Below are positions 1 through 35,028 of a DNA stretch of 35,028 nt, one piece after another. Within the stretch, counting starts at the first letter, position 1, and every line of letters begins with the position of its first letter. A program made the translations under genes and the position numbers. The notes beneath the pieces are model-generated. The model searched no databases and was not told the origin of the DNA. It saw only the letters and a list, made by a program, of their open reading frames with translations. The stretch comes from a virus (lineage: Duplodnaviria; Caudoviricetes): the IMG/VR virus record IMGVR_UViG_3300035396_001120, positions 1-35,028 of that record; one strand, 5' to 3'.

Positions 1-1
1 A

Positions 2-472
2 AGTCTAGGGGGCGTATTAGCTCCATTTGTTGAGATGGGAAAACTTGACGTTGGAAACATGAAAAAGTTTATAAGTGAAATAGCAGGTCTCACAAACACA
101 GCAAAATTTTCTGAAAATATGGGAATCATAGGTGAGGCTTTAGCAAAACTCAAAGGGGACAAACTAGGGAATATTAGCATAGGCGGCACTGCTACCATAG
201 CGATGGAACTTAAAAAAGAGGATATGTCACAAATAATAGGGCCTAATGATAGTATAAAAAAAGAAATAAAAGATATGCACCAAACATTGAAAGATGAGCT
301 TAAAAAATTAAATAAGAGTTCTCTAAGTATTTTTAAAACATCTGCTAAATCTAATGCAATGCAAGAATTTCAGATTATGAAAAGTCTTAGTGAAGCAGAA
401 AAGAAAAAGGTAGGTGAAGATTATAAAAAATCAGTAGAGGGTACAAAGTCAGAGGAAGCGTATATTAAGTAA
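2..472 (+). CDS. C-terminal fragment of a large tail protein, probably the tape measure protein (5'-truncated by window edge)
   Basis: Frame is open from position 2 (AGT CTA GGG GGC...) into the 35..472 ORF. Helical Ala/Gly/Lys/Met-rich composition. Lies directly upstream of the hub gene with a TAATG overlap, the usual tape-measure position. Confidence 0.5.
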   Translation, partial: SLGGVLAPFVEMGKLDVGNMKKFISEIAGLTNTAKFSENMGIIGEALAKLKGDKLGNISIGGTATIAMELKKEDMSQIIGPNDSIKKEIKDMHQTLKDELKKLNKSSLSIFKTSAKSNAMQEFQIMKSLSEAEKKKVGEDYKKSVEGTKSEEAYIK

Positions 473-3400
473 TGGCAGAGAGAATATTTAAGTCAGCGAT
501 TAAGCCCTCTGACTCCTTTTACTATAAAACATACTACCCTGGGAGTATATCGCCTGAACAATCAAAACTCACGGGCCTAAAAGCATTAAGAGCTAAGTTA
601 GATGCTACGCAAGAGATTGTTGACGGTCCCAGAACCTCGCTATTCTATTTTTTAAACTTTAGATTTGTTTACGAATTTGAAGGGAAAATAAAATATGAAT
701 ATATAAATATACCTAATAAAATAATAAGATCCTTTTCTTGGGAGTTCCCATCACCTATGGGAAGAATGGAATTAGTAGACGCTTCTGGGTATTTCTCTTC
801 TAACCTTCTTTTTAGATTTCTATCTCCTAGTTATTTTTCTCTAAAAGCTGAATTCAATATAGCCGTGGGTAAACCTAAGTTAGGTGACAATAATTATGCC
901 TATGAAGATTGGATAAGTATTAAGTTTGCCAATCCACCGGAAGTTACATATGATGGAGCTGGTAGACTTCAATTTGGAATGAACTTCTTCCTAGACCTAC
1001 CTTCAAGTGATCTATCAAAACAAAGACCTCCATTAGACAGTAAACTAAACTTAACTACAGGTAAATCTATTCAAAGACAAGAACGTTTGTCTAAAATTAA
1101 AGAAGATATCAATCAAAATGGTCTACCCTCTCTTTCAGAGGCAGTGAATACCCCTACATCCGATTTCTTCAGTATAAAGCAAATATTGGATTATCTCTTG
1201 TTATATTCTATTGAATTATCTTTCCAACCTCCACAAGATGCAGACCCTAAAGGTAAAGAGTCTAGCTTCAAAATGCTACCTGCTTTTCAAATTATAAAAG
1301 ATATTAGTAATATCCCCCTGCTTCCTGAGATAACAAGTAAGAAAGTTAAACAATTAAATACAAAAGAAGCAGAGAAAGAAATCATTATAAAAAATTCACC
1401 AATTAGAACTTACTACTACGGGAATGTGCCACAGAAGAATCTCATAAGTTTAAACATAGACGATTCTTTTTCTCAAGCATTCACTATGTTCACAACTCTT
1501 TCGACTGATGGAACTGAAGTTTACGATGGAGGCATGACTAAAAAAGAAGGGGCTTCACAGAACATAAAAATTACCAAGAGTAGTAATATACAAACAAACT
1601 ACCTACAATTAAAAGAGTTTTTACTAAGCACAACTAAATCAAATGAATATGCCGACGATTCACAAATTTTAATAGATGACACTTTTGGATCTGATTTTCA
1701 TTTAGCCGATAAAGTTGCAAGTAAAAATACCCTTGATTTATTCTATGATGAAAGAATAATAAAAGTAACTTGTGATGTAGGAAGTAAAAAAGAAGCAATT
1801 GACTTTTTAATCTTGAAATATTTTTCTCCTTTCTCCGCCCTTAAATATGGAGATGATGAAGACCAAGAAGAGGCGAATGAAAAAGATAAAGATGTAAATA
1901 ATTTAGAGTCAAACATATCTTCCTATGATGCTTTTAAATTCTTAGCTGGTAGAGACTTATATGCAACAGATCCAAATAAAATCAAAATAAGTAGGCAAAA
2001 AAATTATGTCGGCATGAGAGATGATAAAGTTTTTCCAATATTCCATACTAAACCACTAGTTTACCCGTTGGAAGATGAGGCAGACGGAAAAGCTCTATGG
2101 ACAGGGGACAAAGCAGTATTTAAAGAAAATACAGAGTCCTTATCTTACACTGACCTTAGAAATTTCTTATTTATAATATCTAACCCCAAGGTTGAGATTA
2201 TAGAAAATACTGATGATCCACATGTCAGAGAAAAGTTTATCAGGGGCTTAGTTGGTGAAGACACACCATTTAAAAGAATATTAGAAGCAAGGGGAGTCTT
2301 TGAAACAGAGATACTACCAATATTTTCTAATTTTCAATATAAAAACCTTATAGAGAAAATAGATGAGCTATATGGCGGTGAGCTATTTTCCTATGCTAAC
2401 ACATTTATTAGAGAGTTTTTCTCTGATAACTTTACTGGTAGAAATGGTATAAAGAAAACAGATTTATTAGATAAGGATTTCGTATTAGAAGGTAAACCAT
2501 TCGTAGACTTTAGAACTACATTCAAAGATAGTAGAAAAGACAAAAATAAGGATGCGACTAAAGAGGCGGAAGAGGCTAAAAAATATAAAGAGGATTTAGA
2601 GAAATACGATATATTCTTTTTTAAAACCATACTAGACGAAGTAAAACGTATAAAGCTAAAGCCTAAAGCTGACCCTGAGACACAAAAGATACTTGTTGTA
2701 AATGGTTTAAATGTTATACTAAAAAATTACTTAAAAGGTGAGGATAAAACGGTAGAAAAGACAGAAGGCTTAATGCTTATTCGATATATAGATGAGAATA
2801 TTGAGCGCTTTGCTGACCTATATATCGAGGACCAAGGAAAAGGTGCTATTATAGAGCAAATGATACAAAGACAAATGAGCTTATTCAATGAGTGGCTTGT
2901 CGTTCGTAGGTTTTTTACTCTATTTACAAAGTACGCCTTATTTTGTCAAAGTTCACCTCCACCAATGGAAGATATTCTAGGTAAAGAAGATCCCAAATTT
3001 GAATTGAGAAAATATAAAACTAAAAAAGAACAAGAAAATAAACCGCTTATGCTCCGTGATGTGGTTACGATTGCAGATGGAACTGCAATCCCCACTCCAG
3101 AGGAACAGAAAAAAAAAGGTAAAGAGAACTTCGTAGATATAAAATTAAATTTTCCAGATGCAGAATACTTATTTTTCAACACTTATGTAGATGTTGAGCT
3201 TGCAGTCTCTCCTGGTAAAATGGACTTCAATCCTAATAAAGGGGAGTGGGAAACAGTATCTGTTAGAAAGTTAAAAGTAACTCTTAAAAGTACCTTACAA
3301 TCTAAAAGCACCCCTCCTGACATAGATATTACAAATATATTTTTTAAAACGAGCAATATTAAAAAATTAAACTCTACAAAAAAAACGAAAGGTGCGCTCG

Positions 3401-5205
3401 CTTTTGATACGTTAATTAGAAACACATTATATCAGTTATCTCAAAACTTACCAATGACTATGACTGCGACAGTTCTAGGAGACCCCATATACCACCAATT
3501 TACTGGCGCAGGGTCTGCAACAAAGGATGGGTTTGAGTTCTTTAAGAGCGTAGTAGATATGAAAATTTTTGAGATAGAGAAACTAACAGATTCTTTTTTC
3601 TCTACGGCTAATTCCAGAGATGTTGCGGTGAAAGCCTCTCAAAAAATTGAAAATGCAAAGGGTTCTGCTGAAACAAAAGACAAAATTAATATACCATATG
3701 GATTAGATAGAAGACATATGAATCAAGTGTTAAGCACGATGTTCTCTGATAAATACGTGGTAATGGGTGCAAAACATACCATTGAAAACCATAAATGGAA
3801 AACGGAATTAAGTCTTCAAAGACTGTTTGGAGACGTACCAATAAAACCACCAAAAGCTGATCAGACGAATAGCGAATCTACTGATACGACTAGACAACCT
3901 AACACATATCTAGATAAATACGCTTGGGTTTATAACTTGAAAAGCGGAAAATTAGTTACATCGGCAGAAGATTTGCCATATCATGTAATTAAAAATGGTA
4001 CAGCTTCCGATGTTATCGCAAGTTTACTTGTGGAGGATGCTGATAAAAAAGCTGTTATAAAAGATAAGGAAAATCATGCTGTTATCGTTTGGGATGAGCT
4101 TTTACTTTATCTATTACAAAAATACGATAAGAAAAATAAGTCTCAATTTACCAAGACTTCCTCTGTCTACCCACCTATGACTACTATTGTAGGACAGGAC
4201 AGCAAAGAAATAACAAGTGAAACTTCTTTGAAGAACTTAACTAAAAAAGATTATACTGATCTAATGGAAAAAGGTTCTCTTGACAAATTGTATAATATTT
4301 TTACAAGTCTATCTATAATTCTTACATACTATCAGTATGAGATATCAAAAAAAGTAAACGACGTGCTTCCTATCTTCTATCGACTACATAACACCCTCAT
4401 TATGTTAAATGCGTCCAAAGAAGAAGAAGTTACGAATAAAGACTACTTACTTTTACTTCCTGTTTTTATAACAATGAAGGCTATAGAAAAAAAAATAGAA
4501 AAAAAACCCGAACTTAAGTATATAAAAGAAATATGGGACAAACTAGCGGATCAGAAGATAAATAGTTTGTCCTCTGATAAAGCAAGATCAGTCATAAATA
4601 CTGTAATGGAAACGGAGATAAGAGATATCGCTACAAAGGCTAAACTGCAACCCTCCCAGTATGATACAGGACGTAAGACTACAAGTAAACCTCCAAAAGA
4701 TATAATGAAGAATTTTAAAATAGAGGAAGAAGCCATAATTGGATTTATGAAAAATCTTTTCAATCTTTCTGAGGTACTACAGCACAGCACTGAGGCGTAT
4801 GCTATATATAATTGTGCATTAAGCGCAACTAATTTTTCCTCAAACTATTTAGCACTGATAAACGAGCAGAGAACAGCCATCCCTAAGTTTAGCTCAAAAA
4901 ACTACAATGATGATCAGTTTAATAGTTTGTCTTTAATAGAAAAGATGACATATATTATGCAGACTATATTTAATCATAATTTTACAAATGCTAAAGCAAA
5001 AAATAAAAATGCTGTCACACCACTATGGGTTGTCACCTCTAGGAAGATAATAACAGGTAAGCCCAGATACGAAAAGCAAACAGTGGTCGAGGACGGTACT
5101 TCAGTAGACTATCTTGTTCTTAAAAATAACCCAACATCTGCTTTATTTTACTTTATTGAGATAAATCCTTTATATCTCAACAGTACACTTCAAACACTAA
5201 AATAG
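472..5205 (+). CDS. Very large baseplate hub protein (T4 gp27 / P2 gpD / VgrG-N-like fold with large insertions and a C-terminal extension)
   Basis: 1577-aa ORF. N-terminal 'IRSFSWEF...GRMELVD' and later 'TMTATVLGDP...YVVMGAKHTIENHKWKTELSLQR' match the start and end motifs of gpD/gp27-like hubs. Position between tape measure and spike genes fits. Confidence 0.6.
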   Translation: MAERIFKSAIKPSDSFYYKTYYPGSISPEQSKLTGLKALRAKLDATQEIVDGPRTSLFYFLNFRFVYEFEGKIKYEYINIPNKIIRSFSWEFPSPMGRMELVDASGYFSSNLLFRFLSPSYFSLKAEFNIAVGKPKLGDNNYAYEDWISIKFANPPEVTYDGAGRLQFGMNFFLDLPSSDLSKQRPPLDSKLNLTTGKSIQRQERLSKIKEDINQNGLPSLSEAVNTPTSDFFSIKQILDYLLLYSIELSFQPPQDADPKGKESSFKMLPAFQIIKDISNIPLLPEITSKKVKQLNTKEAEKEIIIKNSPIRTYYYGNVPQKNLISLNIDDSFSQAFTMFTTLSTDGTEVYDGGMTKKEGASQNIKITKSSNIQTNYLQLKEFLLSTTKSNEYADDSQILIDDTFGSDFHLADKVASKNTLDLFYDERIIKVTCDVGSKKEAIDFLILKYFSPFSALKYGDDEDQEEANEKDKDVNNLESNISSYDAFKFLAGRDLYATDPNKIKISRQKNYVGMRDDKVFPIFHTKPLVYPLEDEADGKALWTGDKAVFKENTESLSYTDLRNFLFIISNPKVEIIENTDDPHVREKFIRGLVGEDTPFKRILEARGVFETEILPIFSNFQYKNLIEKIDELYGGELFSYANTFIREFFSDNFTGRNGIKKTDLLDKDFVLEGKPFVDFRTTFKDSRKDKNKDATKEAEEAKKYKEDLEKYDIFFFKTILDEVKRIKLKPKADPETQKILVVNGLNVILKNYLKGEDKTVEKTEGLMLIRYIDENIERFADLYIEDQGKGAIIEQMIQRQMSLFNEWLVVRRFFTLFTKYALFCQSSPPPMEDILGKEDPKFELRKYKTKKEQENKPLMLRDVVTIADGTAIPTPEEQKKKGKENFVDIKLNFPDAEYLFFNTYVDVELAVSPGKMDFNPNKGEWETVSVRKLKVTLKSTLQSKSTPPDIDITNIFFKTSNIKKLNSTKKTKGALAFDTLIRNTLYQLSQNLPMTMTATVLGDPIYHQFTGAGSATKDGFEFFKSVVDMKIFEIEKLTDSFFSTANSRDVAVKASQKIENAKGSAETKDKINIPYGLDRRHMNQVLSTMFSDKYVVMGAKHTIENHKWKTELSLQRLFGDVPIKPPKADQTNSESTDTTRQPNTYLDKYAWVYNLKSGKLVTSAEDLPYHVIKNGTASDVIASLLVEDADKKAVIKDKENHAVIVWDELLLYLLQKYDKKNKSQFTKTSSVYPPMTTIVGQDSKEITSETSLKNLTKKDYTDLMEKGSLDKLYNIFTSLSIILTYYQYEISKKVNDVLPIFYRLHNTLIMLNASKEEEVTNKDYLLLLPVFITMKAIEKKIEKKPELKYIKEIWDKLADQKINSLSSDKARSVINTVMETEIRDIATKAKLQPSQYDTGRKTTSKPPKDIMKNFKIEEEAIIGFMKNLFNLSEVLQHSTEAYAIYNCALSATNFSSNYLALINEQRTAIPKFSSKNYNDDQFNSLSLIEKMTYIMQTIFNHNFTNAKAKNKNAVTPLWVVTSRKIITGKPRYEKQTVVEDGTSVDYLVLKNNPTSALFYFIEINPLYLNSTLQTLK

Positions 5206-5215
5206 GAAACTTAAA

Positions 5216-6238
5216 ATGGCTTATCTAGAAGGGAAAACAGTTCAAACTTTTCAGCAAATATTAAACATGGTAAACTCCTTTAAACAGAATCCAGGAGCAG
5301 GTGCGGCAAAATTAATTGGAGAAAACTTACAAGTAGTCATGTCTGCGGGGCTTAGACTTCTTATGGAGAAGTTCGGGGACTCTTATTTTGGGGAAAGAGC
5401 AGTCGGGATAGGAGCTGGAGCAGCAGACCTTACTCTTAGGATATTACAGGCAGGCAAAGCTAGAGCCCTTGACCTACCTCTATACAATAAGTTCCCTGGG
5501 TATATGGCAGTGTATAGACAAGGGGCTCTAAGTCAAGTTATACCTTTTCAATTTGAAGCAAAAGTTACATCTGATGCTAGAACAGCAGAGTTCGACACAG
5601 AGGCATACGGTTTTAATGAAATTTCTACTTATACTAAAACATCACTCCGATCTATCACCTTAGAGACTCAGTATGCTACTTTAGACCCACTTGTGTACTC
5701 ATCTCACTTTGTAGAAGCCAGAATAAGAGAATTACAAAGCCTAGTATATGCAGATACGCATTATGAAGGAGCTCTTGACACAAGTAAATTACAGTCTATG
5801 AATGGAATGGAAGTTGTACCACCTCCTATTGTTGGTTTATTTATTGGTGATAAGTTTATGAGACCTAGACCATCTAGGCTTGTTTATTCCGGAAGAGAGT
5901 TAAAAGTACAAGATGGGTCTACTGGTACTGACGGAAAAAACTTAACTATCATAAATAGAATTGCGAAAGCAGGCAGAGAAGTTATTAAAAGCGTAACTAC
6001 TATGCAACCTATTTATTGGAAGGTTGACTCCGTAAGCGTGGAATGGGGAGAATCTCCAATAAACATAGATATTGAAGAGCTAGACTATAATTTTATCCCC
6101 GGTAATAGTAGACTACCTATGTATCAAAAAGTAACTATAGCTTTAAAAGAACACAGAAGTCCAAATACATTTGAAACCTCTTCAGATATTGCTTCTTATA
6201 ACTCTATTAACTCCATTATCGGTAAAACGATAATGTAA
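5216..6238 (+). CDS. Baseplate tube-initiator protein (tail-tube fold; gp48/gp54/P2 gpU/CIS tube-like)
   Basis: Motifs 'IPFQF', 'RSITLE', 'LQSLVY', 'PPPIVGLFIG', 'VDSVSVEW', 'LPMYQKVTIALKE' are typical of this family. AGGA SD upstream. Followed by a LysM/gp53 gene. Confidence 0.65.
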   Translation: MAYLEGKTVQTFQQILNMVNSFKQNPGAGAAKLIGENLQVVMSAGLRLLMEKFGDSYFGERAVGIGAGAADLTLRILQAGKARALDLPLYNKFPGYMAVYRQGALSQVIPFQFEAKVTSDARTAEFDTEAYGFNEISTYTKTSLRSITLETQYATLDPLVYSSHFVEARIRELQSLVYADTHYEGALDTSKLQSMNGMEVVPPPIVGLFIGDKFMRPRPSRLVYSGRELKVQDGSTGTDGKNLTIINRIAKAGREVIKSVTTMQPIYWKVDSVSVEWGESPINIDIEELDYNFIPGNSRLPMYQKVTIALKEHRSPNTFETSSDIASYNSINSIIGKTIM

Positions 6239-6252
6239 AAAGGATTTTACAA

Positions 6253-6558
6253 ATGGCAGAAGACGCTCTTTATGACACGCTATCGTATTTATATTATGAA
6301 GATAAATACACCTTCAAACAACATTATGCAATAGTAAATGTTACTCCAATAGATTTATCAGATGCGAGCACATTTTTGATAACACCAGAGTACGAGCATA
6401 GACCAGATGCGATAAGTTATTTATTCTACAAAACAATAAAAATGGAAGACCTTTTGTGTATAGCAAACAAGTTTACAGACCCTATTAAAGATTTTTATAC
6501 AGGAAGAACAATTACAATACCTTCTTCAAGATCTTTATTTTCATACTTACAAAAATGA
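6253..6558 (+). CDS. Baseplate wedge LysM-like protein (T4 gp53 / P2 gpX-like)
   Basis: 'YEHRPDAISYLFY...LLCIAN..DPI...GRTITIPS' is the gp53/LysM signature. AAAGGA SD upstream. Confidence 0.8.
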   Translation: MAEDALYDTLSYLYYEDKYTFKQHYAIVNVTPIDLSDASTFLITPEYEHRPDAISYLFYKTIKMEDLLCIANKFTDPIKDFYTGRTITIPSSRSLFSYLQK

Positions 6559-8345
6559 TATATGAAGCAATAGTATCCGAAATAGATAGCAATGGTGTTG
6601 CCTTAGTAAAACTACCTAGATTCACAGAAAGCACGAAACAGAATGTTCTTCCCATAGGGGATTTCTCTACGGTAAAGAAAGGGAGTAGGGTTCTACTTTT
6701 CCAAGCTGACAGCGAGAAAATTTATTACTATATTCAGATACAAGAAAAAAAGATGCAAAGTACGCCTGAAATGGTTGTAACTTCAAATTTTTTAAAACTA
6801 TCAAAACAAGAATGCTCTTGTACTATTTATAATGATAATAGGTCATTGGATGTAAATATAGAAGAGAAAGTTTTAGTAAAAGGGGAGATTAAACAAGACA
6901 TAACCAATACTTCTTTCTTCATTCCGATAGAGGACTTAGACCCAAAAGTCAATTATGAAAACACAATACTACAAATATCTTATCTTCAAGATAAGACGAC
7001 TTTAAAATCTTATAAAGTAAAAATAGTAGATGCAGATGCAATAGAAGAGCCCAAAGGAGTTTATATTGCATACCCTCTCCCAGAGACTCTGTTCCTAATA
7101 GGTACAAACAAAATTCAATACTCTATACAGCCTGCTCTTACTAGCAGCTTAATATCCTCCAGCTATATACATCAGTATACTAAAAACGGGTACGGTATTG
7201 AGATAAATGGATTTTTAAATGGAAAAGGTGGGATACATCTCAAAACCTCTAAATCTACACTTTCTTTGATAGATTTAGAGGTAGTTCAAGATAAAGATAA
7301 CAACAATATCCTTTCTCCAAAAAAGAGCTTTGATTACATATCCTCTACCTATAGCCAGGTATATGGAGGGGATAAAACTATTGAGAAATATTCAGAGTTT
7401 GATGACAAGGAATTTAGAAGACCTTTTGCGTTTGGTATGCACAATAACCAAGAGTTCAATCCAGATGGAGATAATCCACTTAGAGATGAGCAATTCTATA
7501 TTCAAACAGGGAAGCAGAGTTTTCAAATAATAGATACTATTGGAGATGGTGCTGAAACAAAAGATATGGAGTTCGAGCAGACAATGATGTATAGCTCGTT
7601 AGATGGCAATTACTTTAAAATGCTATCTAATCCATCACTAGAAGAAGCCTTGGAACTTAGAACCCACCTAGGACATAATGTTCTTATGAATGGAAGTTCT
7701 CTGATTCTTGAACAACATAAAGGTTACGATAAAGATGAAAGAAAATTAGTAAATAATACAGATGACTTAAATGATAAAGAGCCTGTAAACTTTATTAAGA
7801 TGGACAAGACTGAAGAAGCAGAGTCTTTAGCTCTTGAAAGTCATAGCAATACAAAAGATAAGTATAAAGAAATATTTTCTTCTATGAGTATGGTAGAAAC
7901 AAAAGATTCTTCAACTACTGAAATAAAAACAAGTAGTACCGCAGATATAAATAATACTATTACTGTTGCATCCTTAAAAGATGGGGCAGAAATTACCGTG
8001 AGCAATACTTTTGATAAGGATAAAAGTAACGTAATTACTTTAAAGAAAGATTTAATAGAAGTAAGAAGCTCAGAAGACAAGGTTACTATAAAAATAGAAA
8101 AAGGTAAAATAAAAGTTTTTGCAGAAGGCGATGTTACCTTAGAGACCGAGGGTAAGTTTACCTATAAGGATAAAAACAAGAACGAGATAATAGCCGATGA
8201 TAAAGGTATAAAAATACATGCCGAAGGTGATTTTAAATATGATGATAAAAATGATAATAAAATCACTTGTGATAGCAAAGGGATAAAACTAGAAGGAGCA
8301 GGGTCAACAATTGAGATTAAATCTGGTAAAATCAATTGTTTTTAA
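6555..8345 (+). CDS. Baseplate central spike (T4 gp5 / VgrG / P2 gpV-like)
   Basis: N-terminal OB-fold-like 'AIVSEID..G.ALVKLP...KGSRVLLF'. C-terminal beta-helix repeats, including a 25-aa tandem pair EGKFTYKDKNKNEIIADDKGIKIHA / EGDFKYDDKNDNKITCDSKGIKLEG, ending 'GKINCF'. Confidence 0.7.
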   Translation: MIYEAIVSEIDSNGVALVKLPRFTESTKQNVLPIGDFSTVKKGSRVLLFQADSEKIYYYIQIQEKKMQSTPEMVVTSNFLKLSKQECSCTIYNDNRSLDVNIEEKVLVKGEIKQDITNTSFFIPIEDLDPKVNYENTILQISYLQDKTTLKSYKVKIVDADAIEEPKGVYIAYPLPETLFLIGTNKIQYSIQPALTSSLISSSYIHQYTKNGYGIEINGFLNGKGGIHLKTSKSTLSLIDLEVVQDKDNNNILSPKKSFDYISSTYSQVYGGDKTIEKYSEFDDKEFRRPFAFGMHNNQEFNPDGDNPLRDEQFYIQTGKQSFQIIDTIGDGAETKDMEFEQTMMYSSLDGNYFKMLSNPSLEEALELRTHLGHNVLMNGSSLILEQHKGYDKDERKLVNNTDDLNDKEPVNFIKMDKTEEAESLALESHSNTKDKYKEIFSSMSMVETKDSSTTEIKTSSTADINNTITVASLKDGAEITVSNTFDKDKSNVITLKKDLIEVRSSEDKVTIKIEKGKIKVFAEGDVTLETEGKFTYKDKNKNEIIADDKGIKIHAEGDFKYDDKNDNKITCDSKGIKLEGAGSTIEIKSGKINCF

Positions 8346-8348
8346 AAA

Positions 8349-9212
8349 ATGATAACACTTACTCAGTATTTCTTAGGAAATCACTCTTTTGGAGTTTCTT
8401 GGCCTGATGTAGCTGATGCTACATATTATACCGTTCAAGCAGGCTCAGGCTCTCCCACGGGGCATATACATAGAGTTGAAAATCTAAATAATTTCATAGT
8501 AACAGGACTTACAAAGAATACCCCATATCAAATCCAGGTTAAAGCCTATAATGCAACTAATGTTCAATTGGATTTTGGCTCTCTTAACGCGACCACCGTA
8601 AATGCAGATGACCCAGATACCATCACCAACTCCGTTATATTCACTACTAAACTTAAAGATCAAGAAGTCAAAGGCGATGAGTTTGGTCCCGATAAAGAGG
8701 AAAAATATAATAGTCTTTATGTTAATTGTGGTTTATTAGGTAGCGCTTTTCCATACATTTATTACAATCAAAACCCAGATGAGGTTATTGACGATACAAA
8801 ATTATTCGATCCTGTTACGGATAAAAAAAATCTAACCTCTAGATATACAACTTCATCCGCTGATGGTAGTCCTTTACAATTAACTTTAACAAAAAAAGAT
8901 GTAGAAGACGAAACAGGGGAAAAGTTTGTACTTCCACCTGGAGCAAAAAATCCATTTCCAATAATACAGAAATTATATTTCTCGGCTGCTTTCTTTTATA
9001 TGGAAGACGGAGAGAAGACTCCTGATAAGATAAAGTGTATGCCCTTTACCCCTCCGTCTTTATCCATTTACTTATCTGCTCTTCCAAAAGCAGAAACACA
9101 TCTATATGTTATTACAAAATGTAAAATAGTAAGCGACTCCTTTATTACCTGTCCTGATACCTTTTTAACGACTAAGACAAAACAAAGATACAAAATGGCG
9201 GTGAAAAAATAA
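8349..9212 (+). CDS. Putative virion protein with N-terminal fibronectin type III domain
   Basis: 'VSW..V..ATYYTVQ...FIVTGLTKNTPYQIQVKAYN' matches the Fn3 consensus. The C-terminal part is unrecognised. Confidence 0.65.
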   Translation: MITLTQYFLGNHSFGVSWPDVADATYYTVQAGSGSPTGHIHRVENLNNFIVTGLTKNTPYQIQVKAYNATNVQLDFGSLNATTVNADDPDTITNSVIFTTKLKDQEVKGDEFGPDKEEKYNSLYVNCGLLGSAFPYIYYNQNPDEVIDDTKLFDPVTDKKNLTSRYTTSSADGSPLQLTLTKKDVEDETGEKFVLPPGAKNPFPIIQKLYFSAAFFYMEDGEKTPDKIKCMPFTPPSLSIYLSALPKAETHLYVITKCKIVSDSFITCPDTFLTTKTKQRYKMAVKK

Positions 9213-9213
9213 T

Positions 9214-9609
9214 ATGGAAAATAAACCCGTGGTAGTAGAAGGCTATGAAGTAGATATTAGTGCAAACGGCGGTCAGTCTCCTGGAGACTACGCTAACTTT
9301 ACGAAAATAGTGGAACGAACCGCAGGCGTATTGCAAGGGGATGGAAAGAAAGCTTTAAAAGGCCCAGTTATTGTTAGAATGGCTAGTGGTTGCTCTTTTT
9401 CCGGATACACTTTTGTGATAGGCTTTGGGGTGATGTCTCCTAATTGTGACATACTACGTGCAGAAAATATGAAATGCTACAAAGAAGGAGCAACGGGGGA
9501 TTGTATGGGTTTATTCCTTTTGTCAGCAACCCCTTTCACGCCGTATGTTTGTTCATGCGGATGGGAAATAAGCAAAGCAGGGCAAGACATATTAACAGAC
9601 GGAAAGTAG
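9214..9609 (+). CDS. PAAR-like / spike-tip protein
   Basis: Small Gly/Cys-rich protein with 'KPVVVEG', 'DGKKAL', 'ISKAGQD' segments resembling PAAR-like tips. Two genes downstream of the spike. Confidence 0.55.
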   Translation: MENKPVVVEGYEVDISANGGQSPGDYANFTKIVERTAGVLQGDGKKALKGPVIVRMASGCSFSGYTFVIGFGVMSPNCDILRAENMKCYKEGATGDCMGLFLLSATPFTPYVCSCGWEISKAGQDILTDGK

Positions 9610-9610
9610 A

Positions 9611-9787
9611 ATGAAGTTAAACATAAAATATTTAAAAAAAATAAGCGAAGAACTTAAGCAAAATAAAAAAAAGAAAAAAGAATTAGATGAAAAATTAGCA
9701 AAGTTCCCCAAAGAAGAAGGGGTGTTTATTATAGAAAAGCCTAAAAAGAAAAGGAAAAAAAATGAACCTGAAATACAAGCTGGATAA
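9611..9787 (+). CDS. Small lysine-rich hypothetical protein (58 aa; not in the ORF track)
   Basis: ATG at 9611 to TAA at 9785-9787: MKLNIKYLKKISEELKQNKKKKKELDEKLAKFPKEEGVFIIEKPKKKRKKNEPEIQAG. Exactly fills the gap between neighbouring genes. Confidence 0.6.
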   Translation: MKLNIKYLKKISEELKQNKKKKKELDEKLAKFPKEEGVFIIEKPKKKRKKNEPEIQAG

Positions 9788-10100
9788 AATATTTAAAAAA
9801 AAGAAGGAAAGAGCTCTTCGTATGCTCTATGTATTTGAGATGATTTATGTATCAAAAAAATACTACCCGAGCGGTATTTTTAAAGAGTTTCAGAAAGAGT
9901 TTGATCTATATTGGGATGAATTTAAAAGAGAAATAGAATATGTAGGCAACACTATAAAGTGTACTACATCTCTGTATGCTGTAAAATATTGGGCGTTTAA
10001 ATTAAACGAATGGGAAAAGGAAATAAGACCGGAGAAGGAATATGATATTCTCTTATTCCTTCCCCCAAAGCAAATGGCTTTTAGAGAATCAGATTACTGA
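9762..10100 (+). CDS. Hypothetical protein
   Basis: 112-aa ORF with AAAGGA SD. Last gene of the + strand block before the convergent SSB gene. Confidence 0.65.
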   Translation: MNLKYKLDKIFKKKKERALRMLYVFEMIYVSKKYYPSGIFKEFQKEFDLYWDEFKREIEYVGNTIKCTTSLYAVKYWAFKLNEWEKEIRPEKEYDILLFLPPKQMAFRESDY

Positions 10101-10105
10101 TAATC

Positions 10106-11428
10106 TTATTGCATCTTTTGCCCACTTAGCGGGTCAAACTTTACTTTTTCAGGTGATTTAAACTTGACTTCAGGAGCAGATTCCCATTCGTAAATAGTTC
10201 CCGCTTCTGCCTTCCATGAGATATGCCCATCATCAGAGACTGACTCTGCCCAAACATAATCTTCTTCGTGCATATTAGGGTATATTCGTTTGAGTTTATC
10301 CGACAAACTTTCTTCCGCCTTAGAACCCTCAGAGATAGGAGCTTGTCTCCTGCGAACAGGGGTCTCTTCTTTCGCTGGTTCATCTTGAGTAAGCGAGTGT
10401 CCTGTAGAATAAACTTTATTCTCATCTTTTTCTTCACTCTGTTTTTGTTTTTTGAATTCTTCTTTCTCAGGTTCTACAACTTCTTTTACCCATTTTTCAA
10501 AGTATTTATCTTCTCCAACTGCGTAAAAAAGTCTTTTAAGTTTTCCACCCAAATACTTGTGAATAGTTGAGTGTGGAGTAAACTGAGTAATTGGTTCAAG
10601 GTCTACAAGTTTATAGCCTCGTTCTTCCTCTGTTAGTCCACCTTCTCTCAGATAAGGTGTGTACTTTGCAATTCTTGGGTCTGCCATAGTAATTGAGTAC
10701 GGTTGTGTTTGCTGAGATCCTTTTGTTATTTGGATGTCATACCCAAAACAATCCAAAAGGTCATCCTCTTTTGCGATAGACGGGTATTTAGCAAGCATAG
10801 CCTCTACTTCACTATAAAAAGCTTTAAAAGAAACTCCGATTAGAAAACCATCTTTAGAGATAAGTTTAAACTTTTTCTCTTCTTTACAGTAGTCAAAAGA
10901 CCCTATTGGTTTTTCTCGTTTCTTATCATCTGATGCAAATTTGTTTGTAGGAAGACGATCTAAAGCATTCCAAACTAATAGTTCAGATGGGTACCACCCT
11001 TTATTCTCGATAGATTTTCCTTTGTACAAAAACGGCTCTTGATTATTGTGCTGTACCATATTGAAAAGGTCCGGTAACTTAGGTGCCCATTTAAAAGGGT
11101 ATTTTTTCTTACCATCATCTCCAACAGTTGCTTTATCCCAATCTCGCTCTCCCATGATAGTATTTGCTTTCCAAATAGGGTGATCTTTTCCTTCTTCTTT
11201 TGATGGGATAATCGGCTTTCGTCTTTTATCTTCATCATCAAAGATCTCGCACTGATAAATTCGTTTAAAAGACCCTACGAGCCTTACGATACGAAAATCA
11301 TTTGCATCTTCTAGTTTTAGGTTGATTTTTTCACCGAAGTCTTTGGGATCAAATGACCCGAAGCCGTTACTTGCGTTCTCTGCTTCACTTCTCTTTTTTT
11401 CTTCTTCCATTAGTTGTTTAATATTCAT
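10106..11428 (-). CDS. Putative single-stranded DNA-binding protein (T4 gp32-like OB fold)
   Basis: 'RIVRLVG', 'WNALDR', 'GYDIQITK...PYSI', 'DLEPI' resemble gp32-like SSBs. Charged linker. AAGGA SD. In the same operon as the DNA polymerase. Confidence 0.6.
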   Translation of the reverse strand: MNIKQLMEEEKKRSEAENASNGFGSFDPKDFGEKINLKLEDANDFRIVRLVGSFKRIYQCEIFDDEDKRRKPIIPSKEEGKDHPIWKANTIMGERDWDKATVGDDGKKKYPFKWAPKLPDLFNMVQHNNQEPFLYKGKSIENKGWYPSELLVWNALDRLPTNKFASDDKKREKPIGSFDYCKEEKKFKLISKDGFLIGVSFKAFYSEVEAMLAKYPSIAKEDDLLDCFGYDIQITKGSQQTQPYSITMADPRIAKYTPYLREGGLTEEERGYKLVDLEPITQFTPHSTIHKYLGGKLKRLFYAVGEDKYFEKWVKEVVEPEKEEFKKQKQSEEKDENKVYSTGHSLTQDEPAKEETPVRRRQAPISEGSKAEESLSDKLKRIYPNMHEEDYVWAESVSDDGHISWKAEAGTIYEWESAPEVKFKSPEKVKFDPLSGQKMQ

Positions 11429-11468
11429 ATGTGTTTCCTTTAGTGTGGTTTAGCTTTTCAAGCTTCAA

Positions 11469-11518
11469 ACATTATCAAGTAAATTTAGATAATGTCACTT
11501 ATTATCTTTGATAATGTC
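11469..11518. repeat. Cluster of alternating GATAAT/ATTATC inverted repeats upstream of the SSB gene
   Basis: ACATTATC (11469-76), GATAATGTC (11488-96), ATTATC (11501-06), GATAATGTC (11510-18). Confidence 0.7.
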
Positions 11519-11546
11519 GAAATTATTTTCTTTTTTTGAAATAATC

Positions 11547-11744
11547 CTATCCTCTTCCTAGTAAAGAGTTACCCGTCCATCCACTTCCCTTTAGTACAAA
11601 GTTAGCAGAATCAATATGCTGATATAGCTCCTTCTCTGAGCACGTAGGGCATGGTTTTTTTAGTAGTTTTTTAAGTTCCTCATAAGATAACAGTTGTAAA
11701 TCCTTATGGTCACATTTCCTACATCTAATTTTATACATTGGCAT
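11547..11744 (-). CDS. FmdB-family zinc-ribbon protein
   Basis: 'MPMY.IRCRKC...CPTC...FVLKGSGW' matches the CxxC/CxxC FmdB consensus. Confidence 0.85.
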   Translation of the reverse strand: MPMYKIRCRKCDHKDLQLLSYEELKKLLKKPCPTCSEKELYQHIDSANFVLKGSGWTGNSLLGRG

Positions 11745-11755
11745 TTTTGTTTCCT

Positions 11756-11784
11756 ATTTTACTATTCTTATTGCTATTTTGCAA
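11756..11784 (-). promoter_or_regulatory. Putative sigma70-type promoter for FmdB-SSB
   Basis: Minus strand reads TTGCAA (11784-11779), 17-nt spacer, TAAAAT (11761-11756), with an A-tract upstream resembling an UP element. Confidence 0.5.
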
Positions 11785-11800
11785 GTTTTTTTTAAAAAAA

Positions 11801-14512
11801 TTATTTATCTTTAAAACCCCATACATTGGAAACCCCAACATCTGCTTTAATTGGGATACCGTTGTACTCGGGTCTTACTATTTCCGCAATACCTTTATAT
11901 ACGTCTTTATAATGTACTTCCTCCGGGGGAGACGCTATAATAAGAGAATCATGAACAGTTCCAGCTAAATAGCTTTTAGTTTTATTTTCTTTCATAAACT
12001 TACAAATTTCATTTGCAGTTTGGAAAAGAACATGACCCTCGAATCCTTGGACAGGACTATTAACAGAAATATTAAGTAGAGCTGCCATAGCGCCAGAATC
12101 ATCATCTTGTCTTTTATCCTTACCTCTAACAGGTGTTAAATATCTGCGCATTCCTTTGTATGTTTCAACAAAGCCCTGTTCTATTGCTACTTTCTTCTGT
12201 GAGTTTATATAAGCCATAATCCCTGGGTAAGAGGTGAAAAAAGACCTTCTGAAAGCAGTCGCCATAGCAACCCTTACGTCCCACACAGTTATATCTTGTT
12301 TATGAGCAACTACTTTTTTTATATCCTCATTCATGTACGTCTTGTACTCTGACCATAACTGGTCTTTATCCATTAGAAGAAGATCCTTCATATTGAAGTT
12401 TTTTTCATCTTTTGCAAAAGATAATGCAGCTAAACCAAAAAGGTAACCAAAATTTGTAGCTTTGGCAAGCTGTCGGAAACCTTTCAATATTCCGTATTCA
12501 GGGTCATCCTCATCTTCCGATTTATAAATTGCAATGGCTTCTTCAAACTCCATGTGTCTTATAGTTCTAGATAATAAAGCAATACCTAATCCCGTCATCA
12601 TATGGGCATCATCATTGGGAGATTGAAATAATTTTGTTAAGTTTTCGTCCCCCGATAGTATTGCCATAATACGCATTTGAAAACCAGAAAAGTCTAATTC
12701 TACAAGTTTCCACCCATCAGGCACAGAAAACTGTCTTCTAATATCATAAGAGTATTTACTATGTTTTGGAATTTGCTGTAAGTTTAAATCTATGCAGGAT
12801 ATTCTACCAGATTTCACATGTGCCAAGAGGTAGCTAGAAGTTATTCTTCCATTTACTACCGATTTCCATATTCCGTTGTGGTTCTCTTCTTGCCCTATAA
12901 AAGTATTTAAGAGATTTCTAATTTCCTTATATTTTTCTATGTGCTCTGCTACTTTATATCCTTGGTTTTTCCAAAAAAGTAGTGCGTCTTCCCCAACTTT
13001 ATACTGACCCTTTTTTCCCGCACCTTCTGGGGATTCGGGAAGTCCTAGTTGTTTAAGAGCAAACCCTAATTTCTCATCGCTGTCTATATCTTTGAACTCC
13101 GGTATCTTTTCCTTGAAGTCCTCTATTAATAAAGTTTTGTATTCTTCTAAAACTGGTTGATATTTTGCATTAAGCTCTCTGTTTGCTTCTTTGTTAAAAA
13201 TAAAAGTATTTCTTTCCATCATCAAAGTAGTTTCTGTAAATGGCATAGCAATATTAAGACACAGCTCTCTCATTTTTGGGTCTCTCATTACTAGTGGGTA
13301 AATAGCATCAAAGACCCATCCTAAAACAATCACATCCATAATGGCGTACTCTGCAAGCATTTCAAAAGGTATCTGCCCATAGTCCGTACACTTGTTTTCT
13401 TTTTTCCACTCTTCTAATGAGTCCTCATATCCTCCATATGGACTGTACCTATAAGCGAGAGCTTTTAATTTCGCCGTAAGATTAGAGTCTACACAGTAGT
13501 GAAAGGCAATCATCGTATCTAGAAAACAATCTATCTCCATGCCATTTATTCTTAAAACAGCAAGATCAAACTTTGCATTATGTATTATGTTTTTCTTGGA
13601 TTTAAAAAGTCTTGTAAATAAATGATTATACTTCTTATCGTACTTGAATAAATATCCCTCTTTTTTATCCAAGGAAACTTGAATTGTTATTAGTCTTGCT
13701 AATTCCGGCGTAACAGCATGTTTTTTATCTATACCACTTGTTTCCGTATCCACCATTAAAAATTCTACAGGGTTTTCTATTAGCGAGTTTATAACAGTTT
13801 CAATCTCCTCTTCTTTTACTATGGCTTTCCTAATTCGTGTTTGCTCATAAAAAATTCCTCTCTTATTAAACAACATCCCCTTCTCTAATTGCTCTTTTAC
13901 AAATTCAGTCTCAAACTTATTGAACACTATAGTCCTGGCACTTTTCTGTTTTACAAACTCCCCAGAATCTGCGTCCCAAGAGGAATTAACTCGATGACCG
14001 ATAAAATCTATCAAAGCTGGTAGGGGAAATATGAACGTCCTTACCTTATAAGAGTAAATATAACTAAGTTTACTGTTATTATGTATTGTATTAGTGAACT
14101 CATCTAATAATTTCTCTTTAGGTGTCTTTGGAACGAATGTATCGTTTGTAAAAGCATAAAGGGATCTTCCTATTGTGAATATAATTTTAGGCTTTACTTT
14201 TTCGATATGTTTTAAAGCGTGAAGTTGAAAACAGTGATTGAAAGTCGCAACTGAATCATTTACCTCGAAACCACTTGGTCTGCAACATAGACAATTTGCA
14301 AAATAAGAGTTTTTCATTGTAAAGCCTAGGTTATTTAAAAAATCAAAAAAGACCTGTAACCTACTCTCAGACTCTGGCATTTCAAATAAAAAAAGATAGT
14401 CTGGGTTATTACTTCCAAACCCCTCTGTATCATACTTATACTTCTCATCTGCTTTCTTTAAAATAGAACAGTGACATTTTACATTGTATCCAATATCTTC
14501 TAAAAATGACAT
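11801..14512 (-). CDS. polA: Family A DNA polymerase with N-terminal uracil-DNA glycosylase (family 4)-like domain and 3'-5' exonuclease; no 5'-3' exonuclease domain
   Basis: ExoI 'VDTET', ExoII 'HNAKFD', ExoIII 'YAIMD'; 'SGRISC..LNLQQIP'; motif A 'DFSGFQMR'; motif B 'RQLAKATNFGYLFG'; motif C 'VHDS'. N-terminal 'CHC...GFG..NPDYLFLFEMP...ANCLCCRP...C...KPKIIFTIG' is UDG-like. Confidence 0.95.
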   Translation of the reverse strand: MSFLEDIGYNVKCHCSILKKADEKYKYDTEGFGSNNPDYLFLFEMPESESRLQVFFDFLNNLGFTMKNSYFANCLCCRPSGFEVNDSVATFNHCFQLHALKHIEKVKPKIIFTIGRSLYAFTNDTFVPKTPKEKLLDEFTNTIHNNSKLSYIYSYKVRTFIFPLPALIDFIGHRVNSSWDADSGEFVKQKSARTIVFNKFETEFVKEQLEKGMLFNKRGIFYEQTRIRKAIVKEEEIETVINSLIENPVEFLMVDTETSGIDKKHAVTPELARLITIQVSLDKKEGYLFKYDKKYNHLFTRLFKSKKNIIHNAKFDLAVLRINGMEIDCFLDTMIAFHYCVDSNLTAKLKALAYRYSPYGGYEDSLEEWKKENKCTDYGQIPFEMLAEYAIMDVIVLGWVFDAIYPLVMRDPKMRELCLNIAMPFTETTLMMERNTFIFNKEANRELNAKYQPVLEEYKTLLIEDFKEKIPEFKDIDSDEKLGFALKQLGLPESPEGAGKKGQYKVGEDALLFWKNQGYKVAEHIEKYKEIRNLLNTFIGQEENHNGIWKSVVNGRITSSYLLAHVKSGRISCIDLNLQQIPKHSKYSYDIRRQFSVPDGWKLVELDFSGFQMRIMAILSGDENLTKLFQSPNDDAHMMTGLGIALLSRTIRHMEFEEAIAIYKSEDEDDPEYGILKGFRQLAKATNFGYLFGLAALSFAKDEKNFNMKDLLLMDKDQLWSEYKTYMNEDIKKVVAHKQDITVWDVRVAMATAFRRSFFTSYPGIMAYINSQKKVAIEQGFVETYKGMRRYLTPVRGKDKRQDDDSGAMAALLNISVNSPVQGFEGHVLFQTANEICKFMKENKTKSYLAGTVHDSLIIASPPEEVHYKDVYKGIAEIVRPEYNGIPIKADVGVSNVWGFKDK

Positions 14513-15198
14513 TAAGCTTCCTCTCTTGTTATTCTCACTATTTTCTTAGGTCTTCCTTTTCCTGTTCTTTCCTCAGAGGTTTTCTCTTCTAATTTATAGG
14601 AAGAAGATACAGTTTTTCTAAAATTAGACAAATCAGAATCAACCTTATCAAATAGTTTACAAAATATACTATGTAAATCCTTCCAAGTGTGGTCCTCATC
14701 TCCAAGGAAAAATACCACGTTCTTATTGTTCTTTATTCTAGTATTGAAAATCGATTGATATATTTTATCATGGAAATATGCGCATTGCAAGCTTTTATCT
14801 AATAAATTCATTAAAAATTTACCTAATGTTTTATTAGTAATACCGTAGAAGATTACATTAAAGCTATTTGTGACTCTATTCCAAGAAACATCATGTAAAT
14901 CTACAAAAACGTCCTCTTTGGGTATATTAAACTCTTTTAAAATGAATCTAAAAATAGAGTCCTTCAAAGTTAAATCTACACTCGGCATAAAAGTAACTGG
15001 AATTGCGGTATAGTGATTACTAAGCTCTCCTCCTTTTATTTGGTTATAAAAGGTAAAAATACCCCTTTTTCCTATGTAAAATGGGAAAAAGTATAATTTG
15101 ATAGGTAGAGTCGTAGTTTCAGGTATAGAGCTGGATTCTACCAATACTTCTTGGGTCTTCCCCTCTAATCTATTAAAAAGTGAATTTATTGACGGCAA
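14512..15198 (-). CDS. Hypothetical protein (possible degenerate Nudix fold, C-terminal AT-hook-like motif)
   Basis: 228-aa ORF with TTG start and GGA upstream. Its stop overlaps the polA ATG (TAATG). Confidence 0.6.
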   Translation of the reverse strand: MPSINSLFNRLEGKTQEVLVESSSIPETTTLPIKLYFFPFYIGKRGIFTFYNQIKGGELSNHYTAIPVTFMPSVDLTLKDSIFRFILKEFNIPKEDVFVDLHDVSWNRVTNSFNVIFYGITNKTLGKFLMNLLDKSLQCAYFHDKIYQSIFNTRIKNNKNVVFFLGDEDHTWKDLHSIFCKLFDKVDSDLSNFRKTVSSSYKLEEKTSEERTGKGRPKKIVRITREEA

Positions 15199-15220
15199 AA
15201 TATATCCAAAAAAGTAAGGT

Positions 15221-15234
15221 TAAGTAAAGATAAT
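15221..15234 (+). promoter_or_regulatory. Candidate phage late-promoter motif TAAGTAAAGATAAT
   Basis: Identical 14-mer at 30475-30488 and 11-mer core at 19410-19420, all intergenic and upstream of structural genes. Confidence 0.55.
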
Positions 15235-15248
15235 AATAAATACGATGT

Positions 15249-15276
15249 ATTATATCATGTAAAGAGGTAATTGCAA
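15249..15276 (-). promoter_or_regulatory. Putative sigma70-type (early) promoter driving the replication operon
   Basis: Minus strand reads TTGCAA (15276-15271), 16-nt spacer, extended -10 TG-A-TATAAT (15257-15249). Confidence 0.6.
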
Positions 15277-15594
15277 ATGAATTTAGATAAATTTTATAAT
15301 GTTATGTTAGAAGAGAATAGTGTGCTATATCCCAACACTACTATTATAAAAAAAGCATATAGAGTTGGCGCTGAAAAAAAAGAAGCATTGAACAAAAAAG
15401 GAGAACCTGTCGTTAAGACAGAGGCGGACCCTATTGTTGTAATTTTTGATAGTGGAAAAAAAAGAACTTTCAAAGATATAAATGACTTTATGTTAGAAAT
15501 GAAAGAAGTTTACCATATAGAAAAAGAGAAACTCTCTTTCATATTAAAAAAATTAAAAAATGGCGCTGTCTACGAAGAAGACGCTTCGAAATAA
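15277..15594 (+). CDS. Hypothetical protein
   Basis: ORF track starts at TTG 15271. ATG 15277 is better spaced (8 nt) from the GAGGT SD at 15264-68. Confidence 0.7.
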   Translation: MNLDKFYNVMLEENSVLYPNTTIIKKAYRVGAEKKEALNKKGEPVVKTEADPIVVIFDSGKKRTFKDINDFMLEMKEVYHIEKEKLSFILKKLKNGAVYEEDASK

Positions 15595-15605
15595 AGTATT
15601 AATAA

Positions 15606-15956
15606 ATGGCACAAGGTCTGGGTACAAAAACCCAAGAGGGGTCTTTCCTAGCTTTGGTTGATGAGGACCAAGCAATTAAAGAATCAATATATAATATCCT
15701 TACGACTAGAAAAGGAGAAAGGGTTGGAAACGCTGAGTTTGGATGTGATTTAAACTCGCTTCTTTTTAACCCAAACATTGAGTACTATTGGGAAGCAATA
15801 AAGTTAGAGATTATGAGTTCTGTGGAAAGATGGGAACCGAGGGTGCAACTTCTAAACATTGAGTTTGCCCAAGTGGATAATAGCTTAACTTTATTTGTTG
15901 TATTTGTAAAATTGGAAACTGAGACAATAGATAGCTTATCTGTTGTGAACCTTTAA
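15606..15956 (+). CDS. Baseplate wedge / sheath-initiator protein (T4 gp25 / P2 gpW)
   Basis: 'IKESIYNILTTRKGERVGNAEFGCDL..LLF...VERWEPRV' is the canonical GPW/gp25 signature. Confidence 0.95.
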   Translation: MAQGLGTKTQEGSFLALVDEDQAIKESIYNILTTRKGERVGNAEFGCDLNSLLFNPNIEYYWEAIKLEIMSSVERWEPRVQLLNIEFAQVDNSLTLFVVFVKLETETIDSLSVVNL

Positions 15957-15965
15957 GGATAAGAG

Positions 15966-17672
15966 ATGGCTAACTTACAGAAAATAAAACTGGAAGAATT
16001 AAATCAAATTGATTTTACCAAAATAGAATTAGAAGACGTAAAAGAAGAGATTATAGATTATTTAATCAATCACCCAGACTATAACACAAAGTGGGATAAT
16101 TTCTATGACTCAGATACAGGGAGACTCATAGTAGATACTCTAGTATATTTAGCAAAAAAAATAATAGTAAGAACAGATTTAATCGCAAACGAAAACTTCC
16201 CCTCAACAGCACAACAAGACTCATCTAAATTAAAGATGATTGATTTATTAGGATATGAACTAAGGTCTGTAACCAATGCTACCTGCTATTTAAGAGTTAC
16301 TTATCCAGAGGGGTCACCTACTCTTCCTACTGGAGATAAAATTACCATACCTCTTGATTTTACAATCCCGGCAAAATCTACTGAGGGAAGGGCTATAAAC
16401 TTCTATATAAGAAAAGATACATTCAAAGGGTACACCGAGAGTGCAGCAATACCCGAGTCTGGTGGAAAAGCGAAACAAGGTATATTTTTAAAAGCATACT
16501 CCGGAGACTTGATAGTTGAGACGATAGATAGAAGTGATATACAAGTACAGAGGGATAATGAATCTTATATTTTAACAAGATATCCTGTCACCCAAGATAG
16601 TATAAGAGCGTTCTATCCTGGAGAAACAGAACCGATAGAAGTATATCAAACAGATTCTTTCTTCAATGTTTCTTACACAGACACGAAAATATATTTTGTA
16701 GTAAACTATGACGAGTTTAATAGAGCAACAATTACATTTGCGTCCTCTACCCTTGCTACGTTATTGCCTAACGCTGTAAACCTTGACATATATTACTGCG
16801 TAGGTGGAGGGGTAACCCATAACATATTAGAGGGCAGTATAGATTATACTACTACATTGACCACCGCCGGTGGAGAAACAGCCGTAGTAAACTTCTCTAA
16901 TGTTGGTAAGGGGTATGGTGGTAAAGATGCCGAGACTATTGAAAATGCGGCGCAAATTGCGCCTCTATCACTTAGAACAATAAATAGAGCGGTTACGGAA
17001 CAAGATTATGCTATTCTCCTTGCAAAGCAAGGTGGTGTGATGTTTTCAAAAATCCTTGCTCCTAATAATAATTCTGAATATTTTCCCGCTGGAACAGGTG
17101 CGCCTTTATTTCATGTGTGGATTCATGTAACTCCAAATAAAGTAATAAATACTATGGAAGATCTTTTACTTACTAAAGTTGTAAGTGATGATGGATACTT
17201 AATAGGTGGAGATGCCTATGATATAGTAGAATATCTATCTTCTCGAAGAATAATTGGTATTGAAAATGTACTAAAACCCTCAGAATATACTAGGCTATTT
17301 TTTCAGTTCAAAATAACCCATAATAAATTTATTAATTATGCAGAAATTGAGTCACAAATAAGAACTACTCTTCAAAATATGCTATACATTACTGCATCTG
17401 GGTATGAAAAAACAATAAGAACACTTGCCATCACTACTGAGATTAAAAAGATCAAAGGTGTGCTGGACGTAGAAATATTAGAAATGAGAAAGCAAACATT
17501 TATACAAGTATTGGATGCTGTTTCCTCGAACTTCTATTTTAGATATTCAAATGATGACCCCGCTGAGGTAGTAATAACAGATACAGTTTATAACGCAGAG
17601 TATGATGAAGTTGTATTTTTACTAAACTCAACAACAGATGTCGAACTTATTTTTGAGAGCGCTGTTCAGTGA
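15966..17672 (+). CDS. Baseplate wedge protein (T4 gp6 / baseplate J-like)
   Basis: 'NENFPSTAQ', 'LLGY', 'GGGVTHNI', 'GGKDAETIE..AQIAPLSLRTINRAVTEQDY' match gp6/J motifs. Confidence 0.9.
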   Translation: MANLQKIKLEELNQIDFTKIELEDVKEEIIDYLINHPDYNTKWDNFYDSDTGRLIVDTLVYLAKKIIVRTDLIANENFPSTAQQDSSKLKMIDLLGYELRSVTNATCYLRVTYPEGSPTLPTGDKITIPLDFTIPAKSTEGRAINFYIRKDTFKGYTESAAIPESGGKAKQGIFLKAYSGDLIVETIDRSDIQVQRDNESYILTRYPVTQDSIRAFYPGETEPIEVYQTDSFFNVSYTDTKIYFVVNYDEFNRATITFASSTLATLLPNAVNLDIYYCVGGGVTHNILEGSIDYTTTLTTAGGETAVVNFSNVGKGYGGKDAETIENAAQIAPLSLRTINRAVTEQDYAILLAKQGGVMFSKILAPNNNSEYFPAGTGAPLFHVWIHVTPNKVINTMEDLLLTKVVSDDGYLIGGDAYDIVEYLSSRRIIGIENVLKPSEYTRLFFQFKITHNKFINYAEIESQIRTTLQNMLYITASGYEKTIRTLAITTEIKKIKGVLDVEILEMRKQTFIQVLDAVSSNFYFRYSNDDPAEVVITDTVYNAEYDEVVFLLNSTTDVELIFESAVQ

Positions 17673-19408
17673 TAACCATAATACAAAATCAACCTCTTCA
17701 ATTACAAATATCCCTGAGAAAGTATAACGGGGATTTATGTGAAAGTGATGACGTTGGCGGTGTAGGCCCTAGGATTACTTTAAGCTGTAAGAAACAAGAT
17801 GATTTTCAATCTTTTGTAAATGATGGTTACAGTGCAGTAACTTTAACCCCTATTTCTTTTTCTAATTCATCTATATATGATTCTCAGCTTAGTTATTCTC
17901 ATGAGGGAGATTATTGGTTCCACACCTTATCAAGCACTCTATATGCAGATTTAACTACAAAACAAGATTTCAGCCTAAGAATCCTCGCCAATATAAAACA
18001 AGAGCCTTACTTTGAAGTAAAACACTTACAAATACTTGAGAAGGCGGGACAATACACATTCTCTAATGAAGTAGCCATAGAAGTAAAGCAAACACAAAAT
18101 TTCTATCGACATAAATTAAAAGGATTTTTTCCAGAATCAGAGAGATACTATATACAGAAGGATCAAAGATATAATTTATTTATAGAAACTTTTGGTAACT
18201 TTCTAGATAAACTAGACCAAATAGTTGAGAAAATAAACTCTCTAACAGATATAAATACCATAGATGACGAATATCTGAGATATCTTGCTCAAATAGTAGG
18301 GTATGAAACAGAAGACTTCAGTATTGCAAGTATTGCTCTGAGAAATCTAATACGTGAAATATTTGCTATTTACAATAGCAGAGGTACAGTGGGGGGATTT
18401 GAATCTTTTTTTAAATCATTAGGGTATGCTATTCGAGTTGAAGAAAAATGGTACAGTGGGTCTACTTCCATTGTGACAGAAAAACCAAGAGATACTGTAA
18501 TGGATTTAGCGGTTTTAGGTGGGTTAGATGAATTATGGAAATGGAGCCATGTGTATGGCTCACAGGTTGCTTACTCTTCTACAATTGACCCAGATATTGA
18601 CCCTAGCAAAATCGAGGGAGCTCTTGACCTTATCAGAACAGATGATGATAGATATAGATTTGTTCAACTACTCCCTACTCCAAGTAGTGCAGAGACTTAT
18701 GAGCCCGGTAAAATGGACTATACTTTTGACGCAAATGTTGGATATAGAAAAGACGGATTTTTTAATAAATCAGAAAGATTAACCTCTCTTATTGTTGAAC
18801 CTTTAAAAGAAAGTGAGTTCGTTCCAGATATTCTTAATCAAATGCTCGTATATATCGACTTCTTGAAACCTGTACATATAAAAATGGTTTTAAGTCTATA
18901 TAGGGACTTTGTAGGTGATGATTGGTGGGAAGAAATAGAAGATGCTCCTAGCACTGGGACACCAATATACACCCCAATAATAGATACAATAATACAACCT
19001 AAGTTTGATGAAGATGGTAATATAACAAACCCTGAGTTCTCCTCTCAATTAATATTAGACAGTAATGTTCAATCTAAGGGGACTATTAAAAGAGATATTG
19101 ATAGCCTTGATATTACCGTAGGTTTTTATGATTCTGGTGTGGGCGACGAATCTATGGTAATGGAAGGGGAGTTCCATAAAGAGGAAAATTATGGACATGT
19201 AGGCTTACTACTGAATGGGGAAATGACTTTAAGTGAAACACAATCAAGTCAATTCGATTTAACAAATAATACAGCATGGATGTTTGGTGATGACGTATAT
19301 ATAATAGCGCATAGCGTAATAGGCGTAACTCCTAATAGTGCAATATATGGGCAGTCTGTTATATTGAATACAAATGATCAGCAATATTCTTACGTTTTAC
19401 CCTGGTAA
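17669..19408 (+). CDS. Baseplate wedge protein (P2 gpI / T4 gp7-like)
   Basis: 'DINTIDDEYLRYLAQIVGY', 'IYNSRGTVGGFESFFKSLGY...EEKW', 'FLKPVH' are gpI-like. GTGA overlap with the gp6-like gene. Confidence 0.8.
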   Translation: MITIIQNQPLQLQISLRKYNGDLCESDDVGGVGPRITLSCKKQDDFQSFVNDGYSAVTLTPISFSNSSIYDSQLSYSHEGDYWFHTLSSTLYADLTTKQDFSLRILANIKQEPYFEVKHLQILEKAGQYTFSNEVAIEVKQTQNFYRHKLKGFFPESERYYIQKDQRYNLFIETFGNFLDKLDQIVEKINSLTDINTIDDEYLRYLAQIVGYETEDFSIASIALRNLIREIFAIYNSRGTVGGFESFFKSLGYAIRVEEKWYSGSTSIVTEKPRDTVMDLAVLGGLDELWKWSHVYGSQVAYSSTIDPDIDPSKIEGALDLIRTDDDRYRFVQLLPTPSSAETYEPGKMDYTFDANVGYRKDGFFNKSERLTSLIVEPLKESEFVPDILNQMLVYIDFLKPVHIKMVLSLYRDFVGDDWWEEIEDAPSTGTPIYTPIIDTIIQPKFDEDGNITNPEFSSQLILDSNVQSKGTIKRDIDSLDITVGFYDSGVGDESMVMEGEFHKEENYGHVGLLLNGEMTLSETQSSQFDLTNNTAWMFGDDVYIIAHSVIGVTPNSAIYGQSVILNTNDQQYSYVLPW

Positions 19409-19409
19409 T

Positions 19410-19420
19410 GTAAAGATAAT
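19410..19420 (+). promoter_or_regulatory. Candidate late-promoter motif GTAAAGATAAT
   Basis: Intergenic copy upstream of the AAAGGA SD and ATG 19441. Confidence 0.5.
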
Positions 19421-19440
19421 AATAATAAAAGGAAAAAATT

Positions 19441-20607
19441 ATGTTTAGAGATATTTTTGTACCGCCTATGCGTGGTGAGTTTAAGATTACGGCAAAAAAT
19501 AAAGAAGGGGAAGTAGTATACGAATACGAGGATAAAAACGTAATCGTAAATACTGCAAAACCTGTTACTGCTATGGCTTTATGCCAATGTGTACTTACTA
19601 ATGACCCCGCACAGGGTGCTATTTGGTACGAGCATGATGGTGATACGGCAAATGATAAGTGGTCGGACGAATATAGAGTAGACCCACAAGTATTCCAAAT
19701 AGGGTTTCTTAAAATGGGCGGTGGGTTTCCAAGAAAGAGGTCTCTGAACCTTGGTAACAGTGAAGTTGCAGCAATACCTTCTACTGTACTTGCTGACCCC
19801 ACAAACAATCGAAGTGCCTTATTCCAAGAGGTAGACCTTGGGACTTCTACACTTACTACCGCTACAAGCTGGGTAAGATATGATGGGCCAACAGAACAAC
19901 CTTATCACTCTCTTAGCCTTCTTTATCCTAGAAAAACAGATATAGATTTAGTAGATAGGGATTATCAATGGTCTAAAAAAATAATAAGATATACTTATAA
20001 TGATAATGATATAAATGCCGAGAATTTCACCGCTCAATTTAAAACATATATGCGTTTTGATGAGGGAAATGGGCCACGACTTGATACATTTGGAGACCTA
20101 ATAAATAAAGACGATCTATTCTATGAATATAGAGAAGCGGGTCTTTTCATAGGTATTCCTGCTTGGACATTCTCAAATGTTGTAGGAGACCAAGTAGATA
20201 TTGAATACGGTGGCTCTAATGCTGCCCGATTTACCCAAGCAGCATCTGCTTCATGTCTTGCTAATAACTGTGCAAGCGGTGCGTTGAACTTTGATGCAAG
20301 ACTTACAGATAATTTGAAGCACTATAGATTCTGGGACGGGGCTCTCGGAAATAATGCAATAACTGATTGGAACCCTTCCCTTACTTGGGGAAGCATGGTA
20401 GAATACAGCAATGCAGTCAAAGATGGAAGTAACTTATGCTTTAAATCGGGTGTAACTTCTGGCTCTAATCACATACTTAAAGGTACAATGCATAAAGGCT
20501 ATTATATGGTTGCTCGGAAAACTTTCCCAATGATCTCTAAAAGTAAGGATTTGGAACTAACTCTCCAATGGAATCTTGTATTTGGATCTGCGGCTCCAGA
20601 GGTATAA
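19441..20607 (+). CDS. Peripheral baseplate / fibre-attachment protein (tail-collar/DUF3751-like fold with insertions)
   Basis: 'GEFKI...KNVIVN', 'REAGLF', 'MVARKTFPMISKS...LTLQWNLVF' motifs. Follows the gpI-like gene. Confidence 0.65.
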   Translation: MFRDIFVPPMRGEFKITAKNKEGEVVYEYEDKNVIVNTAKPVTAMALCQCVLTNDPAQGAIWYEHDGDTANDKWSDEYRVDPQVFQIGFLKMGGGFPRKRSLNLGNSEVAAIPSTVLADPTNNRSALFQEVDLGTSTLTTATSWVRYDGPTEQPYHSLSLLYPRKTDIDLVDRDYQWSKKIIRYTYNDNDINAENFTAQFKTYMRFDEGNGPRLDTFGDLINKDDLFYEYREAGLFIGIPAWTFSNVVGDQVDIEYGGSNAARFTQAASASCLANNCASGALNFDARLTDNLKHYRFWDGALGNNAITDWNPSLTWGSMVEYSNAVKDGSNLCFKSGVTSGSNHILKGTMHKGYYMVARKTFPMISKSKDLELTLQWNLVFGSAAPEV

Positions 20608-20608
20608 A

Positions 20609-21112
20609 ATGTTATTATCTGAACTGTTAGAAAATATAAAAGTTGACCTAAACCCAAAGCAAAATGTTTCAAACAATATAAGCTACACAGGCATTATTTT
20701 GAAAGATGGAGAAAAAGAAAGGGTCGTCCAGAGTTTATATGATAATAATGTTGTTGTAAAAGAATCATTTGAAAAAGATTGGAAAATAATATGTCATCAC
20801 ATGACTATTAATTTAGGTCCTTTAAAAAAAGACCTAAATGAGAACCTGGCAAATGGAGATGAAGCAGAAGTTTCAGTAACAGATTGGGGTGTATTAAAAG
20901 AAGAAATAGACGGTGCAGAATACCCCTCTTTAATTGCGGTAAAAGTAAAAAACGATACTATTAACAGTCAAAATGAAACAAAACATATTACAGTTGCAAT
21001 AAAAAATGGTTCTAAGTACAAGCCTAAAGATAGTAATAACATAAAGGAATGGACTCCGTTTCCAATTCCTTTTAAACTAACAGGAAATGTTCAAGAAATT
21101 GCAAACAAATAA
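20609..21112 (+). CDS. 2H phosphoesterase (cyclic phosphodiesterase, tRNA-ligase CPD / CNPase-like)
   Basis: Two HxT motifs: 'HHMTINLG' (20795-20806) and 'KHITVAI' (20984-92), then 'KPKDSNNIKEW...LTGNV'. True start is probably ATG 20609 (AGAGGT SD) rather than 20576. Confidence 0.8.
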   Translation: MLLSELLENIKVDLNPKQNVSNNISYTGIILKDGEKERVVQSLYDNNVVVKESFEKDWKIICHHMTINLGPLKKDLNENLANGDEAEVSVTDWGVLKEEIDGAEYPSLIAVKVKNDTINSQNETKHITVAIKNGSKYKPKDSNNIKEWTPFPIPFKLTGNVQEIANK

Positions 21113-21165
21113 CGTATTTTAAAAAATAGCAGTAGTTATAAAAATTTAAAAAAAGGTATAAAATT

Positions 21166-22314
21166 ATGATAGCAAAAGATCGAAAGGATATGATATTATC
21201 CAAAATTCATCAAGCCATTCAGAGAAACAATATGAGCATGGGGCAAGTACATCTTATGCTTCAAGAGAAAGGATTTGACGATAAACGCACAAAGGATTTT
21301 TTCTCAGATGCCGGTGTAGCGATAACTTATGAAGAGTTTCTTGACGTTGTCAAAGAGATAGGCGTAAGTATTGACCTTGCTAGAAAGGATTTAGATTCTA
21401 AAAAAGCAAAAGAAGAAGCACCTCCTTCTTTAGAAGATATTATGAAAAAGGGGAATGTAATTACTAATGAACCCCCTTCTCAAAAGAAACCTATTATGAA
21501 CGAGGATATGGATATCCTTACAAAATTAGAGAGAAATGAAGTAATCCAAACGAATAATGCCTCTTACATGACTCTTGGTATTATATCAGAAGATGAGCCG
21601 CCTGCGGAAGAAGTAGAACTGCCGTCACAAGGTAGATTTTACAATAATGTTTTAAAAGCAACCAATGGAAAACTTCTTATTAGGCCTATGACTTTAAAAG
21701 AAGAGAAGATAATGACTACCGAGCGTTTCCTAAAAACAGGAGAAGCATTTGATATGATTTTTAGAAATTGTATTAAAACAGCAGGCATAGATACTACTAA
21801 TCTTCTATCCTCAGATAGGGTGTTCTTATTGTTTTATCTAAGAGCTATATCCTATGGTCCTGAGTATAATATTACAGCATACGACAGTATGAGAAACGCC
21901 TGTGAGATTAAACTTAATATCTCTGACTTAGAGATTACACACCCTCCAAAAGCATTTCAAAACGAGCCTTTTTCTATTACCCTTCCCGTTAGTGGTAAAA
22001 CAATGGCTCTGAAATTATCAAGGGGTGTGGACGAATCAGCGATTATCACTAAGAAATCTTTTAAAACAAAAGAAGACTCTAATGATTTTGCGGAAAGACT
22101 TTTACAACTTACAGTTGATATTGAAGGTGTCGCAAGACCTAAATGGGAATCATTTATTACTAATCTAATTGGTAAAGATTTATCACATATTCGTAAAACA
22201 TTCGAAGCAATTGACTTCGGGTATAAAGTAAACTCTATTTACACATCCCCATACACGGGAGAGGAATTAAAGGTGGCTCTCACAGTAAATGAGAGCTTTT
22301 TTCGTAGCGAGTGA
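21166..22314 (+). CDS. Baseplate hub / tail assembly chaperone (T4 gp26/gp51-like) with ~140-aa N-terminal extension
   Basis: 'VELPSQGRFY', 'IRPMTLKEEKI', 'DRVFLLFYLRAISYGPEY', 'ITLPVSG', ending '...ESFFRSE'. Confidence 0.85.
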   Translation: MIAKDRKDMILSKIHQAIQRNNMSMGQVHLMLQEKGFDDKRTKDFFSDAGVAITYEEFLDVVKEIGVSIDLARKDLDSKKAKEEAPPSLEDIMKKGNVITNEPPSQKKPIMNEDMDILTKLERNEVIQTNNASYMTLGIISEDEPPAEEVELPSQGRFYNNVLKATNGKLLIRPMTLKEEKIMTTERFLKTGEAFDMIFRNCIKTAGIDTTNLLSSDRVFLLFYLRAISYGPEYNITAYDSMRNACEIKLNISDLEITHPPKAFQNEPFSITLPVSGKTMALKLSRGVDESAIITKKSFKTKEDSNDFAERLLQLTVDIEGVARPKWESFITNLIGKDLSHIRKTFEAIDFGYKVNSIYTSPYTGEELKVALTVNESFFRSE

Positions 22315-22555
22315 TTCAGCCAGTCTTGCAGAATATAGTAAAAATCTAAATGAACAAGTAGTTCAGTTAGTGTATTTTGCAAAATTTTCTTATAGAGACT
22401 TATTATCTATGGAAATCTCTGAACGAATGACTTATTACAGAGAGTTCATAGAAATAAGAAAGAAAGAGAATGACCAAAGCTCGGATTACCAGCAACAACA
22501 CACTCCAAATTTCAACTTTAGACCCGATTTATCTAAAGTACCAAGGTTTAATTAA
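22289..22555 (+). CDS. gp51-C-terminal / DUF6760-like chaperone segment (possibly expressed as a frameshift extension)
   Basis: 'FSYRDLLSMEISERMTYY' resembles the gp51-like/G-T extension motif. Overlaps the upstream gene across TTTTTT (22297-22302). Confidence 0.7.
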   Translation: MRAFFVASDSASLAEYSKNLNEQVVQLVYFAKFSYRDLLSMEISERMTYYREFIEIRKKENDQSSDYQQQHTPNFNFRPDLSKVPRFN

Positions 22556-23373
22556 TGATAGGAATAGATAGTCAAAACTTATTATATATAGCAGCATCGA
22601 AAGCATCAAAAAGTATGAAAAGTGATGACTATGCTATTGTAGAGGTCTTTTTTCATAATTTCAATGATTACTATAGAAACTCTTCCGATAAGAAGTTCTT
22701 TTCTGTTTGGGAAGGCGTGTTAGATGAAAATTATAGAAGAAGAATATACCCCCATTATAAAACAAATAGAAATAATCAGCTAAGAGATAAGATAAACTCG
22801 AATGTTATCAATATGATACAAGAGGGATTAAAATCTTACGGCGTATTAGTACTGCAAGTAGAATATGCTGAGGGTGACGACTTGATATATGGTTGCTGTG
22901 AGATTTTTAAAGAAGAGAAAGAGATCTTCGTTATAAGTAGAGATACAGATTTTATACAACTTTATCAAAAGTTTAATAATGTTAAAGTATATGACCCATA
23001 CAAGAGAGAGATAGTAGGTAAACCTGATTATGACTATATCTTATACAAAAGCCTGAAAGGTGATGATTCTGATAGCATAGAAGGTTTAAATGGGATTGGG
23101 GCAAAAAGAGCTCTTAATATACTGAATAACTATGAAACTATCTATAAAACTCTAAATGAAGATAGTAGAAACATAATAGAAAGAAACCTAAAACTCATAG
23201 ATATTTCTAAAAATGCCGATATGCCTAAAATTTTAGAGTATATAAGACATCAAAAAGATAAGCATGATTTTCATGTAAACAATGAAAATATCAAGAACTT
23301 TTATAAAAAATATAAATTGGCTAACTTGTTCAAAAATTTCAGTTTTGAGCTTGGAACCGACAGTTTTGTATAA
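22555..23373 (+). CDS. 5'-3' exonuclease / flap endonuclease (T4 RNase H / T5 D15-like)
   Basis: 'IDSQNL', 'YRRRIYPHYKTNR', 'EGDDLI', 'SRDTDFIQL', 'GDDSDSIEGLNGIGAKRA' (H3TH), 'RNLKLIDI'. Confidence 0.93.
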   Translation: MIGIDSQNLLYIAASKASKSMKSDDYAIVEVFFHNFNDYYRNSSDKKFFSVWEGVLDENYRRRIYPHYKTNRNNQLRDKINSNVINMIQEGLKSYGVLVLQVEYAEGDDLIYGCCEIFKEEKEIFVISRDTDFIQLYQKFNNVKVYDPYKREIVGKPDYDYILYKSLKGDDSDSIEGLNGIGAKRALNILNNYETIYKTLNEDSRNIIERNLKLIDISKNADMPKILEYIRHQKDKHDFHVNNENIKNFYKKYKLANLFKNFSFELGTDSFV

Positions 23374-23388
23374 AAATAATAGGTTATT

Positions 23389-23398
23389 TAAAGATAAC
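23389..23398 (+). promoter_or_regulatory. Degenerate copy of the candidate late-promoter motif (TAAAGATAAC)
   Basis: Intergenic, 4 nt before ATG 23403, at the start of the fibre array. Confidence 0.35.
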
Positions 23399-23402
23399 TA
23401 TT

Positions 23403-24686
23403 ATGATACAAATTCTAGGTTACGATGAATCACAAGTTTCCCCAGGTAATATTCGGGGGTATGTCTACGAGGATAAAGTATTAGATACTGATCTAAATAG
23501 ACCTTTAATCGATTTATATTCTAATGATAGCACTATTGTAAGCTCATTAGCCGCGTCTGTTATATCTTCCAAAATATTTACAAATACTATTGATGGCACT
23601 GATAGCACTATTACTTTCCATAATAAAGTGATAATAGAAGGTGATTTAAGTATATTAGGTGTTGGCATAGATATAAAAACAACAAATACTGTTGTAAAAG
23701 ATAACATTATAGATATATCTTATAGTTCCTTACTTAGCGCCAATGGAAAAGGTGGTTTAAGTATAAAAACTGCTATTGATGCTTCCTCTTTATTCTATTT
23801 TGATAATGCATTAGATAGATGGAATATAGAAGCAAGTACAGTACATACGAAAGAAGCAAAGATACCAAGCGTTACTTTTGACACATCTTTAAATGATTAT
23901 ATAGATTTAAAAAGTGGAATAACTCCTGGGACTGTACCAAGTGGTCGCGTTACTTTATTTGTAAATAATAATAACTTCTTATCTTTTAAAGATACTAGCG
24001 GTTTAACCTTTAATATTAAAGATAACTTCCATCCAGGTTTTTATGATTACTATATCGAGAATCAAACAGAGTTTGATGCTATAAGCAGTCTGTCTACTAG
24101 TCCTAAAAACTTCTTTTTATACAATGGGAGTTACGACCTTAATGCTTCTTTTATTATGAAAGACGGCATCGGTATCTACGGTGAAAGTAAAGATAGCTGT
24201 ATAATTCATTTAGGTGATAGTGCTATATTTAAAACACAACCAAATGTTTATGGTTTTACATTAGATAATTTAACTTTAAGTTATGTATCTCCTAATAGAC
24301 TAATCAATTATAGCTTGTTTGATCTAACAAGCAGTTTACATTGTAACATAACTCCTGTACTAGAAAACGTCGATGCTAGTGCAGTGTTCTATGGCGTGAA
24401 CATGAAATACAATACACTAGGAAATGTTTACAAGGCTTCCGGCATTGCTTTTGATGGTTTAACTTACTGTTCTATAAATGGTATTAATAAGTCAAGCCTA
24501 ACTACTTTTAATAACTGTGAAGAATGCTTGGTAGATACTATTGTAGATTCTGACCAATTATTCGGATATGGAGATTTTAACTTGACAACTAGAACAGAAC
24601 CTATGGTAGATATAGACGGAAATGTAATAACAGGTTCATTTGTAGAGGGTGAACTACCTCTTGAAATGGTTTATCCGGTGCTATAA
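23403..24686 (+). CDS. Tail fibre / tailspike-like protein, MIQIL paralog 1 (C-terminal right-handed beta-helix)
   Basis: N-terminal 'LNRPLIDLYSND', central 'VKDNII', beta-helix entry 'FLYNGSY.L...GIGIYGES'. Confidence 0.7.
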   Translation: MIQILGYDESQVSPGNIRGYVYEDKVLDTDLNRPLIDLYSNDSTIVSSLAASVISSKIFTNTIDGTDSTITFHNKVIIEGDLSILGVGIDIKTTNTVVKDNIIDISYSSLLSANGKGGLSIKTAIDASSLFYFDNALDRWNIEASTVHTKEAKIPSVTFDTSLNDYIDLKSGITPGTVPSGRVTLFVNNNNFLSFKDTSGLTFNIKDNFHPGFYDYYIENQTEFDAISSLSTSPKNFFLYNGSYDLNASFIMKDGIGIYGESKDSCIIHLGDSAIFKTQPNVYGFTLDNLTLSYVSPNRLINYSLFDLTSSLHCNITPVLENVDASAVFYGVNMKYNTLGNVYKASGIAFDGLTYCSINGINKSSLTTFNNCEECLVDTIVDSDQLFGYGDFNLTTRTEPMVDIDGNVITGSFVEGELPLEMVYPVL

Positions 24687-24688
24687 CT

Positions 24689-25408
24689 ATGGGCAAGCAG
24701 TTTAACGAGTTTATACCTTATGTTGGTTCTGCACCAGCAGAAGATGATATTATACCTGCTCAAAAAAGCGTAGCCCCTCTTATAAATAAAAGGTTTACTT
24801 GGTCTCAACTTAAAGATTGGATAGATGATTTTTTAATAACACTGGGTTCCCAGGTGGGGGCGACCTTAGATTCTCACGCAGCCTCTATTAGTGATAATGC
24901 CGCTGAAATAGCTACAAAAATAACTCCGAATGAGGTTGATACTAAAATAGCAAATGCTTTACAACAAGTATATCCTGTTGGGTCGCTATATACCACAAAG
25001 AAAAATGAAAACCCTTTTACCACTCTTGGTTTTGGAACCTGGGTAAAAATAGAGGGTCAATTTTTAGTAGGTTATAAAAGTGGGGACGCAGAGTTTGGTA
25101 CAATTGCAGCAAATCAAAATTCTCAGGGCGGTTCTAAAACAGTCACCTTAAGTGCTTTAGAAACTGGTGTACCCCCCCATGGGCATACGGCCTCACAGCT
25201 AGTTCATAGCCATTCTGTGCCGATGTATACTGGCGGACCCGCAGGTTCTGGGGGAACTAGATATGGGGCTTCTGGTACAAGCACACCAGTTACTTCTAGT
25301 GATGCAACCCCATCTATAACCGTTGTAGACCATGCTGGAACTGCCGCAACAGCTCATCAAAACTTACCCCCATACCATACAGTATATATATGGGAACGAA
25401 CAGTATGA
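24689..25408 (+). CDS. Short tail fibre, MGKQF paralog 1 (T4 gp10-C / gp12-like tip)
   Basis: 'YPVGSLY...NPFTTLGFGTW...GGSKTVTL...PPHGH..HSH...HQNLPPYHTVYIWERT'. Confidence 0.85.
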   Translation: MGKQFNEFIPYVGSAPAEDDIIPAQKSVAPLINKRFTWSQLKDWIDDFLITLGSQVGATLDSHAASISDNAAEIATKITPNEVDTKIANALQQVYPVGSLYTTKKNENPFTTLGFGTWVKIEGQFLVGYKSGDAEFGTIAANQNSQGGSKTVTLSALETGVPPHGHTASQLVHSHSVPMYTGGPAGSGGTRYGASGTSTPVTSSDATPSITVVDHAGTAATAHQNLPPYHTVYIWERTV

Positions 25409-26031
25409 ATAATTTAATAAGTCAAATAAAAATAGAAAATGGAAAGGTTGTAGACCATAAATTGTCAGAGCTTGAAATTCCTGGATATAGAAAAATAAAT
25501 GTAATAACCGGTATTTATTATGGTATGAGTATAAATCTTTTTTCTGCGGATTACAGCAGACTTTTAACAGAAAAGGAGTTGAGGGAAAAAGAACCAATTG
25601 TAGATAATCGCGGGATTTATTATAATAAAAAAACTCTTGAAAAAAAAGAAGTTACACAACTTAATGTAACAATAGAAAAAGGGTATACCAAAGAAGTCCC
25701 ATGCTCACAGTTTTGCGTGTGGGATGAGAAGAAACAAAAATTCGTTTATAATACAGCTCTTAAAAAAACACAGTTATTTACTGAGATCAAATCAAAAGCA
25801 GAAGAAACTATATACTCTAAATACCCTTTAACTAAGCAACTAAATATAAACAGAACTCTTTTAGCAGTAGCCAAAGGTAACACTCTAACCTCTTATGAAC
25901 TTAAAGAGATAGAAGAGATGGATACTTTTATAAATAGTATTAGACTGCAAAGCAATAAATTAGAAGAAAAACTTAATGCTTTGAAAACAGAAGAAGAGAT
26001 AAAGAACTTTAAAGTGGAGTATGTACTTTGA
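25405..26031 (+). CDS. Tail fibre assembly chaperone-like protein
   Basis: Follows a fibre gene with an ATGA overlap at 25405 (preferred over 25390). 'P...CVWDE...F' and 'IYSKYP..KQLN' are Tfa-like. Confidence 0.6.
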   Translation: MNNLISQIKIENGKVVDHKLSELEIPGYRKINVITGIYYGMSINLFSADYSRLLTEKELREKEPIVDNRGIYYNKKTLEKKEVTQLNVTIEKGYTKEVPCSQFCVWDEKKQKFVYNTALKKTQLFTEIKSKAEETIYSKYPLTKQLNINRTLLAVAKGNTLTSYELKEIEEMDTFINSIRLQSNKLEEKLNALKTEEEIKNFKVEYVL

Positions 26032-26504
26032 AATTACATGAACTTTTAGACTCATATATACTTAACTATATTTCTCCTTTTAAACCTGAAGAGAAAGATT
26101 TAAAGTATAAATATTTACAAGATAATATTAGACATTATATAAATAATATCCTTATCAAAAAGAAGATAAATAGTGGATTATAGTTTAAAAATTATACTCT
26201 TAAAATTGATAGGGACTCAATACTTAATTATCAAGACTTAGTAGAAATACATAGAAGAAGAATGATAACTGAGATATTTGTGGATACTTTAGATAATATC
26301 AATTTTAAGATTGAAGTAATTGAACTACAGAATTTTATAGTAGAGGCAAAACTTAGAGCTTTAACGATTGTTAGCTGTGGACAAAGATTGAAGTATTTTT
26401 TTAATCAAATCACAGATATTGAAAAATTATATAAGTTAGAAGTACCTCAATTTCAAAATATGACATGTGAAGAAATTATTAAATGGATAGAACAAAATGG
26501 GTAA
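26028..26504 (+). pseudogene. Hypothetical protein interrupted by one in-frame TAG (26181-26183): pseudogene, readthrough gene or sequence error
   Basis: TTG 26028 (GGAG SD, TTGA overlap with the previous stop) gives 51 sense codons, then TAG, then 26 sense codons in frame with the ORF-track 26262..26504. Confidence 0.6.
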
Positions 26505-27906
26505 GCAGTTTATAGAATTTGATAATACAACTAGCATAGACAACGCAACAGTTATCCCTTTACAAAAAACAATAGGTGGGAGTACTAATCAAAAAATAAA
26601 CTGGTCAAGCCTTAAGACTCTAATACATGATTTTCTATATATTGGAAGCAATTTAAGAGCGCTCATAGATACCAAAGTAGAAGGTCCCACCGGAGCTACT
26701 GATGGGAGAGTTGCAGTTTATGATGGTGGTACAGGTACACTTATTAAAAATGGAACTAAAGCAGAAGTGGATTTAGTTACAGGGCCTGCGGGTGCTACTA
26801 CGGAGAATATTACAACTTTTAATGGGATAACTGGTAAAGTTATAAAAGATAGTGGTAAGGCTATTGCAACAACTTTAGGGGTTACAGATGGGGATATACC
26901 TACAAGCCTAGCTGTTAGAACATTTACTTTAAACCAAACAGGGAATAATGATTTAACAAGAAATGCTATTATAAATGGTAATTTTGATTTTTGGCAAAGA
27001 GGTACTTCTCTGGCTACTGGAGGTTATTTAGCAGATAGATTTAATCTCACCCTAGAAAGTACTACTGCTACACAAAGTAGACAAGCATTTACTACTGGCC
27101 AAACAGGGGTCCCCGGTAACCCAAAATATTATCACAGAACCGTAGTGACACTCCCGACTTTGGCTAGTAGTTATTGTTTTTTAACACAACCAATCGAAGA
27201 TGTCAGAACATTTCAAAACTCCAATATCACTCTTCAATTTTGGGCAAAAGCTGATTCAAATAAATCAATGACTGTTGAAATTGAGCAAGTATTTGGTACT
27301 GGTGAAGAAGCTTCTGTTTCAGCCCTAGGTTTAAATAAAATAGCATTAACCTCCACTTGGACTAAATATACATTAAATGTGTCTATACCTTCTATAACAG
27401 GTAAGACTATTGGTACTGCAAATGATTATCTTGCATTAAATTTTTGGACAAGTGCGGGTTCTAACTATGCCACTCGATCAAGCTCTTTGGGCTTACAATC
27501 CGGTACTTTTGATATTGCGAACATACAACTATGTCAAGGCACTTATACCAGTTTACCCGAGCATAGAAGACATTATGCGACAGAACTTGAAATGTGTCAG
27601 AGGTACTTTGAGAAGAGTTATAGTATAGAAGAAGCTATAGGGTCTACTATCGGACATGGGATACGAACTGCCTCAAAAAACCCGCATAGAGAGTGGGTTT
27701 CCTATAAAGTTAAAAAAAGGAAAAGAGTGCCCCCTACTATTTACAGCACAAGCACTGGAACTGTTGGGTATATACATAATGTAGGGGGCGGGAATGTGGC
27801 TGTGACAGTAGATGGAGTCTCTTATTCTGAGCATGGGGGAATGTTCTATACTGGACTTGTAAATTCTGACATTCAATTTGCGTATACGGCTGATGCAGAA
27901 ATATAA
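26497..27906 (+). CDS. Tail fibre, MGKQF paralog 2, with carbohydrate-binding-like domain
   Basis: Two 'GP..AT...A.F.G.TG..IK.' repeats, 'NAIINGNFDFWQRG...LADRF', 'ELEMCQRYFEKSY'. Confidence 0.85.
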   Translation: MGKQFIEFDNTTSIDNATVIPLQKTIGGSTNQKINWSSLKTLIHDFLYIGSNLRALIDTKVEGPTGATDGRVAVYDGGTGTLIKNGTKAEVDLVTGPAGATTENITTFNGITGKVIKDSGKAIATTLGVTDGDIPTSLAVRTFTLNQTGNNDLTRNAIINGNFDFWQRGTSLATGGYLADRFNLTLESTTATQSRQAFTTGQTGVPGNPKYYHRTVVTLPTLASSYCFLTQPIEDVRTFQNSNITLQFWAKADSNKSMTVEIEQVFGTGEEASVSALGLNKIALTSTWTKYTLNVSIPSITGKTIGTANDYLALNFWTSAGSNYATRSSSLGLQSGTFDIANIQLCQGTYTSLPEHRRHYATELEMCQRYFEKSYSIEEAIGSTIGHGIRTASKNPHREWVSYKVKKRKRVPPTIYSTSTGTVGYIHNVGGGNVAVTVDGVSYSEHGGMFYTGLVNSDIQFAYTADAEI

Positions 27907-27923
27907 CAAAGGAATAACTAATT

Positions 27924-29159
27924 ATGTATAAACATTACGCTAGAGTATTAAATGGAATAGTAGTTAAGTTCTTTTCCGATGCTTTTGAAACACCCGCAAG
28001 CAATGATATATGTATTAATAAAAATGGTGCTCGTCAATGCGACTTAAATGCTATAGATTCTGATGGTTTATATATTTATAAAGCGGATAGAAATAAGATT
28101 GTAGAACGAGATTTGTCTATAGAGAAATTAAGTCTAATAAAAAATAGAAAACTAACTAATTTAGAGGATGCTTACCGAAGTTTTATTTACAGTTTCTATC
28201 CTCAAGAAACACAACTTAAATATACTTTTAGATTCCAAGAATTACAAGAAAAGCAATTAGCAGGGTTTGCTTTAACAGAAATAGAAAAGGCAGAAAAATT
28301 ATCTTTACAAGAAAAGTATAAATGGTATAAATCTGTAAAGGATAAACATCAAATAGATAAAGATAATATTTTAAAATTAAATACTATTGAATCAATAAAT
28401 AACTATAAACTCTTTATACATAACGAAGAAACAAAAGTAGAAGTATACCCAAAAGATTATACCGAAAAAACAAATGAAGATGGTTTTAAGTACATTAAAA
28501 TAACAGCGGGTTTAGTAACAGATATATCTAATGATGAAAAACCTGGGTATTTTTTAAGCAGAGCAAACTTTTTATATTTAGGATTAGAAACCAAATATTT
28601 ATTATTTGACTATAGTAGATTTCTAACAGATGAAGAACTACTTGCTAAGAATATATACTTTGATAAAAAAGGTTTATATTCTAATGGTACAGAGTTTTAT
28701 ACAATAATCAATCTAAATGAAAACCCTAAGATTGGTTTTTATTTAATAAACTCTATGCCTGATTTAGCTTATGATGAATGGGTAACTGATAAGTTTGTAA
28801 GAAATGATGAGAAATATAAAGTAGTGCTTATACGAAAAATACGGGATAGTATAAACAATCAAACAGATATAGATATAAAGAGTGGTTGTGAATATGAAGG
28901 ATTTCTATTACCTATATCTGATGAATGGGAAGCAAAATATATTGGTATAGAGAAATCTTATAGTGAAGGTAGAGTTGCTCCTATAGTTATTGATGATGTA
29001 AATAATAAACCTTTTACAATAACGATTGATAATATAGGCAACTTAACTGATGTACTTTTCTCCTATAAATTAAAGTTAATACTTACAGCACAAGCGATAA
29101 AGAGAAGTTTAGATACTAAAACGATAGAGGACTTAGAAAAATGGGCAAGCAGTTTATAG
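27924..29159 (+). CDS. Tail fibre assembly chaperone-like protein (two-module fusion, C-terminal DUF4376-like)
   Basis: Shares 'DYSR.LT..EL' and 'IYS.YP...QL' modules with the 25405 protein. AAAGGA SD. Follows a fibre gene. Confidence 0.6.
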   Translation: MYKHYARVLNGIVVKFFSDAFETPASNDICINKNGARQCDLNAIDSDGLYIYKADRNKIVERDLSIEKLSLIKNRKLTNLEDAYRSFIYSFYPQETQLKYTFRFQELQEKQLAGFALTEIEKAEKLSLQEKYKWYKSVKDKHQIDKDNILKLNTIESINNYKLFIHNEETKVEVYPKDYTEKTNEDGFKYIKITAGLVTDISNDEKPGYFLSRANFLYLGLETKYLLFDYSRFLTDEELLAKNIYFDKKGLYSNGTEFYTIINLNENPKIGFYLINSMPDLAYDEWVTDKFVRNDEKYKVVLIRKIRDSINNQTDIDIKSGCEYEGFLLPISDEWEAKYIGIEKSYSEGRVAPIVIDDVNNKPFTITIDNIGNLTDVLFSYKLKLILTAQAIKRSLDTKTIEDLEKWASSL

Positions 29160-29623
29160 ATTTTACTCCTACAAGTAGCATAGATAACACAGACGTTTTT
29201 CCTTTACAAAAGAATGCAGACCCATATCTTAATAAAGGAATATCTTGGAGTGATTTGAAAGCAAGAATACAAGAAGTAATTGATGCGTCTATAGTCACCC
29301 TCACCAACCTATTGACAGGTCAAATAGATGCGAAAGTAAGTGGACCTTCAAGTGCAACAGTAGGAAGAATTGCTGTATTTAGTAATGTCAATGGAAAAGT
29401 AGTAAGCGAGAGCTCTAGATTAGAAACAGAATTAGTTGCAAGTACAGAAACATTAGTTGTAGATGGGCACCTTCCTGTTTTTCATTTAACAGGCGGTAAA
29501 ACTATTAGGAATAGTAGTATATTAGCTTCAAACATATATTCTTCAGCTAAAATAACAATATCAGCATCAGACCCCGCGCCTGGGACCCCTGCAAATGATA
29601 AAGATCTCTGGTTTACTATATAA
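29141..29623 (+). CDS. Short tail fibre / adaptor, MGKQF paralog 3
   Basis: Same N-terminus and GP-repeat as 26497. Ends 'ITISASDPAPGTPANDKDLWF'. Confidence 0.75.
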   Translation: MGKQFIDFTPTSSIDNTDVFPLQKNADPYLNKGISWSDLKARIQEVIDASIVTLTNLLTGQIDAKVSGPSSATVGRIAVFSNVNGKVVSESSRLETELVASTETLVVDGHLPVFHLTGGKTIRNSSILASNIYSSAKITISASDPAPGTPANDKDLWFTI

Positions 29624-29625
29624 GA

Positions 29626-30456
29626 ATGGCTACCAAAGTTGGGTCAGGTAATCAATATAACGCAATAACAAAAGCGTTTATCGGAGATCAAAATATATAT
29701 AATCCAGTTAAAAAAATATTCGTGGGCAGTAATGGAGTTTATAATTTAGCATATACCTCAACTACCCCCCCTATATTATGGAATAAATTAGAATCTGCTA
29801 CATCAACGATAGGTGCTAACTTTACAGAATATGGTACAGGCATATCATACCCTGCATGTAAATTTAATAACGGTGTGACAATAGCAGCGGGTAATGAGGG
29901 TACTCTTTACTTACTTAATAGTTCTAACTATATATCTAAAGACAAGTGGACAATAGAATTTTGGTTTAAATACTCAGGGAAATATGTAGTTGGCGGTGCT
30001 TCTAGTAGTGGGTCAAATCCATCTATTATTACTTCAGGCCCTTGGCTTGGTGTCGGGGACTCTTACCCATATCTATATTTTGGACATAGAACTGATGGTG
30101 TAAAAACGCAATTAAATTTTCTTCCTAATGCCACTGTTAATTATGACATACGAAATATTAGCATCAATATAGCACAAAATGATATAGTGTTTTGGAGTTT
30201 CGTGTACGATAATACGCTGAGTAGTCCAAATAGATTAAAGTTATACTATTACAACTACACTACGAATGCTTCAGGAATTTATACTGAGAACAATAGTACA
30301 GGAACATTTAACAATGTATGGGCGACCACTAATGCAAGACTAGTTCTAGGACGTGTACAAGGAAGTTTTAGTACTTATGGTATGTATGGTATATACGATA
30401 ACATTAAAATATATGACTACGCCAAGACTGATTTTAGCGATAGGAATACAGAATAA
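29626..30456 (+). CDS. Putative fibre-tip adhesin with LamG/concanavalin A-like lectin domain
   Basis: N-terminal 'KVG...KAFIG...KKIFVGSNGVY' beta-hairpin docking module, then 'WTIEFWFK' and 'YDNIKIYD' LamG-like strands. Confidence 0.65.
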   Translation: MATKVGSGNQYNAITKAFIGDQNIYNPVKKIFVGSNGVYNLAYTSTTPPILWNKLESATSTIGANFTEYGTGISYPACKFNNGVTIAAGNEGTLYLLNSSNYISKDKWTIEFWFKYSGKYVVGGASSSGSNPSIITSGPWLGVGDSYPYLYFGHRTDGVKTQLNFLPNATVNYDIRNISINIAQNDIVFWSFVYDNTLSSPNRLKLYYYNYTTNASGIYTENNSTGTFNNVWATTNARLVLGRVQGSFSTYGMYGIYDNIKIYDYAKTDFSDRNTE

Positions 30457-30474
30457 AGTCCACTTTTTCTGCCA

Positions 30475-30488
30475 TAAGTAAAGATAAT
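30475..30488 (+). promoter_or_regulatory. Candidate phage late-promoter motif TAAGTAAAGATAAT
   Basis: Identical to 15221-15234. Intergenic, upstream of the GAAAGG SD and TTG 30520. Confidence 0.55.
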
Positions 30489-30519
30489 TAAGTAGTAGTT
30501 TAATGAAAGGCGATAATTT

Positions 30520-31671
30520 TTGATTCAAATATTACCATGGGGCACGGGCTCCGATACAATCCAAGGGTTTGTCCAATCTGACAATATATTATTTAATACA
30601 ACCTTCAATCGCCCTATTTCTAACCTTTATGATAATGATTCTTCTATAGTTAGTCAAATCTATGGTAATTTAGTAACAAATAAAGTATATGCAAGCTCTA
30701 TATCTCCTGAGACTCTGGGTACTGTTACAACAATAGATACTCCAATACTAGAGTTCGCAAGTTCTATAGAGGTAAAAGGTGCTTTTGTTATAACCGAGAA
30801 AATAGAAATATCTGACAATATTATACTACTTAATTCTAGTAATGCCTTACCTTTAAATGGAATATCTGGGTTCTCTGTAAACAGGTCGAATGGAAATGCT
30901 TCCGTTGTATTTGATAATGCTACTAAATACTGGAATATTGATAAAGATTTTCAAGTAAATACATTAAGAGTAGATTTATTAACAGCAGATACTGTAAATG
31001 CGAGTTATTTAGAGTTTAGCTATCCAACCTTAATAAATAATCCTGATGCAACATACAACAGGTTTTTCTATAAAAATGGCGATTTACAATATAAATTAAG
31101 TAATGGTGATTCCTATGTCATAGACACAACTGGTTTTTATGATGTATATGCAGAAACACAATCTGAGTTTGAAAGTGCTTTAAGTAATGCTAATAGAATA
31201 TATCTTAAAAATGGTAGTTATACATTAAATAGCGATTACTATTTAAAGAACGGATTTATGCTCCATGGGCAAAGTGAAGATAGCTGTATAATTACAGGAA
31301 CTAATGGTAGTTTTTTTGTAGCAAGTGAAGTAATAACAGACATAGAATGTAAAGGGTTTACTTTTGATTGTAATAATGAATCAAGAATAGAGGCTTATAC
31401 TTTTAATGCTTCAAATGTCGGTAACTCCTTTTTCAATATAAATATAAAAAATGTTGCAGACCCCGCAGTGTACTATAAAAATAATATAGGCGATATATTT
31501 TATGGCGTATCTAGTTCTGTAAGTTCGATTGCTTATCAAAACTTAGATTATGCTGAAATATGTGGTATTTCTAGTAATATTGGTGAGATGTTTGATAACT
31601 GCTCTAATGTTAAACTCAAAACCATAATAGAAAATGATCAATATTTTGGGGTAGGGAATTTTAGCCTATGA
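30520..31671 (+). CDS. Tail fibre / tailspike-like protein, MIQIL paralog 2
   Basis: 'FNRPISNLYDND', 'ISDNII', 'GFYD.Y.E.Q.EF', 'YLKNGSY', 'GQSEDSCII' are colinear with the 23403 protein. Confidence 0.75.
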   Translation: MIQILPWGTGSDTIQGFVQSDNILFNTTFNRPISNLYDNDSSIVSQIYGNLVTNKVYASSISPETLGTVTTIDTPILEFASSIEVKGAFVITEKIEISDNIILLNSSNALPLNGISGFSVNRSNGNASVVFDNATKYWNIDKDFQVNTLRVDLLTADTVNASYLEFSYPTLINNPDATYNRFFYKNGDLQYKLSNGDSYVIDTTGFYDVYAETQSEFESALSNANRIYLKNGSYTLNSDYYLKNGFMLHGQSEDSCIITGTNGSFFVASEVITDIECKGFTFDCNNESRIEAYTFNASNVGNSFFNINIKNVADPAVYYKNNIGDIFYGVSSSVSSIAYQNLDYAEICGISSNIGEMFDNCSNVKLKTIIENDQYFGVGNFSL

Positions 31672-32888
31672 TAATAATACCTAATAATTTATCTTCCTTA
31701 GAGTTTACCTCAGATTTTAGGTTAGACAAATATAATCTTAATGATAGATTACACCAACTGTACTCTAATGATAGCCATATAGTAAACGAAATAGAAGCAA
31801 GTGTTATAACCTCAAAACTTACAGCAGATCATTTCTACAAAATTAATAATACTCCAACAATTTTTACTGATAATGTTACTGCTTTATACGATGTAGTTTT
31901 AACAGGTAGTCATGCAGTTATAGAAGTTGAAAACTTAAGAATAAAAGATAGTTACCTTTCTTTAAATAATTCTAGTAATCCTGGGGCTTTAGCAACAGCA
32001 GGTTTAGGACTACTAACATCTACAATAAGCGGCTCAGAAACTCAAAGTTTACTTTATGACTTAGTTGCAGATTCTTGGTTATTCTCTGGTAGCGGAATAG
32101 ACTTCGGGGCTAGTTTATTAGTAGCTAGTATGATAGCCCCTGCTACGAATCAAGATACTATAAATTTAATAGAGTATGACTTTAATACAATAAAAGATGA
32201 AACAGCTTCGACTGTATGGGCAAGAAGATATGAGAGTGGGAACGTTAATCTATACTCTAAATCTCCAAGTAATGATATTAAAAAACTTAGAACATTAAAA
32301 GAAGAGTTTACACATATAATTTATAGTCAAAAAGATGTTGATGCTCTTTATGGATCAAATCTACAAGGTGTTAGTGGTAATACTGTTTTAGGGTTACCTT
32401 ATACAACAGAGTTAGGGTCTTATGTAGTTCAGCAAAACTCAAACTATGCTGTTTTATTTGATTATGGCGATTATCATTTAAGATATAAAATAAAATTAAT
32501 AAATGGTAAGATTAAAGGTAAACATAGAGCCTACACAACTATCACAAGTACAAAAGGTATAGTAATAGAAAATAGTACGAATGCAGAAATTCAAAATATT
32601 GGCTTTAGTAATTGTAGTGGTGAATATCTTATACAGTTAGATAACAGTAGGAAATGCAAGGTTGATATTAAAGCAGAAAACAATGATATATCGTATGTTA
32701 TAGATAGTATAGGGTCTATAGGGAATACTTTTAATTGTTTAATGGAAAATAATAGTGCTATTTGTTTCCATGGTAGCGATAGGGATTTTTATAAAGGTGT
32801 TTATAATAATAACACTAGGACATTTAGTAGCTGTATTGGTATGGCTCAGATTTTTGAAGATGATAATTTAATTTTTGGTGGTATATAA
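31668..32888 (+). CDS. Tail fibre / tailspike-like protein, MIQIL paralog 3
   Basis: 'LNDRLHQLYSNDSHIV...ASVITSKL', 'IKDSYLSLN', Asn/Cys-rich beta-helix C-terminus. Confidence 0.7.
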   Translation: MIIIPNNLSSLEFTSDFRLDKYNLNDRLHQLYSNDSHIVNEIEASVITSKLTADHFYKINNTPTIFTDNVTALYDVVLTGSHAVIEVENLRIKDSYLSLNNSSNPGALATAGLGLLTSTISGSETQSLLYDLVADSWLFSGSGIDFGASLLVASMIAPATNQDTINLIEYDFNTIKDETASTVWARRYESGNVNLYSKSPSNDIKKLRTLKEEFTHIIYSQKDVDALYGSNLQGVSGNTVLGLPYTTELGSYVVQQNSNYAVLFDYGDYHLRYKIKLINGKIKGKHRAYTTITSTKGIVIENSTNAEIQNIGFSNCSGEYLIQLDNSRKCKVDIKAENNDISYVIDSIGSIGNTFNCLMENNSAICFHGSDRDFYKGVYNNNTRTFSSCIGMAQIFEDDNLIFGGI

Positions 32889-32891
32889 AAG

Positions 32892-34703
32892 ATGGCTAAT
32901 AATATTTATTTTAAAAATAATGTACTTATTAAAGATGACAAAGTTTATGGTATTGATACTGCCAATTATGTAATAAATAAACTTAGTGATTTCCTTGCTT
33001 ATTTTGGAACATTGGGGTTATCTAATAAAACCCCTCTTAATAAAACTCCAGGGTTATTAAACAATGGTTTTACTACAGAAAACAATAATGGAGTTTATAG
33101 TGTTTATTTATCTAGGGGTAAATATCTAATAAAAAATTCTTATGATGAAAATGGGGATGTTGTTCCTTACGAATTGTATAATAGAATTGTAATTACAAGT
33201 GGTGTAGAAATTATTTGCGAAAAAGATGTGGTTATATTGTATAAAACCCCTTATGCCAGTTTTACTGGATTAAATGAAACTAATATCGTTCCATATGAAA
33301 TGAGCACTAATAAAATTTACATTAACGAGAAAGATGCTTATAATGTTGACCCCTACAGCGAAAGACAAGGAGATTACTTATACTTAGAAAACGCTACAAG
33401 TGTTGCTTTATATGATGATGTTGAAGTAACAAATAATTACGTGGATAATGTTACAAGTATTGTAAAAAGTGTAAATCCGAATATTGTGAATAGTGTAACT
33501 CCTGTTGGAACAAACCCAGCTTTTTTTGATTTTGAAGGATATGTATACTGCGCTTCTTTATCTGGCGGTAATATTGTATTTAATAAATATAAAGTAGGCG
33601 CTTTAGGATTAGAGATTGATAGTACTTTTACACAACAAACAGTTCAATCGACTGTTGGAGCAGCTACAAAAATTAGACTTTATATGTATAGAGATGGATC
33701 TAATGATATAAAAACTTTTATTACTTTTTTCTCTAATGGTAATTTATTAAAATATAGATACGATTCTAATTTTGGTAATTCATGGGCAGGACCTACTCTA
33801 CAAATAACTAATCAAGATGTGACAGGGGCCGAACTAATAGAAATATGTGCAAACCACACAAATAATGACCTATATGTTTATACTAGAAATGTCCAGTATA
33901 GTGGGAGCAATAATGACCCTAAAATACATTTACTACAATATTCGTTTCCATATACATCTATTTCTCTGCCTACATCTATTACAGATGCTGGGGGGAATAG
34001 CCTAAGAATCAGTATAAAAAACTTTAATAATAAAATATTTATATCCTATTCTGATGGTGCGCTTTTTAGCCCCTCCTTACGCATCCTAGAGGACGGGGTT
34101 GATAAAAGCCCAACACCAACACCTACTTGCGGAGAATTTAGTGATTTTTATACTTATAGTGATTCTGGAAACTCTACTCCAAATAAAATAGGCTTAGTTT
34201 TCACGAATATGGGCACAGCAACTGTGGAGTATAGTGAGTCCTCCGTATCTAACTTTTCTACAGCGAGTCATGTTTGCGATATTCCTTTCAGCACAAATGA
34301 CCTAAAAGCATATACAAATTATTCCAATGTATTTGGAGATAATAATCTTATAAATGTTTTACTCCCCTTGAACTCAAATATGACATATGCAACAAGAACA
34401 AATAACACTTGGTTTGCGTCTACCTTAGATGCTTCTTATGTATATGACAGAGCAATTTATGCCTCCAATGATTATGTATATTTGACAGAGGGTTTACATA
34501 TAGACAAATACAACTACAACAACATCATTACACTTGCCCATAATGTAAAAGAACCAACATCTACGAGTTTATCTATAACTCATGATTATAGTAAAAATGT
34601 TACCTTAGATTTAAAGATAAAGAGTGGCGATGGGGTAGATGTATGGGATGCGGTGAACTTAGAAAACGTGGTTAATTATGACTGCACAGTAGTTGAGGAA
34701 TAA
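32892..34703 (+). CDS. Putative tail fibre / receptor-binding protein
   Basis: 603-aa Asn/Ser/Thr/Tyr-rich beta protein with a beta-helix-entry-like segment 'VYLSRGKYLI...GVEIICE', located in the fibre array. Confidence 0.6.
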   Translation: MANNIYFKNNVLIKDDKVYGIDTANYVINKLSDFLAYFGTLGLSNKTPLNKTPGLLNNGFTTENNNGVYSVYLSRGKYLIKNSYDENGDVVPYELYNRIVITSGVEIICEKDVVILYKTPYASFTGLNETNIVPYEMSTNKIYINEKDAYNVDPYSERQGDYLYLENATSVALYDDVEVTNNYVDNVTSIVKSVNPNIVNSVTPVGTNPAFFDFEGYVYCASLSGGNIVFNKYKVGALGLEIDSTFTQQTVQSTVGAATKIRLYMYRDGSNDIKTFITFFSNGNLLKYRYDSNFGNSWAGPTLQITNQDVTGAELIEICANHTNNDLYVYTRNVQYSGSNNDPKIHLLQYSFPYTSISLPTSITDAGGNSLRISIKNFNNKIFISYSDGALFSPSLRILEDGVDKSPTPTPTCGEFSDFYTYSDSGNSTPNKIGLVFTNMGTATVEYSESSVSNFSTASHVCDIPFSTNDLKAYTNYSNVFGDNNLINVLLPLNSNMTYATRTNNTWFASTLDASYVYDRAIYASNDYVYLTEGLHIDKYNYNNIITLAHNVKEPTSTSLSITHDYSKNVTLDLKIKSGDGVDVWDAVNLENVVNYDCTVVEE

Positions 34704-34704
34704 C

Positions 34705-35028
34705 ATGGCTTTTACAAAACTTATAACAAGTAATAATAGAACCTTCGGCGGGAAGATTGACCTTAAACAGAATAGTTATAAAGAAGACCTTATAGTTTTT
34801 GATAAAGTAATAAATAGTGAAGTAAAGTTTAAGGTGGAGAATGATAAGGCTGAAACCCTTGGAACTCAAACATCTTTGGGAGATAATACTGATTGCTCTG
34901 ATTTCTCCTCTATTACTATGTTAGATGGTAGAATATTTACTTCTTATTCAAATGGGGTAGACTCAGGGAAAGGTTATTATGTTATATATGACCCAAATAC
35001 TAATACCCTTGGGACTCAAACATCTTTG
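34705..35028 (+). CDS. N-terminal part of a repeat-containing (beta-propeller-like) virion protein, 3'-truncated; not in the ORF track
   Basis: GAGGA SD, ATG 34705, open for 108 codons to the window end: MAFTKLITSNN...TLGTQTSL...YDPNTNTLGTQTSL. Confidence 0.75.
   Translation, partial: MAFTKLITSNNRTFGGKIDLKQNSYKEDLIVFDKVINSEVKFKVENDKAETLGTQTSLGDNTDCSDFSSITMLDGRIFTSYSNGVDSGKGYYVIYDPNTNTLGTQTSL
34855..35028 (+). repeat. 150-bp-period direct repeat (start of an intragenic tandem array)
   Basis: ACCCTTGGAACTCAAACATCTTTG (34855-78) versus ACCCTTGGGACTCAAACATCTTTG (35005-28): 23/24 identical, in frame. Confidence 0.7.

Follow-up and report, generated by a model that had tools for sequence, protein, structure and literature searches.

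A family A DNA polymerase (PolA) of 903 aa, encoded on the minus strand at positions 11801–14512 of the window (the whole stretch of phage DNA analyzed here, 35,028 nucleotides), lacks the paired steric-gate Glu (E710) and Tyr (Y766) and has Gln (Q612) and Phe (F692) at these sites, together with a Glu (E825) in motif 6. The same three residues, written below as Q/F/E in the order E710 site, Y766 site and motif-6 site, recur across a clade of phage polymerases and in two other polymerase lineages. Judging from these alignments, we consider it probable that the substituted residues form a compensated pocket, for which ordinary dNTP selectivity is predicted.

The polymerase and its active-site residues

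The window is a 33% GC stretch of a contractile-tailed phage with genes for a baseplate, a tail fibre and a 5'-3' exonuclease; a record places the polymerase on a 190,870-base contig, 35 kb of which is covered by the reading given here. The ORF, which is likely the phage replicase, belongs to family A based on its match to PF00476 (E 1.8e-45) and the presence of D607, R680, K684 and D855. Its AlphaFold2 model (pLDDT 89.4, pTM 0.90, 78-row alignment) matched Klenow and Bst in Foldseek with TM scores of 0.82–0.87 by target, and KlenTaq was also matched. Klenow, Taq and Bst resemble the 903-aa enzyme in fold, in the catalytic Asp pair, in the Arg, Lys and Phe of motif B and in the Asn and Gln of motif 6, but identity is about 20%, a uracil-DNA-glycosylase (UDG)-like domain replaces the 5' nuclease, and Gln, Phe and Glu stand in place of E710, Y766 and the first Ala of QGTAAD, respectively.

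In E. coli Pol I, motif A reads DYSQIELR, with E710 as the steric gate in contact with Y766, and motif 6 contains QGTAAD. The E. coli residue numbers used here follow the first-pass annotation and the cited papers, except that of the counterpart of the motif-6 Glu, which by our own count we take to be A852. All four polymerase motifs were found on the DNA where that annotation had placed them, each on the minus strand. Motif A (DFSGFQMR, 12671–12694, aa 607–614) contains the catalytic D607 and Q612 (codon CAA, 12677–12679); motif B, the O-helix (RQLAKATNFGYLFG, 12434–12475, aa 680–693), contains R680, K684, F688 at the F762 site and F692 at the Y766 site (codon TTT, 12437–12439); motif 6 (NSPVQGFEGH, 12032–12061, aa 818–827) contains N818, Q822 and E825; and motif C (VHDS, 11945–11956) contains the catalytic D855. 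Alignment to KlenTaq placed Q612 onto the Glu of DYSQIELR and QGFEGH onto QGTAAD, and motif B aligned through its K..NF register, which puts F692 onto the Y766 site. E825 (codon GAG, 12038–12040) lies three residues past the conserved Gln, at a position held by Ala in Pol I and by Gly in T7-like enzymes. In the AlphaFold2 model it falls within helix 806–842, three residues after Q822, and we infer from the model that the two side chains may share one face of this helix. Sequencing error was ruled out by a second assembly (L220) that does not differ at any of 14,813 bases, and error or decay of the gene by the recurrence of the residue set in over 100 clusters (50% identity).

The 3'-5' proofreading exonuclease domain (13301–13819, minus strand; PF01612, aa 232–404) contains DTETSG, HNAKFD and YAIMD, in agreement with the initial description of intact catalytic Asps and proofreading motifs, and its catalytic residues D255, E257, D316, Y389 and D393 were invariant among 120 rows. 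Fold comparison identified the N-terminal region (13880–14488, minus strand; about aa 9–211) as a family 4 UDG-like domain, which aligned to the UDG of T. maritima (1l9g) with a VIA-align Z of 15.3 and an rmsd of 2.6 Å over 159 aligned positions; profile matches to three UDG structures had E-values of 0.02–0.05, with an hhalign probability of 83%. The domain retains Cys77 and Cys94 as well as an N-terminal Cys pair. However, catalytic motifs A and B are not conserved. Because a degenerate FEMPE stands in place of GEAPG and alignments of the domain showed no conserved His in the C-terminal UDG motif, it is likely inactive as judged from its residues.

Similar architectures have been described in UDG-fused phage PolAs (N4-like cluster 17, SPO1-like and SP15-like), which also have a family 4 UDG fold before the exonuclease and are 800–950 aa long, and the available text of these papers describes no Q/F/E set in them (PMC10201439, PMC13697223). 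The UDG-like domain studied here matched that of phiLo (9qhs) with a Z of 10.4. It resembles the N4-like enzymes, in which degenerate UDG motifs and an inactive UDG domain are described in the text available to us (PMC10201439), and differs from the SPO1-like and SP15-like enzymes, for which conserved catalytic UDG motifs A and B are a criterion. Judged by its length, the 903-aa enzyme does not have the large insertions of SP15.

Covariation in the phage clade and in other lineages

To the best 150 clusters (50% identity) from a profile search we added P0004–P0006, giving 153 rows, of which 21 were truncated or interrupted and were dropped, leaving 132 rows with all sites aligned. At the E710, Y766, Q849 and motif-6 sites, 119 of these read QFQE, six HYLE and three HYIE, with one each of QYQE, HFQE, HYQE and EYQS. 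Gln or His occupies the E710 site in 131 of the 132 relatives, and all 131 have the motif-6 Glu; the single E/Y row (P0184) has Ser at the motif-6 site and is sister to the rest of the clade (support 94/97). The Glu also showed no variation across 120 mostly full-length rows, in a clade that spans 25–45% identity. The first-pass annotation had pointed to a new Glu and a new His in motif 6, and only the Glu proved to be conserved: the position of the His (D854 site) varies among the relatives (V 60, I 13, L 12 and others), as does that of the Gly, and a role for either is not supported. QGF alone was found in canonical enzymes too (P0009, P0016), and R614 is kept in 142 of the 153 rows. Among 46 further loci, 33 were QFE and 11 were partial and consistent with it, the remaining two being a canonical outsider (E/F/A) and a misaligned sequence. 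The Q/F/E set is a signature of the clade.

Near-complete genomes carrying the clade polymerase are about 140–225 kb in size and belong to contractile-tailed phages. No cultured close relative was recovered among 50,697 phage records searched with two queries (best E 1e-23 to 1e-31, identity at most 27%), and the T7-like and Aquificae-like variants discussed below had best matches of at most 40% identity to phage records. A single-protein scan of viral contigs gave no match. A scan of GTDB recovered one Q/F/E clade-type polymerase (L217, CAYZJM010000088.1) on a 3.1-kb contig in a Woesearchaeota MAG, which is probably a viral fragment binned into that MAG and gives no basis for a host assignment. 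The clade polA gene is often interrupted or divided into two or three ORFs (L007, L024, L025, L026, L034 and G003), which suggests introns or inteins.

The same set was found in two other families. Of 81 T7-like PolA rows, three were Q/F/E, with 73 E/Y/G, three E/Y/A, one E/F/G and one incomplete, and none of the 81 had Gln at the E710 site without the motif-6 Glu. Two of the T7-like Q/F/E polymerases adjoin a T7-type primase-helicase, one of them (L061) also an RNA polymerase and endonuclease I. In an Aquificae-like family (n = 120), one member of which is named as from a Gemmataceae MAG, Q/F/E accounted for 95 rows, E/Y/G for 19 and H/Y/E for two; the others were one E/H/G, one E/F/G and two misaligned rows. 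The two Aquificae-like His variants have Leu in place of Q849, like the His variants of the phage clade, so that two unrelated lineages share a second coupled state (His gate, Tyr kept, Q849 replaced by Leu or Ile, motif-6 Glu) (P0143, P0145, P0166, P0167, P0182, P0185–P0187 and P0192 in the phage clade; P0306 and P0311 in the other). In a tree computed from 38 of the 79 rows after the four diagnostic columns had been masked, the phage clade, the T7-like and the Aquificae-like enzymes each formed their own supported branch, and an AU test on the same basis rejected a single clade of swapped enzymes (p 1.4e-46). A blind scan by motif A alone (ADYSQxQxR) recovered 17 viral loci, partly near-copies and outside the tree, which fall into four groups below 40% identity; Phe was present in 17 of 17, and Glu in 16 of 16 that reach motif 6. 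These comparisons show at least three origins of the Q/F/E set, and further origins are likely. The initial proposal of coordinated change as opposed to decay is borne out by the coupling in 131 of 132 clade rows.

Recurrence of this kind could also reflect a repeatedly selected change in specificity, in which the Q/F/E pocket and its His/Tyr/Leu/Glu twin serve a replicase that is still of high fidelity and takes up nucleotides with 2' substitutions or modified bases, or withstands chain-terminating analogues of host defence; we regard this as possible but improbable.

In all 120 rows of Saccharibacteria Pol I (P0021 family), the motif-6 Glu occurs with both E710 and Y766 retained. These enzymes are cellular and have a 5' nuclease; all 120 rows read QGTEAD in motif 6, and Phe precedes the gate Glu (DYSQFELR). 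Across the alignments, then, Gln or His at the gate appears to need the motif-6 Glu, while the Glu does not need Gln. A relocated gate, as first suggested, fits the covariation; however, the Saccharibacteria enzymes argue against a plain one-for-one swap, and because they combine the Glu with E710 and Y766, the motif-6 Glu need not occupy the space of E710.

The Saccharibacteria state is also compatible with permissive drift, in which the motif-6 Glu stabilizes motif A or the Q helix by an indirect route (for instance via the motif A Arg) and E710 then decays to Gln or His at a modest cost in efficiency or fidelity. The conservation of R614 noted above and the two end states (Q/F and H/Y/L) that share the same Glu point the same way. 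We nevertheless consider drift unlikely: the Glu is invariant across the divergent phage clade and was gained in every Gln or His lineage seen, both of which point to a direct role in catalysis.

DpoZ, nucleotide genes and modified DNA

Phe at the Y766 site had been named in the first-pass annotation as a trait of some DpoZ enzymes, and both the phiVC8 and the Wayne sequences confirm it. The proposed link to DpoZ did not hold, however. The motif A Glu is retained in both DpoZ types (DMASFEVR in phiVC8, DLANAELR in Wayne), which have Ala or Leu at the motif-6 site and fall outside the phage clade in the tree, so that the 903-aa enzyme, which has lost the motif A Glu, groups with neither the phiVC8-like nor the Wayne-like enzymes. 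DpoZ is also without a UDG domain and comes with PurZ, and it shares with the 903-aa enzyme only the Phe. In the available text of two papers this Phe is called unique to DpoZ (PMC8599892, PMC10201439), which the sequences of the Q/F/E enzymes contradict.

No purZ gene is present within the 35-kb window, and none of the 40 records searched (39 without G012, which is not a swap carrier) contained PurZ. Matches to PF00709 occurred in 2 of 27 and 0 of 13 records, and both were rejected as PurZ since they have GDEGKG (Asp) where the PurZ of phiVC8 and Wayne has Ser. Given the retained E710 and missing motif-6 Glu of DpoZ, together with the absence of PurZ from the records searched, a DpoZ or Z-DNA identity was rejected. 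The Asp-type, PurA-like genes (L064:4863-8548 in G001 and L079:10282-13417 in G007) adjoin two conserved unknown genes, and the G001 copy has a large insertion resembling an intein.

Nucleotide genes were surveyed in nine relative records by comparing 150 of 166 shared clusters with PHROGs and most of the others with Pfam, the 1,046 singletons being left aside. Ribonucleotide reductase was found in all nine, dUTPase in five, ThyX in three, DNA methyltransferases in five, Que-pathway genes in four and a stand-alone UDG in two (G006 and G008); several core genes of the clade had no family assignment. Subsets of QueE, FolE, QueD and QueC with a Vut_1 transporter (G003, G006, G007 and G016; for example L105:9446-12236) suggest 7-deazaguanine metabolism in some clade members. 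Two records (L297:1270-3554 in G005 and L296:1333-3651 in G010) contain a thymidylate-synthase-like gene with an HD phosphohydrolase (dATPase-like profile match) and a phrog_1485 protein, and the G005 cassette also has a kinase-like ORF. This arrangement resembles a hydroxymethyluracil (modified-pyrimidine) pathway. Genes similar to NeuB, a cytidylyltransferase and a family 29 glycosyltransferase in G005, G006 and G008 (L114:13501-19951, L136:6403-7248) form a sialic-acid-type sugar pathway in these phages. Near the polymerase, a 440-aa ORF (10106–11428, minus strand; cluster 1) was present in 10 of 10 records compared and could not be credibly assigned to any Pfam or PHROG family; from where it lies, it may encode a replisome protein, for example one that binds single-strand DNA. 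The PolA cluster is the sole recognized polymerase in the 140–225 kb clade genomes. For four small phages with the swap (G029, G031, G032 and G035) and a T7-like fragment, the scan covered 212 of 250 ORFs, and among these no modification pathway was found in the three near-complete phages; nucleotide-related matches were methyltransferases and ThyX, alongside a putative mannosyltransferase in G029 and a radical SAM protein in G035.

These surveys bear on whether a modified nucleotide of these phages (5-hydroxymethyl-dUTP, dUTP, dZTP or an unknown base) has shaped the pocket, which we consider quite unlikely. Such an adaptation would agree with the thymidylate-synthase-like cassettes of G005 and G010, with the Tyr-to-Phe change shared with DpoZ and with the Q/F/E enzyme L273, whose nearest match among 15 references is phiVC8 DpoZ (29.7%); the genomic evidence for the phage itself comes from 35 kb of its 190,870-base contig. 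UDG-PolA fusions are, in addition, described as typical of modified-T phages in the available text of PMC10201439 and PMC13697223. However, no PurZ was found, including in the complete genome of L273, PF00303 occurred in 2 of 20 records, both times within the thymidylate-synthase-like cassette, and in none of the nine near-complete ones, with ThyX in 7 of 20, and the stand-alone UDG argues against U-DNA in G006 and G008. The residue set is constant while the modification genes vary, which argues against a base-specific adaptation. A tie to one nucleotide-modification pathway, as first envisaged, was therefore not recovered, PurZ being absent in the records searched and the relatives' modification genes being patchy.

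The proposed pocket

The compensated pocket is favoured by the coupling within the clade, the T7-like and Aquificae-like counts, the AU test and the blind scan, together with published data on Klenow E710Q and Y766F, the water network of KlenTaq and the gene context. According to the available text of PMC3715850, Y766 of Klenow hydrogen-bonds E710, and E710Q cripples closing with dNTP (K2 0.52 versus 6.1; Kd2 230 versus 0.83 µM), while Y766F is close to wild type. In KlenTaq, Asn750, Gln754 and Glu615 are described as part of a common water-mediated minor-groove network in the text available (PMC7155079), which places motif 6 next to motif A.

In the compensated pocket, the motif-6 Glu would restore the carboxylate lost with E710, so that ordinary DNA would be copied and ribonucleotides would still be rejected. 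Gln612 would retain the bulk that blocks the 2'-OH, and Phe692 would follow, as a Tyr hydroxyl without its hydrogen-bond acceptor becomes dispensable. Glu825, one helical turn past Gln822, would provide the minor-groove network around the incoming nucleotide with an acceptor or a charge. The Saccharibacteria state suggests that the motif-6 Glu came first and was tolerated next to E710, which would then have been free to change to Gln or His.

The gate could instead be relaxed, with ribo- or 2'-modified nucleotides tolerated, or the enzyme could be a mutator, with phages that benefit from or repair the resulting changes; this we hold to be very unlikely. F611, which precedes the gate residue, may be cited in its favour, I709F being a mutator. 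Klenow E710Q is likewise described as a mutator, but the available text of the same study reports that it does not favour closing with rUTP (0.056 versus 0.083, compared with 0.16 for E710A) (PMC3715850). Proofreading is intact and RNase HII was found in 0 of 20 records, both of which speak against a relaxed gate, and a leaky replicase is hard to reconcile with genomes of 140–225 kb in which only the PolA cluster was recognized.

In the literature searched we came across no account of a natural E710Q or motif-6 Glu, and the available text of PMC10201439, PMC8599892, PMC13697223, PMC3715850, PMC7155079, PMC3241644, PMC7824862 and PMC9324360 contains none, although the logos in Figure 3 of PMC10201439 and its supplements may bear on this. 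The portions of PMC7824862 and of the POLG literature available to us likewise say nothing on the motif-6 site. The system is not the undescribed one that had been proposed, but a variant active site within PolA.

To our knowledge, E710 has been regarded as an invariant residue that alone acts as the sugar gate in family A polymerases. The sequences reported here indicate that it was replaced several times in nature with the same second-site Glu, though E710Q alone cripples Klenow, and the Q/F/E set may permit the steric role of E710 to be separated from its charge or hydrogen-bond role. The set distinguishes a large clade of uncultured UDG-PolA phages, absent from the 19 published clusters as far as the available text of that classification goes, and Phe at the Y766 site is no marker of Z-DNA phages. 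Q/F/E enzymes may offer a natural alternative scaffold for a pocket engineered to accept modified nucleotides, and in the phages themselves the set probably reflects a second way in which nature builds the nucleotide-checking pocket, not modification of the DNA.
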